From Barthelona sp. PCE (taxonomy: Eukaryota), in the NCBI GenBank assembly GCA_040285745.1, contig JAUFOR010000008.1, positions 186,001 through 250,000 on the forward strand: a stretch of DNA of 64,000 nucleotides. Direction: 5' to 3'. The translations under genes and the position numbers were made by a program. The notes below the pieces were generated by a model. That model saw only the letters and a list, made by a program, of their open reading frames with translations. It had not been told where the DNA came from and made no database searches. This document shows positions 1 through 64,000 of the stretch, one piece after another (position 1 is the first letter of the stretch; each line of letters begins with the position of its first letter).

Positions 1-2
1 CA

Positions 3-1610
3 ACCGTAAGTGAAGTTTTCCAGACGGTCAATTTCGACGTTGCATTCCAGTGCTACGAGGGTTTATGCGAGCGCGTACTCGCTGATGGTAACTCCGGTGA
101 GTTGTGCGCCCTGTACGCCATCACTCGTCCCGTTACTATGTCTCTGACTAACTCAGAAAACAAAGAGGAAAGAGTGATGTTCATCAGTTCATTGCTGAGT
201 TTGGAGATCAGTAGCGACGATGAGGTGTATACTGTCGTTGGAGCTGCTTGGTCAAAGACCTTTCAGTACTTTTTGTCGTACTTTAAGCAGTACGAAATCG
301 ATGCCGTCCCTTACCTGGAGAATTGTATCACGCTTATCAAGGCTGGACTGCCCACACTGGATACGGTTATGGCCCGCTTCATTAGCCTCATAGACGTCAA
401 CTACGATATGTACGAGCAGCTGTTTTTCATGTTCACTGAGATAATCAGTCACAACACAATGATTAACAACCACTTCAAGGAGAGCGAGCTGGTCGACGAG
501 GACGAAGGTGTGTGTGAGCGCAAGAACTCAGGGTTGATCAAGTCGCTCGCCACTATATTGACGTTGGTGAAGATTGATGACTTTGAGGAACACGTTAACG
601 CTGCGCTTATTGTTGAAAATGATTTTGTTGAGACATACAAGCGTATCTCAGACTTTATCTCAAAGTGTACGATCCCCAACCCAGACGTAAGAGGCATCAT
701 TATCCCATTCGAACACATGAGCGAGTATGTTGTTAATCTGGTTAATATCATGATTGAGAGCTATGAGAGCGCTGATGACGAAGAAATGGAGAGCCTGCTG
801 TCTCTGAGAGACGCTGTCAAAAAGCTAATTGAAATATTTGGAAAAGACATGCCCCTATCGATCATCAAGGGTTTCACCAATATTCTGAAGGACATTGGCA
901 CGTGCGTCACTGCCCGCTACAGCCTCATGGTCTTGGATTGCTTCTTGAACAAGCATCTTGGTCCAGAATTCTTTGATGGATACTTCAGTGAATGCTATCA
1001 AGAACTGTTTGAGTTTGCTTGTGAGCTCTTCATGGAGAACTGCGACGGCAACTTCCTGGTTCCTGAGAACATTATTGGTGATGATGTTCGCGAGCTCATT
1101 GGATTAAAACGACAATTCGTAGCCACATTGGTTCGATTCCTTCGAGAGGGTGTTTTCGATAGCGTTGAGCTTGATGACAACTACTTCTTGTACAGAATGA
1201 TTGAGGGTGTCACTGAAAATTCGTGCAACACACTCCGTAAACAATGCCTGAATGGGTTGAGGGATTTGATGACATCCAGTGCAGAGAAAGGTGACTCAAC
1301 CTTCTTTGACATCGTTGCCACCACAGAAGTTATTTCGAGCATCTTCACCATCCCGTTTACAAAGGCCGACAAGAACACACACAGTTTTACCAGTATTTGC
1401 AGAATGATTGCCGATCTTTTTAGGACGCTATATACGTGCAACAATGATGTAGTTCAAGTAATTGGGCAGGTTATGACTGAGCTCGAAGAGTATAGCCAGA
1501 TGTCAGCGGAGATGTTTTGTGAGTATCTTGCCGATACCAAATTGTATCGTAAGAAGTGTAGTACTGCTATTCAGCGTGTTTACAAATCGTTAATGGAGGA
1601 GCGTGAATAA
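3..1610 (+). CDS. Hypothetical alpha-helical (ARM/HEAT-like) protein, 5'-truncated
   Basis: Frame is open from base 3 to TGA-free TAA end at 1610; helical, acidic composition; no motif recognised. Confidence 0.6.
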   Translation, partial: TVSEVFQTVNFDVAFQCYEGLCERVLADGNSGELCALYAITRPVTMSLTNSENKEERVMFISSLLSLEISSDDEVYTVVGAAWSKTFQYFLSYFKQYEIDAVPYLENCITLIKAGLPTLDTVMARFISLIDVNYDMYEQLFFMFTEIISHNTMINNHFKESELVDEDEGVCERKNSGLIKSLATILTLVKIDDFEEHVNAALIVENDFVETYKRISDFISKCTIPNPDVRGIIIPFEHMSEYVVNLVNIMIESYESADDEEMESLLSLRDAVKKLIEIFGKDMPLSIIKGFTNILKDIGTCVTARYSLMVLDCFLNKHLGPEFFDGYFSECYQELFEFACELFMENCDGNFLVPENIIGDDVRELIGLKRQFVATLVRFLREGVFDSVELDDNYFLYRMIEGVTENSCNTLRKQCLNGLRDLMTSSAEKGDSTFFDIVATTEVISSIFTIPFTKADKNTHSFTSICRMIADLFRTLYTCNNDVVQVIGQVMTELEEYSQMSAEMFCEYLADTKLYRKKCSTAIQRVYKSLMEERE

Positions 1611-1613
1611 ATT

Positions 1614-3455
1614 TTATCGGAGTAACCTCAGCGTGGCATCAGACTTTGGACCCGATGAAAATGACAGTCGAGGTGGAATACTAATGGTGTTGTGCATGGG
1701 CGGATCAACCTCTCGCATGTCTTCCATGAATAAAACCTTCCTGAAATGTTCCTTAGCTTCGCGAAGTTTACGCGCTTTATCCTGCTGCTCAATATGACGG
1801 GTGAAGCCCTGAACAACAATAGGCTTTCCGCTGCTGGTGGGTAACTGCGTTTGTTGAGGTACAAATGTGCATTCCGTTTGCTTATCGGCTTCGATTCTCT
1901 GTTTCTTCGTCTGTAACTTCTGCTTCCTCCTCTTAAGCATCTCAGATATGCGCGTGTCCAGGTTTTCTGTGTCATTAACGTTAAGCGAGTACTTACTCCT
2001 CTTCTTGAGAGTCTTTGGGCTGGTAAACTTCTCGGGCTTAAACGTACATGCGCGGGGAAGCGGTGCCACCTTCGGCTGCGTCTTTCCCTTTGTTATGTTC
2101 ATCTCTCGCATGACCTTAGACTGGCCTATCTCGCGGGAATGATCATCGATCTTTGGTTTAAACATACCCTCAGTGCTCTTCTTCTCCAGGTGTTTCTGTA
2201 CAAGCCTGCGGTGCTCTGCATCCTTCAGGTACAGGCGTTGGATCCTCTCCTCGTCAGTCTCGTTGATAGCATAATGGTTAGCGTGCTTCAACAGATCAAC
2301 GTTAATTTGCGGTTCGAATGTGAACTTCGGCTCAAGCTCCTTTTGTAGCTGCAGTTCCTTAACCCGCTTGTTCTTGTCGTAGAAGCGCATTCTTTGATCG
2401 AAATCACCGAGATGTTCGACCAAAATCTTCGAGTTCGGATTCACATCTGGCTTGTGCTTTAGCTGTGGCTTATACTTCTTTGAGTTAAACACAGGCTTCT
2501 CGTATGCCAAAATGGACTTGCGCTTTCTGGTTGAAGCAAGTAGCTCACTACCTTTCGAAATTTTTGGCTTAAAGGTGTTCTTCTTCTCCTCTTCTTCCTC
2601 CATTTCAAGACGTAGACGGTGTAGACGCTCTGTTTTACGACGTTTTTCTTCTGAAAAACGCTCAAAAATCGGTTTTTGATTTGAAACTTTCGAAGAAAAA
2701 GCCTTCTTTCTCTTATTAGTCCTAGGAGTAAAACTATACTTTTCAATTTCACTCTCCAACATCATATGCTTTTGCCTCTCACGCTCTTCCACCCTGTTCT
2801 TGTGCTTCATTCCACTTTTTAAAAGTGTAGAACGAGTTAAAACTCCTTCATTACTGTATTCACGTATTCTGGGCTTAAAAGTACATTCAGCCAATTCTTG
2901 TGATTGCATTTGATTACGCTGTTGAGCTCTACGCTGATATTCTGAAGTTTTAGGTCTCGCAAGATGTTGAAGTCTGTCTGCGTGCCTCTTAACATCGTAC
3001 TGTTTCTTTCCCTTCTTCTTCTTCTTACCGTGTGTAGGTTTTCTACTAGAAAAAACAAGAGGTGAGTCCGTCTTGTCAGATACAAGGCTCTCACGTCTTT
3101 GCATATGTTTCTTTTTGGGTTTTTCAGTTGAAATATCATCCTCCAAAATATCTTCACTTTCATCGATTATGTCCATTTCGATATGGTCTTCCGCTTTTCC
3201 GGGTGAACTTACCTGTTCGATGATCATTTGCGGCGACTCTGGCTCCTCAAAATGAGATTTTTGCTTTTCTGATGGTAAGGAGAGTATCTGTGCTGGTTTT
3301 ATATGGCTCTGTCCCTTATCCTGTCTGTGCTGCTGCAATAAACGTTGCACAATATCTTCGCGTCGCTCTTTGCTCAATCGTTGAGGAATATTCACATCTA
3401 TATGATTTTCAATGTAGCTATTTTCCTCTTCCATTGATTCGTAGGTCGAGGACAT
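1614..3455 (-). CDS. Basic coiled-coil protein with ~8 (C)TFxP repeats, probably cytoskeletal
   Basis: First ATG at 3455; repeats ECTFKP, YSFTP, NTFKP, FTFEP, MFKP, ACTFKP, ECTFVP. Confidence 0.65.
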   Translation of the reverse strand: MSSTYESMEEENSYIENHIDVNIPQRLSKERREDIVQRLLQQHRQDKGQSHIKPAQILSLPSEKQKSHFEEPESPQMIIEQVSSPGKAEDHIEMDIIDESEDILEDDISTEKPKKKHMQRRESLVSDKTDSPLVFSSRKPTHGKKKKKGKKQYDVKRHADRLQHLARPKTSEYQRRAQQRNQMQSQELAECTFKPRIREYSNEGVLTRSTLLKSGMKHKNRVEERERQKHMMLESEIEKYSFTPRTNKRKKAFSSKVSNQKPIFERFSEEKRRKTERLHRLRLEMEEEEEKKNTFKPKISKGSELLASTRKRKSILAYEKPVFNSKKYKPQLKHKPDVNPNSKILVEHLGDFDQRMRFYDKNKRVKELQLQKELEPKFTFEPQINVDLLKHANHYAINETDEERIQRLYLKDAEHRRLVQKHLEKKSTEGMFKPKIDDHSREIGQSKVMREMNITKGKTQPKVAPLPRACTFKPEKFTSPKTLKKRSKYSLNVNDTENLDTRISEMLKRRKQKLQTKKQRIEADKQTECTFVPQQTQLPTSSGKPIVVQGFTRHIEQQDKARKLREAKEHFRKVLFMEDMREVDPPMHNTISIPPRLSFSSGPKSDATLRLLR

Positions 3456-3663
3456 CCAGTGCGGTTGCAAAGAAAAATAAAAAAAGTGTAAAGAAGATGG
3501 TAAAATTTGTTAAAGCAAAATGCCTGAACTTACTTTATTCTTATTTTCACTATTTCTCGAACGAATTTGGATTTTATTCACCTTTAAAACGTATCCACCC
3601 ATCTAAACAATAACAGATCAGCTAAATAAGCTCAATACACTATTCGTACCCTTTCAAAGAACA

Positions 3664-5358
3664 ATGCGATTCATTCGTTCAACGACAGAGGGCATCCAGA
3701 TGCTCAACTTCAGCGGCAATCAATTTGAAGTTGACCCATCATTCCAGACTATCCCCACTTCACTTACTCAGCCTGTGAGCGATGTATCTATCTCAGCTGA
3801 CAAGAGCATCGCGGGCATTGCGACCAACACACACTTTAGGTTGATTAATATTGAAACAAACACTTTGATCCTGGAAGAAGCTCTTAAATCAGTAGTTGGA
3901 TGTGTATTTTCTCCGGACAGCCGCTTCTGCGCCATGTTTCAACGCCTCTCCCCACGCCTCATGAGGGAAAGGGCGAGAAAAACAAATAAGAAGAGCAAGT
4001 ATCTTGTTGTTGAAAATAACTTTAGGTTCTATAACTGTGAAAATGGTGAGGAAGTGTTCAGGACTACGCTAGACGCTGCAATTGTCAACGATAAGTGGCC
4101 AATTTTCTTTTTCAATGATACCAACCATCTTTTTGTTTTCGCAAACACTTGTCTAATTTTTGATTTTGAATGTAATCAATTAATCGAGCCGTTTGGCAAA
4201 CTCCGCTTCATGAAGCAATCACAATGCGACAAAAATTTGTTTATTATGTGTACTGCTAACATGGTTAAACTTGTACGTTTTGACCCTGATTTATTGACAT
4301 TCATCATTCTACAAACCTTTGAGGTGCAGAAGTTCGACGATATAGCAGTTCAGTTTGTACCTGATCGTGCTTTCTGTTTAATCCACACTAATGACACTAA
4401 TGATCGTTTCTATCACGGTGCTAATATTTTAGTTGTAATGGATGAAACAAAGAGTACAAGATTGAAGTTTGACAACGTTCATTCATTTGATATTCACAAA
4501 TCAAACAAGCTGATGGCTGTTGTAAGTGGTAATCCAAGAACTTTATACGTATATAATATTGAAACTCGTTTCAACTGTATAGCTGACGATGAGGTGGACG
4601 GAAACCATGTTGCTTTCTCCCCGAATGGGCAATTCCTGACCGTCACTGCCACAAAGGGTTCAGGAGCAAACACAGTTGTCTACTCAGTGGATGATGCACT
4701 TGATTGTATCAGAGGGTGGCGCCGATTCTACGTTGAGGACGCATGTTCTTTTAAGTGGACAACAGACAGCCAATATATGATGTGGACTGTCTATTATCCC
4801 CGAATGAAGGAGGGAAATTGCGTCTTTGTGTACAGTTGCTTAACTGGTGAGCGTGTGCTAAAGGATACGTTTTCCAATCTATTCAGTATTAGAGAGATCA
4901 ACAGTGACGCTGTTGACGTCAAATATGAGCTTGACGATCGCGCCCGGTCAATGAATATGCAGGTCGTCTCGGCTACCACATTTACCGCACAGGTCTCTGT
5001 AACACAGTCTACAACAGTCACAAAGAAGCCTGTTGCAAGGATTCCAGGCCTCTCTGCCGCACAACAGCAGAGCCAATCAAAGCTTGAGGTGCAACCTCAG
5101 AACGTATCGCCACAACCTCCTGTTGAACTTGGGCTGCCTGATTATGTATTTGAAATGATGGGAGTTGCTGAACCGTCTGTCAAGAAGGAGATGAAGTCTT
5201 TGTTGAAGAAGATCAAAAACGCAGAAAAAGCTCTACGTCGACCAGTGGCTGATCGACGACCGATTCAATTGAAATTTATTGCTGAGAAGCCTGCTAACAT
5301 CGATAGGATCATCAACCTCGCAAGAGATGTGCATTTAGCTCGTGAGGATAGTAAATAA
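3664..5358 (+). CDS. EIF2A: eIF2A-like WD40 beta-propeller
   Basis: FSPNG repeat; PRMKEGN resembles eIF2A PRLRVDN; C-terminal basic helix. Confidence 0.65.
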   Translation: MRFIRSTTEGIQMLNFSGNQFEVDPSFQTIPTSLTQPVSDVSISADKSIAGIATNTHFRLINIETNTLILEEALKSVVGCVFSPDSRFCAMFQRLSPRLMRERARKTNKKSKYLVVENNFRFYNCENGEEVFRTTLDAAIVNDKWPIFFFNDTNHLFVFANTCLIFDFECNQLIEPFGKLRFMKQSQCDKNLFIMCTANMVKLVRFDPDLLTFIILQTFEVQKFDDIAVQFVPDRAFCLIHTNDTNDRFYHGANILVVMDETKSTRLKFDNVHSFDIHKSNKLMAVVSGNPRTLYVYNIETRFNCIADDEVDGNHVAFSPNGQFLTVTATKGSGANTVVYSVDDALDCIRGWRRFYVEDACSFKWTTDSQYMMWTVYYPRMKEGNCVFVYSCLTGERVLKDTFSNLFSIREINSDAVDVKYELDDRARSMNMQVVSATTFTAQVSVTQSTTVTKKPVARIPGLSAAQQQSQSKLEVQPQNVSPQPPVELGLPDYVFEMMGVAEPSVKKEMKSLLKKIKNAEKALRRPVADRRPIQLKFIAEKPANIDRIINLARDVHLAREDSK

Positions 5359-5411
5359 TTACATTTCTTCTTGTAATCCGTTTTCCCCCTTTACACTTAC
5401 TATTTCCAATT

Positions 5412-7667
5412 ATGGATGGGTTTTACGAGCAAATAGATCAGGTTGAATCTCTCTCCGGTGTGCGTTTGCCCTGGACGGTTTTCCCAAGCACAAAAAATAA
5501 TGCAAAGAATCTCCCCATACCAGTAAGTGCATTCTACACACCAATGAAGGATGTTGACGGGCTTTTACTGGCGAAAACAAGACCTTGCATTTGCTTAAAG
5601 TGTGGTGCATATCTCAATCCTTTTTGTGCTGGAGATCTCCAGCAAAGACGGTGGATTTGTCAGTTCTGCAACACGGGAAACTCCCTCCCCGAGGAGATTG
5701 TGCAAAATCCAAGTGTATTAGATGCCAAACACATGACATGTGAGTATGTTCTAGGGAATAACGCGCATACACCGTTTTACCTCTTTATCATCGATACAAA
5801 CCAGCCGCTGAATATCTTGGACCAGCTCAAGACAACCATATTGCGTACACTTGACTACATGCCACCAGAAGCCCAGATTGGACTCATAACTTACTCTGAA
5901 AACGTGCTTTTGTGGGATTTGCAGTCAGAAGGGCTCCCACGATCCTATGTCTTTGATGGCGAGGAGATCCCGAGCGACGGTGATTTCGAGGGGACGCTGA
6001 GATCTTTGTTTGATATAGCTCAATCATTCATCAGACCTGTTGGTGACTGTGTGTTTGCATTTAGTGAACTGTTGGATGCAGTCTTCCGCAGCGTCCCCAG
6101 TTCGCAATTGGGCAACTACTGTAGAAGTTGTGCAGGTGTCGCACTTGGAATTGCGCATAAAATCGTGGAGAAGTTATGTCATGGACAGACTGGACGAGTT
6201 CTGCTTTTCAACGCGAATCCAATCACCCACGGCAAGGGTCTCTTCGCGGAAATCGACAAACGCAAGACGTTGCGCACACATCTTGATCTGAAGGAGCATA
6301 ACGCCCCACACACAAAGAGTTCAAGAAATTTCTTCCGCCAACTTGCTGATAAATTTTGCGATATAGGTGTTTCTGTTGACGTGTGGTCGGCTTCGGTGCG
6401 CCAGACAGGTGTTTATGAAATGGTTGAGGTCTTTGAGCGCACGGGAGGACATTGTTTCATGTGTGATCGGTTCACTGACGATATTTTCACATCTTCTCTG
6501 CTTAAATCGTTCGCCAGGGCCGGGGGAATAGGCCATAGTGGACTTTACGAGGATGTAGAGGCGCAATCAATAGTTGGAATCCCGTGCGTCTTCAACGCTA
6601 AGATCAAAGTACAGACCCCACCTTATATAGTCTTTAAGGGGCTTGTTGACAACAGAGAGCCAACTGAGAAGGATGGAAACGAGTTCTTTGTTGGACAGCT
6701 CACTCCCAATTCAACATTTGCATTTGTTTTCGACATTGACGAGTCTCTTGGTACACAGAATTTCAGCGCGCGGCCCTACAGGTATATTCAATTTACAACT
6801 CAGTACACACACCCTAACGGGAAAATGGTACTGCGTGTTACTACAATTGCTGTTAACTGGAATGTGAGCAACAATATGAACGAGCTCGTTAAAGGCTTTG
6901 ACCAGGAGGCAGCCGCTGTTCTGTTGGCAAGAATGGCAACAAAGATTATGCGGGAGACAGCAGAGCACGATGAGGCACGAATATACGTGGATCGCACTGT
7001 TGTTGATCTATGCTCCCTTTTTAGCTCTTACACCATCAATGTTCCCAGTTCAGTCACGTTCCCGCAGACCATGACCAATTTCCCACAGTTCTCCTTCTAC
7101 CTCCGACGTAACGTTCTACTCAGTAACTTCAACGAAAGCCCCGATGAAACAACTTACAAGCGTTATATCTTTGAGCGCTGCACTGTTAACGATAGTCTCG
7201 TCATCATCCAGCCGACGCTGACTAAATACTCGATGGATTCTACGGAATCTGTACTGCTTGATATCAGCAGTCTGCAGCGAGAGTGTTTATTGGTATTGGA
7301 TACCTACTATACAGTGTTATTGCACTATGATGAAGAGTTCAAAAACTGGAGAGCTATGAACTACCACGAGGAAGAGGGTTTCAGCTGGTTCGGAGATCTG
7401 ATTGCTAGTGCTGATGAACACGCCAGATCTATATTAAATGAGCGCTGGCCGACACCAGTGCTACACTTCACACACCCCAATCACAGCCAAATGCGCTTTC
7501 TGAAGAGTATCCTGAACCCTCCAAGTCTTGCTGTTCGTGGACAAACGCGCCCAACTGGAAACTCACAGAACATGCCATTCACTTCCAAGGGGAACCCGTT
7601 AAAGACGTCGGACGTCAGCTACAGCGACTTTATGGAATCACTCAGGGGTCTCATAACAAAGCCATGA
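5412..7667 (+). CDS. SEC23: COPII coat subunit Sec23
   Basis: GVRLPW, zinc finger CxxCGAYLNPFC...WICQFC, GFDQEAAAVL, FNESPDET, SDVS. Confidence 0.95.
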   Translation: MDGFYEQIDQVESLSGVRLPWTVFPSTKNNAKNLPIPVSAFYTPMKDVDGLLLAKTRPCICLKCGAYLNPFCAGDLQQRRWICQFCNTGNSLPEEIVQNPSVLDAKHMTCEYVLGNNAHTPFYLFIIDTNQPLNILDQLKTTILRTLDYMPPEAQIGLITYSENVLLWDLQSEGLPRSYVFDGEEIPSDGDFEGTLRSLFDIAQSFIRPVGDCVFAFSELLDAVFRSVPSSQLGNYCRSCAGVALGIAHKIVEKLCHGQTGRVLLFNANPITHGKGLFAEIDKRKTLRTHLDLKEHNAPHTKSSRNFFRQLADKFCDIGVSVDVWSASVRQTGVYEMVEVFERTGGHCFMCDRFTDDIFTSSLLKSFARAGGIGHSGLYEDVEAQSIVGIPCVFNAKIKVQTPPYIVFKGLVDNREPTEKDGNEFFVGQLTPNSTFAFVFDIDESLGTQNFSARPYRYIQFTTQYTHPNGKMVLRVTTIAVNWNVSNNMNELVKGFDQEAAAVLLARMATKIMRETAEHDEARIYVDRTVVDLCSLFSSYTINVPSSVTFPQTMTNFPQFSFYLRRNVLLSNFNESPDETTYKRYIFERCTVNDSLVIIQPTLTKYSMDSTESVLLDISSLQRECLLVLDTYYTVLLHYDEEFKNWRAMNYHEEEGFSWFGDLIASADEHARSILNERWPTPVLHFTHPNHSQMRFLKSILNPPSLAVRGQTRPTGNSQNMPFTSKGNPLKTSDVSYSDFMESLRGLITKP

Positions 7668-7674
7668 TAGTAAA

Positions 7675-8295
7675 TCAATCACTCACCCATTCCATAAATC
7701 TTGCTGTGATCTTCTTCTTAACGTTATATATTGATGGGCGCGTGTTTAGTACCATCACGAATGCATCATGGCAGTCTGATGAATTGTAAACACCACGTTC
7801 AACTGAACATTGAATGAACTGATGACGCTCATAAAAGCGAATTGCTGCTTCGTTATTACATTTGACGTGGCAGTAGAAAATGTCAACGGTATCATTGTAA
7901 TACTTAATCCACTGTTCAATGATAAGAGATCCTAATCCGAGATTTCTGAAATTCTGACGAACTGCAATCTCTGAGAGGTACAAACAGCTGGCTCTGGGGG
8001 CAAACAGCGAAGATAAGCGGCGGCTTACCTTTAAAGAACAGCGTAATGGTGCCGCATGACCAAAAAAAGCAAAAGCTCCTACAAATTCATCATTTATGTG
8101 GATAAGAGCTGTTGTAAATTTGCCCAAAAACTTGTAAAACTCTTCGTTGTAACTCACTACAAAGCATTCATCGAAGAGATTACGAAGCAGATCCCGATGT
8201 TCATCATAAATATATCTGTTGACCATAATACGTTGATTGGGCGCCATATTCTCAACCAACCACGCTTCCAGGTTGCTATAATAACAATTGGACAT
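7675..8295 (-). CDS. GNAT N-acetyltransferase (Naa50/Naa60-like)
   Basis: FVVSYNEEFY, FRNLGLGS, HVKCNNEAAIRFY. Confidence 0.8.
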   Translation of the reverse strand: MSNCYYSNLEAWLVENMAPNQRIMVNRYIYDEHRDLLRNLFDECFVVSYNEEFYKFLGKFTTALIHINDEFVGAFAFFGHAAPLRCSLKVSRRLSSLFAPRASCLYLSEIAVRQNFRNLGLGSLIIEQWIKYYNDTVDIFYCHVKCNNEAAIRFYERHQFIQCSVERGVYNSSDCHDAFVMVLNTRPSIYNVKKKITARFMEWVSD

Positions 8296-8452
8296 AAGGT
8301 GGGCCTCGATTGGAGTAAAAGAAAGGGAAGCATTTTCATAACTTTAATCATGACTACCGCACTGCAAACTAGTTTTCATACCCTGAAAATACTATGTGAA
8401 ACCTAAAGACAAAAAGAGCTTAGCTTTTTGTTTTATTTCCTTTCTAAATATA

Positions 8453-10954
8453 ATGTCCGGGCTTGATTTTGGTGCGCAAAATGCTGTTCTTGCTTCTTGT
8501 GGACGCAAGACAGTTGATATCGTTTTAAACGAAGGTGGAAAACGTTACACTCCTACTATGGTTGTTTACACACGTAAGGATCGTCTCATTGGTACAAAGA
8601 CCATTGGAAAACGCCGTAGATTCGTTGAAAACACTGCTGATAATATTAAGCGCATTGTAGGTGTACCATTTGATACAGATGTTGTTCGTGAAGATGCCAA
8701 GCATCGTGCTGCGAAGCTGGTCGCCTCCCCTGAGGGAAACGTCGCATTCAAGATGAAGATTCGCACTCCTGAGGGTCTTAAAAGACAGAACATTCGCATT
8801 GAGAGAATAATGGCAATGATTCTCCGTGACGTCCACATGACTGACGGCTGCCCTGGAGACGTCGCTATCGCCGTTCCTCAGTGGTATTCGATCCAGCAAC
8901 GTACTGCCGTGCTCGATGCATGCAAGATCGCAAAGGTGAACGCACATATCGTCGATGAAACGAGTGCCCTCGCCTTTACCTATTCGTTGAAGAACAGAAT
9001 GCTGATCCCTGGTGCTGAATCTGAGCCCACCAACGTCCTGTTTGTTGATATGGGACATTCATCAACACAGTTCTGCCTTGCAAAGATCAAGCAGGGCTTC
9101 GTCGAGATTAACCAGACTCGCTCACTGATGCTCGGTGGTGAGGACTTCACAGCCAACCTGGCTGGCGCCCTCATGTCTGAGTTCAAGGATCGCCACCCTG
9201 ATTACGCAGAGGACATCACCAAGAAGTCCGTTGCACGTATGGAGGAAGCTGCTGAGCACGCCAAGGTGCACCTGTCCACAAACACTGAGGCAGACATCTT
9301 TGTGGAGAACATTGTTGTTGATTTTGAGTATTCCGCCGAGGTTACTCGCGACTTCTTCGAGGAAATTAACGCCGATCTGTTCTCTCGCTTCGAAGCTGAG
9401 TGTGCTTCACTCAAGAACGAACTGGAGACCATTGATTCAATCGTAATCGTTGGTGGTTCCATTCGAATTCCCAAGATCATGCACATCCTCACAGAGTCAT
9501 TCGGACTAGAGCTGAAGCGTACCCTCAACCAGGAGGAGTCTATTGCGACCGGTGCTGCGCTTTACTGTGCCAACCTTCTTCCCCGATTCCATGTTACTGA
9601 GACCAAGCTAAAGTTCCCATGCTCACATGATGTCATCCTTCGTTATGGCGAAGACAAAACAGTGAAGATGTTCAGTGAAGGTGAGGCCGTCCCCGAGACA
9701 AAGGCTGTGCCTGTTTCTGCTGTTGAAGAATTCCAGCTCGAATACGGAGGTGAGGTTCTCACATATACTCCCCAGAAGTTCGATAAGGACGAGAACACCA
9801 AACTGAGAGTCACTGTGCACTTTGATGGCATGGCTTCGGTCACAAAGCTCGAGGTTGTGCAAAAGGAGTTCAAGACCATCAAGGTTCCCAAGAAGAAGGA
9901 TGAGGGCTCCGAAGAGTCTAGTGAGGAGTCATCCAAAGAGGAGGAAGAAGAGATGGAAGAACAAGTTAAGACGGTCGTAACCAAGACCCAGATCGGATTT
10001 ACCACAAGTTCAAAATACGCACTTCCCGCCGAGATAATCGAAGAAGAGACAGCTGCTGAGGATGCTCTTCGTGAGGCAGAGATGATCGTTGAGCGCACTG
10101 CAGATGCCCGTAATCGTCTTGAGACCACATGCTACAACTACAAGAACTACATCGAAGGTGAGGAGAGCATGTACTTCACTGATAAGGCACAAGCAAAGAT
10201 GTTGCAGCGCTCTGCCGAGCTGCTCGAGTGGCTGTATAACGAGGGGCGCCAGGCTACCCTTCAAGATTACGAGGAGAAACTTGCATGGATTGAGGCTCCT
10301 GCTAAGAAGGGTGTATCATCTATGTCTGCTTGGCGCATGCTTCCCGTCGCAATTTCTGATGGTCGTGCGTTCCTTGAGAATCCTAAAACCGCAGAAGCAC
10401 TTGCACAGCTGAAGGATACCATCAAATATGATGAGATCTTAAAAACCCCTGTCGACAACTATCAAAAAGTAGTTGAGCTATACGATAAGATGACGGAAGC
10501 TATGGAGTCAGCCAACTTTTCAAAAATGCCAAAGGTTGACGCTGCGGATCTAGAGAAGGCGATCGTCAAATACAAGAAGTCTATAAAGGAGGCTGAAGTT
10601 GCACAGAAGGTCAAGGATGCTACCATCAAGCGTGATCGTGAGGAAGCAGAACGTAAGGTGAGAGTTGATGCACTTCGCAAGAAAAATAGAGCGATTGAGA
10701 TTTTTAACAAGTCTTTTTCAGAAAATGCTGAACTACCCATGGAGGAGCGTCTTCAACACATCAAGGACACTTTAGAAGAGCGTGACCAGATGGAGATTGA
10801 CGAGATTAAGGAGATTATTGAGACCCACCTGAAGCAACTTGCTGATCAAGCAAAGAAGGCTGCTGAAGATGCTCAAAAGAAGCAGGAAGAGGGTACTGAA
10901 TCCCCCAAACCTGAAGAAGAATCAGAAACAGAGAAAATGGAAGCAACAGAATAA
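8453..10954 (+). CDS. Hsp110/Sse-type Hsp70-family chaperone
   Basis: MSGLDFG, VDMGHSS, GGSIRIP, TLNQEESIATGAA, DARNRLE; ATG at 8453. Confidence 0.9.
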   Translation: MSGLDFGAQNAVLASCGRKTVDIVLNEGGKRYTPTMVVYTRKDRLIGTKTIGKRRRFVENTADNIKRIVGVPFDTDVVREDAKHRAAKLVASPEGNVAFKMKIRTPEGLKRQNIRIERIMAMILRDVHMTDGCPGDVAIAVPQWYSIQQRTAVLDACKIAKVNAHIVDETSALAFTYSLKNRMLIPGAESEPTNVLFVDMGHSSTQFCLAKIKQGFVEINQTRSLMLGGEDFTANLAGALMSEFKDRHPDYAEDITKKSVARMEEAAEHAKVHLSTNTEADIFVENIVVDFEYSAEVTRDFFEEINADLFSRFEAECASLKNELETIDSIVIVGGSIRIPKIMHILTESFGLELKRTLNQEESIATGAALYCANLLPRFHVTETKLKFPCSHDVILRYGEDKTVKMFSEGEAVPETKAVPVSAVEEFQLEYGGEVLTYTPQKFDKDENTKLRVTVHFDGMASVTKLEVVQKEFKTIKVPKKKDEGSEESSEESSKEEEEEMEEQVKTVVTKTQIGFTTSSKYALPAEIIEEETAAEDALREAEMIVERTADARNRLETTCYNYKNYIEGEESMYFTDKAQAKMLQRSAELLEWLYNEGRQATLQDYEEKLAWIEAPAKKGVSSMSAWRMLPVAISDGRAFLENPKTAEALAQLKDTIKYDEILKTPVDNYQKVVELYDKMTEAMESANFSKMPKVDAADLEKAIVKYKKSIKEAEVAQKVKDATIKRDREEAERKVRVDALRKKNRAIEIFNKSFSENAELPMEERLQHIKDTLEERDQMEIDEIKEIIETHLKQLADQAKKAAEDAQKKQEEGTESPKPEEESETEKMEATE

Positions 10955-11311
10955 AAATAACGGTAATTTACTTCTTCGAATGTACTAGTTCTAAACTGAA
11001 CAGTTATCAAACTATGCTACAAAACACGTATTATATTACACTTAAGTGCATAACTTTTTCCAGTGTAGTTACTACTGAGTTAATTAACTTAAGAGAAATC
11101 AAAATATATGAATATAATACTATTCGAAATTGAAAATTGAGTTTCAAATGATGAGAACGAAAAAATGAGATAATATATATCACAGGCTCCATTAAACACT
11201 ATTCTTTCACGGTAGTTATATTGTTTTGTGTGTGAGAAAGATTAGAATAGGAAAGAATAGTGTAAAACATATTTGAGGTGTGAAGATGAACATCATTTGT
11301 AAACAAAATAA

Positions 11312-12400
11312 CTAATTGTTTTTCTGATAGAAATCTGAATACCGTTCAAAACGATTCAAAAAACTTTCAAACAAAAACTCATTAGCCTGGAAATCAAATT
11401 TGATTTGATCATTAAACAGCATTTCTCGTTCATGCAAAAATGCTACAAATTCAACTTGATCTTTTTGATTGATGTAATTGATAGCTACTATTTTAAATAT
11501 TGATGTTGATTTAAAAAATTGTTTGCTCTCTAAATGAAAACAATAAAAATCATTATTCAGATAACTAAAAACACTTACATAATCATAAATATATGCATTA
11601 TATTTGTAATTTGGCATTATTCCCAACTGTTTTAAAGAATAATCTTCCTTTATGTCAAAAATATAAAGATTGTTAGTGCTAGATACAGCTGTCAATAAAT
11701 GGAAATCATCATTACAACTGATGTGCACCAACCGTTCGTCTACGCAATGCTTTGACCGCATCTGCTTTTCTACAAGGTCATATATCAGTATGCAACCTTC
11801 AATATCACAGACTGCAATATGCAAGCCATCTTTTGGTCTACAAATACTGACAATAGACTCGTTTGATATCTTTGGGAGGGTGTGAACCTCACCAATAATA
11901 GCATTGAATACCTTTATAACACCATGTTCGAAACCTACAACAAAAAACTGTGAAGGTAAACAACAAAACGATTTTGGTAATAGTTTAAAGACATCCATAC
12001 TGAAATTTGCACGTAAAATCAGGTCAAAATCAAAAATAAGAACCTGGCCTGTGGTACTAACTAATACAACAGCATCAGTTAAAAACCCTGATAAAAAAAT
12101 ATCTTGATCAAGGACTATACTACACTTTACGTTTGGTTGGGCGTCTAGGCTGGAAAATGTATCGCGTGAACTCAAATCATAGAGCCTCGTTACACGATTC
12201 TTGTCGCAAACTACAAAAATTTTGCAATCAAAGGATAATGCACAGCAAGACACGAACGCATCTGGACCCTTTATGTTGAACGGAAAGAGTTCACGTCCAA
12301 CTTCTTCTAAAACTAGAGATGCAAGTAAAAAGTTTGGGTAAACACGAAATCTGCGTGAATCCACATTACTGTTGTTGTTTCCTAACAAAAATGACACGAT
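11312..12400 (-). CDS. Divergent WD40-like protein, 5' end unresolved
   Basis: Long ORF with LYDL/IYDL/IFDI blade ends; no ATG for the first ~130 codons. Confidence 0.5.
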   Translation of the reverse strand: MVSFLLGNNNSNVDSRRFRVYPNFLLASLVLEEVGRELFPFNIKGPDAFVSCCALSFDCKIFVVCDKNRVTRLYDLSSRDTFSSLDAQPNVKCSIVLDQDIFLSGFLTDAVVLVSTTGQVLIFDFDLILRANFSMDVFKLLPKSFCCLPSQFFVVGFEHGVIKVFNAIIGEVHTLPKISNESIVSICRPKDGLHIAVCDIEGCILIYDLVEKQMRSKHCVDERLVHISCNDDFHLLTAVSSTNNLYIFDIKEDYSLKQLGIMPNYKYNAYIYDYVSVFSYLNNDFYCFHLESKQFFKSTSIFKIVAINYINQKDQVEFVAFLHEREMLFNDQIKFDFQANEFLFESFLNRFERYSDFYQKNN

Positions 12401-13412
12401 CTACACCGGAAAAATAAGAATAAGGGAAAGATAACAAATAACACACCTCTTTTCAAGTCTCTTTTTTGTAGCACTACTCTTTCCTGAACTTAGGAGGTGG
12501 TTAAAGCGACTATCTTCTCTATTTATCCAGAATATCTTCATCTTACAACCTTGAAACAGAATAGAATCCGTCAGTTCACGTTCTCATTTTAGTAAAGTTT
12601 TAATGTACTTTTGTTCATCTACATCCATATTTACATGTGTCAAACCTTTTACAATCTCATTTATGACTCAGTCACAAATTCTTTCATTACTGGACTAAAT
12701 TGATATGAATATGAGCTTCAATATGTGAACTTCTGCATATTAAGCAAAATAAAAACTTACAAATCTGCTATTACAGCGAAAAAAACGAAAAACGGAACAT
12801 TGATTGAAATTGTTACAACACTGCAAGTACACTTGCGTTTAACAGTGAAATATCATTGCCAACCTTAATTAAGTTCCATAAAATATTGTGCCGAATGAAT
12901 AAAAAAGTACATCTAGTTAGTGAGACCTTAAGGTAATTTTCGTTGTGGAATACACTGAGTATATAGATTAAAATCCCGAATATGCATAAAGCTGTACAAA
13001 CATTTCAAGTGCACTGATTAAAAATTCTGAAAGAGTTACATATGATATTCACATCATATTATGTAGATTACAACAACAAAATGACATATAAAACTTCAAA
13101 CAGCTATTGATTAGACCTTTAAAACTTTAGAAAATGCATTTCCAAATTTCTTTTCTTTCACAATTTACAACTCCTGTACATCCTCTTTGAAATTTAAAGG
13201 ATAATAACGGGTGGATGGGGCATATTTGTTGCATTCAGAACAACCCTTTCAAAACTTAATATTTTTCTCTTTCGTTCCCTTAAATATAGGGCCTGTTTCC
13301 ACGTGAGATGTGAATTGCTCCTGTTTTCGTGCAATAAGCTTGATAAAAAGAGAAAAGCAACATACTAACTCTGATTTTTTTCCATTGCAATCCATTTCTC
13401 TTTTATACCAAG

Positions 13413-14237
13413 ATGGAATATATAGAACAGCCCAGCACAACACAGGTGACCATCAATACACAACGATGGCACATAAAAAGATACGGTAGAGGAAAAACTG
13501 CATATTTGGGGCTACATGGTTGGGCAGGTTCCCACAAGACATTTGAACCGTTCGTACAGCAGTATCTACCCCCGGATTCGACCTTCTTCGCGGTTGACAT
13601 GCCTGGATATGGGAAGAGTACATTTGCGAAGAATACACCTACGACAATTTATAATTTGGCGAAATCTCTCGCTGTAATAATTGAAAGACTATGTGCAATG
13701 TATAATATTCCTGTAATCACGGTGGTGGGGTACTGCGCTGGTGCTGAGCTGGTTCTGTTTCTGGCTGAACATCTGGGAGACCGTGTTGAAAGATACGTTC
13801 TCCTTGAGGCCTTTACTTATGTTCCGGGATATTGGAGCTTCTTAGGGCAGACCTCTTGCGGCAACTGTGTATATCGCTTTTTGTTCGAAAACGGGTGTGG
13901 ACAATGGTTAATGAGCAGATTCGTTGCTCAAGCTGATCCCAACACATCAATGAGGGACTGGTTCAGCCAACTTGATGGTGACACTACGTTTCTGTGGTTG
14001 CAGATGCTTACAGACAAGGGATATATGAACACGGATAGGCTCATGGTACTAAAGACCGTGTTGGAATCGAAAAAAATTGATATCACATTTGGTACGAATT
14101 CTTTCAGTGATATTAAACACTCTGCTTATCTTTTTGCGGCTGTGTTCCCAAATGTGAGGTTGCATGAGATTGAATCAGGCCATTATCCGTTAATTGAGAA
14201 TGCAATTGTTATTGCTGATATTTTGTTCAGCCTATAG
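13413..14237 (+). CDS. Alpha/beta hydrolase with Cys nucleophile elbow
   Basis: LHGWAG, DMPGYGKS, GYCAG, SGHYP. Confidence 0.85.
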   Translation: MEYIEQPSTTQVTINTQRWHIKRYGRGKTAYLGLHGWAGSHKTFEPFVQQYLPPDSTFFAVDMPGYGKSTFAKNTPTTIYNLAKSLAVIIERLCAMYNIPVITVVGYCAGAELVLFLAEHLGDRVERYVLLEAFTYVPGYWSFLGQTSCGNCVYRFLFENGCGQWLMSRFVAQADPNTSMRDWFSQLDGDTTFLWLQMLTDKGYMNTDRLMVLKTVLESKKIDITFGTNSFSDIKHSAYLFAAVFPNVRLHEIESGHYPLIENAIVIADILFSL

Positions 14238-14390
14238 GTGAGTTAAATACATATTCCCGTTAGTAAATGACACACAGTACTCTTCAATTTGTTATTGTAA
14301 TGGTCAATTGCAATTGAAGAAGTGTTTTGCTTTTTAAACTCCTCTTCTCTTTATCCCCTTTTTTTTTTCATTCATAATAACCTTTGCACA

Positions 14391-15398
14391 ATGAACCAAA
14401 CCCCAAGAATGAGTATATTCGTTCTTACATGTCTTTCAATGCTTGTATTTTCGTATTCGTGTGATTACGGATCTGCCGGTCCAGTCGACTCTGTTTCTGT
14501 TGGTGGGTCAAATTGTATGAAGTTCAATTTCTGGAATTTTAACTCCTATACCTCAAAAACAATGACTTTTAATCATTTGACTACTTCTACATCCAATCAT
14601 GTTGTATTACGCATGACAAGCATAGACCTTAACGTCCAGTCTAACTCTTACTCATACACAAACAGTGAGTGCTCAACTTCATCAAGCTATATCTACTTTG
14701 ACTATGGTAAGCGTCTTTGTGGTACCCCAGGAACGTTCTATGTCATTGATCCTTCCTCTCTGACTTTCAGAACTAATGGCCGCTCCACATCTAAATTTTA
14801 CATGTATTACACCATCGTCGAAGCTTCCGACGTATACAACACCAGTTCTAAATACGGACCTGTTGTGGATACCCCCTGGGGTATGGTCAACACCGTCGAC
14901 ATGGCCATGATGGATCAGTTCGTTACAGACAAGACCTCAGAAGAAACCGGCTTCATTGTTATCATTATTGTTCTCGTTGTCATTGTTGTCGCCGCCTTTA
15001 TGGTCGCTACACGCGTTCTTGTTAAGAAGGGTTACCTCATCCGCACCGGTTCTAATCGCCGTGGTGGTAACACATACACTTGTAATCCGGATAAGCCTTG
15101 TTGTGGTGGTGGTAGTGGTAGCGGATCTGGTTTTGTTGGCAACGTTGGACCCGCACCAGGTGGCGTTTCTTCAGCTACTCCCTTTGGTGGTCAACCAATG
15201 ATGCAACCTTCCATGCAACCTAACCCTATGATGCAGCCCAACCCTATGATGCAACCTAACCCTATGATGCAACCCAACCCTATGATGCAGCCTAACCCTA
15301 TGATGCAACCCACAATGCAGCCTGCTATGCAGCCTATGATGCAGCCTATGCCCACATATTCTCAAACTACTCCAGGATATAACCCAGGTACATATTAA
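14391..15398 (+). CDS. Type I membrane protein with CUB-like ectodomain and MMQPNP-repeat tail
   Basis: Signal peptide, RLCG...LTFRTN, one TM helix, Gly/Pro/Gln-rich tail. Confidence 0.7.
   Translation: MNQTPRMSIFVLTCLSMLVFSYSCDYGSAGPVDSVSVGGSNCMKFNFWNFNSYTSKTMTFNHLTTSTSNHVVLRMTSIDLNVQSNSYSYTNSECSTSSSYIYFDYGKRLCGTPGTFYVIDPSSLTFRTNGRSTSKFYMYYTIVEASDVYNTSSKYGPVVDTPWGMVNTVDMAMMDQFVTDKTSEETGFIVIIIVLVVIVVAAFMVATRVLVKKGYLIRTGSNRRGGNTYTCNPDKPCCGGGSGSGSGFVGNVGPAPGGVSSATPFGGQPMMQPSMQPNPMMQPNPMMQPNPMMQPNPMMQPNPMMQPTMQPAMQPMMQPMPTYSQTTPGYNPGTY
15201..15353 (+). repeat. Coding 18-bp tandem repeat (MMQPNP)
   Basis: ATGATGCARCCYAACCCT repeated directly. Confidence 0.9.
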
Positions 15399-15632
15399 AT
15401 GCAAATAAATCCCACATTTGGTGTTGACGTAAAGATATTTCGAAAATAGAAAAACTTGAAATCTGAGCTCAAACAAAACTTATGTATGCAACAGTAAAAA
15501 TAATGCTTCTTCGCAGGCAGGTACTCACATGTGCGTGGAAATGCCAGCGGAAAACAATTTCTGAGCTAGACGTCTTGTCAAACCATTTATACCCATTCTT
15601 CAACATTTTTTACAAAGCAGCGATCGATTTCG

Positions 15633-18497
15633 ATGCTGTCACGAAACAAGACTTTTAAAGGGTACTTCAGTCTGGGCATTTCATCGATCAGCAGGCTCAA
15701 TGTATCTAACTCCATGGTCTATGTTCAATGGGAGAGGGGAAAGCGAAACCATGGCTCAACAAAGCACGTATTTCACAAGGACAGCAAGAGTATAAGCAAA
15801 TGGAGTTATTCCTCTGAACCATTTGAATGTACTATAAAGCGGAGCCAAGAATTACAGTACAGACCTAAGATCCTCAAGCTAACTCTCTACAGGGTGTCAG
15901 ACACACTTAACAAGCCTGATAGAATGGCAGAATGCGAAGTCAACATTGCAGAGTTTGTGAACCAGGGCACACGTACAATTGATGTTGCACTACAGTCCAC
16001 CTCGCACGAGATCAGGGCTCCGCCGTCGCTGAGAATAATGATAACTGCTCCATCGGACCCACGGATGCCCGCATCGTCTAATTTTGGACAGATGTCTAAG
16101 ATAAACCTCAATCATGGCTTCGCAAGTCTGAATCTGAGCGAGTTTAACTCAGAAATGTCGTGTTCGGAGTACGAACAGCCAAAAGTTGAAACCGATGCTG
16201 TTTCAGTCGCATCAAGCCGAGCAAGTAGAGCAAGTAAGTTCAGTAGGGGTAGTCGTATCAGCTACACGCCAACTGCCGCATCGGAGCACAAGGAGAAGAC
16301 ACGAAAGCGCAACGTCTCACTCCCAAAACCGTCCCTGAACGTAGTTGAACGATTCACATTCAACCAGGGTATATACGAGGACGAGGACGATGAGGACGAA
16401 TGTGAAAACGATGTGGAGCCGGAGAACTATCTCGTTGAACCCAACGCAATGAACCGCAGCGTGTCGTTTCTAACTGACGAGACACGCATGTCGATCCTCA
16501 ACTCAATGGATCTGAGCAGTCTCAAGACGACGACTGTGCGTGCCTCTGAGGTGGAGGAAGCGGAGGTAGACGAGTCCGTCATCGAGACAGCGATGCAGGT
16601 GGAGAGAATTGACTTCCCCGTTATACAGGAAGAGGATTTTGATGAATTTCTGTCTGTATCTTCGGACAACAGCCTGTGTATAAGCGAAGTCGAGCCAGTG
16701 GCGGAGCCAGTTGAGTCACCTGTATTTGACGCGCTGCAGCTCAACAGTCCCATACAATCACCACATGATCATACTGTGCAGTCGATCGTAAGCATTGCAA
16801 CAGACGACATGGACGCCGACGTGGAGACTAGCGGGGCGGCCAACACTTCGCACTTCATTCCCAACAATGTAAGCTACACAATGAGCGATCTCGAGTGTGA
16901 CGACCTGTCCAATATCGATACCGACTCCATTGCATCATCTATTGAAGTACAAGACCCTGCATCTTCCTCGGAGGAGGTTCAGCAGGAAGCGGTGCCCTTT
17001 ATCTTCCCGAACAATGCTGAGTACCTCAAAAGGAAGCGATTCAGCGTACAGTTCCCCATCATCAACAATGTTGGTGAAAGGAGCGTGTCTCCGTCTGAAA
17101 ACAAGGCGTCTTACATCGAGATGCTGAAGAAGAAGGAGTCGGAGATCAGTCTACTGGAGCAAAAGCTGAGAAAATTTCAGCTGCTGGAGAACGAGCGTGT
17201 TCTCATTGATTTCATGCACGACAACAGTCACGGGACGAAAGATGGAACAAGCATCCTTGCTGGTGTGATTTGGCACTACTTTTTAGCCTGGGACGTCTTC
17301 AAAGCAAACAGTGAGCACACACACTTACCACTGCGAATTTATAAGGTTATGGTGGAGTTTATCCAGCGCGAGACCCACCTGCAAGATGTAGAGAGCATTG
17401 TTTACTTCATGTACACCACTCTTACGCTCACACAACTATGTGCCCTCCGTTTACTGCAGCTCATAAGGAAATCAAAGCAAACTGTATACTCGCAGGTGCT
17501 GCGTAATGTCATACATGACTGTAGCGCGCTACTAAACACGAATTATGTATGTTTAGTTGATTTCGAAGCAGACCATGCGGAAGCTACATATTTTAGTTGT
17601 TTTCAGCACGAATCGATAGCATACGTGTCGATCGATAGGTGTGGTCGCTGTATGGATCTCTGCAGGGAACTCTCTGAATGTGGCTCCGAAGATGCCACTC
17701 ACGAACTTTTGTCTCTTTCTCTGTTCTTCCACCATATGAAGGCCACGGCTGCGCTGTGCTGGAAGAACTTTGTTGGTATTTTCGATAATAAGTGCAAAAA
17801 CCTTGTGTCTCCACTCCATCTTCGAGTCTTTGATCAGATGAATCCTTGCACGAGAGAGGACGGTACAGCTGTCAAGAGCTCAGTCATATCTCTGCTACAC
17901 GATGCCGTGAAGCCGTTCAATGACCTGAGGCTGCCTCCGGCGCTAACAATGAGAATGGTCGAAAGTGTGCTGCACTGTTATGCACACCGCATTTGTGAGC
18001 TGTTCGTACAGTGCACTAATACGCAGAACCTGTGCCACTTCATGGAGGGGTTTGCCCTGCGCTTCTTGTGCAGTGGTATTGAAGATCTTATACGAGACAA
18101 ACAACAGTCATTTGTCATGGACACTGATACAGAAGACGAAGAAGAGAAAGCTCAGGGTCAGTTCAACGTCGCATGCCTTGAGCCAATGATGCAGCTTGGT
18201 GGTCTCCTAATGATTCCCAAATCTAGTCTTCTTGAAGGAGATGTACTATCAGAATTCATCGAGGCGTTGCCTTCAGGTTTAATAGTGGCCATTCTACAGA
18301 ACTTTGCGCCTGATATGATGGACAGAGTTGGTGTCGAACCAGAAGTTTTAGTGTCTTTAACTAAGGCTTTAAAGGCAGCACCTTGTAAGTCAATGGAAAC
18401 ACAAATTCTATCCATCGAGATGCAGCCTCACATATCGGTAACGTACATTAACGAAAACATCATCCCTACACATTTAAAAACTCGCATCTGTCAATAA
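15633..18497 (+). CDS. NT-C2 domain protein with C-terminal Dilute-like domain
   Basis: VYVQWERGKRNHGST...VNIAEF at N-terminus; GFALRF...ILQNFAPD at C-terminus. Confidence 0.7.
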   Translation: MLSRNKTFKGYFSLGISSISRLNVSNSMVYVQWERGKRNHGSTKHVFHKDSKSISKWSYSSEPFECTIKRSQELQYRPKILKLTLYRVSDTLNKPDRMAECEVNIAEFVNQGTRTIDVALQSTSHEIRAPPSLRIMITAPSDPRMPASSNFGQMSKINLNHGFASLNLSEFNSEMSCSEYEQPKVETDAVSVASSRASRASKFSRGSRISYTPTAASEHKEKTRKRNVSLPKPSLNVVERFTFNQGIYEDEDDEDECENDVEPENYLVEPNAMNRSVSFLTDETRMSILNSMDLSSLKTTTVRASEVEEAEVDESVIETAMQVERIDFPVIQEEDFDEFLSVSSDNSLCISEVEPVAEPVESPVFDALQLNSPIQSPHDHTVQSIVSIATDDMDADVETSGAANTSHFIPNNVSYTMSDLECDDLSNIDTDSIASSIEVQDPASSSEEVQQEAVPFIFPNNAEYLKRKRFSVQFPIINNVGERSVSPSENKASYIEMLKKKESEISLLEQKLRKFQLLENERVLIDFMHDNSHGTKDGTSILAGVIWHYFLAWDVFKANSEHTHLPLRIYKVMVEFIQRETHLQDVESIVYFMYTTLTLTQLCALRLLQLIRKSKQTVYSQVLRNVIHDCSALLNTNYVCLVDFEADHAEATYFSCFQHESIAYVSIDRCGRCMDLCRELSECGSEDATHELLSLSLFFHHMKATAALCWKNFVGIFDNKCKNLVSPLHLRVFDQMNPCTREDGTAVKSSVISLLHDAVKPFNDLRLPPALTMRMVESVLHCYAHRICELFVQCTNTQNLCHFMEGFALRFLCSGIEDLIRDKQQSFVMDTDTEDEEEKAQGQFNVACLEPMMQLGGLLMIPKSSLLEGDVLSEFIEALPSGLIVAILQNFAPDMMDRVGVEPEVLVSLTKALKAAPCKSMETQILSIEMQPHISVTYINENIIPTHLKTRICQ

Positions 18498-18514
18498 AAA
18501 AATAGTTGAATTTA

Positions 18515-20345
18515 TTAGTTCAAAATTGCTCCAAAAAGTTCATTAGCAGCTACACTAACCAGATTATCACTGTCACTCAAACAACCCTTAAGAGCTGGCA
18601 CTACCTGAGAAGCTAAAACGTTCTCAGGAATACACTGTGCCTTGTACATCTCATCGAGTAAACTAATTGTCTTTGCGCGAATATTGGGAATCTTATCATT
18701 AATGGCAGTGAATAGTACAGGGAGAACAGTTGTTGCTGTAACTCTGGGATCGAGAACTTTGCCTACTTCAACAATAGCACTATACACATTCATACGATAT
18801 AGATAGAAAGAAGAATTGGTCAAATCTAATAACAAGGGGAGCATTGTAGTAAGGCCCCATTCGCTACCAAAGTACTTGAGCAGCTCTGCAGTGATTTGAA
18901 CACCAGTCTCTCGAACAATTGCAACCTTGTCAACAAGAAGCGTCTGGTACACCTCGCTGAGTGTATGTGAGAAGTACTGTTCGCCAAATACATTGGCCAG
19001 TTTTGCGATTTCAAGGAAGAGAGAGTGACGAATACGCCATTTTGGGCACTTTTTCAAGCCAGAGATGCAGGGACCCAACGGGGTCTTCACGACATCTGTG
19101 CCAACAGTATCAACAAGAACATATATATTGGCGACAACAGCAAGCCTGACCTCAGGCGCATCGCACTGTAACAACTTCAAAACCTTGGGCAACAAAGAAG
19201 TTCTGCATTTCTGGACAGATAACTTGCTGCTTAGTAACACTACAACCTTTGCCATAGCCACATACACCTTCCAGAAATCTGGACCAGGGGTCTCTGAGAC
19301 CTCGGTGGGGAGCTCTTTCAGGTTGGGAACAATGTGGGCATCGATAGCCTCGGGGGAGAGGTGATCGCATACTGATAACAAGTGCTCGTGTGTGATAATG
19401 TGCACTTCTGGCTCTGTGTCCAGAAGCAGCGTGACAAATACGGGAAGAATACTTTCATAAAAGGCGCTTGGCAGAAATTTTCCCAAAATTCCAAAGGATT
19501 TGCCCAGTGCGAATCTAATACGCCAAGCAGTGTTCTTAAGAAGCTCAACGGTTGTCTCCACAACCCACTCGAAGGCGGGGTTACGTAAGGCAACAGGATA
19601 CTCGTTGTAACTTGCCATCTTAGCAATGGCCACCACTGCATCGAAGCTTTTAATCGCGACAGTGATAGTCTCATCTTTTGCCAGGTTTGTGATAAGGGGG
19701 GAGCATGTGCTGAACATAACATCCGCATTAATGGCACCAAGCACCTCGATTAATTTTGGTAACATGGTGGCAGCGGACTTTCTAACCATTGGAGATTCAT
19801 CAGAACAAAGCTTTGAGATCATACCCAACAACGACATCTGGTCTGCGCTCGTGAATTTTGAAAAAACAGATGCAAAAAGAAGTGAACTGGTTGCTCTGTT
19901 GACATACCATTTTGACTCAACAAGACGCTCGATAAGAGGTAAAAAGTGCTCTCTGATGGCGGCGCTGTCGAGCTGAACACCTAACTTACACAGTGAATTA
20001 GCTGCAACAATGCGAACGCTCTCTTCTTCTAACAAAGCTAATTTCTCAAGAACGGTAATGATCTTTGGGATGTGTGCTGGGCCTCCTACGTATTCTGTGA
20101 AGTCTCCAAGCTGTTCAGCAAGCGCTGCCAAGACTTCTTCGTTGATGTCCTCGGTTTTTTCTAGGTGTTAGGTATTCTTGCATTAAATTTCGTTGCATAC
20201 CATGTAGGAACGGCAGGAACTCTGTGCGAGTACGTGAAGCGCCTAAAGCCAAACTAATTGCCGAGATTTTCTTTACGGCATTAAGACGCAATCTGTAGTC
20301 CTCGTGATGAAGCTCGCTAATGAGGATTTGCAGTGGGTGAGTCAT
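18515..20345 (-). CDS. PPP2R1A: PP2A scaffold A subunit; exons 20345-20201 and 20160-18515
   Basis: [15 protein letters not shown] joins in frame to [12 protein letters not shown] after removing a 40-nt intron; HEAT repeats (PMVR, WRIR). Confidence 0.93.
20161..20200 (-). other. 40-nt spliceosomal intron
   Basis: GTATGC...CCTAACACCTAG; removal restores [12 protein letters not shown]. Confidence 0.92.
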
Positions 20346-20778
20346 CGACAATGAAATGGATTGTCAGAAAGGGGTTAAAACGGAAAACATTCAATGAAAC
20401 TAAAACGTTGCAGTCTTTTGCTGCTGCGCATTGAAGCTGGAGGTCGAAACGTCTCTGTGACAACAGAGACATAACATATCGTTTCCATATAACAATAGTA
20501 ATGCTGCCTGCGTTTCAGTTTTCGCTTGTGCCCCACGTATGATCAATATCGAAGCTAAAACTTGGTTGTATTGGTCAATATGTCCGTTTACACCACAAAC
20601 AGTGTGATAAGCCAACGGCTAATGATTAGAAAACGTTGTGGTTCACATAACTCATTCGACTACAAAAACAAACTCACCAAGTGTAAAACATGACTACATC
20701 CCCTATTTACTGACAAAAACATCAAAGTAACGAAAAAAATACTCATAATTTCTTTTTCCCCTTTTCTACAACTTTTAA

Positions 20779-22104
20779 ATGCCGAAGAAGAACAAGAAGC
20801 AGAAGAGAGGGCCTATAGGGCGCACTTTGGTTAAACAGATGTATTCCAAAAAACCACGACCACAGAAAAACAGTGAATTTAAGTTCGTACACTCAACAGA
20901 AACTGTTTCAAGAGGTGAAAAAGCTGCACGCAACCTGGAGAGTATCATTGAGCAAAATGATCTTGAGCAATTCTTCCAAGCTGCCCAGGCTCAAGCTCGT
21001 GACTTTGCAGCTACTCATAAATCAAACATTGTTCTTACATCAACAGCAAGGGCAATTGAGACCGTCTACGATCCCACAGTTGATCAGCCTTTCCTACACA
21101 CAAAGCTTCCGATACCAACCCGACCAGAGTGGAACAGAAACCAGACTAAAGCCCAGATCAGAGAGAATGAGGGTAACGTGTACCTGAACTGGCGAAGAGA
21201 ATTAGCAGATATTGAAAAAGAAACAAAGTACACAATGGCCCCTTTCGAGAAGAATATCTTGGTTTGGCAACAGCTATGGCGTGTTGTTGAGAAGTCACAT
21301 GTCATCGTGCAGATCGTCGACGTGAGAGAGCCGCTTTTCTATTTCAGTCAGGCACTGCACGAGTACTGCGGTACCTTCTCGCTGAGTTCGACTGACACAT
21401 CAGGTTTTAACGAACAACTATTGGTACCTGAGGAGAAAGATGGGCCCAAGTCAACCATTGTGATGCTGAACAAGTGCGATCTCGTACCGGAAGAAGTATC
21501 TGCAGCCATCGAGAACTATTTCCGTTCAAAAGGTGTTGAAACCATTCGTTATTCGGCCAAGGACGAGACAGGTATGTACAAGGATATGTTCCTCAACTTT
21601 GTTGACAACAAGCGTGTTGAATACGAGCTGGAAAAGATCCATATTGGGTTCGTCGGCTTCCCTAACGTTGGTAAATCTTCCGTCATCAACAACCTATACG
21701 GCGAGAAGGTTGTAGCGATCTCGGCGCAACCAGGCAAAACAAAGCACTTCCAGTCTGGTGTCTTTACCGACGTGATCCGGTTCTACGATTGTCCTGGGCT
21801 GGTTTTCCCTAAACTCACATTGAACAAGTCATATCTTGTGCTGTATGGTGTGCTCTCCGCTGATAAAGTCAGGGACTACAGATCACCGTGCGAGCTCATC
21901 ACACATCTCGTGGAGAAATCTGAGCTTGAACGGATTTATCACATTACAATCGAAGAAGATGGTCATGGTCCCCTACTAATGGCGATTGCTGTGTCACACT
22001 CATGGTTTTCACACGGTGCCAAACCCAACGAGGGTAAGGCTGCGCGTGTTGTAATGAAAGACTGGAACTCTGGCATCATTCCTCACTGGACTATTCCTCA
22101 GTAA
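20779..22104 (+). CDS. LSG1: Large-subunit GTPase 1
   Basis: PFEKNILVWQQLWRVVE, NKCD, GFPNVGKSS, PGKTKHFQ, DCPGLVFP. Confidence 0.95.
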   Translation: MPKKNKKQKRGPIGRTLVKQMYSKKPRPQKNSEFKFVHSTETVSRGEKAARNLESIIEQNDLEQFFQAAQAQARDFAATHKSNIVLTSTARAIETVYDPTVDQPFLHTKLPIPTRPEWNRNQTKAQIRENEGNVYLNWRRELADIEKETKYTMAPFEKNILVWQQLWRVVEKSHVIVQIVDVREPLFYFSQALHEYCGTFSLSSTDTSGFNEQLLVPEEKDGPKSTIVMLNKCDLVPEEVSAAIENYFRSKGVETIRYSAKDETGMYKDMFLNFVDNKRVEYELEKIHIGFVGFPNVGKSSVINNLYGEKVVAISAQPGKTKHFQSGVFTDVIRFYDCPGLVFPKLTLNKSYLVLYGVLSADKVRDYRSPCELITHLVEKSELERIYHITIEEDGHGPLLMAIAVSHSWFSHGAKPNEGKAARVVMKDWNSGIIPHWTIPQ

Positions 22105-22127
22105 AACAAATTAGAAATCTTATTTAT

Positions 22128-23435
22128 TTATTGGAATGCTTCCTGTACAGCCGGCATGGTAGGATAGTTAAGGATCTGGAACTCTCCGTTTGATCCACCG
22201 AATGCAGCAATGGGGAACTGATCGCAGCCGCAAGCTGTGAACAATCGTGTCTGATTCATCTTATTCTCGTATATAACTGCTGGGCTTTCAATGAGTTCTT
22301 CACGCACATCATACACGGCGTATTGGCCGTCCAGCTTTGTCACCAGCATCAACCCTGGTGTGGCAGCACCGAGGCCAATACCAGTGATAGTTTCTTTTCC
22401 TAATTTATAGTCGATAACGCTCTCATCTTCAAAGTTAACAATAATGACGTTACCATCGGCTCCTGCAACGTACAGCCTACCTTCGGCGTCGAAGGAGCTG
22501 CATTCAGGCTCGAATTCAAACTTGTGATCAAAAATCACCTCCTCACTCTGTAGGTCAAAGACGACAATTCTTTGATCAAAACCAACGGAAACAACCTGGA
22601 GAGCGTCCTTGTCTGGCATCCAGTGAATGGAATGGACGCGATCTGTGTGAATGTCGAAATCTTTTTCGCATTTTTGCTCTTCCATATCCCACAATTTGAT
22701 GAGACCATCTGAACTACATGAAAGTAGTAGGTGGGGGAACTTTTCGTTCCACTCAAAATCAAGAACGGCGTCTGTGTGACTTCCCTCGCGGTGTGTCTCC
22801 AATAAGCGTTTCTTTGTCTTTCTTCTTTTGGCCTCACGTGCGCTCAATCGTTTCCTGTCAACGCCGCCGAGAGTAAAGAGGGGTTCTCCTGAGTCAACTG
22901 TATCAAGATCCCACACCTCAATGCCATGCTCAAACGTTCCAATGGCTAGTAAAGCACCTAAACCGGGTTCCCCGTCCTTCTCGGCCTTCAACTCGGATGG
23001 AATGTAGCTTACATACTTCAATGCGAGAGGAAATGAGCTGATGGCAAAATCATGATGCACGTAAAGAGCCTGTGTCTTCATATTAAAAACAACAATGTTA
23101 ATCATGCAGCTTTCATCCTCAACTCGACCTACAACTGCAACAATATCGTCCTTTCGGAACCGCATGTCCTCGATCTCTTCTGTTTCTGAGTCAGAGGCCT
23201 CATGATTATAGTATTCATCATCTTTCGGATCAATATATGTCATTGCGTTGGTAATGATACCAGTAACACCCGCTCCGAGATGCTCCTCGTCTTCCTCCAT
23301 ATCGCTATTTACCTCACCGGTCTCGTACATCTTCATTTCAGCTTTAGTGATCTCATCGAGATCTTCCGCTGTCATCATAACGGTAGGCTTTTCCATCAAT
23401 GCCCCTTGTGGTAAAAACGTTAGTGCAGAAAACAT
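22128..23435 (-). CDS. PWP1: Periodic tryptophan protein 1
   Basis: LYVHHDF, IEVWDLD, HTDAVL, WD repeats. Confidence 0.9.
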   Translation of the reverse strand: MFSALTFLPQGALMEKPTVMMTAEDLDEITKAEMKMYETGEVNSDMEEDEEHLGAGVTGIITNAMTYIDPKDDEYYNHEASDSETEEIEDMRFRKDDIVAVVGRVEDESCMINIVVFNMKTQALYVHHDFAISSFPLALKYVSYIPSELKAEKDGEPGLGALLAIGTFEHGIEVWDLDTVDSGEPLFTLGGVDRKRLSAREAKRRKTKKRLLETHREGSHTDAVLDFEWNEKFPHLLLSCSSDGLIKLWDMEEQKCEKDFDIHTDRVHSIHWMPDKDALQVVSVGFDQRIVVFDLQSEEVIFDHKFEFEPECSSFDAEGRLYVAGADGNVIIVNFEDESVIDYKLGKETITGIGLGAATPGLMLVTKLDGQYAVYDVREELIESPAVIYENKMNQTRLFTACGCDQFPIAAFGGSNGEFQILNYPTMPAVQEAFQ

Positions 23436-23638
23436 CCAATGTTAAAAGAAAGAGTAAAAAAATGGAAGTGAGTAATTATTCACATCAGCATAATTAATTT
23501 GGCTTGACACCCGTTTCTGCTCAAATAAGGTGTGTGAGAGTGCTGCAAAAAGTGTTAAGGTAAGACACAAGCAACTTAGCATATGAAACAGGCTACCTCT
23601 TCTGCTGTCTTAAGCAGCCTTTTTCAGACAAAACACAA

Positions 23639-26600
23639 TTAGAATCGTTTACTAAGACGCTCAAAGAATATGGAAAGGAAAAGATTGACGATGAACATTG
23701 ATCCGATTTGCCAAACCATACTAAGAGGTAATTTCACCAACTGCAGGAACCTTCCAATGCCCAAAACATCGAGCATGAGCAAAGGGACGCAAAGATAGAC
23801 CACAAGGAGACTAATCAGAAGCGGTTTGTTATGGCGGAGGCTAAACATGTGAGGATGTCCAGAGTAGTTGGCAAACATAATGGTGTTGGGGAGCACAAAA
23901 CCCAAGAAGAAAGCGACAGTGTTGGATACAGAAGGAGCAAATTCAATGTCTATGGATGGATCTGCTGAGCCCGCAATGCCCAGTGACAGATCTATCCTTG
24001 ACGCAATAATCATAGCAAAATGGAGCGTTCCAAGATGCACTAGCACCTGACCGATAAGAGTAAATATCATGGAGAAACAAAATACGTGACGTGCTGGTGG
24101 GTGTTGGTGTAAGTCCTTTCGCGCGTATGATTTCGTAATAAACATCAACGCAACAGCCTGTAGCAGCCCCATAACCGTGTGCTGCTTATCACTGAGGCGA
24201 ATTCCTGCTCTAAATAGAATACTCATAGTGTACGAATTGACAACGGCGTTGACGGCCAAGATGCGGTACACCTGCAGTTGAGATATGAGCGAGCACCTGC
24301 CCTGTCTAATGAGCCTGACCAAACTGTAGGGGGAAGGCTTGGTAGACGATACATGTGCTGCAAGAGAGGCATCACCCGGTTTAATCACGGGCGGCGCTTC
24401 CTCCTCCTGTTGGTACTGTTGACCTTGACGACGCATACGCTTCTGGTATGCCTCTCTCATACGCTTACGACGAGAGTAGACTCCTTCAGGGTCTGTCGGC
24501 GTTGGAGGTTGGGTGAAGGCTGCAAAATCCTTAAACACATCGCTCAAAGTGCTAACTGGGCACTCATCATCACTCTCCACATCTACGTAGTTCTCTACGA
24601 CGTTATCCATCAGTGCAACGCCGACGTGCGCGCTTTTGAGAGCACCCACATCATTAGTACCATCACCACACATTATGGTCGTGCCCTCGCCCGCCACCTT
24701 ATCTAAGACGTATGGTTTACCGTGACACTTTGCCAGGTATTTAGCCAAGGCCTTCAGAGTGACGGGTGTGCCTAGTTGACGGAAGGAATTGACGATAAGC
24801 TGCTTCTGAACGGGTAGCGTACGGGCAAACACCGTTGTTTGGTACAGATAGAACTCAAAAGCATTTGAGAAATGGCGGCGAAGACGGGCAGTCTCTCCTG
24901 TCGACGGGACTGGAATTTCGATCAGCATCTCCACAACCTTACCTGACATAACTAGTGCGTGCTCACTAATCGATGGTGGGCTCCACGGTTTGAACTTCTC
25001 AGTGGCGCCTGTTCTTGGGTTGAGCCACTCTAGGTCATATGATTCGCTATGTGGGACACGTTGGAGAAGGAGTGGGATTCGCTCCTTGTTTAGAGATGTT
25101 TTCTGTATGTTGATTTTGAGGATACGTTGAATGATATTCGCATTAACCGATCTAAAGAAAGAATTCCACTTTTGGAACATTGCAAGCTCGAATGCAACAT
25201 GACAACTTGTCAACGCGTGATCTCCTGTGATTATAACGCTCTTGATGTTCGCCTTCTTGAGCTTGGCCAATGTTTTAAATGAATCTTCTCTGATTGCAGC
25301 GTTCAATGCAATGAAACCGCAAAAAACTAATTCTGATTCGGCCTCTTCTCTGGTAACCTTGTCATTGTCAACAAATCTGTATCCCATGGCGAGAACACGG
25401 TTTCCGTCAAGAGTAATGCGCCTTAGCTCACTGTCATAATCATCAGGCACGCTGTCCAATGCGAACAAGTCAATCATCTTTTCCGGTGCGCCCTTGGCAA
25501 ACACAATGTGCTCGTTGTACGGCAGCTCGGCTGCTGGTGTATTCCTGCACTCCATCCGGACAATAACTGATGATCTCTGCTTCTCAGACGAGAAAGAGAA
25601 TGTGTTGACTGTTGAAAAACGCAGACCTGCATCCCTCTCGAGCTGAAGCTGCACAGGTACCTCCTTTGAGGGGATACCAAGGTTCTTACAGTTCACTGGG
25701 TATATATCGGAAGAACGACCCATAGCAAAGCCACTGGCCTCGAGTGCCGCTATTTCTGCCGCGTCACCATGGTGTTCGTTGCTGACCTTCACAACTGTAT
25801 GACAACAGGCGAGGTTCCAGCGTGCCAAATAATCGGGAGCATCGAGCACAGATGATGCTGTATATTTCTTAGTCTCCTTATCGTAACAAACCACGTTGTT
25901 AAAGTGGATAGTGGAGTCTGTCAGGGTTCCTGTCTTGTCAAAACAGCAGAGTTGAGTAGAACCTGCTAGCGGAATACGGAACGGTTCAGTGCAGAAAATA
26001 CGTTTATGACCGAGGAAAACAAGAGCAGATGACACCGCAAGAGATAAAGACACGGGTAGCTCGGACGGAACAACACTCGTGATGATAAGCAGCATGTTCA
26101 AGTAGAGAGATGATTTGGGTACAGTAGGGTTCAAAATCTCAGCTCTGTACAAGCGGAAACAAACAACTACTGCGAACAAGAACAGACAGAAGACAAACAC
26201 GCCTGTTTCGACGTTATTCACAGACAGACGGGTTGAGCTGTAAAGAATCGAATTAACCAGCTTACCCTTTTCGGTGGAGAATCCAGTTCTCAGAACAAGC
26301 CCAATGACCTCTGGGTTTGACGCCCTGTTCTTCTGGCTGCGCATGACGCGCACGAGTTCCGTTCCCATGTTCAACACATGTCTCTTGTCGATTTCCGCCA
26401 AGTCACACTCTATTCTCGTGTTCCATGGAGTTTTGGGAAGAGGAACGCTCTCACCGGTTAGCATTGCCTCGGATACGACACAGCTGCCGGATAACACGAG
26501 AATATCGCATGGAACGTGGCACTTCTTCTCGTTAGTGGGGGCTTCCAGTGCAATCAGGTCTCCAGGAACAAGCTGATGTTCAGTGACGTTGATCCACTCG

Positions 26601-27439
26601 CCTGACCGGCGCACCTTCACGTAGTCGTTGTCTTGTGATAAAGAATGCAGTTCTGCCCTACTTTTCATTTGTGTTTTAACTAAGTGTCCCTCGAGAGTCA
26701 TGAGCATAACCAAAGAGAGAAGGGAGAAGAACACGTGTTCGTCAAAGATCCAAAGAATGATCGAGATAACCTGAAATACAAAAAATGGTGCAAGCAAATG
26801 CTCAATGTAAAGTGTAATAAAACTGGGTTTCTTGACGTATATCACATTGTCCGGGTAAACCTTTTTCAGCTCATTCACTGCATCCTCGTTCTCCCAGCCC
26901 TGCCAGCGGTATATGTCTTCTGTCAAAAAGAGCTCATTAACATGAATCGATCTTAACTCCCTTAACATGCCTGTATTAGGGTCAAAAGGGCAGATTCTAT
27001 CTTGATAACGTACGTAAAACTCAAATCGGTAGTCCAGGCGGTTGAATATGTGCATTTCGCCCTTTGTTAGGTCTTGAGTGCCTGCATCGAAAATTCGAAC
27101 GTCATGGCGGTGAATGATTTCGATACATGACTCACCGTATGCCTTTTCCGGTTTGAAATAGACGTGGCTTGCCTGTGTCACTGTGTCAACCGGCTTGAAG
27201 CCCACAAGAAGCCGAATTGGAATAATCCAGTATTGTAAGCAAATAAGGATCAACTCAATAACAAAGAGGGTGATCACAATACTTATTCTCAGCGTCGTTA
27301 GACGGCCCAAAAGTAACAGTGCAAAGACAGGAAGCGATAAAAGAAAAATTAGGAAATCTAACCTCCTTTTCTTGCTTCTCTTCTTGTAAAGTCTTGCATT
27401 CTGAACGTTTGAAATGTTTGTTTTAACTTCAGAGCCCAT
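23639..27439 (-). CDS. ATP13A1: P5A-type ATPase (Spf1/ATP13A1)
   Basis: PFFVFQ, LTGES, VPSELP, CTEPFRIP, FDKTGTLT, GDGTNDVGALK, IRQGRC. Confidence 0.92.
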   Translation of the reverse strand: MGSEVKTNISNVQNARLYKKRSKKRRLDFLIFLLSLPVFALLLLGRLTTLRISIVITLFVIELILICLQYWIIPIRLLVGFKPVDTVTQASHVYFKPEKAYGESCIEIIHRHDVRIFDAGTQDLTKGEMHIFNRLDYRFEFYVRYQDRICPFDPNTGMLRELRSIHVNELFLTEDIYRWQGWENEDAVNELKKVYPDNVIYVKKPSFITLYIEHLLAPFFVFQVISIILWIFDEHVFFSLLSLVMLMTLEGHLVKTQMKSRAELHSLSQDNDYVKVRRSGEWINVTEHQLVPGDLIALEAPTNEKKCHVPCDILVLSGSCVVSEAMLTGESVPLPKTPWNTRIECDLAEIDKRHVLNMGTELVRVMRSQKNRASNPEVIGLVLRTGFSTEKGKLVNSILYSSTRLSVNNVETGVFVFCLFLFAVVVCFRLYRAEILNPTVPKSSLYLNMLLIITSVVPSELPVSLSLAVSSALVFLGHKRIFCTEPFRIPLAGSTQLCCFDKTGTLTDSTIHFNNVVCYDKETKKYTASSVLDAPDYLARWNLACCHTVVKVSNEHHGDAAEIAALEASGFAMGRSSDIYPVNCKNLGIPSKEVPVQLQLERDAGLRFSTVNTFSFSSEKQRSSVIVRMECRNTPAAELPYNEHIVFAKGAPEKMIDLFALDSVPDDYDSELRRITLDGNRVLAMGYRFVDNDKVTREEAESELVFCGFIALNAAIREDSFKTLAKLKKANIKSVIITGDHALTSCHVAFELAMFQKWNSFFRSVNANIIQRILKINIQKTSLNKERIPLLLQRVPHSESYDLEWLNPRTGATEKFKPWSPPSISEHALVMSGKVVEMLIEIPVPSTGETARLRRHFSNAFEFYLYQTTVFARTLPVQKQLIVNSFRQLGTPVTLKALAKYLAKCHGKPYVLDKVAGEGTTIMCGDGTNDVGALKSAHVGVALMDNVVENYVDVESDDECPVSTLSDVFKDFAAFTQPPTPTDPEGVYSRRKRMREAYQKRMRRQGQQYQQEEEAPPVIKPGDASLAAHVSSTKPSPYSLVRLIRQGRCSLISQLQVYRILAVNAVVNSYTMSILFRAGIRLSDKQHTVMGLLQAVALMFITKSYARKDLHQHPPARHVFCFSMIFTLIGQVLVHLGTLHFAMIIASRIDLSLGIAGSADPSIDIEFAPSVSNTVAFFLGFVLPNTIMFANYSGHPHMFSLRHNKPLLISLLVVYLCVPLLMLDVLGIGRFLQLVKLPLSMVWQIGSMFIVNLFLSIFFERLSKRF

Positions 27440-27821
27440 ATTTGTTGAATAGGGTGAAAAACGCGTTAGCAATCAGTTCTCTTATTTTGATCGTTTCTGC
27501 TCAGAGGTTGTCCTCGTGCTACACAACGTGCTTGCTGCGTGTGTTAAATACAATGCCAAAAATTTTTTGAGCCCACATTTTCTGTGATATTTTCTGGCAA
27601 TTTCCAACTGTTTCTGATTGACAACTATGATTGGATCCCACAATAACTTAGTGTGTAAAACCAAAACCTACTACAATGCCTGCCACAATTGTTATCTAAG
27701 TATAACAAAAACTAGAGCATTTAACTTGAATTTTCCACACATTGGATAAAATCAAGCCCTCCAACCACAAAAAAAAGATACACAAAAGTGTTATAACCAG
27801 AATAACCTTTACAAAGTAGCT

Positions 27822-30035
27822 ATGTCGCTATTCGACAAGGCTGCCATAAGTAGCTTAGGGCTTTTACGACAGTCACCGTCCGAAGAAGTATCCTGGATTT
27901 CTCCAAGTGCTTCATGCATTTATTGTATTCCATCTCGTACTCGAACGCTATTTCAGGAGAATGCACACATCACCCCGTTCCTCACCTTCGATATGCAAGA
28001 ACGAATTGTTGCTGCTGGTCCGTTCAAGGATAAGAACAGTTTTCATATTGTAACAGAGTGCGATAACACACAATACAGAGGAATGAGACTTCATCGCTTC
28101 GAGTATAACCCAGAAACGAAGCTGTATGACAGTAAGACTGTCGATATGTCAAAGGAAATTGGATACAAAAATTATCATTTGCATCAAAAATTTTTGATTT
28201 GCGTATCAGATTATTACGTTTTTGTACAGTTTTTTGAACCTGATTTTACCAATGGATGTTATAAATTCGAAAAGATCATCTGGTGTGATATAAATGAGGC
28301 TTCTTTGCTAATCGGTACTCTTAACAAAGTGCATTTTCTTAACATCGTTAGAAATACGGTATTCACATTGAACATCAATAATATTTCTTCTGGTAAGCTT
28401 ACAAACAAGCATTGCCTACTCACTAACAGTGATGGTGATACAATCATGTACACAGCAAGCGAAGAAAGATTGACAGATCCTACGATAGTGGGTAATTTTA
28501 CACCTAAAGCTTTTTTACAAAAAACCCCATACAATTCATACAATTGTTATTCATTCAACTACGATGATGACTCGGATCACCCATCATTCATCAGCTTCTA
28601 TGAAAACACCAACGATATACGATTTAAATGTCAACTTGCTCCTGAGCTGTTCGGAGGCAAGATGCACGAGTTGGACCCGTACGACACTAACAGTATGAAG
28701 TTTGTCCTCACCAGTGATGATTTGTTTTGTATCGTTAATGTGTCAGGAATCAATTTCGACAAGAACATGAACGAGAAGAACTTGAACTATGGTGAGGATC
28801 GTATCCTAAATTATTTCCGATTACCGATGCAATACTGTAATTTGATGCATTTTGCTCATCCAGTTAGGAATGAACTACGTTTTGATTTTGTGCAGAAGAA
28901 CTTCTTGTTTACGTTTCATAATACTGAATTCAAGATCTACCTCCCCTTAAATAACGAACCGTTAATGATTTTACATCCTCCTCCAAAACTCAAGGCTGGG
29001 TTCTTGTTGTGTGAAACACCTCGTGGTATCCGCTGTTCATGGATCGGTGACAAACACACGATATGCACTGTCATGATCAAAGAAAACGGACCCGAAGATC
29101 TTGTTACGTACTTTCTTGGAGAGGAGTGGGACTTCACTGATTTTCATATAGTCAGCGCAATCAATGGTGACGTGTGCCTGATACATAAGGAGGGTATAAT
29201 GCGCGTCAACCCTGATAAGAACATTGCGATTGAGGGTGAAACGGAGGATGAAGACGAGGAATTCGAGTGCTCTTACTTCTCCTTTGGCCACTGTCCGTTT
29301 GAAACCGAAATGTATCATTCAACGACGTTCCTACAGGACTTCCGCATGTTCAAGAACGTGTTGTTCGATGAAAACACATACAATAATGATAGACAACTTG
29401 TGAGGAAAGTGGCGCACAACTTATGCTGGGTTTTAGATCATGATACGAATGTGCTCAGCTTATATTCGACAGGGTCTATGCTGTTTTCAAGATCGATTGA
29501 TTACCGAAAGCTTTTTAATCTCACCGAAGATAACCCAACATATTATCAGGAACATGAACTACTCTGGGTTGGTTGTGGCACGAATAACGCCGCGTTCATC
29601 ACATCAGAGTACTTAATATTCTTCAGCCTGAGTGGTGACGCCATCATTACTTGTATTCCTGATGTATGGTTTAATAGGCAGATGCATTGCTGCTCATCTA
29701 TCACAGTGAGCGAGCTTGGAGTGTTCTACATCTTCGACTATGCATCAAAAAGCGTGCTTGGCATCAGCTTTGATAGTGGTAAGGATTTTAGCTTTACACA
29801 GCTTAATTTCAATGCATTAAATATGGCCAGGACGGAGAATTATGTGTATTTTATGGAGTGCAACAGTTTTAACATTTATCTATACGACCATTATCTAAAT
29901 TTTAAGAAAAAAATTCAATTATTCGATCATTTGGGAGATTTAAAGCATTTCAATTGTATTTCAAGGGTTTCAAGTGATGAGTTCATGTGCTGTGACTTTT
30001 CTGATGATGAAGATTTCTCAGATTTCGACTTTTAA
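27822..30035 (+). CDS. Hypothetical beta-rich protein
   Basis: 737-aa ORF; no motif recognised. Confidence 0.6.
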   Translation: MSLFDKAAISSLGLLRQSPSEEVSWISPSASCIYCIPSRTRTLFQENAHITPFLTFDMQERIVAAGPFKDKNSFHIVTECDNTQYRGMRLHRFEYNPETKLYDSKTVDMSKEIGYKNYHLHQKFLICVSDYYVFVQFFEPDFTNGCYKFEKIIWCDINEASLLIGTLNKVHFLNIVRNTVFTLNINNISSGKLTNKHCLLTNSDGDTIMYTASEERLTDPTIVGNFTPKAFLQKTPYNSYNCYSFNYDDDSDHPSFISFYENTNDIRFKCQLAPELFGGKMHELDPYDTNSMKFVLTSDDLFCIVNVSGINFDKNMNEKNLNYGEDRILNYFRLPMQYCNLMHFAHPVRNELRFDFVQKNFLFTFHNTEFKIYLPLNNEPLMILHPPPKLKAGFLLCETPRGIRCSWIGDKHTICTVMIKENGPEDLVTYFLGEEWDFTDFHIVSAINGDVCLIHKEGIMRVNPDKNIAIEGETEDEDEEFECSYFSFGHCPFETEMYHSTTFLQDFRMFKNVLFDENTYNNDRQLVRKVAHNLCWVLDHDTNVLSLYSTGSMLFSRSIDYRKLFNLTEDNPTYYQEHELLWVGCGTNNAAFITSEYLIFFSLSGDAIITCIPDVWFNRQMHCCSSITVSELGVFYIFDYASKSVLGISFDSGKDFSFTQLNFNALNMARTENYVYFMECNSFNIYLYDHYLNFKKKIQLFDHLGDLKHFNCISRVSSDEFMCCDFSDDEDFSDFDF

Positions 30036-30438
30036 AAAAAAAAACGTAGTAAAAATAAGATAATACTTTTTGGTCAATTTTACAAGAACTAATCCACTGG
30101 ATGTGAATAAATTTTGTTGTTTCAGCAATTTTAAACAAACCAATCCAGTGACAGCATCACCGATTCTATGATATTGATTCTGATCAAATATCGGTTATAT
30201 AAATGCACAAGATACGATAAACGTTAATATTGAAGCAACTAGAAGTGATGATGTGTTGATCAGCTCACAATCCAATGAGAAACACTCAATCTTTTCCTTC
30301 TCCTGTGAAGCAATAAAATAAAGCGCATTGTGATTCACAAATGCGTAAAAAACCACACATAATCGACAGATGTTAAGTTTTAAAAAGAGGCCATGTTTAA
30401 CATTTTTCTTCTCATATCAACGAACTTTGGGAATCATA

Positions 30439-32253
30439 ATGTTTGTATTCGAGAATTCATTCGAAGTAGCACTCAAGCTTGGTGGTATTTACACAGTTTT
30501 AAGAAGCAAAGTACCTGCACAGACTGCGGAACTTGGTGATAACTATTGTCTTGTTGGACAATACGAGGACGCCCCACACGAGATCGAGTTCGATGCCTGT
30601 GAAGCTGGTCCTGTCTGGCTCAACACGGCACTTGAAGATTTCAAAAAAACATACGGAATTGATTATGCTATCGGTAAATGGTTGATCACTGGTCGCCCCC
30701 TTGCAGTTCTTCTCCAGATCAAGAACAACATTAACCTTGACGAACTCAAAACAAGACTATACGAGCAACACAAATTGGAAACCCCAGAAACTGGTGTCGA
30801 TCCTCTCACAGACAAGGTAGTGATCTTCGGTGAGACGTTGCACCTCTTCTACCAAATCGTAATGAAGCACGCTCCAATGGACGTAGTAGCCCATTTCCAC
30901 GAGTGGATGACAGCCTCTTGTATGTGTGACCTGGCTCGTTTCGCACACCCCAAGCTCAAGACCGTCTTCACGACACACGCAACAATGATGTCTCGCTACC
31001 TCTGCGTTGCACGCGGACTTGACTTCTACATCAACCGTATTTTACACGCACATGATGAATACGACTGGGTCGATGATGCAAAGGAGTTCGGCATATACCC
31101 GCGTGTTCTCATCGAGTACAAAGCTGCGCATGCATGCAACGTATTCACAACTGTTTCGGAAATCACAGGAAAGGAGGCTCGTGTTGTCTTACACAGGCAA
31201 CCTGATTTCTTGCTCCCGAACGGTCTCAACATTTCAAAGTTCGAGATTCCGCACCATTTGCAGAACCTTCATCAGGAGAACAAGCACAAACTGCAAAAAT
31301 TCTGCACTTCGCATTTCTTCCCTTCGTATTCGTTTGATCTCGACAAGACCATGTTCTTTTTTACCTCTGGCCGCTTTGAGCCCCAAAACAAAGGATTTGA
31401 CTTCTGTATAGAATCAATGGCTCGTCTCAACTACCAAATGCAAGCTAATAACATCGATAAGACTGTTGTTTTCTTCATCGTCACTCGTACCCCCACAGAA
31501 AACGTGCTGCCCGACCTCCTCGAGCAGCGTGCTCTTTCTGATCAGATCGAAGAAACACTGAAGGATATTGGTGGACAAATATCAACCTCATTGTATGATC
31601 GTGTAATCCACGGCAGTCCTCTCTGTGACGATGGGTGCGGCAAGGGAAGCACCATTGCTGTCGAAAACCATATCTCAGAGACGAGTTGGCTGAAGTTAAG
31701 GAGATTACGTCATGCGTTCAACCGTGATGAACTACCGCCTGTAACCACTCATCGTCTTGTCAATGATAATGACGAGATCATCGAACAGATTCGCAAATGT
31801 CAGTTATTCAACAACGAGCATGATAAAGTCAAAATTATCTATCATCCAGATTTCATTAACAGTGCTTCACCGCTTTTCCAACTCGACTACTCCGACTTCG
31901 TCCGTGGATGCCACATGGGAATCTTCCCCTCCGCATATGAGCCGTGGGGACTCACACCTCCTGAGTGCGTTGTGTCATCAGTCCCATGCATCACCTCAGA
32001 TCTAGCTGGATTTGGTGCGTGGATGAAGAAATCATGCCCTGAACACGATAAATACGGTATCTATATCGCAGAGAGAAGCCGCCTTGGTGATGAAAAGGCA
32101 ATCGACCAAATGGTGGAAATTTTGATGAGATTCCTCTCACAAGATAGATGGGCACGTATCAAGCAACGTAACAAAGCTTTCGAGGCCTCCAAACTTTTCG
32201 GTTGGAATAGGCTTGTTAAGGACTATCTCCGTGCGTATGGTATGATCCAGTAA
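30439..32253 (+). CDS. Glycogen synthase, GT3 family
   Basis: EVALKLGGIYTV, HFHEW, FTTHAT, SGRFEPQNKG, PSAYEPWGLTP. Confidence 0.93.
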   Translation: MFVFENSFEVALKLGGIYTVLRSKVPAQTAELGDNYCLVGQYEDAPHEIEFDACEAGPVWLNTALEDFKKTYGIDYAIGKWLITGRPLAVLLQIKNNINLDELKTRLYEQHKLETPETGVDPLTDKVVIFGETLHLFYQIVMKHAPMDVVAHFHEWMTASCMCDLARFAHPKLKTVFTTHATMMSRYLCVARGLDFYINRILHAHDEYDWVDDAKEFGIYPRVLIEYKAAHACNVFTTVSEITGKEARVVLHRQPDFLLPNGLNISKFEIPHHLQNLHQENKHKLQKFCTSHFFPSYSFDLDKTMFFFTSGRFEPQNKGFDFCIESMARLNYQMQANNIDKTVVFFIVTRTPTENVLPDLLEQRALSDQIEETLKDIGGQISTSLYDRVIHGSPLCDDGCGKGSTIAVENHISETSWLKLRRLRHAFNRDELPPVTTHRLVNDNDEIIEQIRKCQLFNNEHDKVKIIYHPDFINSASPLFQLDYSDFVRGCHMGIFPSAYEPWGLTPPECVVSSVPCITSDLAGFGAWMKKSCPEHDKYGIYIAERSRLGDEKAIDQMVEILMRFLSQDRWARIKQRNKAFEASKLFGWNRLVKDYLRAYGMIQ

Positions 32254-32297
32254 TGGTAATAAACGTGTATTTGGATTTCTTACGTTTTTGTGGGCTA

Positions 32298-35200
32298 ATG
32301 AGATATTTTTTGCTTTTTTGTTTGTTTTTTGTGGCATATTGCAATAGTACACTCAACTGCTCAACAGTAATTAGTGTTAAGGATCATCAAAAGATTGTTA
32401 GCATTAGAAATGCAAATAGTAATTGCACACTTGACTTTACCGGTGTTGATGTGTCAGAAGAACGCGTTTTGTACATAAGGGATACTGAGAATATTGAATT
32501 CAAGACAATAGCGTATGAAAATCAACTTATAAACTTTCGCTGCTTACATTGTAAGAAGATGGCATTACCCACAGTTTTCAAATATACTAATGTGACAATA
32601 TATGATTCTAACTTCTGTATTGAAGGTGATTTTGTTGTTGACAGTTTATCAATTATTTCTTCAACCATTGATGGGTTAAACCTCACCAAAGATTCAAGAA
32701 TCGATTCGCTTAATTTCAAAGACAGTGTTTTTACTGCTTACTGTCCAATAGTGTGTTTATTCAATATTAAGAAATTAGTAATGAGTGATTTTGCAAGTAT
32801 AACTGTGATTAATGCTGTCAATATCGAAAAAATATCAATCATCCGGGTCTCAAACATCATCCACTTTAAACAATTAACAAATGTAAGGGAGATTAAGATT
32901 ATAAATTCTACCATACATCAGTTGACAGGTATTCCTTCCGATTTATTGGTGTTTGACAACGTTAAAAGCAGATCTAACTTCTTAATAGAGGGGTATGATG
33001 CTGAACTGAGAAGTTTTGTTATTAAAGATTCTATTTTAGGTTGGTTTTTCATTGAGGATAGTCGTGTTCATCAAATTGAATTCATTAGAACTGACTTTTC
33101 CAAGTTATTCATCACCTCGTTGGATGAAATTGTGCTGCGTGATTCTGTATTCCCGTCAAACTTTTTAGAATTCAAAATCGATGTGATTAAACGATTAAAA
33201 ATCTCAAATTGTGAAATTTTCTCTATTTTTTATTTTCCGAGTTATGAAATATTATTCTTGGATAGTATCACTGTTATAAATAGTATATTTCACGAGATGG
33301 AATTAAAAGATCATTATATATTGCCTAGGGCTAAAGAATCAAACTTATGGAACACCACATTCAATCAAGTAACACACTCACTTGACCCCTACAATGAGTT
33401 TGATGATCGTATCACTGAACAATATCTGTCTGATGTGAAAATGACAGTTAGCTTTTTCCCACTATACCCAGTTAGCGTTCTTATAATTGAAGATACGACA
33501 TTTAAAGATGTTGTGTTAAAGGATTTGAAGCGAGTAGTTGCAAAAAATGTTAATTTCATTGATTGTGCGTTAGATACTTTGTATATACAAGAAATGAATA
33601 ATGTGTTTTTTGGGAGAACGAATCTACATACAGTTTGGTTGGAGAAATGCCCGCAGAACACCATTTTTGATAGTGTTATATTCAAAACACCCATGGTTGT
33701 CTACAATGTTGCTTTTGAGGAGTGCAAATTCAAGAATGTCAGTATACATGACAGTGAATGTGGTGAAGATGCTGTTTTATCGTTTTTAAAGCCGCTCAAC
33801 GGTGCTGTTGTTCTTAGAATTATTAACAGCCATTTTTACGATAATTTTTTCAGCCACTTTATGTTTGATGAACGAACAAGCAATTTGCAAAGCACTATAG
33901 CATTTGTGAATTCAAACATAAGATCCTCTTTCAGTGTTTCCATGTTCACATTGGGAAAGAACTTGGCAATTTCTATTACGAATAGTACTATAGCAACAAG
34001 ACATCTGCTGAACATCATTAATGTCGGAACACGCTCAGTTGCTGCTGTTTTGGAGAACAGCACGTTGAGATCCAACCAATTTTTAACTTGCAAAAATGCA
34101 AAATTTACCATAACGCAGATAATTGGTACTGTATCGTTTGGAACGTATGACAGTGGTGTACCGCAAACTGCAATCATTGTAGGCGAAGCTTTACTATTGT
34201 CATCCGTCAGTGGCAATATCGAAATGCTTGATGATGTTTTGTTTTTTGATGGCCCTAGGATTGAGGTGTATGGGATAGACGAGGGCGGAAAATATTCATT
34301 TAACGCGACAGGTGTTAACTGTGTAATAGGCAGAGAGTTTGTGAGCGATATATTCCTTGAATGCAGAAACCTAGATTGGACTTATGATTCTTCAACTTTA
34401 AAAGAAGGCCAGTTGAGCTGTTTCGGAAGTTATTTATGTCCTGATGAGTTTAAGATTGAAGAACCTGTGCATATCACGTATATCAACTCCTTTAATGACT
34501 TCCCTGTTGCAAAACATGGTGCTGTGGATGAGTGGAGGGGGTACGGTGTACTGAATAGACCTATTGAGGGAAAAACTTTTACTTTTGATACAGTAATTTT
34601 CGACTCTAATGATGTTTCAGTACAAAGTTTAACAGCCGTAGTTGCCAAGGATGGCAACTTTACGTTTACATTCACACTCAAAACCAGAAATTGTGGAGAT
34701 TCACATGAGCTGAATTTCCAAATGCCTTTTTACTTATCGAAAAGCACGCAAGGTACTGAATTCACCCTTTTTCAGCAGGGTTGCCAGCCTGGGTGGCATA
34801 ATAATGAGGGGAAATGCGAGCTATGTCCAGTTGGCACTCATCAGCCCTTTTGGAATTCATCAGTAACCATGTGCAACAAAGACCACCGTATTGTTGCAGC
34901 GCAGAAGTATTGGAAGGTGCGAGTTTCGGGCCAGCAGCTTATTATCCCGAATCGTACATTTGTCATTGAAACGAACGAGACGGTGTACGTTTTCCCTATT
35001 TCAAACGAATTCACAAACCCGGGTAACCTCCAAGCTGGGCTTTCGGGGCGCACAGAGGCTGAATGCAGTGCTGATGAGGTAGCGTACTACAAGTACTTCA
35101 GTACCAATATTGACGACCACAACGGGTGCGTTGATATGCACCATGGTACAGGATGTATGCGCTGTGTGAGTTCTTTCAATGGATACGTAGTCATCAAGAA

Positions 35201-36239
35201 CTCCTTCACAAGGGGATGTACGTGCCTTATGAAATGGTACCAGCTGGTCATTGTTTTTGCTGCTCAAATTATTATAATTATGATGTGCATTGCCATCTAC
35301 AACAAGGGTTATAAATTCCCGTGGACAAAATTCCTCTCGAGCGGGGAGCGATATCTCGACTATGATATTTTCGAATGCATTCGCTTGCTTAAGGATTTCA
35401 TGCTTGTCGTACTTCCTGCTGTTCTCGTCTTGCAGAAGGACCTGGTCTTTGAAGCGCACGATTCTTTATTGGATGTATTTGCAAAAAGCATAACGTTTCC
35501 TTTTCTAATACTTGGATATATTTCTGGTTTTTTTGAAAATCCAATACTTAATGAATTTTTAAATCACATCGCAATCACTGTTATCTGCGTCATACCCGCC
35601 GTGTATGGTGCAATCAGAGCAAAAACTACAGGAATTGCTATCCATTTGAGGAGCGGGTTGGAGTTCAGCTCCTCGTTCATTGCTGTCTTCTGCCCGTTTC
35701 TGCTAAAGGATCTTATCGTGCTCGTGATCCCCCACACATACACAGATCTTATAATGGGATCACCCATTCCCTACCTAGTGGGAAAGTCCCCTTTTGACCT
35801 TGACGTTGTGTTTTCTTCTTTTGATAGATGGATGAGCGTAATTATCTTGATCGTGCTGCTGTCCATCCTGTTTGCGATATTTCACAAAGGTATCATTCGT
35901 AGACCGGGTATTAAGACGGAGTACAAGTATAGTTTATACATTGTTCTTCTCAACACTTCATTTTCATTATTTTCACCTGATTATCTAATACTGGGCTTCA
36001 TTTTCAACTTGATGTTCGTTTTCTTGATGAAACCCTTTAAGTTGCATATCCTTAATGATATTACATCTCTCATACTTTTCTTTATCTTAGTGAACATTTG
36101 CGTTTCTCGTTTATTGTTGGGCTGGAATGCTTGGGTGGCGCTCGTGGTATTGGGCCTGTTTGCACTCCTCTTCATCACGACAATGACCTTAAAGAATGAT
36201 GAAACTGATGACAACACCCTTTTGATCGAGAACTTTTAA
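32298..36239 (+). CDS. Large surface protein: beta-helix-like ectodomain, Cys-rich repeat, multi-pass C-terminus
   Basis: Signal peptide MRYFLL; CQPGW...CELCPVGTHQP; about 7-8 hydrophobic segments. Confidence 0.7.
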   Translation: MRYFLLFCLFFVAYCNSTLNCSTVISVKDHQKIVSIRNANSNCTLDFTGVDVSEERVLYIRDTENIEFKTIAYENQLINFRCLHCKKMALPTVFKYTNVTIYDSNFCIEGDFVVDSLSIISSTIDGLNLTKDSRIDSLNFKDSVFTAYCPIVCLFNIKKLVMSDFASITVINAVNIEKISIIRVSNIIHFKQLTNVREIKIINSTIHQLTGIPSDLLVFDNVKSRSNFLIEGYDAELRSFVIKDSILGWFFIEDSRVHQIEFIRTDFSKLFITSLDEIVLRDSVFPSNFLEFKIDVIKRLKISNCEIFSIFYFPSYEILFLDSITVINSIFHEMELKDHYILPRAKESNLWNTTFNQVTHSLDPYNEFDDRITEQYLSDVKMTVSFFPLYPVSVLIIEDTTFKDVVLKDLKRVVAKNVNFIDCALDTLYIQEMNNVFFGRTNLHTVWLEKCPQNTIFDSVIFKTPMVVYNVAFEECKFKNVSIHDSECGEDAVLSFLKPLNGAVVLRIINSHFYDNFFSHFMFDERTSNLQSTIAFVNSNIRSSFSVSMFTLGKNLAISITNSTIATRHLLNIINVGTRSVAAVLENSTLRSNQFLTCKNAKFTITQIIGTVSFGTYDSGVPQTAIIVGEALLLSSVSGNIEMLDDVLFFDGPRIEVYGIDEGGKYSFNATGVNCVIGREFVSDIFLECRNLDWTYDSSTLKEGQLSCFGSYLCPDEFKIEEPVHITYINSFNDFPVAKHGAVDEWRGYGVLNRPIEGKTFTFDTVIFDSNDVSVQSLTAVVAKDGNFTFTFTLKTRNCGDSHELNFQMPFYLSKSTQGTEFTLFQQGCQPGWHNNEGKCELCPVGTHQPFWNSSVTMCNKDHRIVAAQKYWKVRVSGQQLIIPNRTFVIETNETVYVFPISNEFTNPGNLQAGLSGRTEAECSADEVAYYKYFSTNIDDHNGCVDMHHGTGCMRCVSSFNGYVVIKNSFTRGCTCLMKWYQLVIVFAAQIIIIMMCIAIYNKGYKFPWTKFLSSGERYLDYDIFECIRLLKDFMLVVLPAVLVLQKDLVFEAHDSLLDVFAKSITFPFLILGYISGFFENPILNEFLNHIAITVICVIPAVYGAIRAKTTGIAIHLRSGLEFSSSFIAVFCPFLLKDLIVLVIPHTYTDLIMGSPIPYLVGKSPFDLDVVFSSFDRWMSVIILIVLLSILFAIFHKGIIRRPGIKTEYKYSLYIVLLNTSFSLFSPDYLILGFIFNLMFVFLMKPFKLHILNDITSLILFFILVNICVSRLLLGWNAWVALVVLGLFALLFITTMTLKNDETDDNTLLIENF

Positions 36240-36994
36240 CGCTGTTTCACACACTGTCTCTCGCCCTTTACAAGGACGATAAGCCGGCTAATGCGGTGCC
36301 TGCATATCGGGCAGAACCGCAGAGAAGAAGCACATGAGGAACAGCAGCACATGTGAGCGCAGGGTAGAAACACAATATTTGAGTGAGAAGCCATGCATAT
36401 CGCGCATTCATGTTGCTGCTGGGCTGGCTCTGGGCTGGCAGGGGGTGATCGGATCGCTTCCACAGACGTTGGCGTTCCAATAACTATGCTGTCATCATCA
36501 TCATCAAACGAAGCAATGCCTGCTGCTGAATCAACGCACTCTACTGCTGTTTTCATGGAAATTTCGTTGTAGGGTGTGTAGGTGACAACGTCATAGGGCA
36601 CACGGAAGTGGTAAATTGACTCACCCCTTCCATTTTCTTGATGAATGCAAATTATGACTGTAAATAGAATTAGACCTACATAAAATATCACTGAAGGGAG
36701 CAACGGCCCAAAAAGAAGAATATCGGCCCATATACGGTAGAACTGCGAGTCTTCCGTTGCAAATAAAAGAAGCTGGGAAACAAACGCACCGTAGAAACTA
36801 ATGCCAATACTTGCTCCTATTGCCCCCTTCACCAGGAGGTCCATGCCCCTACTGATGCGTCCTAATATAATTATAGAAACCATAATCGATGACAAAATCA
36901 AAAAAAGCCAAACTCGAGTAAAAACACTTAAAACGAGACCCAGTACTTCAAAACCAACACAAGACCCACTAATGAGAATCTGAGCCCTGGACAT
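36236..36994 (-). CDS. Membrane RING-HC (IAP/MUL1-like) E3 ligase
   Basis: N-terminal TM helices; CAIC...PCAHMCCCSSC...CPICR. Confidence 0.85.
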   Translation of the reverse strand: MSRAQILISGSCVGFEVLGLVLSVFTRVWLFLILSSIMVSIIILGRISRGMDLLVKGAIGASIGISFYGAFVSQLLLFATEDSQFYRIWADILLFGPLLPSVIFYVGLILFTVIICIHQENGRGESIYHFRVPYDVVTYTPYNEISMKTAVECVDSAAGIASFDDDDDSIVIGTPTSVEAIRSPPASPEPAQQQHECAICMASHSNIVFLPCAHMCCCSSCASSLRFCPICRHRISRLIVLVKGERQCVKQR

Positions 36995-37502
36995 GCTACC
37001 GATAAAGGAAAGAAAAGCTAATTTACTGTAATTGGACCAAAACCTCAGTATTGTGTTTTTGAATCTTGTTTGGAGCTTTTCAACAACAAGAATGTTTCCA
37101 AATCTAGTGCAAATCCACAACTTTGTGAAGATCAAGATTTCTCATTCAACATTATCCTTTCACTTGGAAACACTCGTGGAAATGATCTCACAGCCACAAA
37201 ATCAGTACAATAGAAAAGAAACAATATTGTTTATACTACAAACGCAATTATCTGCTTCTACGCCAACTACCATTTATTTTGGTTGTGTTTATGGCAGGTA
37301 AACTTTCCACTTTACCACGTTATGCTCATGAATTTTGCTACATCAAACATAATAAATTCATATATGACTTAATTTCATTTTGGCTTCCTGCGGTTTGTAT
37401 GGCTTTCTTGACCGCATGATTTACAGGTCAGAATGCACACAGATGTCGTATTGCTTCAGACAAAAGTACTACATTAGTATTTCATATTCTCACCCCTATT
37501 CA

Positions 37503-39549
37503 ATGAAATTATTTGCTGTACTCGCCCTATGCCTCGTGTGCATGGTTGCCGCGACAACTGAGGGTAGAACAGGCTATGCTTCGCTCAACAACGCGAACGA
37601 GCTTGTTTTCTCATGGGACGCCCCTGCTTCCCCTATTGGACACATCTTCTACGAAGACACCCTCCACACCGTTGGTTGGAGAAAGATTCACGTATGCAGT
37701 GCCATAGGTAATTCCTCAACCCAGACGAACTTTGGCTTGAGGAGATATCTGTGATACTTTATCCAGAGTTTTTACTGACATTTAGGTCCACACCTACGAA
37801 GAGACTCCTGCTCTTCTCCAGATGCGTGTTGCTGGTTTCATGGAAGGCTTTGCCCTTTGCACTGGAATCTGGGATCACTACAACAACCTCGAGAAGCTCC
37901 TACACCTCAAGTGGGACTCCCCCACCGATAGCCGTGTCAACAACTGGCTTCCTCAGAACCTCGCTTGGGTTCGCCAAGAGGCTTCCAAGATGAGCGGTAT
38001 CTCTACTTATTGGTATCAAGCTTCCCTTACCCTTGCTCAGTTCGAGGGTATCGTTGAAGGTTACAACGCCGCTGCTGATGACGACAAGAAATTGACTGAG
38101 AAGCAGATCTGGGCCTACATGGCTGCTGGTGATCTTCTTGATCTCCCCAAGGTCAACAAGGAGCCCGAGAAGGTTGACGAGACCCAGTGGGATCACTGTA
38201 CTGGTGGTATCCGTCTGTTTGACGATCTTTCCGATGTTGCTTTCTTCCAAGCCGCTTGGTTCTACTTTGGCGCCATGAACCGTGTTCTCAAGCACTATAA
38301 CATGCAGCTGGGTACCACCGGCCACGTCTCTGCAAACGAGATTGTCTTTTCTTCTTACCCCGGTTTCCTTGTTTCCTTTGATGATTTCTACGTCCTCGAT
38401 AGCAACATGGCTGTCTTTGAGACCACCGTCTCCAACCACAACAAGACCCTCTCCCAGTTCGTTTCCCCTGACGGCCGCGAGACTCTTCTGACCTGGTTCC
38501 GTGTTACCATGTGTAACAGATACGCCGATAACGGTAAGGAATGGACCGATATGTTTGCCCGCTTCAACTCCGGTACCTACAACAACCAGTGGGTCGTTCT
38601 TGACTACAAGAGATTCACCAAGGATAAGACCCCCAAGAAGGATCTCCTTTGGGTTCTCGAGCAGATCCCCGGTTACACCATGGCTGCTGACAAGACCGAC
38701 ACCCTCGTCGAACAGGGTTACTGGCCTTCTTACAACATGCTCAGCTTCCCCGAAATGCAAGAGCTCGCCAACGTTACTGGTATGCTCGAATGGTGTCTTG
38801 CTCACCCTGGTGATGCCAGCGTCGGTTGCTCAGCAAACGCCCCCACCGAAGCAGATGTCCGTGATTACTATGATTACGATAACGGATCCCGTGCCAAGCT
38901 CTTCAGAGACATCATGCCTCTCGTCGATACCCGTGATGACTTTGAGCAGTTCACTCGTATTAACGATATCCTCATCCATCCCGAGCAGCACGGCCGTGCC
39001 AACGCTGGTATCGCTTCTCGTTACGATCTCTCCTTCAGAAAGATTCCTTTTGGCAACCTCGATTCTAAGGTAACAACCGGTCGTCTCGTCTCCAAAATGC
39101 ACATGCGTGCTATCTCCACCCCCACCACTGGTGCCAAGGGCTCCATCAAGCAGCTCAAGGAACACGATCTCCCCGTCTGGAACTTTACTGCTTGGATTGA
39201 AGAGCATCCTGATCAGAAGGAGGCTCAGGTTCAAGGTCTTCCTTCCGTCTATAACTTTGATTGGCAGTGGTTCGGTAACGATGCCATATGTATGGGTATC
39301 ACTGAGAACAAGTGTCTGGCTAACGAGGATTGTGGTTGGTGTGAATCAACCAAGAAGTGTGTCGTTGGTGATCTCATTGGTCCTTTCGCTGACTGTGAGG
39401 AGTACCAGTATGCTTCCAAGAAGACTCTGTACTGGAGTATCGTTATCGGTCTTATTGTATGTCTTCTTATCATTGCCTCTTGCTGGTGTTGTGGTTGTGC
39501 AGAGCGTAAGCGTATGCGCAAAACAGGCATCGAGTACGAGCGTGTGTAG
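37503..39549 (+). CDS. Phospholipase B-like Ntn hydrolase with PSI-like domain and TM anchor; exons 37503-37691 and 37786-39549
   Basis: Signal peptide; DHCT, FSSYPG, DDFY, NSGTYNNQW, EQIPG, YWPSYN; CGWC motif. Confidence 0.92.
37692..37785 (+). other. 94-nt spliceosomal intron with internal hairpin
   Basis: GTATGC...ACTGACATTTAG; phase-0 removal gives GWRKIH-VHTYEE. Confidence 0.9.
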
Positions 39550-39587
39550 TTCTTCTTAGTTTATTGTCTTAGATTCGTAATAAATGA

Positions 39588-40277
39588 CTAGTTTTTAATA
39601 TGACGCACGATGAAAATCACTCCCAGAATAAAAAGGAGAAATAAGAGATAGAGAAGTAATCGGGGTTTCAATTTCAATACAAAATCCCTTGAAACCCTGT
39701 CTAAAACTGCAGTCTTTAACGCATCTAAGTCACCGCTATTGTCTATAACCTCTGAATTGGCTACTTTGAAGGATAATGGTAATTGGGCATTTAAAAACTC
39801 CTTGACCTGGGAAAGCTCCTTATTTGACCTGTCCAACAGCCGCTGCACCTGTGTCTCCTCGTCACACGCAACGCAGTATACTTTTGCGAAATCGATACTC
39901 CAGTTTGTGCTCACACCAGCCTCATAGAAAAGTGGAATATCCCAAATAACGTGTCTGTGACCCTTCAAGAACAAAACCCAAGAGCGACGGATGAGCTCGC
40001 TGCGTACCAAAGGATGTATTACACTCTCTAGCTGAAACCGCTGCTCTGGGTCTGGAAAAACTTCTGAAAAAAGCTTCGATCTGTTCACCTCTCCTGTCTC
40101 CAGAAGGTAGTCCTCACCAAATGCCTCGGCGATCTTAAGGGCCCCAAGACTGTTTGGCTCATAAAAAGAATGTACAATTGAATCTGAACATAGGACTGGA
40201 ACTTTAAGTTCTTTAAAAATACCTGCCGCTGTGGATTTCCCCGTTGCGATGCCCCCTGTCAACGCGTAAACGTTCAT
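39588..40277 (-). CDS. DCAKD: Dephospho-CoA kinase with C-terminal TM anchor (alternative ATG at 40385)
   Basis: LTGGIATGKST, IHPLV, DIPLFYE, IDNSG. Confidence 0.9.
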   Translation of the reverse strand: MNVYALTGGIATGKSTAAGIFKELKVPVLCSDSIVHSFYEPNSLGALKIAEAFGEDYLLETGEVNRSKLFSEVFPDPEQRFQLESVIHPLVRSELIRRSWVLFLKGHRHVIWDIPLFYEAGVSTNWSIDFAKVYCVACDEETQVQRLLDRSNKELSQVKEFLNAQLPLSFKVANSEVIDNSGDLDALKTAVLDRVSRDFVLKLKPRLLLYLLFLLFILGVIFIVRHIKN

Positions 40278-40457
40278 GACATCTGTGATGTAACTTTTGT
40301 GAAAAAATTGTCTCTTTGTGTTGAGATGCAAAGCTAACTCGATGCGATCAGCTGCCTTGTCCGTCTTATTGGCTTCCTCATCCATTCGATTCGATTTGGA
40401 AACTTAATGATATGAATAAAAACTGTTTTACAAAATTTTCCCTATTCTATCCAATAC

Positions 40458-40895
40458 ATGGATTCTTCTAATCTGCAACATGATGTATTGGTGAAATCAA
40501 GCGTACCGCTGGGCTTTTTAACGTTCGTTCACAAGAGCTTTAACATCATATACTTTTTCACATTCCTTGTATGCTATGTCTTTAAGGTGTTAGTGCTCCC
40601 ATACCCTGCATCCAGTCACATCTTCGAGTTCATATTCCTTATCCTATTTTTAATTGTAGAAATGGTAAGGCTTTTCCTTGTGAATTTGGGTAACAGAACA
40701 GAGCAAAGTGGATCAATTCTAAGTAGTATCGTCTTAAGTGTGTTTGCTGCAGCCTTCTGTTTGTATTTCCAACTCTGGCAAACATATGTACTAAGAGTTG
40801 AATTCATAATATCCTTCATTTATCTAATTTTCATCATTTTTGAAGTTCTATTGTGCATAATTATGGCTCTTACGTTCCGCTCTCAACCTATTTAA
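40458..40895 (+). CDS. TMEM216/TMEM17-family ciliary transition-zone protein
   Basis: SSVPL, LPYP, RLFL..LGNRTE, QTYVLRVE; four TM helices. Confidence 0.85.
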   Translation: MDSSNLQHDVLVKSSVPLGFLTFVHKSFNIIYFFTFLVCYVFKVLVLPYPASSHIFEFIFLILFLIVEMVRLFLVNLGNRTEQSGSILSSIVLSVFAAAFCLYFQLWQTYVLRVEFIISFIYLIFIIFEVLLCIIMALTFRSQPI

Positions 40896-40981
40896 TAAAG
40901 ATGTAGTAACTTTAACACCTCAAAAATGTTTTCCTTTTTTCCTATTTCTTCATTTTATTGTTAAGGCTTTTTGGGATCATC

Positions 40982-43495
40982 ATGACCAAAGATGACCTAA
41001 AAGCACCATTGTTGAACCGAAGTTCACATCAAATGGGTGTTCCACATCATAAGACACGTTCCACTCTAAAAAAGCATTTCACAGAAAACTATGAGTCTCT
41101 CAATCTGGAGCCAACACGCAAGGAGGCCAACAGGACAGCTGATCCAAGGACTCTCAAACGACAGATCAAGCGCAAGCAGTTTAACAAGTGGGTCATTGCC
41201 CTGGCTGTCGGTGTCATCATGGGAGTTTGTGGTAAGACGCTAGACTCCGTTTTGGTGCACTTTGTATCCTTCAGAAGTGATTTAGTGCATTTCTTGATCG
41301 TTTCTCTCAACACACCTTTGCTTGCTTTTTTATTCTACATCAGCATCAATATTCTGTTTGCATTCATATCCGCAGCCATCATACAGTACATATCAGTGGC
41401 TGCTAGTGGCTCTGGGCTGCCCTCACTCCGTGCTTTCTTGAACGGTGTTAATATTCCAGGCATTGTGACTGGGACAACATTCTGGGCCAAACTCACGTCG
41501 TTTCTCTTTGTGGGTGCGTCAGGTATGGTTGCAGGTAGCGCAGGACCAATGGTTCACACAGGGTCTGCCCTTGCAGTGTGGCTCGCACGTATCAGCTTCA
41601 ACGGTAAGAGGGTGTTTCCGGGGTTTGACACCGACGCAGACGTGCAAGAGCTCGTCATGTGGGGGTCATCTGCCGGTATTGCAGCTGCGTACGGTGCTCC
41701 AACTGGTGCCACGCTATTCTCGCTCGACAACCTTAGCATGTTCACCCGCCCCTCGTTGTTGTGGAGAAGCTACTTCTCTGCGATATTCACGGTGCTCACG
41801 TTCGTGCTTGTGGCCACATACATTGGTAACGAAACGGACCCAAGACCGGGGATATTCTCGTTCGGCGTGTTTGACAGCCCTCGATACTCTTTCGTTGATC
41901 TTGTGAATTTTATGATTGTTGGTATCATTGCAGGTATCATCGGTGCCGCTGTAATCCGCGTAGTCAAGATTCTTCTCAACACTCCAAAGTTCCAACCGAA
42001 AACCTCAACCGGGAAGATCTCAAAGGTAATGATTGTTTCAATTTGCTACTCAATCGTCTCCTTCATCATGCCGCTGATGAAAAACGACTGCCTACCAACG
42101 ACAGAAGCCCAGAATCTTGAGCGGTTCCAGTGCGTGTTGAGCGACTACTCGCCGTCCGCCACACTCTTCTTCTCATCCCATTCAACGACATTACAGTACA
42201 TTGTCCACCACGACTCGATGATACCTTCGTCAACACTGATACTGTGGATCATCACAACACTTTGTTTCGCAACAATAACTGGATCAGGCCTCAGCGTTTC
42301 GGGCGGACTGCTTGTCCCATCGATGCTTGTGGGTGCTGGACTCGGGCGCGTGTACGGACAGTACACACACAATTCAGAGCGCACACTTTCGAGTTCAAAA
42401 ATATACGCTTGGGTAGGCGCATCTGCTGTTGCTTCAGGTGTGTTCAGGAGCTCGCTCAGCTTGATTCTCATAATGGTTGAAGCCACGTGGGACACGCGGT
42501 TTGCGCTCCCTATTGCATTCGCTGTGGTTACTTCCCGCGCGGTCTCCGCCAAGTTATCAAAGACACGGGGTCTAAACGATATGGTTATCCTTAACAAAAT
42601 GATACCATTCCTACCTGAAAAGCCAGCATCGAACATGTCCAACCATCAAGCGAAGGACATCATGTCTGCTTACCCAATATCATTCCCCGAACGGGTTTCT
42701 GTTTCCCAGATAAAATCATTCCTTAGTAACTGCTCCCATCACGCGTTCCCCGTCTTTGGCGAGCGCGAGAGCGATAACTACGAGACAGTAAGCGTCACCA
42801 CGGGCAACACTATAAACCCACAGATCTTTTTGGGCTTTGTGATGCGGAACGACCTTTTGTTGGCGCTATCTCTACTGAACTACCTCCCGATCGAGGCGGA
42901 CATAAACAAGGAGATAGCATTTGCACAGCTCGTCCTGCGGACAACAAAGAGCATGCACCCCAACTTCCCAACCATCGACGATATTGTAATCCATCCGAAA
43001 TACAGATCAAGAGACGTCAACGTCGGCCAGCTCGTGAACATTTGCTCGATCAACGTGCCGGAAGACGCTCCCCTGACGCTTGTATTCGATATGTTTCATC
43101 TGCTCAAGCTGCGCCACGTTGCCGTTATTAATCAGTTTAACGAGTGTACTGGTATCATTACAAGGAAGGACCTGCTTGTTTTCGACCCACACACGCCCCA
43201 CTCCAACCCTGTCGCGAAGGGGATGAAGAGGAAAAAGAGAAGAGCACAACACAACACTCGCATAAATTACGTTGGTCCAACGTTCACGCTTCCGCAACAG
43301 GTACAGATGAGCAACCCGCTTTCATCTGTGAAACCCCCGGTTCTAAGTAACACACCTAAGAGCTCGGTCGTTGTTAGTCCGACGGTGCTGCAGCCCCTTG
43401 ATTCAGAAATGAAGAACGAGACGTCAGAAGAGGAGGATCTGGACGTACATCAAAGCGACTCTCCCAATGACGATACAAACTGGTTATTTGCATAG
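40982..43495 (+). CDS. CLC-family anion channel with CBS pair and divergent signatures
   Basis: GSGLP, GSAGPMVH, YGAPTG, GLLVP, HHAFPV, GIITRKDL. Confidence 0.92.
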   Translation: MTKDDLKAPLLNRSSHQMGVPHHKTRSTLKKHFTENYESLNLEPTRKEANRTADPRTLKRQIKRKQFNKWVIALAVGVIMGVCGKTLDSVLVHFVSFRSDLVHFLIVSLNTPLLAFLFYISINILFAFISAAIIQYISVAASGSGLPSLRAFLNGVNIPGIVTGTTFWAKLTSFLFVGASGMVAGSAGPMVHTGSALAVWLARISFNGKRVFPGFDTDADVQELVMWGSSAGIAAAYGAPTGATLFSLDNLSMFTRPSLLWRSYFSAIFTVLTFVLVATYIGNETDPRPGIFSFGVFDSPRYSFVDLVNFMIVGIIAGIIGAAVIRVVKILLNTPKFQPKTSTGKISKVMIVSICYSIVSFIMPLMKNDCLPTTEAQNLERFQCVLSDYSPSATLFFSSHSTTLQYIVHHDSMIPSSTLILWIITTLCFATITGSGLSVSGGLLVPSMLVGAGLGRVYGQYTHNSERTLSSSKIYAWVGASAVASGVFRSSLSLILIMVEATWDTRFALPIAFAVVTSRAVSAKLSKTRGLNDMVILNKMIPFLPEKPASNMSNHQAKDIMSAYPISFPERVSVSQIKSFLSNCSHHAFPVFGERESDNYETVSVTTGNTINPQIFLGFVMRNDLLLALSLLNYLPIEADINKEIAFAQLVLRTTKSMHPNFPTIDDIVIHPKYRSRDVNVGQLVNICSINVPEDAPLTLVFDMFHLLKLRHVAVINQFNECTGIITRKDLLVFDPHTPHSNPVAKGMKRKKRRAQHNTRINYVGPTFTLPQQVQMSNPLSSVKPPVLSNTPKSSVVVSPTVLQPLDSEMKNETSEEEDLDVHQSDSPNDDTNWLFA

Positions 43496-43526
43496 CCTAG
43501 AAAAGAAACAGTTAATAAACTAATAT

Positions 43527-44378
43527 TTACAAATCCTTGACATTGTGGAACTCTAAACGTTCAACAGTGGATTTTTCGTCATCATAGTACATGGGGGTAC
43601 AAGTCAATGTGTCCCAAAACATGTACCCTGATACAGAACCACATTCGTGGCGAGAAAACTGTCTGGTCACTGTACAAAACCGTGTAAACTGTCTCTGACT
43701 ATCACAGAACCACAATGCACCGTCTTCTGCACGATAACATGAATTAAACTCGAAGAAATCAACTCCCTCCATTTCTTCCAAATTCATGATAGCTTCCGTC
43801 TTCACTGTACGGTCTTCGTGTGTACATAGCACTAAGCCAGATGTTGTGACAAGAATATCACCCCTGCAGTCATTTATAACCTCGAATGCATGCAATAGTT
43901 CATCACTAGTTAAGAAAACACATGTATAATACATTTCATACTGTGATTCATCCATTTCATGATACATGTTGACCTCTTCGTTTTCATTAACGAAATAAAT
44001 ATTGTGACAATGCGCATTTCCCTTTGGAAAAAATATATTAGCATCGTATAGAGTATCTTTTTTCGTGAATTGTTCAATTGCAAACACCACAGTGCCTGAG
44101 TAGTCCTTTATGTTGCGTATGTATGATCTGCAATTATAGTAAAAGCCATCATACAAAGCCAAAGCACCAAAATATTGACTCTCATGCACCTCAACAAGAC
44201 TATCACCCCGCCATTCGTAATTCTTCACAGCAAACTCCCCATTGACATAAGCAGAAAACACGCTAAAAGAACCACATGAACGTTTCAGCAGCGACAGTTG
44301 CACAATTGGTCCATATGACCCAACTACACGAACACCAAGGTTATCAACTGAGTCTGTATCTTCTACAACTGTAACCAT
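43527..44378 (-). CDS. Hypothetical protein
   Basis: About 283-aa ORF fills the gap between flanking genes. Confidence 0.55.
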   Translation of the reverse strand: MVTVVEDTDSVDNLGVRVVGSYGPIVQLSLLKRSCGSFSVFSAYVNGEFAVKNYEWRGDSLVEVHESQYFGALALYDGFYYNCRSYIRNIKDYSGTVVFAIEQFTKKDTLYDANIFFPKGNAHCHNIYFVNENEEVNMYHEMDESQYEMYYTCVFLTSDELLHAFEVINDCRGDILVTTSGLVLCTHEDRTVKTEAIMNLEEMEGVDFFEFNSCYRAEDGALWFCDSQRQFTRFCTVTRQFSRHECGSVSGYMFWDTLTCTPMYYDDEKSTVERLEFHNVKDL

Positions 44379-44430
44379 AAACAACAAGGACCAAAAAGGA
44401 AGAAAAAAAACTCACATCAATTCTACTTTA

Positions 44431-46728
44431 TTACTGGAAATCTTCAAGATCAAGCATATCCTCCTCAATCTCGTCAGGTTTCTCCTCAACGGGCTCCTCA
44501 ATGTCAGATTCCTCTTCTTCTTCTTCTTCTTCGAACAAAAAGGCGTGGGTTTCGCGCAGATCGTCTTCTCTAATCAGACGCTCTTCAACGATCTTGACAA
44601 TCTCGAAAACTTCCTTAACAACAAGATCACTGTCCTTCTGCACGGTCCTAAAGTCCTTAGCGAAGGATTCAAAGTGCTCCCAAGAGCTAACAAACTGACC
44701 ACGGATCTTTTCGAACTCTGCGTCAACCTGTCCACGATCCATCTCAATGAAACGAGAACGGGCAGTCTTCCACATACTGAGAACGTTGTCGTGTCTCTCC
44801 TGCTCGAATATGTGAGCAGGAAGAGGACGCCAGTTCCACCTTTCGATATCTTTAACCTTCTGGGAGAACAGTACCTGGCCATCCAATGAGAATACGGTAA
44901 ACGAGCCTTCGCTGATGGCTGCGTCACGATCAGCAATGCTTGCAATGAACTGTCCACAAGGAGAGATCTTGAGGTTGTTGAAACCTCTGTTCTCGAACTG
45001 ACAGAGCTGCACAATCTCGAGCTCGTTACGAAGAGAAGAGCGATCAACGTTGTGCATATAACCAAATGCGTAGACTTCGCAGTCGTTGAGAGTCTCAGCC
45101 TGCTTGAGGATGAACATCTGGCCAACGGGGTTCCAGACGAGTGCACACTCCTTGCGCTTCTTGAACGTATCAACATGACGGATGGAACAGTTCTGAGCGA
45201 CGGGATTAAGGTCATAGATCTTGATGATGCGCTTGGACACAGAGGACTGAACCTCAGCACCCTGGATGGTTGTATCAACCTTACCGTCGATCTCGATAGA
45301 AAGATGGTCACCGTGGGGCTCGAACGAGAGCTCAAACTTCATATCGTCACCCAACTCAACAATCTCGATCGGGATCTCAGGCTCCTGCATCTTGAGGATC
45401 TCGATTGTAACAGAGCGCTTGGCAGTCTTCTTACGGCCAACCAAACATGAAACAGCAAAGTAACGACCTTGTGGGTGCCACTCAAAGTTGAAATCCTTAG
45501 TTTGGAGGAGGGTCTTGGACTTGATGATGGAGCCTGATGGGATCTCAAACAGAATTAGATGACCTGGCTTGTTGTTGGTAGCGGAAACGAAACCGGCGGC
45601 AACTGGAGTGCCAGTGGCACAAGGGGAGCATGTGAAATGATGCAGGTTGTTGGTTGTGAAGCTTGTTGGGAGCTTACGACCACCCTGATGCAAGTCATAG
45701 AAGAAGACAGAGTCGCCACGATGGAAACAGAAGTAACGGTCGTCTCCTGAAAAGTCCATCTTGAACTTGGGGTGGACACCATCAGGGCTGACAAACTTCA
45801 TGGGAACTGTGGATTTCTTCTGGTTAATGTCCCAGACATTGAGCATGTTAATAGCAAAAGTAGCAGTTCTGTTACCAACCTGACGCTCTTCGATAGACTC
45901 CTTCGAGATAGAGACAATGTAGCTGCCAGAGGGTGAGAACCATACAGCACGGACGCCGGGGTGGTAGAACCTGCTGATGAGTCTGAAATCGGAACAGCCA
46001 AAGACCATAATGTGGTCGCCGCTGTAGCTAAGGATGAAACGACCGTCTGCGCTGAACTCAAAGGGGCGCATCTCGCCTGCAGGGTCGATTCTGGAGGTGA
46101 GAACTGGGAGGTTGTCAGTGTACTTCTTGAACCAAGAGAGAGTCGTCTTACGCTTGTTTTCGCGATCAACTGATGAGTACATAATCTGAGAGCGGAAGTC
46201 TGGGTCGTCAACGTAGTCGAAGGGGTACTCCACAGGCTCAAATTCAGGCATTTCGGGCTCAGTGTACTCTTCACCAATATTGAGGATTTCATCAAGACTC
46301 GACAGAACAAAGGCTGAAACACGGTGTTTCTTATCGAAGGGGAGGTTTTGGACGAGACGGGCACATTCCTTAGCCTTGTCAGCATCAGCGTATTCAACGA
46401 GAGCACAACCAAAAGTGTTATCATCTTCTCCAAAGAGCAAATCAAAGTTTAAGAACTTGCCTAGCTTGTCTTTGAACTTCCTGAGTGCAAAACTCTTAAG
46501 TTTACCAGCCTTTTCGGTGTCAACAATGGGGAAACCATAAATGACAACATGGTTGGAAAGAATAGGCTCATCAGGGAGCAGGGGCTGGCCCAGTTGCTGC
46601 ATAGCAATGTCTTCAATGTCTGCTTCTTCTAAAAATTCAACATCGTAATTCTTAACAAGGAATTCAGCCATTTCTGGTGTTACATCCTCGACTTTGTCTG
46701 GAATGTCTTCAAGCTTCCACTGGTTCAT
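44431..46728 (-). CDS. EIF3B: Translation initiation factor 3 subunit B
   Basis: N-terminal RRM (GFPIV..EK..KL; FDKKH), beta-propeller, WRPLP. Confidence 0.9.
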   Translation of the reverse strand: MNQWKLEDIPDKVEDVTPEMAEFLVKNYDVEFLEEADIEDIAMQQLGQPLLPDEPILSNHVVIYGFPIVDTEKAGKLKSFALRKFKDKLGKFLNFDLLFGEDDNTFGCALVEYADADKAKECARLVQNLPFDKKHRVSAFVLSSLDEILNIGEEYTEPEMPEFEPVEYPFDYVDDPDFRSQIMYSSVDRENKRKTTLSWFKKYTDNLPVLTSRIDPAGEMRPFEFSADGRFILSYSGDHIMVFGCSDFRLISRFYHPGVRAVWFSPSGSYIVSISKESIEERQVGNRTATFAINMLNVWDINQKKSTVPMKFVSPDGVHPKFKMDFSGDDRYFCFHRGDSVFFYDLHQGGRKLPTSFTTNNLHHFTCSPCATGTPVAAGFVSATNNKPGHLILFEIPSGSIIKSKTLLQTKDFNFEWHPQGRYFAVSCLVGRKKTAKRSVTIEILKMQEPEIPIEIVELGDDMKFELSFEPHGDHLSIEIDGKVDTTIQGAEVQSSVSKRIIKIYDLNPVAQNCSIRHVDTFKKRKECALVWNPVGQMFILKQAETLNDCEVYAFGYMHNVDRSSLRNELEIVQLCQFENRGFNNLKISPCGQFIASIADRDAAISEGSFTVFSLDGQVLFSQKVKDIERWNWRPLPAHIFEQERHDNVLSMWKTARSRFIEMDRGQVDAEFEKIRGQFVSSWEHFESFAKDFRTVQKDSDLVVKEVFEIVKIVEERLIREDDLRETHAFLFEEEEEEEESDIEEPVEEKPDEIEEDMLDLEDFQ

Positions 46729-46924
46729 GTTTTATAAGTGGAAAAATGCAAAAATGCAAAATATAAAGTGAAAGAACGTGATAGTAAGTAAAAGTCTGAA
46801 TTTTGAAAATATAACAGTCTTTGCTGTTGTAAATCCTTGAATCTTCGAGTATGAGCAGTTGGCTACAGCTTTCATCGCTTCAGAATATTTGTTTTTGCAT
46901 ATTATCGCTCTTTCTTGTATTCAA

Positions 46925-47806
46925 ATGCGTCCGGACACCAAACCCACAGAATCTAAGCCGTTGTATGCTTCTTCTACGCTTATTTTCATCGTAGTTGTCT
47001 CACTTGTCAATATTTTCCTTCACTTAGGAGAATTCTTTGGCAATGCTATTGTTGTTGGTATCATCGGTGCCGTTTTTGCCTTTATCGTTTATTACCTTTC
47101 ATACGCATATAATATGCTTAAGAATCACTCTGTTGAAGCTAAGGATATGTTTTATGCCAGCGTTTGGGGTTTCCTCTCCATCTTTGTAGTCTTTCCCTAC
47201 CAATTCTTCCTTTCCAGCGCATGCGGATCACTTGCAAAAGATCCTTCTTCAGTTCTTTATGCAATCCTCTACGCCATGTTCGGAAACGCTTTTGCTGTTG
47301 AGTTCTTTTCAAAGTTCATGATTCTTTACATCCTCCGTGGCAAGTTCGTGAGCAAGGCTTCAGGTTCTTATCTCGGTTTCACGGCCGGTTTCTTCTATGG
47401 CCTCGCCCACTTTTTCGAAACCCTCCGCAATGATCGTTTCACCTTCAACCGCACAGTCGTTGCTATGGGTTTCTGCCTCCTCCAAGGTCATTGGGGTTCA
47501 ATTACTGGTGCTTTCATGGCAGGTATGACCATGAACAACAAAACCAGCAACAAAACCAGCAACACCCTCAGTCCTATGCTTTATTCATGGGTCTTCCACG
47601 GTATTGTCACCTTCTGGCTCACCTATTTCAAGCCTAGCTTCTGCGGTGTCAGCGAGACGATGTGCGAAATTGGTACTTACGGTTTCTACCTCATTGTTGC
47701 CATTGTTGCCACCATCATGCACATTCGCTTCATGAAGGATGTCCGTGAAGTTCAGAACCTCTCTGTCAAGCGTATGCAACCCACCGCCTCTGCTAGAAGA
47801 TTGTAA
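46925..47806 (+). CDS. PrsW-like multi-pass membrane protein with degenerate active site
   Basis: AVEFFSKF, GFTAGFFYG, FHG; about 8 TM helices. Confidence 0.55.
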   Translation: MRPDTKPTESKPLYASSTLIFIVVVSLVNIFLHLGEFFGNAIVVGIIGAVFAFIVYYLSYAYNMLKNHSVEAKDMFYASVWGFLSIFVVFPYQFFLSSACGSLAKDPSSVLYAILYAMFGNAFAVEFFSKFMILYILRGKFVSKASGSYLGFTAGFFYGLAHFFETLRNDRFTFNRTVVAMGFCLLQGHWGSITGAFMAGMTMNNKTSNKTSNTLSPMLYSWVFHGIVTFWLTYFKPSFCGVSETMCEIGTYGFYLIVAIVATIMHIRFMKDVREVQNLSVKRMQPTASARRL

Positions 47807-47834
47807 TGTGATGTAAAAAATCTAAATGAGAACA

Positions 47835-48956
47835 CTAATTTTTTTGCAGATTTTTGGCCAACAATAGGGCGTCCTTTACCTTTGTGATACCGTTAAAAAC
47901 GTCAGAGTTCTTAATGCCAAGGCATTCAAGACCGTACGTATGTCGAGCTCCAATAAAATGATTCTCAAATGACCGATGTCCCTTGTACACATGGTTGCCA
48001 CATATCTCACATGTGTACTCTACATTCATGCCCGACGCTTTAAATAAAAAGAACGGGATTGGTTCACCGTCAAAATCTAGTGGGCGTTGTACCTTTCGCG
48101 CTACATGCTGCGTTTCAGTGTCTGTGGGTTTAATGTGCTGTAACTCGGCAAGTGTGTGGTTTTCAAGGCTCTCAATAAGCTCAATGGTGCTATCTATGAT
48201 ACCATTCTCAACATAGAAAGAATGCAAGAGAACACACCCAATTTGGTTTCTAATGAAGGTTGTGATGGGTTTTTTGTGCTCCTGTGGATTCGACGCACGT
48301 CTTTTATGCTTCTTTGAATTCATGTGTGCTATAAAAACATTGGCGTTTCCAAACTGTTTGTTGCAAACTTCACACACGCTTTCATCCCTCACCTTCACAA
48401 AGGCATCGTTGATATCCCCTTCGATCTCCGCCGTGTCCAGAAGTGGATTGCTTTTCGTGAGATACTCTAACAAATAATGATACGACATGTCAACCACATC
48501 AAATCCTTTTGCAATTGATAATTTCTCCATGTAAAACGGCATGCGCTCAACGAAATCTGTATATTCCACTGCCTCGGTTTCATATACATTGCAAAACTTC
48601 GTGTATATCTCTGTCAGATCAAGCGTCTTACCAAACTGCTCTAAACCTGTGTAAATAGGAGTTTTGAACCCTGTATTCGACTGCACTCGAGTTGGAATAT
48701 CGTCTATACCAATGGATTCGACGGTGCCCTTCCTTAAACCTCTGACAAAATCATCAAAATCTGGAAGCTCAGTCGATTCCATAGATTGCAATGCTGTATG
48801 CGCCTTTTCAAGGCATTCAGAGCCCTTTAATATGTGAAACCCAACCTTATGTGATGCTAAAGAGTCATTTGATGCAAGCAAATTTGATACAATGTGCTCT
48901 TCTCGCATCTGTGCTTCAGTAAGCCACATTCGGATGGAACAAAGTCGTTCGTCCAT
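47835..48956 (-). CDS. SF3A3: Splicing factor 3A subunit 3 (Prp9)
   Basis: EQFGKTLDL, DGEPIPFFL, CEICGNHVYKG...HF...RHTYGLECLGI. Confidence 0.92.
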   Translation of the reverse strand: MDERLCSIRMWLTEAQMREEHIVSNLLASNDSLASHKVGFHILKGSECLEKAHTALQSMESTELPDFDDFVRGLRKGTVESIGIDDIPTRVQSNTGFKTPIYTGLEQFGKTLDLTEIYTKFCNVYETEAVEYTDFVERMPFYMEKLSIAKGFDVVDMSYHYLLEYLTKSNPLLDTAEIEGDINDAFVKVRDESVCEVCNKQFGNANVFIAHMNSKKHKRRASNPQEHKKPITTFIRNQIGCVLLHSFYVENGIIDSTIELIESLENHTLAELQHIKPTDTETQHVARKVQRPLDFDGEPIPFFLFKASGMNVEYTCEICGNHVYKGHRSFENHFIGARHTYGLECLGIKNSDVFNGITKVKDALLLAKNLQKN

Positions 48957-49064
48957 ACAAACAATGCAAATGAAATGGTAATATTTACGAAAACAAAATG
49001 TTTTCGCATTTCGATCCTCTTTCAGCATTAACCGTTTGTTTTTATTTTGCATAGCACGATCAAC

Positions 49065-49445
49065 ATGTCAAACGAACACAAAGAGCCAGAAAGTCATTCT
49101 TTTCTAACCATACCAGATGTTGTATTTCCATCTCGTGTTGTGAAGAACCTTCTTGAGACTGAGCTCCAAAATTACCTTGGAGACAAGTCATACCACTCAG
49201 AGGAAACTTTATCATGGTCAAAAGAACTTGCAGACGAATTGAAATTCAAGTTTAAGCGAATGAATGTGCCGCGCTATAAAATCGCTGTACAAGTTCACAT
49301 TGGTGAGAACAGAGGACAGGGTATGTGCCTCCAAACAAGGTCCTTCTGGGACGCAAACACAGACAGTACTTATTCGGCCAGTTTTCAGAACAAAACCCTT
49401 TGGGCAACAGCTACTGTCTATTTTGTGTTTGTTTATAGTAAGTAA
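49065..49445 (+). CDS. Tctex-1 family dynein light chain
   Basis: PRYKIAVQVHIGE..GQG, WDANTD, FQN. Confidence 0.9.
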   Translation: MSNEHKEPESHSFLTIPDVVFPSRVVKNLLETELQNYLGDKSYHSEETLSWSKELADELKFKFKRMNVPRYKIAVQVHIGENRGQGMCLQTRSFWDANTDSTYSASFQNKTLWATATVYFVFVYSK

Positions 49446-49769
49446 GTAAAATTGTACAATTTTAGATGCTTTGGAGCAAGTTCAAAATATGAGCTTTATA
49501 AAAAAAAGCCAAAAAATGATATTATGCCGATGATATGCCCTTATTTGTGGCTCATTATATATTCTGTTGCTGATTTTGATGCTTACTTGTCAAATAAATC
49601 ATCATATCAAAAAAGGGCCATGGGATAGGTTCAACGCATTGTAAAACTGCAAATTTCATTCCATCTAAATCGATTTAAATCCTAAATCAGACTCGGGGGT
49701 CAAGAATTTGTGAGATGAAACGCTACCAGTTTCGGTAAGTATTTTTTATACCATTTCAACATTATTACA

Positions 49770-51284
49770 ATGCAAAGTACTGAATCACACAACAGACCTG
49801 AAGCTGAAAGACTCAAAGATCAAGCCAACAGGTTTTACAAAAACGGAAGATATCAAAAGGCTTTGAAAATCTACACAAACTCCATTCTCGCTGATCCCAC
49901 ATATGCTGTTGCGTACAGCAACCGTGGTGCGTGCCACATGCAACTGGACGATTTCAACGCAGCACTGGATGATATTCACACAGCCTTAGAGATTGATCCT
50001 CACTATCACCGCGCCATTGTCCGTTTGAGCACGATTCTCTGTGCTCTGGGCCGCTTCCACGAGTGCGTCACCGTCCTTGATCCCTTTAAGGAGGAGAGCA
50101 CTGATATTCGCGGAGAAATGGGCAAAGTGGAGCGTTATGCAACAGAGATTGATAAGTCATTAGAGTCAATTGCAGTCGAGAACTACTCCAATGCCGAGCG
50201 TATCCTCAAGCGTCTTCTGGAAGACGTTGTCAAGCATAGTCTTCCGGTTGCTATGATGTATGCAATGGCGTTCATAGGCCAAAAGAAATTTGATGAGGCC
50301 AGACAGTTTATTGCCGCCCAGAAGAGAAAGGCAAAAACGCAAACTGAGAAGGATCACTTCAGCTTTACGGCTAAACTTGTCAATTTTTATGAGTCCGGTA
50401 ACGCGGATGCTCTTAGTGCTGAAATTAATCAATTGCGAAGCATCATGCCCAGTAATTCATTGCTCCGTCAATATGCAAAGCGCCTCCGTGACTTTGCATC
50501 CAAGAAGCAGGAAGGTAACGATTTGTTTAAGGCTAAGTCGTATGAAGATGCTATTGTAGCTTATTCAAATGTTTTGGTACCTCTTGAACTTAAAATCACA
50601 ACCGAAAACTCCCCTTCACTACTCTTTTCTTATTTCAGAAATATGTATTTCGAAAGAGACACACACTTAGAACTTGTATATGACCAGTTTGACTTTAAGA
50701 GCAACGCAAAGATTTTTGGTAACCGTGCTGCGTGCTATATGTCCACCGAGGAGTACGAAAAGGGACTCATTGATAGTGAGAAGGCACTATCTTGCGATCA
50801 CCAGTATACCAAAGCACTGGCTCGTCGTGCACAGTGTTACGTTAAGCTTGGGAAGTTCCAAAACGCAGTAAGCGACTTCGAGCGTCTCATCAAGGAGGAT
50901 CCTGGCAACCCTGAATGGCGTCAGCACCTCCAGGCTGCTCAACAAATGCAGAGGACAACTGGAGACAAGGACTTTTACAAGATTCTTGAAATTGAAAAGA
51001 GCGCTTCAGCTGATGATATTAGAAAGGCGTACAAGCGCATTACACGACAGAACCATCCAGATAGAACCCGTCACCTCAGTGATGCTGAAAAGGAACTTGC
51101 GCAGGAGAAATTGCAGAGCGCCAACGAGGCATACGAGGTGCTGTCCGATCCTGACAAGAGGAGAAGATATGACAGCGGTGGCTACTCAAGCGCTAATCCA
51201 TTCGGTGGCGGTGGATCTCCATTCGGCGGAATGAATATGGGTGGAGGTATTCCCCCTGAAATTCTTCAAATGATGATGAACGGT

Positions 51285-51319
<35 letters not shown>

Positions 51320-51416
51320 AGGCTCACGTCGTCGTCGTACCAGAACCTCAGGCGGCTTCGGCGGCATGGGTGGCATGGGCGGCGGTGCTCAAAACGTTGA
51401 ATGTCAACAACAGTAA
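49770..51416 (+). CDS. DNAJC7: TPR plus J-domain co-chaperone, DNAJC7-like
   Basis: TPR repeats (YSNRGAC, GNRAAC), DFYKIL...HPD...AYEVLSD, G/M-rich tail. Confidence 0.9.
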
Positions 51417-51433
51417 ACAAAAAATAGAATAAA

Positions 51434-52186
51434 CTACACACACTCTTCTTCTGTTGGTGGTAAAGATGGTAATAGATCTGTTCTCATTGGTTTGAACTTT
51501 GATTTCTTCTTTTTTGCACTTCTCCGCTGCAGGTTTCGTGAAAAGTCCCCCTCGTCTGCCGGTGAATGTTCAAACTGCCTCCTTTCTTTTGCAACTATAC
51601 GTTTAACTGCGCGTTTGTTCCGTTTCTCGGCCTCTTCGACTTGTGTTGAGGTCTTACGAGCAAGCAATTGCGTGCTTAGATCCATTTTCAACTTTCGTTG
51701 TTTCTTTACCGATTTCGTTTCAGATTTAGGTGCTGCAAGGCTTGGAATGTATTCCAAATCAATGTCTGACTCCTCCTCCTCCTTGATATCGTTTGTAAAA
51801 TCCTTCCAACTTGACACGCGTTGTCCTTTAGCACTCTTTGGGGTATCGAAGCCTGAAACTCTATGTTTCCTACCCTGGGCTGACTTCTGTGTGTACAGTT
51901 CTGTCGCTGACTTATCTGGAATCCTGTTAGGAGTATGTTTAGGAGAAAACGAAAGCTCTTCCTTAACAATATCTACTGCTCGATTCACGCTTTTCTTCTC
52001 GATAGCTGTGACTCTGGTAGCGATCGACTCAATGCTATTTGCTAGAATATCCTGAAATCGCAGAATATCATCAAGTTTGCCCATAAACTCATCTCTCAGA
52101 GCCTTTATCCCTCTTATCATTGCATAAGCCCCAGATTCGAGCTCGCTTAAGTGCTCTGCACTGTTGGTATTATCACTTACATTCAT
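51434..52186 (-). CDS. Hypothetical coiled-coil/basic protein
   Basis: ATG at 52186 lies just downstream of the neighbouring gene's stop. Confidence 0.6.
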   Translation of the reverse strand: MNVSDNTNSAEHLSELESGAYAMIRGIKALRDEFMGKLDDILRFQDILANSIESIATRVTAIEKKSVNRAVDIVKEELSFSPKHTPNRIPDKSATELYTQKSAQGRKHRVSGFDTPKSAKGQRVSSWKDFTNDIKEEEESDIDLEYIPSLAAPKSETKSVKKQRKLKMDLSTQLLARKTSTQVEEAEKRNKRAVKRIVAKERRQFEHSPADEGDFSRNLQRRSAKKKKSKFKPMRTDLLPSLPPTEEECV

Positions 52187-52217
52187 GAAAAATGATAAAA
52201 AACTATTTACACGCAAG

Positions 52218-53987
52218 TTACGAAAATTCGAACTTGCTAATTGGTTCAAGCATTTCATGTGCTTCGTCTTCGTCAAGATCCTGTTTAACTCGATAGAAAA
52301 CTTTACGATAAAGCGATCCATTGTGACCATTTTTCCGCTCTGCCTCCTCAACCGACTGAACCGCAATTTCATACGACTTAGCCTCCAATGCAGCAATTGT
52401 TCGCTCCGATGGATCTCGGATTGCAGCAACAAACGGTCTCAAAAACGGTTCTTTCATGTTCGCAGTAGCGCATAACTCTCGAATAAAAATCTTCATGGGC
52501 ACCGTACACTTAAGACGACCAGAAAAGAACGCCTTACTGATAAAATGAGAGACAATCTCTTGCTGTTGACCTAGATTGGCCATAGCACGAAGTTTCTGAA
52601 CTTCCTTCATTTGTTGAGGAAGATTAAACGATTGTTTAACAAAAGCATGGCTCAATTCGCTCCGTCTAGGTGCTGTGGAGTGGAAGAAATGACAATAGTA
52701 GTACAGATCTATGGGAGAATCGCACGTCTTCAACAAATTTGGACGCTTAAAGTGCTGGAATTCAATAGGAGGGTTTGTTGCCTCTAACCTTCGATCATTC
52801 ATCTCAACAAAATGCACATGTTGTATGAAACGAATGTCCTCCTCTATCAGCTCACCAAGCCAAACGTAAGGAGTCATTCTAATTCTATCCTTAACACGAT
52901 TCAACGCCACAATACGCTGATCAAAGTCCTTGATGTCGTTTGCGAGGTGATACAATTCCAGAATCGTCTTTTTACCTCTGCCCGACTGTTCCAAGAAATC
53001 TACAAGTCGTTCAGGATGTTTAAGACTTAGAAATCGATCTACAAAGCTGTGTAGAGTGGTAAACTCGTCGATTAGATCACAGAATATGCTAAACTGAAGC
53101 GTATTGTATGAAAAAATAATTATTTTTTCAAGTGCAACCACTGACTTCTGCTCAACAGCTGCAAAAAGAAGCTCACGTTGCAGCCTCAGTGCTGAGTACT
53201 TTTCAAGGCTTACGTCAATACCTTCTTCAATCGATCGAATTACATCCGAAAACGTTTGAGGCTCATATTTATCCAATTCTGCCTGAAGAGTACTAATCTT
53301 CACTTCGTAATCCTTAAGCTTCTTCCGAAGGGCAAAGATCTCTGAGTCAGTTGTCGATGACCTGCGCCGCCGTGCGGAAGGTGGACGTTCTGTTGATACT
53401 TTTTTCGGCACTTCAGAATAGACAACTGGAACTGGTTGAATCTGAGACTCAGGGGCGGGATATGAGACCTCGGGCAGATCAATGTTGATGGAAACCTCAC
53501 CTTTTGGCTTGGTGTTAGCGTTAGGTTTTGAAATTGGAGATTCTTTCTTGATAGGTTGATGTTTAACTTCAGAAGATTCTGCACCCAAAGGGAGTCCAAA
53601 TTGAGCTTCTTCTTCCTTGTTCTCCTCTTCTGGCTCGCTATCTAAATCCTGAGCCAATGTACCACTAAATGGAATATCTTCTACTGGTTCCTGAGCGTTT
53701 TGTGTGTGCTCTACATCATGCACCGCAATGATGGTGGGTTCTGGTTCCTCTACCTGTTGAACTGGCTCTGTGAAAGGCTTGATATCAAAATTAAGTGAAA
53801 GATCATCTGTTTGACCAAAAGAACCAATATTAGATTCTCCAAACGTCGGAGTTGGGTCATCGTTGCGATTTAAAAACTCCATATAAACATTTGAAGCAGC
53901 AGTTTCACGAAAGGGTTTAGAAGTTGGTCTAAAATCTGACATACTGTCAAATTCGAGATCAATATCCATGTGTGCGTCCATTTGCAT
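52218..53987 (-). CDS. SPE-39/VIPAS39 (Vps16 C-terminal)-like protein
   Basis: Disordered N-terminus, then SLEKYSALRLQRELLFAAV and a helical region recalled as SPE-39-like. Confidence 0.5.
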   Translation of the reverse strand: MQMDAHMDIDLEFDSMSDFRPTSKPFRETAASNVYMEFLNRNDDPTPTFGESNIGSFGQTDDLSLNFDIKPFTEPVQQVEEPEPTIIAVHDVEHTQNAQEPVEDIPFSGTLAQDLDSEPEEENKEEEAQFGLPLGAESSEVKHQPIKKESPISKPNANTKPKGEVSINIDLPEVSYPAPESQIQPVPVVYSEVPKKVSTERPPSARRRRSSTTDSEIFALRKKLKDYEVKISTLQAELDKYEPQTFSDVIRSIEEGIDVSLEKYSALRLQRELLFAAVEQKSVVALEKIIIFSYNTLQFSIFCDLIDEFTTLHSFVDRFLSLKHPERLVDFLEQSGRGKKTILELYHLANDIKDFDQRIVALNRVKDRIRMTPYVWLGELIEEDIRFIQHVHFVEMNDRRLEATNPPIEFQHFKRPNLLKTCDSPIDLYYYCHFFHSTAPRRSELSHAFVKQSFNLPQQMKEVQKLRAMANLGQQQEIVSHFISKAFFSGRLKCTVPMKIFIRELCATANMKEPFLRPFVAAIRDPSERTIAALEAKSYEIAVQSVEEAERKNGHNGSLYRKVFYRVKQDLDEDEAHEMLEPISKFEFS

Positions 53988-54063
53988 TAGCTGTATATAT
54001 AAATTATTACGAAAAGGGGTGAAAAACAATAAAACAAAAAATGCTGAAATTTTATTGACAATA

Positions 54064-55533
54064 TTAGTAACCATAAAAACGAGTGTTGCTTTGGAACAGG
54101 TTGGAATTATTATAACGACGGTTGTTTGTAGTACGACGTCTGGTTTGTTGTTGGAAACCTTGCTGGAAACCTTGAGCCATGCCACCCATAGCACTCATCA
54201 TCGAACCCATCATCGAACCAAGACCTGAGGCAAGTGTGTTGCTGCCATGCATAACGTTAGGATGCTGAGGCTGTTGAATTTGGAATGAAGTACCCTGCTG
54301 ATACTGGGGTTGTTGGTACTGGGGTTGTTGAGGTTGCTGGTATTGGGGTTGAGGCTGGTACTGGGGTTGAGGCTGGTACTGGGGTTGAGGCTGGTATTGA
54401 GGTTGAGGCTGTTGGTACTGAGGCTGGGGTTGGGGTTGATACTGAGGTTGAGTAGGATATTGAGGTTGAGTAGAATATTGAGGTTGTCCCATTGGTTGTC
54501 CCATGGGGTTGGGCATAAAACCTCCATCATCAGGCATGGTGAATCCCTGGTTCGACTGGGTCTGAGTGTTTCCACACTGAGCATTGAGGCTCCACATGTC
54601 AACAAAACCACCGTTCTGCATCATTGATGAAAAAGCATTCTCCATTGCCATAGTGGTGTTGTTTTTGGGCTTTTGCATGAGGGGATGGATCGGAACGGAA
54701 TTCTGAGGACCACGCTCGGTTGTAGTACCTTGACGAGGGCAAGAGAACTTGGGAACGGTGTCAAGGCTTGCCTGGAATGTAATCTGACCAACAGGGTTGT
54801 TTGCTTTATCAACAACGCTAATGTTGTACTGCTTGGGTTGTGTGGGGTCGGCAGGGATCTGATCAAACGTGAAAGTGGCCGTACCAAACTTTGAATCACT
54901 TATCATACCCTTGTCCATGATATCAATAACGAAGGGACGTGACTCCAGTTCTCTGAACGTGGTTGCGATCGTCAAAGGATTGATATATTGGAATTGGTAC
55001 ATTTGATAGTTACCAACCTTCTCAGATTCGACTGATACATTATCTTCCTGCTCACGATGAACCTTGAGGTAAAGATTGACAGCACGAGCAAGTTGGACAG
55101 CAACGTTAGATATACCAACGCGAGTCTCAGTGATAGCTTCAGCGATACACTTGAAACTGACACGACCCTGAACAAACTGAGCTTGGTGGTCTTGGGGCAT
55201 AAAGAGAGCCATAGATCTTTGCTCAGGAGCAAGGAGCATGGCCTCGACGGTGAGGACGCTCATTCCAATCATCTGATCCTTACCAAACTCCTGGTCAAGA
55301 CACACAATCTTAAAGAAAACTTCACCAATACGTTCTTCATCAACTTCAAACTCAAAAACGAACTTGTCGTCAAATTGAGCGGACAAACAACGCTTAATTG
55401 TCTTGGTCTTAAACTCTTGCAGACCGTTCTTTGCTTCTACAGAAAAAACAACATAAGGGTCACTTGTACCATCCTCATTACGAGGAGCAAGGTTAGAAAC
55501 AGAAATATTATCAAGGAAACAACGTACACGCAT
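54064..55533 (-). CDS. Tandem C2-domain protein with PQYQ-repeat tail
   Basis: DGTSDPYV, second C2 domain, QPQY repeats. Confidence 0.85.
   Translation of the reverse strand: MRVRCFLDNISVSNLAPRNEDGTSDPYVVFSVEAKNGLQEFKTKTIKRCLSAQFDDKFVFEFEVDEERIGEVFFKIVCLDQEFGKDQMIGMSVLTVEAMLLAPEQRSMALFMPQDHQAQFVQGRVSFKCIAEAITETRVGISNVAVQLARAVNLYLKVHREQEDNVSVESEKVGNYQMYQFQYINPLTIATTFRELESRPFVIDIMDKGMISDSKFGTATFTFDQIPADPTQPKQYNISVVDKANNPVGQITFQASLDTVPKFSCPRQGTTTERGPQNSVPIHPLMQKPKNNTTMAMENAFSSMMQNGGFVDMWSLNAQCGNTQTQSNQGFTMPDDGGFMPNPMGQPMGQPQYSTQPQYPTQPQYQPQPQPQYQQPQPQYQPQPQYQPQPQYQPQPQYQQPQQPQYQQPQYQQGTSFQIQQPQHPNVMHGSNTLASGLGSMMGSMMSAMGGMAQGFQQGFQQQTRRRTTNNRRYNNSNLFQSNTRFYGY
54295..54500 (-). repeat. Coding Gln/Pro/Tyr tandem repeat
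   Basis: CAACCCCAGTACCAGCCT-like 18-bp units. Confidence 0.85.
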
Positions 55534-55935
55534 AATAATGTTAATTAGATGAGGTTAGAAAAGGGTATTCAACGTATACTTGCTTCAAAGACATTTTCTT
55601 GTCAGCTACAGCAGATTTGTATCATATACTTGTCATTTCATGGATTTCATCGGTTGAAATCGGTTCTATTCTTGGTAAACTAAAAAATATTTGATTTCAA
55701 CAATTTTGCAATACACTCACTCGCAACCCCCTTGTAATAATGAAACAGCCATGATGGCGAGATGCAATTAGTTCTTTTGAAATAATAAAGAGGAATGGGC
55801 TTTATAGGAGTCAAGCACCATGTAAGAACTTTTACAGTACTCTATTGATTCAGAATATATTTTTTCAGTCAATTTTCAAGCCTCTTATCCATAAATTGTG
55901 AAAAATTGTGAAAAAAAAAAAATAGAAAATTTTAG

Positions 55936-56031
55936 GAAGCTATATCCATTGCAGGATAAATCCGAGGGTAAGACAATCAATTTTGAGGTTTCAACACGAT
56001 TTGTAAGATTCGGTATGCGCTTGCTAGCTTC
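55936..56031. ncRNA. Putative structured small RNA (island 0)
   Basis: Closing stem GAAGCTA/TAGCTTC; hairpin TATCC-ATTGCA-GGATA; AT-rich flanks. Confidence 0.35.
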
Positions 56032-56126
56032 AGAAATGATCAATAAAAAATTTCAACCGAACTTTATCATTAAAAAACCCACTCAAATTTTTCTAAATGG
56101 TACGCTTGTGAATAACTCATCCATGT

Positions 56127-56270
56127 TTATCCTCTATCCTACACCTTGGATGGTTTACTGAAGTGACAGCCTGCATGTTGGGAGGGCAGCAGAACTAAAC
56201 TGGGTACGGATCACGATACTGCCGCAGACTACGTATCCAGAGAGCCATGATTAACTGCTAACTATCTCAT
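56127..56270 (+). ncRNA. Unidentified structured RNA, copy 1
   Basis: Paralogue of 57691-57850 with a covarying stem. Confidence 0.55.
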
Positions 56271-56727
56271 TATTAAGAAAATATAATAAAAATATAATAA
56301 AAAACTTACCTGCGTTATAGGAAAAAAAAAATTCTTTACAGAAGTTATTAATATCCATTTAAATCATAACAAAAGATACATGACGTGGTGTTTAAACATA
56401 ATCTTGATTCACCATAGTTCCTTCCCTTACATGCAGCGGTAGTAAAGCCTGAAACTTTGATGATTTACAGAGATCTAAGTTTGGGTATGGTGCCACGAAG
56501 GGGTCACCGAGGTGGGTGTGCGGAAGTCCACAAATCCGACTCTCGATACTAATAAATAGGTATAAAATATACAAAAGAAAATAGGTAACCTTGATATAAG
56601 TGAACTAAGCTTGTAAATTTACTTCGGAGTTAGACACTTGTACGGGAGTTGCGAGCTCCCTCGAGTGCTATGCTTGCACTGAGAATTGTTCTAGAGCCCC
56701 TTTTTTTTAAAATAAAAGGGGAGAAAG

Positions 56728-56882
56728 AAATGATGCAAGTACTCACAGAGTACAAGAGGGAAGATCGCGTGTCTACTCCTCCAGTAGATTTACTCCTACG
56801 AAATAGCGTGTTATTCACAAGCGTGCCGCTTCGTGTTCCATTCTCTAATTGTTCATCAATCTGGGATCTTGAGGATCATTTT
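56728..56882 (+). ncRNA. Putative structured RNA ending in a T-run
   Basis: Terminal stem AAATGAT/ATCATTT; hairpins GTACTC/GAGTAC and TCTACT/AGTAGA. Confidence 0.35.
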
Positions 56883-57092
56883 TTTTTAAAAATAAAATTT
56901 TTTTAATAATAATAGATATATAAAATATTAGTAGTAATCATTTTTAATAAGGAGCTATTGCTTTTTTAGATACTAAAAACGTTATTACTATTTATTAAAA
57001 AAATATTTTCTTTAAGCAGGCAAACTTTCGAAATCAATATTTTGGTGACTTAAGAGATAATTACTAAATATTCGTTGAAAAAATTCCGAATA

Positions 57093-57173
57093 GCATGTAT
57101 GCGATAGCGGTTATTCGGTGCGCCTAGAAAGCGTGTGCCTCCGGGCTCCTAGGTTCAAATCCTAGTACATGCG
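57093..57173 (+). tRNA. tRNA-Ser(AGA)
   Basis: Acceptor GCATGTA/TACATGC, anticodon loop CT-AGA-AA, variable arm, CTAGG-TTCAAAT-CCTAG, TTTTT terminator. Confidence 0.93.
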
Positions 57174-57245
57174 TTTTTGCCAATTCAGAATTGTTTCCAC
57201 AAATAATTTAGAAACTTAAACATAATAATTGTTGATTTCCGTACA

Positions 57246-57316
57246 ACGCCTGTAGTTTAGTGGTAAAACTCATGGTTGCCATCCATGTGCCGGGGGTTCG
57301 ATTCCCCCCGGGTGTA
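57246..57316 (+). tRNA. tRNA-Gly(GCC)
   Basis: Acceptor ACGCCTG/CGGGTGT, CATGG-TTGCCAT-CCATG, GGGGG-TTCGATT-CCCCC, T-run. Confidence 0.93.
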
Positions 57317-57484
57317 CTTTTTTAGCTCACTTTTTGCGTGGTCTATCTTGGTCTGCCTTGGTCTAAAATAATTCAATGCAATCTTTTGTAGTCTGTGCAT
57401 ATTTTTATTAGTAATTCAACTTTTTTGAATGTCAACCAAATCATTACGACACATTCTTATTGTGCCAAAAAAACTATGCAAAAA

Positions 57485-57557
57485 TGAATGTGAGAAGAAT
57501 CGAACTCCCGGCCTCGTCGATGCTAACGACGCGCTACTACCACTGAGCTACACACTC
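57485..57557 (-). tRNA. tRNA-Ala(AGC), full length with a 1-nt D-arm insertion
   Basis: Acceptor GAGTGTG/CACATTC with G3:U70, CGTCG-TTAGCAT-CGACG, TTCGATT loop, TTTT after. Confidence 0.9.
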
Positions 57558-57690
57558 CAAACTCCAAATTGTTAGTTTGACGGAAAAGTTCAAGCCAAAG
57601 TGTCAAGTACCGTATTGGTTATTCACAATTTCCGGTCAGTTTTCTCCCCCATCTCACGTAATTAGAGGTTAAGTATATCGAAAATAGTGG

Positions 57691-57850
57691 TTATCCTCTA
57701 TCCTACACCTTGGATGGTTTACTGAAGTGACAGCCTGCATGTTGGGAGGGCAGACAGAACGAACCGTTAGACAGGACGGGTACGGATCAATCAAGATACC
57801 GCCGCACGCTACGTACCCGTAGAGCCATGATTAGTGGCTAACTGTCTCGC
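57691..57850 (+). ncRNA. Unidentified structured RNA, copy 2
   Basis: First ~60 nt identical to copy 1; perfect ACGGGTACG/CGTACCCGT stem. Confidence 0.55.
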
Positions 57851-57892
57851 TATTGAGAAAATATGATGAAATTTTTTGTAAAATTTCTTGAT

Positions 57893-58015
57893 AAAACTTA
57901 CCTGCGTTCTTTCTGCACTAGGATATAATTTATGCAGAAGATGATGAAAGACTTTCTTGGATAATCCAGCACAGAATGTGTGCGGAGTAGTTTTTTCCAA
58001 GCTCACGGAAAAACA
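57893..58015 (+). ncRNA. Possible divergent U1 snRNA
   Basis: ACTTACCTG followed by hairpin TTCTGCA/TGCAGAA, possible helix GCGTT/AATGT and a U-rich tract. Confidence 0.3.
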
Positions 58016-58212
58016 ACAAAAAGTTTCGAAGATTATGTTGAAATTTAACTTTCTGGTTTTTTGTCTTTTTTAATTTTTTGAATTCAGGAAAGAAATCGAA
58101 AAGCAGTTACTCGAGTCCGAGTAACTTAGCTAGGATTATTCTTTAACTCTCACTATCAGTGTATGTCATCTAGGTTTCGGGTGCATCAAGATTCCGATTG
58201 CCATCAACTACA

Positions 58213-61200
58213 TATAATCAAACGGTAGAGACCCACAGTTAGTTAAAAATTACTAATTAAACTTTTTTTTTTTTCAATAAATTTTACAACCCCTAAATTA
58301 ACTTATACAGCTTAATCATATACGCACACACAGTTACTGTACTATATATAACTCAAAAGCACTACTATTCTTTACTAATCGTTCATAGTTTTCTATGGGC
58401 ATTAGTAGCAAATGGCCTCCACCAAAACTTTTGAAAAGGTAGCAGTGCTCCCGGCCTCGTCGATGCTAACGACGCGCTCTACCACTGAGCTACACACTCC
58501 AAACTCCAAATTGTTAGTTTGACGGAAAAGTTCAAGCCAAAGTGTCAAGTACCGTATTGGTTATTCACAATTTCCGGTCAGTTTTCTCCCCCATCTCACG
58601 TAATTAGAGGTTAAGTATATCGAAAATAGTGGTATAATCAAACGGTAGAGACCCACAGTTAGTTAAAAATTACTAATTAAACTTTTTTTTTTTTCAATGA
58701 ATTTTACAACCCCTAAATTAACTTATACAGCTTAATCATATACGCACACACAGTTACTGTACTATATATAACTCAAAAGCACTACTATTCTTTACTAATC
58801 GTTCATAGTTTTCTATGGGCATTAGTAGCAAATGGCCTCCACCAAAACTTTTGAAAAGGTAGCAGTGCTCCCGGCCTCGTCGATGCTAACGACGCGCTCT
58901 ACCACTGAGCTACACACTCCAAACTCCAAATTGTTAGTTTGACGGAAAAGTTCAAGCCAAAGTGTCAAGTACCGTATTGGTTATTCACAATTTCCGGTCA
59001 GTTTTCTCCCCCATCTCACGTAATTAGAGGTTAAGTATACTGAAAATAGTGGAGTGATCAAACGATAGAGACCCACAGTTAGTTAAAAATTACTAATTAA
59101 ACTTTTTTTTTTTTCAATGAATTTTACAACCCCTAAATTAACTTATACAGCTTAATCATATACGCACACACAGTTACTGTACTATATATAACTCAAAAGC
59201 ACTACTATTCTTTACTAATCGTTCATAGTTTTCTATGGGCATTAGTAGCAAATGGCCTCCACCAAAACTTTTGAAAAGGTAGCAGTGCTCCCGGCCTCGT
59301 CGATGCTAACGACGCGCTCTACCACTGAGCTACACACTCCAAACTCCAAATTGTTAGTTTGACGGAAAAGTTCAAGCCAAAGTGTCAAGTACCGTATTGG
59401 TTATTCACAATTTCCGGTCAGTTTTCTCCCCATCTCACGTAATTAGAGGTTAAGTATATCGAAAATAGTGGTATAATCAAACGGTAGAGACCCACAGTTA
59501 GTTAAAAATTACTAATTAAACTTTTTTTTTTTCAATAAATTTTACAACCCCCTAAATTAACTTATACAGCTTAATCATATACGCACACACAGTTACTGTA
59601 CTATATATAACTCAAAAGCACTACTATTCTTTACTAATCGTTCATAGTTTTCTATGGGCATTAGTAGCAAATGGCCTCCACCAAAACTTTTGAAAGGTAG
59701 CAGTGCTCCCGGCCTCGTCGATGCTAACGACGCGCTACTACCACTGAGCTACACACTCAAACTCCAAATTGTTAGTTTGACGGAAAAGTTCAAGCCAAAG
59801 TGTCAAGTACCGTATTGGTTATTCACAATTTCCGGTCAGTTTTCTCCCCCATCTCACGTAATTAGAGGTTAAGTATATCGAAAATAGTGGTATAATCAAA
59901 CGGTAGAGACCCACAGTTAGTTAAAAATTACTAATTAAACTTTTTTTTTTTCAATAAATTTTACAACCCCTAAATTAACTTATACAGCTTAATCATATAC
60001 GCACACACAGTTACTGTACTATATATAACCAAAAAAGCACTACTATTCTTTACTAATCGTTCATAGTTTTCTATGGGCATTAGTAGCAAATGGCCTCCAC
60101 CAAAACTTTTTGAAAAGGTAGCAGTGCTCCCGGCCTCGTCGATGCTAACGACGCGCTCTACCACTGAGCTACACACTCCAAACTCCAAATTGTTAGTTTG
60201 ACGGAAAAGTTCAAGCCAAAGTGTCAAGTACCGTATTGGTTATTCACAATTTCCGGTCAGTTTTCTCCCCCATCTCACGTAATTAGAGGTTAAGTATATC
60301 GAAAATAGTGGTATAATCAAACGGTAGAGACCCACAGTTAGTTAAAAATTACTAATTAAACTTTTTTTTTTTTCAATGAATTTTACAACCCCTAAATTAA
60401 CTTATACAGCTTAATCATATACGCACACACAGTTACTGTACTATATATAACTCAAAAGCACTACTATTCTTTACTAATCGTTCATAGTTTTCTATGGGCA
60501 TTAGTAGCAAATGGCCTCCACCAAAACTTTTGAAAAGGTAGCAGTGCTCCCGGCCTCGTCGATGCTAACGACGCGCTCTACCACTGAGCTACACACTCCA
60601 AACTCCAAATTGTTAGTTTGACGGAAAAGTTCAAGCCAAAGTGTCAAGTACCGTATTGGTTATTCACAATTTCCGGTCAGTTTTCTCCCCATCTCACGTA
60701 ATTAGAGGTTAAGTATATCGAAAATAGTGGTATAATCAAACGGTAGAGACCCACAGTTAGTTAAAAATTACTAATTAAACTTTTTTTTTTCAATAAATTT
60801 TACAACCCCTAAATTAACTTATACAGCTTAATCATATACGCACACACAGTTACTGTACTATATATAACTCAAAAGCACTACTATTCTTTTACTAATCGTT
60901 CATAGTTTTCTATGGGCATTAGTAGCAAATGGCCTCCACCAAAACTTTTGAAAAGGTAGCAGTGCTCCCGGCCTCGTCGATGCTAACGACGCGCTCTACC
61001 ACTGAGCTACACACTCCAAACTCCAAATTGTTAGTTTGACGGAAAAGTTCAAGCCAAAGTGTCAAGTACCGTATTGGTTATTCACAATTTCCGGTCAGTT
61101 TTCTCCCCCATCTCACGTAATTAGAGGTTAAGTATATCGAAAATAGTGGTATAATCAAACGGTAGAGACCCACAGTTAGTTAAAAATTACTAATTAAACT

Positions 61201-64000
61201 TTTTTTTTTTTCAATGAATTTTACAACCCCTAAATTAACTTATACAGCTTAATCATATACGCACACACAGTTACTGTACTATATATAACTCAAAAGCACT
61301 ACTATTCTTTTACTAATCGTTCATAGTTTTCTATGGGCATTAGTAGCAAATGGCCTCCACCAAAACTTTTTGAAAGGTAGCAGTGCTCCCGGCCTCGTCG
61401 ATGCTAACGACGCGCTCTACCACTGAGCTACACACTCCAAACTACAAATTGTTAGTTTGACGGAAAAGTTCAAGCCAAAGTGTCAAGTACCGTATTGGTT
61501 ATTCACAATTTCCGGTCAGTTTTCTCCCCCATCTCACGTAATTAGAGGTTAAGTATATCGAAAATAGTGGTATAATCAAACGGTAGAGACCCACAGTTAG
61601 TTAAAAATTACTAATTAAACTTTTTTTTTTTTCAATGAATTTTACAACCCCTAAATTAACTTATACAGCTTAATCATATACGCACACACAGTTACTGTAC
61701 TATATATAACTCAAAAGCACTACTATTCTTTACTAATCGTTCATAGTTTTCTATGGGCATTAGTAGCAAATGGCCTCCACCAAAACTTTTGAAAGGTAGC
61801 AGTGCTCCCGGCCTCGTCGATGCTAACGACGCGCTCTACCACTGAGCTACACACTCCAAACTCCAAATTGTTAGTTTGACGGAAAAGTTCAAGCCAAAGT
61901 GTCAAGTACCGTATTGGTTATTCACAATTTCCGGTCAGTTTTCTCCCCCATCTCACGTAATTAGAGGTTAAGTATATCGAAAATAGTGGTATAATCAAAC
62001 GGTAGAGACCCACAGTTAGTTAAAAATTACTAATTAAACTTTTTTTTTTTTCAATAAATTTTACAACCCCTAAATTAACTTATACAGCTTAATCATATAC
62101 GCACACACAGTTACTGTACTATATATAACTCAAAAGCACTACTATTCTTTACTAATCGTTCATAGTTTTCTATGGGCATTAGTAGCAAATGGCCTCCACC
62201 AAAACTTTTGAAAAGGTAGCAGTGCTCCCGGCCTCGTCGATGCTAACGACGCGCTACTACCACTGAGCTACACACTCCAAACTCCAAATTGTTAGTTTGA
62301 CGGAAAAGTTCAAGCCAAAGTGTCAAGTACCGTATTGGTTATTCACAATTTCCGGTCAGTTTTCTCCCCCATCTCACGTAATTAGAGGTTAAGTATATCG
62401 AAAATAGTGGTATAATCAAACGGTAGAGACCCACAGTTAGTTAAAAATTACTAATTAAACTTTTTTTTTTTTCAATAAATTTTACAACCCCTAAATTAAC
62501 TTATACAGCTTAATCATATACGCACACACAGTTACTGTACTATATATAACTCAAAAGCACTACTATTCTTTACTAATCGTTCATAGTTTTCTATGGGCAT
62601 TAGTAGCAAATGGCCTCCACCAAAACTTTTGAAAAGGTAGCAGTGCTCCCGGCCTCGTCGATGCTAACGACGCGCTCTACCACTGAGCTACACACTCCAA
62701 ACTCCAAATTGTTAGTTTGACGGAAAAGTTCAAGCCAAAGTGTCAAGTACCGTATTGGTTATTCACAATTTCCGGTCAGTTTTTCTCCCCCATCTCACGT
62801 AATTAGAGGTTAAGTATATCGAAAATAGTGGTATAATCAAACGGTAGAGACCCACAGTTAGTTAAAAATTACTAATTAAACTTTTTTTTTTTTCAATAAA
62901 TTTTACAACCCCTAAATTAACTTATACAGCTTAATCATATACGCACACACAGTTACTGTACTATATATAACTCAAAAGCACTACTATTCTTTACTAATCG
63001 TTCATAGTTTTCTATGGGCATTAGTAGCAAATGGCCTCCACCAAAACTTTTGAAAAGGTAGCAGTGCTCCCGGCCTCGTCGATGCTAACGACGCGCTCTA
63101 CCACTGAGCTACACACTCCAAACTCCAAATTGTTAGTTTGACGGAAAAGTTCAAGCCAAAGTGTCAAGTACCGTATTGGTTATTCACAATTTCCGGTCAG
63201 TTTTCTCCCCCATCTCACGTAATTAGAGGTTAAGTATATCGAAAATAGTGGTATAATCAAACGGTAGAGACCCACAGTTAGTTAAAAATTACTAATTAAA
63301 CTTTTTTTTTTTTCAATAAATTTTACAACCCCTAAATTAACTTATACAGCTTAATCATATACGCACACACAGTTACTGTACTATATATAACTCAAAAGCA
63401 CTACTATTCTTTACTAATCGTTCATAGTTTTCTATGGGCATTAGTAGCAAATGGCCTCCACCAAAACTTTTTTGAAAAGGTAGCAGTGCTCCCGGCCTCG
63501 TCGATGCTAACGACGCGCTCTACCACTGAGCTACACACTCCAAACTCCAAATTGTTAGTTTGACGGAAAAGTTCAAGCCAAAGTGTCAAGTACCGTATTG
63601 GTTATTCACAATTTCCGGTCAGTTTTCTCCCCATCTCACGTAATTAGAGGTTAAGTATATCGAAAATAGTGGTATAATCAAACGGTAGAGACCCACAGTT
63701 AGTTAAAAATTACTAATTAAACTTTTTTTTTTTTTCAATAAATTTTACAACCCCTAAATTAACTTATACAGCTTAATCATATACGCACACACAGTTACTG
63801 TACTATATATAACTCAAAAGCACTACTATTCTTTACTAATCGTTCATAGTTTTCTATGGGCATTAGTAGCAAATGGCCTCCACCAAAACTTTTGAAAAGG
63901 TAGCAGTGCTCCCGGCCTCGTCGATGCTAACGACGCGCTCTACCACTGAGCTACACACTCCAAACTCCAAATTGTTAGTTTGACGGAAAAGTTCAAGCCA
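58213..64000. repeat. Tandem array of ~420-bp units (about 13.8 copies, runs off the window)
   Basis: Near-identical units; AGCAGTGCTCCCGG recurs 14 times between 58441 and 63902. Confidence 0.98.
58448..58499 (-). pseudogene. 3'-truncated tRNA-Ala(AGC), first of 14 array copies
   Basis: 52 nt matching tRNA-Ala through the 5' T-stem; T-loop and 3' acceptor strand replaced by CACTGCTACCTTTT. Confidence 0.9.

Follow-up and report, generated by a model that had tools for sequence, protein, structure and literature searches.

A duplicated element with a compensated hairpin stem in Barthelona sp. PCE, possibly a small RNA of no described family

Barthelona sp. PCE is a deep-branching metamonad, in a lineage sister to Fornicata, whose genome (10.2 Mb in 8 contigs, 40.3% G+C, 4.46% repeats) is reported as the smallest of any free-living eukaryote (PMC11316075). 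In a 64,000-nt stretch of this genome (the window), an element of about 200 bp occurs twice, and one of its hairpins differs in sequence between the copies while keeping its pairing. Does the element encode an RNA and, if so, of what kind, or is it a piece of duplicated DNA? The window is nuclear DNA dense in long ORFs, in which Pfam recognizes ordinary eukaryotic housekeeping genes, including Prp9/SF3a60, Sec24, Hsp70, glycogen synthase, and PP2A subunit A (PP2A-A). The PP2A-A is a recorded Barthelona sp. PCE hypothetical protein whose next relatives are 24-30% identical; no relative of the glycogen synthase exceeds 44% identity. Beyond the last ORF, at least 8.4 kb are gene-free; this stretch reaches the end of the window and has a G+C content of 0.36-0.37 vs ~0.43 elsewhere. 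The features at and beyond this border are as follows.

54064-55554, minus strand: last ORF, encoding a C2-domain protein; the gene-free stretch comes after it
56124-56318, + strand: copy 1 of the element, ~195 bp (blastn end 56316; flanks not alignable)
between copy 1 and tRNA-Ser(AGA): ~770 bp without an assigned feature
57093-57173, + strand: tRNA-Ser(AGA) (ARAGORN, Rfam)
57246-57317, + strand: tRNA-Gly(GCC) (ARAGORN, Rfam)
57485-57557, minus strand: tRNA-Ala(AGC) (ARAGORN, Rfam)
57688-57908, + strand: copy 2 of the element, ~221 bp (blastn and alignment; flanks not alignable)
57896-58135, + strand: structured 240-nt stretch, a possible U1-like snRNA gene, found after copy 2 only and starting with ACTTACCTG
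from 58213: 421-bp satellite, at least 13.8 units at 98% identity

The satellite begins 300 bp from copy 2, and every unit holds a truncated copy of the tRNA-Ala gene with its flank. The left end of copy 2 overlaps the end of the satellite-shared stretch by 4 nt (57688-57691), and relative to the satellite unit copy 2 resembles a 521-bp insert.

The two copies form a direct repeat (~56124-56318 and 57688-57908) with an offset of 1564 bp, and blastn aligns 56124-56316 to 57688-57908 with 76.9% identity over 221 columns (E 9e-41). The initial annotation had described two copies about 1.56 kb apart that share an identical 5' block of about 60 nt; this is borne out, the identical run being 63 nt long. 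A repeat-family scan around the block gives 66 nt at 98%, and a 33-nt core has exactly two occurrences in the window vs none in 100 shuffles. A blastn search (word 7, E<=1) of the 64 kb found no third copy. Homology ends sharply: 476 of 500 shuffles score as high as the right flanks, and the left flanks are marginal (34 of 500). The repeat extends past the range given by the annotation, to the ACTTACCTG island at 56304-56312 and 57896-57904. Its parts, in order and all on the + strand, are listed below with the coordinates of copy 1 before those of copy 2.

56127-56189 and 57691-57753, +: 63-nt identical block (read directly, and alignment)
56134-56153 and 57698-57717, +: hairpin A, stem CTATCC / GGATGG with an 8-nt loop TACACCTT, inside the identical block
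56200-56240, +: hairpin B of copy 1, 9-bp stem with one G-T pair, arms CTGGGTACG (56200-56208) and CGTATCCAG (56232-56240), 23-nt loop beginning GATCACGA
57776-57820, +: hairpin B of copy 2, perfect 9-bp stem, arms ACGGGTACG (57776-57784) and CGTACCCGT (57812-57820), 100% complementary, 27-nt loop with ATCAAGA
56241-56269 and 57821-57850, +: conserved 3' segment AGAGCCATGATTA...GCTAACT.TCTC (alignment)
56270-56303 and 57851-57895, +: AT-rich spacer, poorly conserved, with a 12-nt indel (alignment)
56304-56312 and 57896-57904, +: ACTTACCTG island at the right repeat edge, inside a 16-nt identical island AAAACTTACCTGCGTT

Conservation is uneven along the element. Outside the identical block and the stem of hairpin B, 110 aligned sites comprise 83 matches and 27 mismatches (d=0.245, ~75% identity). 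At this local divergence the probability of 63 identical nucleotides is 0.755^63, or ~2e-8. The identity of the block therefore cannot be due to chance, and either selection or gene conversion is needed; both would account for the block equally well. At 75% identity chance suffices for the shorter identical islands (13 and 16 nt), and likewise for identical runs of the length seen in the 3' segment. Within the range first described, indels are indeed confined to the linker (12 nt) and the loop of hairpin B (4 nt, a duplication of ATCA), and a second 12-nt indel lies just past that range in the AT-rich tail. The copy 2 spacer holds TGATGA and a T6 run, both absent from copy 1. The element has no coding potential; no ORF is common to both copies, and each copy has its own longest stop-to-stop frames, all of them short.

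The stem of hairpin B carries 5 differences between the copies, and all its pairs are intact in both. From copy 1 to copy 2, C-G changes to A-T, T-A to C-G, and G-T to G-C, exactly the two double substitutions and the one G-U to G-C change that the annotation had listed, and its claim that the stem differs in sequence and stays paired stands. When neutral change was simulated 400,000 times at d=0.245, a 9-bp stem remained fully paired in 2.49% of the runs, and in 0.36% of those with exactly 5 changes (n=78,857), for a stem that was chosen after looking and is one helix in two sequences. The two double changes sit side by side at the stem base and border the 12-nt indel; a single template-switch mutation in quasi-palindromic DNA could have produced them. 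No covariation is possible in hairpin A because the copies are identical there.

Folded alone, the hairpins behave differently on the two strands. Hairpin A has a z score of -2.20 on the + strand (7 of 200 shuffles as stable) vs -0.18 on the minus strand. The corresponding values for hairpin B are -2.10 (8 of 200) and -1.09 (31 of 200) in copy 1, and -2.23 (5 of 200) and -1.04 (33 of 200) in copy 2. The difference is due to the G-T pair of copy 1 and the T-G pair of hairpin A, which become A-C mismatches on the minus strand. Stability on the + strand only is thus better explained by a + strand RNA than by a palindrome in DNA or an RNA from the minus strand. As a whole, the element is no more stable than shuffles (z +0.79 and -0.93 on the + strand, +1.47 and +0.22 on the minus strand). 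No further helices common to both copies were found with RNAalifold and minimum free energy folding, the long-range helices being different in each copy.

The annotation could not assign the element to a known family, and Rfam gives no match to either copy. When the whole window was searched against Rfam 15 at gathering scores, only tRNAs passed, and at E<=10 with lax filters, 4 kb plus four short stretches over both copies and their flanks gave chance-level matches only. Giardia spliceosomal and nucleolar RNAs are described as too divergent for standard identification, its snRNAs having escaped such searches (PMC3510501); because the host here is a deep-branching metamonad, the missing Rfam matches are weak evidence against a real RNA. 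No published description of Barthelona noncoding RNAs was found in the titles and opening parts of abstracts of the papers listed, and the term snRNA is absent from PMC11316075. A 28-nt core has no match in metagenome contigs, and a 17-nt 5' segment occurs at 31 metagenome loci, about the number expected by chance. None of these 31 loci is like E. coli 16S or 23S rRNA, none is similar to the element past 17-35 nt, and no LSU rRNA in the metagenome collection carries the exact 17-mer. The element has no match in E. coli genomes at E<=10 (blastn). Complementarity to rRNA, proposed by the annotation as a check, was tested in view of a weak match to the Giardia RNA GlsR10. Measured against one E. 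coli operon (rrnH; 16S, 23S, and 5S), it does not rise above shuffles, the longest antisense match being 11 nt (23S 2110-2120), with 34 of 200 shuffles reaching at least 11; host rRNA may differ.

Several other classes were tried and rejected. A tRNA or tRNA-derived element is not indicated, as ARAGORN finds only the three tRNAs, all outside the element, and there is no A/B-box cloverleaf. For telomerase RNA, a 17-nt pattern of the telomere repeat, which is given as TATATGGTCT (PMC11316075), is unmatched in the window on both strands with up to 3 mismatches. For a box H/ACA snoRNA, inspection by eye of both strands revealed neither an ANANNA that follows hairpin B in both copies nor a conserved ACA where a 3' end would be plausible. 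The U6-like core (ACAGAGA, 4-6 nt, AGC) has a single match in the window, inside a coding ORF. An Sm-class snRNA should have RAU3-6GR close to its 3' end; by eye, AAATTTTTTGT (57866-57876) is seen in copy 2 alone, within an indel absent in copy 1. Two U2-like strings, GUGUAGGA on the minus strand and GAGUAGUU at 57988-57995, each pair perfectly with the branch site of one intron only, and the two introns seen are too small a sample for a U2-like reading. No promoter, terminator, Sm site, or box motif common to both copies was recognized.

The element most likely encodes a small RNA of no known family. The fuller proposal, that both copies are + strand genes encoding a small structured RNA of no described family and lie within a cluster of noncoding RNA genes, is offered tentatively, at somewhat short of an even chance. 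It is favored by the preserved pairing of the stem (P 0.025 overall, 0.0036 given 5 changes), the stability of the hairpins on the + strand only, the 63-nt identical block against ~75% identity elsewhere, the lack of a common ORF, indels that fall in loop and linker, and the setting in a gene-free stretch with three tRNAs and a structured stretch holding an Sm-like site. Against it, the covariation concerns one helix in two sequences, the fold of the whole element is not significant, the identical block may be a recent gene-conversion tract, the copies share no other predicted helix and no recognizable promoter, terminator, or box motif, metagenome contigs yielded no relatives, and the left end of copy 2 is a satellite junction, which hints at a boundary of DNA-level rearrangement. 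The proposed RNA would be ~145-195 nt long, starting at ~56127 or 57691 and ending between 56270 and 56318 (57850-57908 in copy 2). The invariant 63-nt 5' block with hairpin A may be its working surface, possibly a binding platform or an antisense element toward another RNA or protein. Hairpin B would be a scaffold in which pairing matters and sequence does not, and the linkers would be free to vary. On the most economical account, the small RNA gene would lie upstream of the possible snRNA gene; duplication would have taken in the former, the spacer, and 13 nt of the latter, and the small RNA gene would have been retained at both places. Transcription, RNA ends, and mode of action are what we infer from the sequence. 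The published RNA-seq of this protist was prepared by poly(A) selection (PMC11316075) and may overlook RNAs of this kind.

The same features might instead reflect events at the level of DNA. The element may be a segmental duplicate without function, lying in DNA that is rich in repeats and possibly pericentromeric; a ~200-bp piece would have been copied beside the satellite array, with gene conversion keeping one end identical and the stem changes arising by template switch or chance. The sharp ends of homology, the 4-nt overlap of the left end of copy 2 with the end of satellite homology, the satellite itself (421 bp, at least 13.8 units, 300 bp away), the low G+C content of the region (0.36-0.37 vs ~0.43), the non-significant fold of the whole element, and the adjacency of the double changes beside an indel all fit such a history, as does the analogy, in another lineage, to yeasts in which ~200-bp repeats are described in large gene-free centromeric regions (PMC12711049). 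However, 9-bp pairing is unlikely to be kept through 5 changes without constraint, a DNA palindrome does not predict hairpin stability on one strand, and the genome is reported to be only 4.46% repetitive (PMC11316075); such a duplicate is judged unlikely, with appreciable weight nonetheless. If the duplicated DNA were the relic of a mobile element, a solo LTR or a non-autonomous element near tRNA genes, the stem could be an RNA structure selected in the active element. The discrete ~200-bp unit with sharp ends lies near tRNA genes and starts with TG in both copies, compared with the satellite unit copy 2 looks like an insertion of 521 bp, and it has an imperfect inverted match TGGTTATCC ... 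GGATAATCCA (57688-57696 / 57961-57970). But neither copy has a target-site duplication (flanks AATAG/GCACA and ATCCA/TTTAA), there is no CA end (homology finishes ...CTGCGTT), and copy 1 is without a terminal inverted repeat. Nor does any of 29 large ORFs match reverse transcriptase, integrase, or transposase in Pfam, and there are only two copies in 64 kb of a genome described as very repeat-poor (PMC11316075), which makes a mobile origin quite improbable.

Two further explanations turn on the ACTTACCTG island, whose sequence is that of the U1 5' end or, read otherwise, the complement of the consensus 5' splice site. It has 3 exact matches in the window vs 0.32 expected (1 of 100 shuffles has at least 3); the third falls within a coding ORF and is not followed by intron signals. 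The sequence downstream of ACTTACCTG is not homologous between the copies. After copy 2, the stretch 57896-58135 has a fold with z -2.84 on the + strand (1 of 200 shuffles) and -4.16 on the minus strand (0 of 200); it contains AATTTTTTGA (58072-58081), an Sm-like site, and has a terminal 9-bp hairpin (58105-58126); the corresponding stretch after copy 1 is unstructured (z +0.99). The U1 5' feature ACUUACCU, at the 3' edge of the repeat unit, is at the 5' end of this candidate, which could be a U1-like snRNA gene, with an uncertain link to the repeat. The element might accordingly be the upstream region and first 13 nt of such a gene, intact at copy 2 and partially duplicated at copy 1, where the island would be a relic and the hairpin would be part of a promoter element or of a distinct RNA produced upstream together with the snRNA. 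U1 canonically begins with ACTTACCTG, Giardia U1 being reported to start ACUUAC (PMC3510501), and this sequence stands exactly at the start of the 240-nt structured stretch with its Sm-like site and terminal hairpin, immediately downstream of an AT-rich stretch. The 16-nt identical island has a chance of ~0.3 at 75% identity; since it is not improbable by chance, copy 1 need not be functional there. On the other side, no U1, U11, or other snRNA model matches at E<=10 in 561 nt containing 57896-58135, this stretch folds even better on the minus strand, and copy 1 is without a structured continuation. A dead promoter copy would not retain a paired stem, and we know of no precedent for a 200-nt conserved promoter with a hairpin; a U1 locus is distinctly unlikely as the source of the repeat. 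On the minus strand the island would be part of a splice donor, AACGCAG/GTAAGT (from 56318 and 57910 downwards), of a spliced noncoding RNA with an AT-rich intron of 49 or 61 nt and a conserved second exon. A perfect 9-nt donor consensus is kept in both copies, the AT-rich interior varies in length between conserved flanks as an intron would, and that strand has TATA-like runs 20-45 nt upstream. Against this, the intron of PP2A-A, the one annotated intron mapped and placed from the annotated protein (GTATGC...CCTAACACCTAG, 40 nt), has its branch point fused to the acceptor, as does a likely second intron (97-156, GTGAGT...GACTAACTCAG), and such fusion is also described for Giardia introns (PMC3510501). 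The candidate offers CTTAAT/CTCAAT alone, with no CTAAC close to an AG, so that as a spliceosomal intron it was rejected, the donor being present and the host motif (CTAAC, 2-5 nt, AG) absent; a regular-expression scan for introns was swamped by in-frame false positives. Moreover, the minus-strand hairpins fall short of significance, the upstream "exon" lacks conservation, and the same 9-mer occurs by chance inside a coding ORF. A minus-strand spliced transcript is improbable.

In a streamlined genome, the 63-nt invariant block and the compensated hairpin make the duplicated element unlikely to be junk. If transcribed, as under the preferred reading of a small RNA gene pair, it would represent an RNA specific to the lineage or else a universal RNA, spliceosomal or nucleolar, in very divergent form, and would help to chart how far such RNAs drift in metamonads. 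If it is silent, the element marks the border of the satellite array, which may be a centromere.

Among known RNAs, the element shares some features with box C/D snoRNAs. CUGA (56158-56161) precedes UGAUUA (56248-56253), the order expected of the D' and C' boxes that they resemble, and UCCUCUAUCCUACA matches 13 of 14 positions of the segment after the C box of Giardia GlsR10 (RF02478), a match at chance level (12.3 bits, E 8.9). It differs in having neither an upstream C box nor a downstream CUGA in both copies (by eye, its sole CUGA comes before its sole UGAUNA), neither a terminal stem nor kink-turn pairing between its flanks, and a length of ~150-195 nt, twice the usual snoRNA size. The 5' AUCCU of the element and its GCCAUG...GCUAAC could pair with two conserved U6 stretches, AAGGAU and UUAGCAUGGC, as in U4 or U4atac, and hairpins lie between both candidate U6-pairing segments, which is the general layout of U4. 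Unlike U4, no kink-turn could be built, the Sm-like run is present only in copy 2, and there is no Rfam match. As DNA, the element resembles the budding-yeast centromere motifs reported for Kuraishia capsulata and Wickerhamomyces canadensis, with a ~200-bp repeat in a large, G+C-poor, gene-free region (PMC3879985; PMC12711049). It differs from these motifs and from Ty5 LTR relics in that the host is a metamonad and that LTR ends, a primer-binding site, and retroelement genes are lacking here.

The comparison with U1 extends to several motifs. The + strand element carries ACUUACCUG, as does U1 snRNA (RF00003), and the loop of hairpin B starts with GAUCACGA in copy 1 or holds AUCAAGA in copy 2, like the U1-70K site AUCACGAA and the conserved loop AUCARGA of U11 stem-loop III as given in PMC3510501. 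The hairpin A loop UACACCUU loosely recalls the U1A-site loops (UGCACUC, CACAUAC; PMC3510501). In contrast to U1, the splice-site-binding sequence is at the 3' edge of the conserved unit and not at the 5' end, and the copies share no Sm site, form no cloverleaf, and match no covariance model at E<=10. The hairpin B loop is 23-27 nt long and upstream of ACTTACCTG, with no common four-way junction predicted. The individual U1 motif matches are short and were noticed only afterwards, and the likenesses to U1/U11, U4, and U2 together, being short, post hoc, and in the wrong order or context, are leads only. It is very improbable, though conceivable, that the element encodes a rearranged RNA of a U1-type particle, with an AUCA(C/A)GA-loop hairpin of the kind in U1 stem-loop I and U11 stem-loop III and with ACUUACCUG at its 3' end or moved 5' by permuted-precursor processing. 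If true, 5' splice sites in a deep-branching eukaryote would be recognized by an RNA of new architecture.

Downstream of copy 2 of the putative small-RNA element lies a strongly structured stretch, with folding stability relative to shuffled sequence of z -2.84 on the plus strand and z -4.16 on the minus strand.

Features of the window

97-156, plus strand: likely short intron GTGAGT...GACTAACTCAG, from sequence reading
20161-20200, minus strand: short intron GTATGC...CCTAACACCTAG, confirmed by the annotated PP2A subunit A protein
30349-32253, plus strand: glycogen synthase gene, from database protein comparison
54302-54486, minus strand: tandem repeats of 15 and 18 nt inside a C2-domain gene (ORF 54064-55554)
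56467-56508, plus strand: ACAGAGA followed by a hairpin, from sequence reading
57896-58135, plus strand: structured stretch of 240 nt, from folding against shuffles and motifs
58213-64000: tandem satellite with a 421-bp unit, reaching past the window end

On the plus strand the structured stretch begins with ACTTACCTG and contains an Sm-like AATTTTTTGA (58072-58081) and a terminal 9-bp hairpin (58105-58126). An Rfam search of the stretch gave no match backing a U1-like snRNA; it could be the gene for a divergent one. A second resemblance is found between copy 1 and tRNA-Ser, where ACAGAGA (56467-56473) lies upstream of a hairpin (56489-56508) with a GGTGCC/GGTCACC stem, one T bulged, and in its loop CACGAAGG, which matches the loop sequence of human U1 stem-loop I. 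Because this plus-strand segment lacks an AGC triad and has no match in the Rfam search, it may be a chance resemblance. The interval from copy 1 to tRNA-Ser also holds a palindrome, GAGCCCCTTTTTTTT AAAATAAAAGGGGAG (56693-56725), a hairpin between T and A runs with the look of a terminator acting in both directions.

The satellite array has at least 13.8 units, 98% identical, and continues beyond the window; it may be centromeric or subtelomeric. Every unit carries a 3'-truncated tRNA-Ala(AGC) copy plus 133 nt of tRNA-Ala flank. Copy 2 starts within 4 nt of the unique-to-satellite junction. A segment of about 50 nt followed by a T11-T12 run occurs in 58213-58275 and in all units; its distance to the tRNA-Ala fragment equals that between copy 2 and the intact tRNA-Ala gene. 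Repeats are given as only 4.46% of the Barthelona sp. PCE genome in PMC11316075.

The nearest database relatives of the glycogen synthase, at 40-44% identity, are for the most part bacterial enzymes of the Bacteroidota type (Cytophagales, Hymenobacter, Spirosoma) and not eukaryotic ones. Either deep divergence or gene transfer could account for this. The repeats in the C2-domain gene would encode a Gln/Pro/Tyr-rich repeat.

In both introns the branch point is fused to the acceptor. Giardia introns are described as having the same arrangement (PMC3510501).

What the first reader, a model, noticed from the sequence alone, without database searches (positions are those of the whole stretch)
57505..58632. 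The array unit is a two-part chimera whose parent segments lie next to it
Seen: unit = segment A (about 58213-58447) + segment B, a copy of 57505-57690. B's left break is at the tRNA T-stem/T-loop boundary. B's right break falls where the duplicated ncRNA begins (native GTGG|TTATCC; array GTGG|TATAATC). The whole 133-bp spacer between tRNA and ncRNA was captured and both flanking RNAs were given new ends. Inference: breakpoints at functional boundaries suggest promoter capture or site-specific recombination in the T-arm.
Basis: partly seen in the sequence, partly recalled or inferred. Interest (0 to 1): 0.75.

Follow-up and report, generated by a model that had tools for sequence, protein, structure and literature searches.

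The report
Tandem repeat born beside tRNA gene
A 420-base repeat, present in at least 14 head-to-tail copies, was stitched together from two nearby pieces of DNA (part of an alanine tRNA gene with its upstream spacer, and a stretch half a kilobase further on), and it looks like a young, ordinary satellite rather than a new recombination or promoter system.

Summary
A tandem array of 419-421-bp units runs from 58213 past the window end (13.8 copies, 98% alike). Each unit is segment A (235 nt, as at 58213-58447) plus segment B. B copies 57505-57690 and differs from it by one extra base. B holds the first 53 nt of a minus-strand tRNA-Ala(AGC) gene and the whole 133-bp spacer upstream of it. The left break lies between tRNA positions 53 and 54, so the units keep the A box and lose the B box. 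The right break lies within 0-3 nt of the edge of a 190-218-nt element, P, whose only other copy in the window is at 56126-56316 (77% identity). P matches no Rfam family, so calling it an "ncRNA" is unproven.

My reading: illegitimate, replication-type joining made a two-junction unit from the ancestral order B-X-A. Unequal exchange then amplified and homogenised it, and the tRNA pieces are dead passengers. Site-specific recombination in the T-arm is contradicted, and promoter capture could not be tested. No genome, reads or relatives were available. This is a new member of a known kind, of modest interest.

The parts
57485..57557 (-). Intact tRNA-Ala(AGC) gene. Its first 53 nt (57557 down to 57505) are the tRNA part of segment B. 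It has one extra base in the D arm, which gives a non-canonical D-stem pair.
   Evidence: ARAGORN. Rfam RF00005 at 52.1 bits, with 'v' marks on the D stem. Extra base compared with the array copies.
57505..57690 (.). Segment B0, the parent copy of the B half of the unit: tRNA positions 1-53 plus the 133-bp spacer 57558-57690.
   Evidence: families D1, D6; 99.5% over 186 nt to 58448-58632.
57691..57908 (.). Element P2, a sharply bounded paralogue of 56126-56316. It is the left part of the 522-bp piece X that the array units lack. Its strand and nature are unknown.
   Evidence: D4, D5, D8; 77% over 218 columns, E 5e-45; flanks unrelated. No Rfam family.
56126..56316 (.). Element P1, the only other copy of P in the window. 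It has no tRNA beside it.
57909..58212 (.). R2, the unique right part of X. It is T-rich and holds a perfect 9-bp hairpin (58105-58113 / 58118-58126). It is absent from the array units.
   Evidence: (self-hit only), and the sequence.
58213..58447 (.). Segment A1, the first array copy of A and the only place where A has a non-array left flank. It contains a T12 run at 58263-58274.
58448..58632 (.). First array copy of B. It carries the A box on the minus strand at 58492 and has no B box. TTTT follows 10 nt after the tRNA break on the minus strand.
   Evidence: The Rfam tRNA match at 58434-58499 scores 26.2 bits, below the gathering score of 29.
58213..64000 (.). Tandem array of the 419-421-bp A+B unit. 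There are 13 complete units and one partial unit, and the array continues beyond the window.
   Evidence: No open frame longer than 52 codons. GC 0.36-0.37.

Best explanation
This is a young, locally born tandem repeat (a proto-satellite).

The ancestral order was: tRNA-Ala, spacer (B), X (P2 + R2, 522 bp), then A. One complex replication-type event, or two simple ones, created two illegitimate joins. The candidates are template switching or end joining, or a tandem duplication of B-X-A followed by loss of X from one copy. The joins are A-end to tRNA position 53 (58447|57505) and spacer-end to A-start (57690|58213, sharing 1 nt). The resulting 420-bp A+B unit was then multiplied and kept uniform by unequal sister-chromatid exchange and gene conversion.

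The tRNA pieces are truncated pseudogene passengers: A box kept, B box and 3' third lost. No step needs a dedicated recombinase or selection for a product.

Shown here: the anatomy, the two joins, the homogeneity, and the absence of coding capacity and of known RNA families. Inferred: the order of events, the replication-based mechanism, and the lack of function.
For: (1) Two novel joins with at most 1 nt of shared sequence at the one that can be scored. No terminal inverted repeats, no target-site duplication and no GT..AG ends bound X (sequence). No notable single-strand DNA hairpins lie at the breaks (z-scores -1.06 to +1.57).

(2) B0 is continuous with the only complete tRNA-Ala, so it is the parent and not a copy.

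(3) The units are almost identical to each other and to both parent segments. Only 23 of 471 alignment columns vary. About half of these are homopolymer-length differences of the kind long-read consensus errors produce.

(4) P2 inside X is only 77% identical to its sole paralogue in the window. X therefore looks much older than the array, which fits X being ancestral at this spot.

(5) Real substitutions are shared by neighbouring units. The A/G site has G in units 2, 3, 6, 8 and 9 of 14. The extra D-arm base is in B0 and in units 4 and 10. This is the pattern expected of unequal exchange and conversion, and it argues against an assembly artefact.

(6) No ORF and no Rfam family other than the truncated tRNA lies in the unit.

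(7) Known background: rearrangement breakpoints are frequently bounded by tRNA genes (PMC2817429, start of abstract seen in the listing). Segmental duplications arise from replication-based repair of broken forks (PMC2518615, likewise).
Against: The spacer-end join coincides within 0-3 nt with the left edge of the P1/P2 similarity. The chance of this is about 0.5-1%, and this model leaves it as a coincidence.

The left break sits exactly at the first base of the B-box motif. Two breaks at the edges of protein-binding or transcribed elements could point to a mechanism tied to Pol III complexes.

The far end of the array, the rest of the genome, other strains and all expression data were out of reach. 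The order of events and the absence of function are therefore inferences. An array of at least 5.8 kb in a genome with very short intergenic spacers is conspicuous and might be kept for a reason.
Confidence: 0.55

Rival explanations
1. Same kind of object, different history. B and A were originally adjacent. A single tandem-duplication join (A|B) made the array. The 522-bp piece X, which starts with P2, was later inserted into the first unit.
For: This explains for free why the 'right break of B' equals the left edge of the P similarity: both are the left end of the insert. P has sharp edges on both sides, like a discrete transferable segment.
Against: Only 218 of the 522 bp of X are paralogous to the other copy, and at 77%. 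B0 and A1 are essentially identical to the array units. A recent insertion therefore needs a near-identical donor that is not in the window. X has no target-site duplication and no terminal repeats.
Confidence: 0.15
2. Promoter capture. Each unit keeps the complete divergent-promoter spacer plus the tRNA A box, joined to new sequence. The array would then be a multi-copy gene for a short Pol III RNA. That RNA could be about 50 nt on the plus strand, from the join to the T12 run. Or it could be a tRNA-Ala 5' fragment of about 65 nt on the minus strand, ending at TTTT.
For: The whole 133-bp spacer and the A box are retained in every unit. T-runs that could stop Pol III follow both candidate transcripts: T12 at 58263-58274, and TTTT 10 nt beyond the tRNA break. 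In Leishmania a divergently oriented upstream tRNA-Ala gene and a tRNA-like element direct Pol III transcription of U2 snRNA (PMC4950102, abstract read), so this architecture has a precedent.
Against: The B box is lost, whereas the Leishmania U2 work found that box B of the upstream tRNA-Ala gene contributes to U2 transcription (abstract). P has no Rfam family. P1 has no tRNA and no similar upstream sequence, so the spacer is not shown to be a promoter of P. The candidate plus-strand RNA folds no better than shuffles (z -1.06; 30 of 200 shuffles as good). The only TATA-like string in the spacer lies about 16 nt, not about 30 nt, before 57691.
Confidence: 0.12
3. The array is kept as a chromosomal structural element, for example centromeric or boundary chromatin next to a tRNA cluster, whatever its origin.
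For: It ends an ORF-free stretch: no ORF of 150 aa or more beyond 55548, so at least 8.4 kb, in a genome whose genes are otherwise nearly contiguous. It is AT-richer (GC 0.36-0.37) than the 0.41-0.42 of the 4 kb before the ORF-free stretch. It follows three tRNA genes. A human tRNA tandem repeat has been proposed as a boundary element (PMC4041453, start of abstract in the listing).
Against: There is no evidence on chromatin and no second array to compare. The position on the 2.17-Mb contig is unknown.
Confidence: 0.1
4. Assembly artefact: a long-read assembler over-expanded or mis-joined a short duplication.
For: Many differences between units are homopolymer-length changes typical of long-read consensus errors. 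No reads could be laid.
Against: The same substitution recurs in 5 of 14 units, and the same non-homopolymer indel recurs in 2 units plus B0. Random errors do not do this. Both joins are reproduced in every unit.
Confidence: 0.05
5. Site-specific recombination at the tRNA T-arm, as when an integrase-type element is inserted or amplified at a tRNA gene.
For: The break is exactly at the T-stem/T-loop boundary.
Against: The 5' part of the tRNA is repeated, not the 3' part. No unit restores a tRNA (the best match, 26.2 bits, is below the gathering score). None of the 29 ORFs scanned has a recombinase domain. 19% of tRNA positions are structural boundaries anyway. The second join is not in a tRNA.
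Confidence: 0.03

Closest known systems
Locally born tandem or segmental duplications from replication-based repair (broken-fork repair, template switching), later expanded by unequal exchange. Sources: PMC2518615 and PMC11790251, starts of abstracts seen in the listing. tRNA genes as frequent rearrangement boundaries: PMC2817429, same listing.
   Same: Novel joins with little or no homology, one breakpoint inside a tRNA gene, parent sequences adjacent to the product, and high identity between copies.
   Different: The unit here has two joins and skips 522 bp. It reaches at least 14 copies. The mechanism is inferred from sequence only.
Entamoeba tRNA gene arrays (PMC2652664, start of abstract seen in the listing).
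   Same: Tandem arrays of short units containing tRNA sequence in a protist.
   Different: Entamoeba units carry complete tRNA genes separated by short tandem repeats, and they hold almost all the tRNA genes of the genome. Here each unit has only 53 of 73 tRNA positions, no B box and no microsatellites.
Human 1q23.3 tRNA variable-number tandem repeat (PMC4041453, start of abstract seen in the listing).
   Same: A copy-number-variable tandem repeat that includes tRNA sequence and has been proposed as a boundary element.
   Different: The human unit is 7.3 kb and GC-rich, against 420 bp and AT-rich here.
Companion-tRNA promoters of trypanosomatid small RNA genes (Leishmania U2 snRNA with a divergent upstream tRNA-Ala: PMC4950102, abstract read; the earlier Trypanosoma work is recalled, not seen).
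   Same: A tRNA-Ala gene lies divergently upstream of a conserved non-coding element, separated by about 100-130 bp.
   Different: The downstream element here is not an identified snRNA. Its paralogue has no tRNA. The genes in the window alternate strands, unlike trypanosomatid polycistrons (PMC5814962, start of abstract in the listing). Dependence on the tRNA boxes is untested.
Integrative elements at tRNA genes, with att sites in the T-loop or anticodon loop (recalled general knowledge, mostly bacteria and archaea).
   Same: A breakpoint at the T-arm of a tRNA gene.
   Different: Those elements duplicate and restore the tRNA 3' end and carry an integrase. Here the 5' part is repeated, nothing is restored and no integrase was found.

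Membership tests
Tandem repeat / satellite DNA of local origin | Head-to-tail copies of one unit with high mutual identity | tested here: met
   13.8 copies, period 421, 98% matches. Units are 419-421 bp. 23 of 471 alignment columns vary.
Tandem repeat / satellite DNA of local origin | Non-coding unit | tested here: met
   Every frame of a tripled unit has 21-42 stops. The longest open stretch is 52 codons.
Tandem repeat / satellite DNA of local origin | Unit derivable from flanking single-copy sequence | tested here: met
   B0 (57505-57690) and A1 (58213-58447) are the parents. The native right flank of A lies beyond the window.
Integrase-type site-specific insertion at a tRNA gene | A direct repeat of the tRNA 3' part restores the gene | tested here: not met
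   The repeated part is tRNA positions 1-53. Array copies score 26.2 bits, below the gathering score of 29, and lack the T loop and the 3' acceptor strand.
Integrase-type site-specific insertion at a tRNA gene | A recombinase gene is associated | tested here: not met
   29 of the 34 ORFs of 150 aa or more were scanned against Pfam; the 5 left out are nested on the opposite strand of longer ORFs. No integrase, recombinase or transposase family was found at E<=1e-5 (11 ORFs) or E<=1e-8 (18 ORFs). The region beyond 64000 was not seen.
Companion-tRNA Pol III promoter (trypanosomatid type) | A divergently oriented tRNA gene about 100 bp upstream of a small RNA gene | tested here: inconclusive
   The tRNA-Ala is divergent and 133 bp from the edge of P2. 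P is not shown to be a transcribed RNA gene, nor to lie on the plus strand.
Companion-tRNA Pol III promoter (trypanosomatid type) | The downstream gene is an snRNA, 7SL or other known small RNA | tested here: not met
   No Rfam family for P at gathering score or at E<=10, even on 556- and 631-nt sub-windows.
Companion-tRNA Pol III promoter (trypanosomatid type) | Expression depends on the tRNA A and B boxes | not testable with these tools
   This needs transcription assays. In the array the B box is absent and the A box is present.
Entamoeba-type tRNA gene array | Complete tRNA gene(s) in every unit | tested here: not met
   ARAGORN finds no tRNA in 58213-64000. Units hold 53 of 73 positions.
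tRNA-derived SINE | A tRNA-like head with both A and B boxes, and dispersed copies with an A- or T-rich tail | tested here: not met
   On the tRNA-sense strand the units carry no B box; the only loose match to the motif (58530) lies on the opposite strand, in the spacer. The copies are strictly tandem, with none dispersed in the 58 kb upstream.

The most novel reading that the evidence does not exclude
The array could be a newborn multi-copy small-RNA gene family. A Pol III-type divergent promoter cassette (the tRNA-Ala A box plus the full 133-bp spacer) would have been cut out exactly at the edges of its two transcription units. It was fused to new sequence ending in a T12 terminator and amplified at least 14-fold. 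The cell would then make either a lineage-specific RNA of about 50 nt or a truncated tRNA-Ala 5' RNA in bulk. The two breaks at the B-box edge and at the start of P would reflect breakage at the borders of stably bound Pol III factors.
Probability: 0.1. Interest if true: 0.7.

Novelty: new member of a known kind. Interest (0 to 1): 0.3.

Why it matters
If the plain reading is right, this is a tidy textbook-style example of how a satellite repeat is born. Both parent segments and both joins are still legible next to the array, in a very compact genome of a deeply divergent eukaryote whose best protein matches reach only 33-44% identity. It may serve as a marker of recent genome instability at a tRNA cluster, but it does not change how such repeats are thought to arise.

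It would matter more if the units were transcribed. That would show a new multi-copy RNA gene created by promoter capture at a Pol III locus. The unidentified conserved element P beside the tRNA may be the more interesting object for anyone annotating the non-coding RNAs of this lineage.

Tried and rejected
Access to more data:
- Whole genome: none is held for this window, so the far end of the array and other copies of P, X or A could not be examined.
- Sequencing runs: none was listed and no RNA holder was listed, so no reads were laid.
- Exact-word scans for the conserved core of P and for a 27-mer of segment A found 0 matches in metagenome contigs and 0 in genome contigs.
- Earlier findings of this scan: nothing by place or by sequence, and nothing for the long word query. 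The short word query returned only prokaryotic and phage cases that do not bear on this locus.

Identity of P:
- No Rfam family at gathering score or at E<=10.
- By eye I compared P with recalled features of U1, U2, U4, U5, U6, U3, 5S, RNase P/MRP and SRP RNA. No convincing match emerged. These comparisons rest on recall and are not tests.
- Folding energy is not better than shuffles on either strand (z -0.76 and -0.37).
- The two-sequence consensus fold gives one compensatory and one G-U change in a plus-strand stem, and none on the minus strand. This is a weak hint for the plus strand only.
- P as coding sequence: rejected. The indels are of 12, 4 and 1 nt. The frames I read by hand lack starts or hit stops.

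Nature of X:
- X as a spliceosomal intron removed from a retro-copied transcript: rejected. Its ends are TT..CA on the plus strand and TG..AA on the minus strand.
- X as a transposon: no terminal inverted repeats and no target-site duplication.

Other checks:
- The paralogy does not extend beyond P. Smith-Waterman scores equal the shuffle means: 182, 246, 215 and 97 of 300 shuffles reach the observed score for the four flank pairs.
- DNA hairpins at the breakpoints: none notable.
- The motif AGGTAAGT is not enriched in the window: 3 matches, of which 2 are the P copies, against 1.68 expected.
- Taxonomy: two protein searches and one Atlas look-up (best score 0.87, a lead only) did not name the organism.
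Full report
SETTING

The window comes from a compact, intron-poor eukaryote. 34 ORFs of 150 aa or more lie almost end to end on alternating strands. They carry eukaryotic domains such as Sec23/24, SF3a60/Prp9, eIF2A, Hsp70-family, CLC channel and phospholipase B. The lineage has no close relative in the protein collection. The best non-self hits are 44% identity for glycogen synthase and 33-35% for the LSG1-type GTPase. The window's own proteins sit on a 2.17-Mb contig. I could not name the organism.

Beyond 55548 there is no ORF of 150 aa or more. This stretch holds three tRNA genes: Ser-AGA at 57093-57173 (+), Gly-GCC at 57246-57317 (+) and Ala-AGC at 57485-57557 (-). The array follows them.

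Tandem Repeats Finder reports one array at 58213-64000, with period 421, 13.8 copies and 98% matches. Anchoring on internal words gives 13 full units of 419-421 bp and a partial unit of 328 bp cut by the window end.

Each unit is A (235 nt, first seen at 58213-58447) followed by B (185-186 nt). B is a copy of 57505-57690 (B0). It is identical to the array consensus except for one extra A in B0, and 2 of the 14 array copies also carry that A (99.5% over 186 nt by BLAST).

B0 consists of tRNA-Ala positions 1-53 and the complete 133-bp spacer 57558-57690. By the Rfam structure line, position 53 is the last base of the 5' arm of the T stem. It is also the first base of the loose B-box motif. The units therefore keep the A box (58492, minus strand) and lose the B box, the T loop and the 3' acceptor strand. 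Rfam scores the array copy at 26.2 bits, below the gathering score of 29, and ARAGORN calls no tRNA in the array.

One T is shared between the two parents, so the B|A join has 1 nt of microhomology. The microhomology at the A|B join cannot be scored because the native right flank of A lies beyond the array.

WHAT LIES BETWEEN THE PARENTS

The 522 bp that the units skip (X, 57691-58212) begin with an element I call P2 (57691-57908). P2 has a single paralogue in the window, P1 at 56126-56316. Identity is 77% over 218 columns overall, 98% over the first 66 nt, about 80% in the middle and 100% over the last 16 nt.

The similarity stops sharply on both sides. Local alignments of the flanks score no better than shuffles. 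The rest of X (R2, 57909-58212) is unique.

P matches no Rfam family at gathering score or at E<=10, even when searched in sub-windows of 556 and 631 nt. Its folding energy is ordinary on both strands. A two-sequence consensus fold shows one compensatory change and one G-C to G-U change in a plus-strand stem. That is a weak hint.

The conserved last 16 nt contain, on the minus strand, a perfect CAG|GTAAGT. On the plus strand the same bases are the motif that I recall opens U1 snRNA. I could not decide between a plus-strand RNA and a minus-strand splice site with a conserved downstream segment. So "the duplicated ncRNA begins at 57691" is a reasonable guess, not a finding. P1 has no tRNA gene and no similar sequence upstream.

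ARE THE BREAK POSITIONS MEANINGFUL?

In the tRNA, 14 of 72 internal junctions are stem/loop boundaries, so hitting one has a chance of about 0.19. The coincidence of the other break with the edge of P, within 0-3 nt, has a chance of about 0.5-1% for a uniformly placed break. This second coincidence is the one thing the plain model does not explain.

MOST LIKELY HISTORY

B0 is continuous with the only intact tRNA-Ala, so it is a parent and not a copy. The units are nearly identical to each other and to both parents: 23 of 471 columns vary, about half of them homopolymer lengths. P2 is only 77% like P1, so X looks far older than the array.

X has no terminal repeats, no target-site duplication and no intron ends on either strand. 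The breakpoints have no notable DNA hairpins.

I therefore read B-X-A as the ancestral order. Two illegitimate joins made the unit, either through template switching at a stalled or broken fork, or through a tandem duplication followed by loss of X from one copy. Unequal exchange and gene conversion then expanded and homogenised it.

Shared substitutions support real exchange between copies and argue against an assembly artefact. One A/G site has G in units 2, 3, 6, 8 and 9. The extra D-arm base occurs in B0 and in units 4 and 10.

That tRNA genes often bound rearrangements, and that replication-based repair makes segmental duplications, is taken from the starts of abstracts seen in the listing (PMC2817429, PMC2518615, PMC11790251). 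That tRNA genes stall forks is recalled.

RIVALS

(a) Late insertion of X. X may have been inserted late into the first unit of a pre-existing (A+B)n array. This explains the P-edge coincidence for free. It needs a near-identical donor that the window does not contain, and only 218 of the 522 bp of X are paralogous to the other copy.

(b) Promoter capture. The full spacer and the A box are retained. T-runs follow both candidate products: T12 at 58263-58274 on the plus strand, and TTTT 10 nt past the tRNA break on the minus strand. A precedent exists in Leishmania, where a divergent upstream tRNA-Ala and a tRNA-like element drive U2 snRNA transcription (PMC4950102, abstract).

Against it, that same work found box B important, and box B is exactly what the units lack. 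P is not an identified small RNA. P1 has no companion tRNA. The candidate plus-strand RNA folds like shuffles.

(c) Structural role. A centromeric or boundary role is possible but untested.

(d) Site-specific recombination at the T arm. This is contradicted. The 5' part is repeated and nothing is restored. No recombinase domain occurs in the 29 of 34 ORFs scanned. The second join is not in a tRNA.

(e) Assembly artefact. This is unlikely, for the reasons given above.

COMPARISON WITH KNOWN SYSTEMS

The object works like, and qualifies as, a locally born tandem repeat.
- It is not an Entamoeba-type tRNA array: those units carry complete tRNA genes (PMC2652664, start of abstract).
- It is not a tRNA-derived SINE: it has no B box, and its copies are tandem rather than dispersed.
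- It is not an integrative-element att site.
- Its resemblance to trypanosomatid companion-tRNA promoters is architectural only.

WHAT COULD NOT BE DONE

No genome is held. No sequencing runs were listed. No matches appeared in the metagenome or prokaryote genome collections. No earlier notes of this scan bear on the locus. The far end of the array, other copies of P or X, population variation and expression therefore remain open, and these are the decisive tests.

VERDICT

The chimera reading is correct. The proposed mechanisms are either contradicted (T-arm recombination) or unsupported (promoter capture). The most likely object is a young satellite of local origin with dead tRNA fragments as passengers. 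Interest is modest (0.3). The unexplained coincidence with the edge of P, and the identity of P itself, are what deserve a follow-up.

Noticed in passing
56126-56316 and 57691-57908: An unidentified duplicated element, P, with sharp edges. The first 66 nt are 98% identical and the last 16 nt (AAAACTTACCTGCGTT) are 100% identical, while the middle is about 75-80%. The 16-mer is the complement of a perfect CAG|GTAAGT 5' splice site. On the plus strand it is also the motif I recall at the 5' end of U1 snRNA. No Rfam family matches.
   Followed up: partly
57485-57557 (-) versus array copies, e.g. 58448-58500: The only intact tRNA-Ala(AGC) has an extra base in the D arm that makes a non-canonical D-stem pair. 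12 of 14 truncated array copies have the canonical GCTC/GAGC D stem, and units 4 and 10 share the extra base. Either the functional gene carries the derived state, or conversion runs between it and the array.
   Followed up: partly
59020-59075 (join of units 2 and 3): A cluster of six substitutions within about 45 nt straddles one B|A join (TATACTG... GTGGAGTGATCAAACGATAG, against the consensus TATATCG... GTGGTATAATCAAACGGTAG). It is the only unit with a divergent join.
   Followed up: no
58057-58126: Three T6 runs are followed by a perfect 9-bp hairpin (58105-58113 / 58118-58126, loop AGTC) in the unique part of X. It looks like a terminator region for an unannotated transcript.
   Followed up: no
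58438-58447 and 58483-58494: The last bases of segment A (GTAGCAGTG) are an imperfect inverted repeat of the tRNA A-box region 40 nt downstream. A minus-strand transcript of the truncated tRNA could therefore pair its new tail with its own D-arm sequence (fold). By my rough estimate this could be chance.
   Followed up: partly
56317-57092: A 776-bp ORF-free stretch between P1 and tRNA-Ser holds several GC-rich hairpin-like segments (for example around 56490-56520 and 56640-56670). It has no Rfam match at E<=10 apart from noise, and may hold another uncatalogued RNA gene.
   Followed up: no
30370-32253 (+): For this glycogen synthase of a eukaryote, nearly all of the best matches that carry a source name are bacterial, mostly Bacteroidota-type (42-44% identity). 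The highest-scoring non-self hit is an insect protein (40% identity over 58% of the query). No eukaryotic relative scores clearly closer than the bacterial ones.
   Followed up: no
54064-55533 (-), repeats at 54302-54486: A C2-domain protein has a long Q/P/Y-rich C-terminal tract, encoded by 15- and 18-bp tandem repeats. It overlaps the next ORF (52218-54074) by 11 bp.
   Followed up: no
52218-54074 (-): This ORF has no Pfam family. The Atlas look-up suggests a SPE-39/Vps16_C-like protein (score 0.87, TM 0.49), which is a lead only.
   Followed up: no

What the first reader, a model, noticed from the sequence alone, without database searches (positions are those of the whole stretch)
58213..64000. 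Tandem array of tRNA-Ala copies truncated exactly at the T-loop
Seen: 14 units each carry the first 52 nt of tRNA-Ala(AGC) on the minus strand, with D-arm/A box and anticodon arm intact. Each stops just before TTCGA, so the B box and 3' acceptor strand are lost, and continues CACTGCTACC-TTTT. Known: Entamoeba has tandem arrays of intact tRNA genes, proposed to have structural roles at chromosome ends. Inference: this is a tRNA-derived satellite (subtelomeric or centromeric) or a multicopy source of a ~65-nt tRNA-like RNA.
Basis: partly seen in the sequence, partly recalled or inferred. Interest (0 to 1): 0.85.

Follow-up and report, generated by a model that had tools for sequence, protein, structure and literature searches.

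The report
Young tandem repeat seeded inside tRNA-Ala
A 420-bp stretch of DNA that begins inside a tRNA-Ala gene has been copied head-to-tail at least 14 times right beside the intact gene it came from, so it looks like a newborn local repeat carrying a dead tRNA piece, not a tRNA-based satellite or a source of tRNA-like RNA.

Summary
From 58213 to the window end there are 13.8 head-to-tail units of 419-421 bp. Each carries the first 52 nt of tRNA-Ala(AGC) on the minus strand, cut exactly before the T-loop/B box (14 of 14 units).

An intact tRNA-Ala(AGC) gene lies 650 bp to the left (57485-57557). Each unit also carries about 134 nt of that gene's own upstream flank (0 substitutions in 187 nt), plus 235 bp (B) that normally lies 522 bp further on. 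The layout is tRNA-3'|tRNA-5'-A-U-B|(tRNA-5'-A-B)n. This is the footprint of a DNA-level tandem duplication with one breakpoint inside the gene, then loss of U and amplification.

The fragments are dead as tRNA genes. They have no B box and no acceptor 3' strand, score 26.2 bits against a threshold of 29, and are followed only by T3-T4 runs, whereas native genes end in T5-T7.

The host is Barthelona sp. PCE, by the source name of an identical protein. Array length, chromosomal position and transcription could not be tested. Interest is modest.

The parts
58213..64000 (.). Tandem array, 13.8 units of 419-421 bp, truncated by the window end. Each unit is B (235 bp) followed by A (52-nt tRNA-Ala 5' fragment plus about 134 nt of its upstream flank), with 1 nt shared at the A|B junction.
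   Evidence: TRF; unit spacing and consensus; BLAST of segments; junctions
58448..58499 (-). First of 14 truncated tRNA-Ala(AGC) copies (nt 1-52: acceptor 5' strand, D-arm with A box, anticodon arm, 5' strand of the T-stem). The others start on the + strand at 58868, 59288, 59706, 60127, 60547, 60965, 61386, 61805, 62225, 62646, 63067, 63489 and 63909.
   Evidence: Rfam tRNA 26.2 bits against a gathering score of 29; not called by ARAGORN
57485..57557 (-). Intact progenitor tRNA-Ala(AGC) gene with G3:U70, a T-arm/B box and a T5 terminator. It carries one extra D-loop base compared with 12 of 14 array copies.
   Evidence: ARAGORN; Rfam 52.1 bits; trailer
57505..57691 (-). Copy 0 of segment A: tRNA nt 1-53 plus 134 nt of upstream flank. 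It is 100% identical to the unit at 62225 and differs from the other units mainly by the one extra base.
   Evidence: BLAST; alignment
57692..58212 (.). Segment U (about 522 bp, +/-1 nt because of a shared T). It lies between A and B only in copy 0 and is absent from all array units.
58213..58447 (.). First copy of segment B, joined on its left to unique DNA (U) and on its right to tRNA nt 52. It has no other copy in the 58 kb outside the array.
57497..57512 (.). Arm of a 16-nt inverted repeat (15 of 16 complementary) with the T-arm of the convergent tRNA-Gly (57289-57304). The array breakpoint 57504|57505 lies in the middle of this arm.
   Evidence: the repeat finder pair I9; junction
57093..57317 (+). 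Neighbouring single-copy tRNA-Ser(AGA) at 57093-57173 and tRNA-Gly(GCC) at 57246-57317. Both are outside the array and end in T5 and T6.

Best explanation
The array is a young tandem repeat that was born at this locus, and the tRNA piece is a passenger. A stretch of chromosome was duplicated head-to-tail at the DNA level. It ran from inside the tRNA-Ala gene (just before the T-loop/B box), through the gene's upstream flank (A), through a 522-bp segment (U), to the end of segment B. That event created the novel junction 'end of B | tRNA nt 52'. A copy lacking U (420 bp) then became the unit that was amplified, presumably by unequal sister-chromatid exchange or replication slippage, to at least 14 copies. 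Alternatively, U entered copy 0 later.

The truncated tRNA copies cannot act as tRNAs or as normal Pol III genes. The likely reason for the breakpoint position is that Pol III genes are sites of fork stalling and rearrangement. Here the break also lies inside a 16-nt inverted repeat formed by two convergent tRNA T-arms.

Shown: the architecture, the near-identity to the progenitor, and the loss of every 3' tRNA feature. Inferred: the order of events, the recombination mechanism, and the absence of function.
For: (1) The array abuts an intact tRNA-Ala(AGC) gene.
(2) The units share not only tRNA nt 1-52 but also about 134 nt of non-transcribed upstream flank with that gene. There are 0 substitutions in 187 nt, and one unit is 100% identical. 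This rules out an RNA-mediated (retroposed) origin.
(3) The leftmost B copy is joined to unique DNA. The only novel junctions are B-end|tRNA-nt52 and A-end|B-start, the latter with 1-3 nt of microhomology. This is the pattern expected of tandem duplication plus one internal indel.
(4) B and A have no other copies in the remaining 58 kb.
(5) Divergence among units is very low, 14 substitutions in 5460 nt.
(6) The fragments lack a B box on the tRNA strand and lack the acceptor 3' strand. They score 26.2 bits against a threshold of 29, do not fold as a cloverleaf (z -1.15), and are followed by T3-T4 runs where native genes have T5-T7.
(7) The breakpoint lies inside the inverted repeat between the T-arms of tRNA-Ala and tRNA-Gly.
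(8) Rearrangement breakpoints are frequently bounded by tRNA genes in yeasts (abstract of PMC2817429, seen in the listing).
Against: No reads, no whole genome and no related loci could be examined. Copy number, total length, chromosomal position, presence of the unit elsewhere and transcription are therefore all untested.

The array sits in a stretch of at least 8.5 kb without ORFs of 90 aa or more. The published genome averages about 2 kb per gene and is only 4.46% repetitive, so the region may be special.

Each unit keeps the A box, the complete 134-nt tRNA upstream region and an 11-mer (GTTATTCACAA) that recurs independently near other ncRNA-like sequences. Some promoter activity therefore cannot be excluded.

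Near-identity between units could reflect homogenisation or selection rather than youth. Whether U was deleted from the founder unit or inserted into copy 0 is unresolved. Its left edge coincides to the base with the start of a conserved paralogous element, which a random deletion would not predict.
Confidence: 0.7

Rival explanations
1. The array is a structural satellite that marks a centromere or a chromosome end. It would be analogous in role to the Entamoeba tRNA arrays, whatever its local origin.
For: The array lies in a stretch of at least 8.5 kb without long ORFs in a very compact genome. Its GC content is 36.7%, against 43.2% for the gene-rich part. It lies next to a Pol III gene cluster and 850 bp from a tract of three TGGTCT cores at the 10-bp spacing of the published telomere repeat (the repeat is). 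Only 2 contig ends of the published assembly carry telomeres, so the other ends may stop in repeats. Entamoeba carries tRNA arrays at one end of every chromosome.
Against: The true telomere repeat is not enriched in the window (3 hits with up to 1 mismatch against 3.48 expected). The unit is visibly derived from the adjacent single-copy DNA. That fits a single local birth better than a genome-wide satellite family. No second locus is known, and two exact-match scans of metagenome contigs found nothing. The TGGTCT pattern was designed after it was seen by eye.
Confidence: 0.12
2. The array is a multicopy small-RNA source. Each unit would be transcribed from retained promoter elements (A box plus the 134-nt upstream region). 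This would give a tRNA-Ala 5'-half-like RNA of about 65 nt on the minus strand, a short RNA on the plus strand running from the A|B junction to the T12 run, or both.
For: The A box TAGCTCAGTGG is intact in every unit. The full upstream flank is retained. The motif GTTATTCACAA occurs in every unit and at two further independent sites in the ncRNA-like cluster, against 0.03 exact matches expected by my own arithmetic and about 2 expected with up to 1 mismatch. T4 runs lie at +63 and +73 on the tRNA strand. A T12 run lies about 47 nt into B on the + strand.
Against: There is no B box on the tRNA strand. The only relaxed match, GTTCAAGCC, is on the opposite strand, and I estimate about a 10% chance of such a match. 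The three native tRNA genes end in T5-T7, while the fragment is followed by T4 in 11 of 14 units and T3 in 3 of 14. The predicted RNA has no acceptor stem and folds no better than shuffles. There is no Rfam family in B at E up to 10.
Confidence: 0.1
3. The array is an assembly artefact: a single or low-copy locus inflated into an array by the long-read assembler.
For: The assembly was built from early Nanopore R9.5 reads with Illumina polishing. Most differences between units are homopolymer-length errors. Copy number in tandem repeats is often mis-estimated.
Against: The B-end|tRNA-nt52 junction cannot arise from a single-copy locus without reads that contain it. Units carry distinct substitutions, including an A/G site split 8:5 and a cluster of 6 changes at the boundary between units 2 and 3. 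Coverage was 66x Nanopore.
Confidence: 0.05
4. The array is a set of tandemly arranged tRNA-derived SINEs or retroposons.
For: On the tRNA strand the unit reads as a tRNA head, about 170 nt of body, then an A12 run. This superficially resembles a SINE.
Against: The 134 nt upstream of the tRNA start is identical to the genomic flank of the intact gene, and a Pol III transcript would not carry that flank. There is no B box. There are no dispersed copies in 58 kb and no target-site duplications at the array edge.
Confidence: 0.02

Closest known systems
Entamoeba tRNA gene arrays
   Same: They are head-to-tail arrays with units of a few hundred bp to under 2 kb that contain tRNA sequence. A structural role at chromosome ends has been proposed (passages of PMC2652664). 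[quoted passage not shown]
   Different: Entamoeba units hold one to five intact tRNA genes, with no clear pseudogenes, and contain nearly all tRNA genes of the genome. Here the arrayed copy is truncated and non-functional, and the three intact tRNA genes are single-copy outside the array. The host is a metamonad, not an amoebozoan.
Locus-born tandem or segmental duplications with breakpoints at tRNA genes (yeast comparative genomics)
   Same: The array lies next to its single-copy progenitor. The junction joins the end of the duplicated segment to its start with little or no microhomology. One breakpoint is at a tRNA gene. 'Rearrangements are frequently bounded by tRNAs' is stated in the abstract of PMC2817429 (listing).
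   Different: In the yeast cases the tRNA genes usually flank the breakpoints. Here the break is inside the gene, at the T-loop. The product has also been amplified to at least 14 copies, not 2-3.
Human 1q23.3 tRNA variable-number tandem repeat
   Same: It is a copy-number-variable tandem array containing tRNA sequence, discussed as a possible boundary element (abstract of PMC4041453, listing).
   Different: Its unit is 7.3 kb and is described as a tRNA tandem repeat. Only the abstract was seen, so I did not check whether the tRNA genes in the unit are intact. The present unit is 420 bp with only a dead fragment.
tRNA-derived SINEs, and plant satellites proposed to descend from tRNA genes (recalled from memory, not retrieved)
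   Same: They are repeated DNA with a tRNA-related 5' part.
   Different: SINEs keep both A and B boxes, spread through RNA and are dispersed. Here the B box is lost, the upstream genomic flank is co-duplicated and the copies are strictly local.

Membership tests
Functional tRNA gene | Complete cloverleaf, with the acceptor 3' strand and T-arm, scoring above the covariance-model threshold | tested here: not met
   Array copies score 26.2 bits against a gathering score of 29, are not called by ARAGORN, and form no acceptor stem in the fold. The intact gene scores 52.1 bits.
Functional tRNA gene | Internal Pol III promoter with both A box and B box, and a downstream T-run terminator like native genes | tested here: not met
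   The A box is present, the B box is absent on the tRNA strand, and the first T5 run is at +251. The T run after the fragment is T4 in 11 of 14 units and T3 in 3 of 14, against T5-T7 for the three native genes. The box consensus sequences were recalled from memory.
Entamoeba-type tRNA gene array | The unit contains at least one intact tRNA gene | tested here: not met
   0 of 14 units hold an intact tRNA.
Entamoeba-type tRNA gene array | Arrays lie at chromosome ends, and most tRNA genes of the genome are arrayed | not testable with these tools
   No whole genome was held. Within the window, all 3 intact tRNA genes are single-copy and outside the array.
tRNA-derived SINE | RNA-mediated copies that start at tRNA +1, with unrelated upstream flanks, are dispersed and have target-site duplications | tested here: not met
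   The upstream 134 nt is identical to the flank of the progenitor gene. There are no dispersed copies in 58 kb and no TSD at the array edge.
Satellite DNA | Head-to-tail array of a unit longer than 100 bp with high homogeneity between units | tested here: met
   13.8 units, period 421, 98% matches; 0.26% substitutions.
Satellite DNA | Long arrays (tens of kb or more), several loci, and a heterochromatic, centromeric or subtelomeric position | not testable with these tools
   The array runs off the window. No genome or reads were available, and two metagenome scans found nothing.
Local tandem (segmental) duplication | The array adjoins its single-copy progenitor, the novel junction joins the end of the segment to its start, and the copies are near-identical to the progenitor | tested here: met
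   The layout is tRNA3'|tRNA5'-A-U-B|(tRNA5'-A-B)n. A0 is 98.4-100% identical to the array copies of A.

The most novel reading that the evidence does not exclude
The 420-bp array is not inert. It would be the chromosome-specific structural repeat (centromere or chromosome-end cap) of one Barthelona chromosome, caught at the moment a satellite is born from a Pol III gene cluster. Alternatively or in addition, each unit's retained tRNA upstream region and A box would drive short divergent transcripts, making the array a small-RNA factory in the smallest known free-living eukaryotic genome.
Probability: 0.12. Interest if true: 0.6.

Novelty: new member of a known kind. Interest (0 to 1): 0.3.

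Why it matters
As it stands this is a tidy textbook-style example of how a satellite-like array can arise from unique DNA. The progenitor, the founding junction and the amplified unit are all still visible side by side, and one breakpoint lies exactly at the B box of a tRNA gene, inside an inverted repeat formed by two convergent tRNA genes. That is useful for thinking about Pol III genes as fragile sites, and about repeat birth in a genome with only 4.46% repeats. It does not open a new kind of biology unless the array proves to be centromeric, terminal or transcribed. It also gives annotators a practical warning. The 14 fragments are not tRNA genes, and the extra D-loop base in the 'intact' gene may be a polishing error caused by multi-mapping reads.

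Tried and rejected
Whole-genome search: no genome is held for this window, so I could not look for other arrays or for the array's position on the contig.

Sequencing runs: none was listed for 54000-59100, and no RNA holder was listed. Depth, array length and expression were therefore not examined, and read laying was not used.

Metagenome contigs: exact-match scans with the array junction and with an invariant part of B both found 0 stretches.

Earlier notes of this scan: none by place and none by sequence.

Rfam: permissive scans of 56000-60000, 57650-58450 and 55550-57000 found nothing credible in B, in U or in the ncRNA-like region. All non-tRNA hits had E of 0.77 or more and scored far below gathering.

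tRNA-like fold of the hypothetical 66-nt or 80-nt RNA: rejected.

SINE/retroposon origin: rejected on flank identity. Helitron and LTR readings were considered by eye from the end sequences, which showed no TC...CTRR or TG...CA termini. No tool was run for these.

Coding potential of the unit: no ORF of 90 aa or more, and ORFs differ between units because unit length varies from 419 to 421 bp.

Literature: searches for tRNA-derived satellites and tRNA-pseudogene tandem repeats listed nothing comparable. Only titles and abstract starts were seen, plus one reference-list passage of PMC7290008 that proved irrelevant. The main text of the genome paper has 0 occurrences of tRNA and 0 of satellite or centromere. 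Its three supplement files held as text contain only an unrelated tRNA-ligase line. Supplements not held as text were not seen.

Taxonomy: the first attempts, with Sec23 and glycogen synthase, gave only distant hits.
Full report
OBSERVATION. Tandem Repeats Finder reports a single large array at 58213-64000 with period 421, 13.8 copies, 98% matches and score 11295. Anchoring on a unit-internal motif gives 14 unit starts spaced 419-421 bp apart. The 5' part of tRNA-Ala(AGC) occurs on the minus strand 14 times in the array and once more at 57505. In 12 of 14 units it is the same 52-nt string, comprising the acceptor 5' strand, a canonical D-arm with the A box, the anticodon arm and the 5' strand of the T-stem. 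In 2 of 14 units (59706, 62225) it has one extra D-loop base. All 14 end in ...GGGAG and continue CACTGCTACC, followed by TTTT in 11 of 14 and TTT in 3 of 14. The array runs off the window end, so 14 is a lower bound.

ARAGORN and Rfam find three intact tRNA genes just left of the array: tRNA-Ser(AGA) at 57093-57173 (+), tRNA-Gly(GCC) at 57246-57317 (+) and tRNA-Ala(AGC) at 57485-57557 (-). Alignment and BLAST show that the array unit shares more than the tRNA piece with this tRNA-Ala locus. It shares a continuous 187-nt block (A), made of tRNA nt 1-52/53 plus about 134 nt of the gene's upstream, non-transcribed flank. There are no substitutions, and the unit at 62225 is 100% identical. The other 235 bp of the unit (B) first appears at 58213, joined on its left to unique DNA. 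Between A of the intact locus and this first B lies a segment U of about 522 bp (57692-58212, +/-1 nt because of a shared T) that no array unit contains. Read left to right on the + strand, the locus is tRNA-3'part | tRNA-5'part-A | U | B | (tRNA-5'part-A | B) x at least 13. Neither A nor B has any other copy in the remaining 58 kb.

ORIGIN. This layout is the footprint of a tandem duplication of genomic DNA. The only junction that joins previously non-adjacent DNA to the tRNA is 'end of B | tRNA nt 52', meaning the end of the duplicated segment joined to its start. The intact gene is simply copy 0, which keeps its 3' part because the left breakpoint fell inside it. Because the upstream flank was co-duplicated, an RNA-mediated origin (SINE, retroposed tRNA or tRNA fragment) is excluded.

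The second junction (A | B, with 1-3 nt of microhomology) requires one more event. Either U was deleted from the founder of the 420-bp unit before amplification, or U was inserted into copy 0 afterwards. I cannot decide between these. Deletion needs no donor. On the other hand, the left edge of U coincides to the base with the start of a conserved element that has a 77%-identical paralogue at 56129-56316. A random deletion would not predict that coincidence, and the same point seems to have been a breakpoint twice.

Divergence among 13 full units is 14 substitutions and 22 gap columns in 5460 nt. Most gaps are homopolymer-length differences. Such differences are typical residual Nanopore errors where short-read polishing cannot place reads uniquely. 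The assembly was made from R9.5 Nanopore reads at 66x with Illumina correction (passages of PMC11316075). Real variation exists, including an A/G site split 8:5 among units and a cluster of six changes at the boundary between units 2 and 3. The array is therefore either very young or kept homogeneous.

WHY THERE. The left breakpoint (57504|57505) lies exactly at the start of the T-loop/B box. It is also in the middle of a 16-nt inverted repeat (15 of 16 complementary, 192 nt apart) formed by the T-arms of the convergent tRNA-Gly and tRNA-Ala genes. Rearrangement breakpoints are known to be frequently bounded by tRNA genes (abstract of PMC2817429, in the listing). That Pol III complexes stall replication forks is established knowledge which I recall and did not retrieve. 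Fork stalling or template switching at this point is thus a reasonable mechanism, but it is an inference, not something shown here. Microhomology at the founding junction cannot be assessed, because the right-hand flank of the array lies outside the window.

ARE THE FRAGMENTS ACTIVE? As tRNAs, no. ARAGORN does not call them, and Rfam scores them at 26.2 bits against a gathering score of 29, compared with 52.1 bits for the intact gene. The hypothetical 66-nt RNA forms no acceptor stem and folds no better than shuffles (z -1.15; 28 of 200 shuffles fold as well).

As Pol III genes, probably not. The A box is intact, but there is no B box on the tRNA strand. The only relaxed match, GTTCAAGCC, is on the opposite strand, and I estimate roughly a 10% chance of such a match. 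The three native tRNA genes are followed immediately by T5, T5 and T6 runs. The fragment is followed only by T4 (T3 in 3 of 14 units) at +63, T4 at +73, and the first T5 at +251.

What keeps a small probability alive is that every unit retains the whole 134-nt upstream region. That region includes an 11-mer, GTTATTCACAA, which also occurs exactly at two independent sites (56106-56116 on the minus strand and 56810-56820 on the plus strand) in the adjacent ncRNA-like cluster, and nowhere exactly in the 56 kb of genes. In addition, a T12 run lies about 47 nt into B on the + strand. No RNA data could be obtained.

HOST AND CONTEXT. The window is densely packed with long intron-free ORFs on both strands. 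They encode eukaryotic proteins including TMEM17, a LAMA-type phospholipase B and SF3a60. A Sec23 homologue is at most 32% identical to anything in the database. The glycogen synthase is closest to Bacteroidota enzymes, at 42-44% identity. The window's PP2A-A-like protein is 100% identical to an NCBI entry named Barthelona sp. PCE, on a 2,170,504-bp contig. The published genome (passages seen) is 10.2 Mb in 8 contigs, has 40.3% GC, is 4.46% repetitive and encodes 5064 proteins. Its unusual telomere repeat, TATATGGTCT, was seen at only two contig ends. The main text has 0 occurrences of tRNA and 0 of satellite or centromere. The three supplement files held as text add nothing.

Against that background, the stretch from 55534 to the window end is unusual. 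It has no ORF of 90 aa or more and its GC is 36-37%, against 43.2% for the gene-rich part. This is the main reason I keep a 12% reading that the array has a structural role, at a centromere or chromosome end. The true telomere repeat is not enriched in the window (3 hits against 3.48 expected). A tract of three TGGTCT cores at the telomeric 10-bp spacing lies at 57339-57364 (0 of 100 shuffles), but I designed that pattern after seeing it by eye.

COMPARISON WITH KNOWN SYSTEMS. [quoted passage not shown] The present array fails the defining feature of an intact tRNA in the unit, and it belongs to an unrelated organism. It resembles those arrays only in being tandem and tRNA-associated. It is not a SINE array. 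It meets the minimal definition of satellite DNA and all the features of a local tandem duplication beside its progenitor. I therefore file it as a new member of a known kind: a young satellite-like array born by segmental duplication. Its only unusual detail is that one breakpoint cut a tRNA gene at the B box.

VERDICT. Best explanation, at 0.7: a locus-born tandem array with a dead tRNA fragment as passenger. Rivals: structural satellite 0.12, small-RNA source 0.10, assembly artefact 0.05, SINE array 0.02. Interest is 0.3.

Noticed in passing
57691-57912 and 56127-56320 (+): A conserved element of about 216 nt is present twice at 77% identity, with the first 63 nt identical. Both copies end in AAAACTTACCTGCG, which matches the U1 snRNA 5' end as I recall it; its reverse complement is a consensus 5' splice site. 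One copy starts exactly where segment U begins and is divergent from tRNA-Ala, 134 nt away. There is no Rfam hit. The fold z-scores are -1.56 and -0.97, and there is one compensatory pair in an 8-bp stem. It could be an undescribed small RNA gene, a promoter module or an intron.
   Followed up: partly
57339-57364 (+): TGGTCTATCTTGGTCTGCCTTGGTCT contains three TGGTCT cores at 10-bp spacing, 22 nt downstream of tRNA-Gly. This recalls the published Barthelona telomere unit TATATGGTCT. It occurred in 0 of 100 shuffles, but the pattern was chosen after it was seen. It may be a degenerate interstitial telomere-like tract or a protein-binding site.
   Followed up: partly
56106-56116 (-), 56810-56820 (+), 57618-57628 (+) and once per array unit: The 11-mer GTTATTCACAA occurs exactly at three independent sites within 1.5 kb of the ncRNA-like cluster. 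Two of these extend to 18 nt as an inverted pair (pair I7). It has no exact match in the 56 kb of genes. It is a candidate regulatory motif, but its orientation relative to its neighbours is not consistent.
   Followed up: partly
about 56610-56709 and 56757-56888 (+): Two GC-richer stretches that look structured end in T8 and T9 runs, which resemble Pol III terminators. One contains an ACTTCGGAGT hairpin. No Rfam family matched at E up to 10. They may be lineage-specific small RNA genes.
   Followed up: partly
57485-57557 (-): The intact tRNA-Ala(AGC) has one extra D-loop base (GGTAGTAGCGC against GGTAGAGCGC in 12 of 14 array copies). This gives a non-standard D-stem pair in the Rfam alignment. 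It may be real, or it may be a polishing error caused by multi-mapping with the array.
   Followed up: partly
55534-64000: There is no ORF of 90 aa or more across at least 8.5 kb, and GC is 36-37%. The published genome averages about 2 kb per gene.
   Followed up: partly
30370-32253 (+): The best matches of the GT3 glycogen synthase are Bacteroidota and other bacterial proteins at 42-44% identity, not eukaryotic ones. It is a candidate lateral gene transfer.
   Followed up: no
5412-7667 (+): This Sec23-family protein is only 31-32% identical to any other Sec23. It lacks the gelsolin-like domain (PF00626) that almost all listed relatives carry.
   Followed up: no
15213-15350 and 54302-54486: There are in-frame 18-nt coding repeats inside ORFs. 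The second set lies in the C2-domain gene next to the gene-free region.
   Followed up: no
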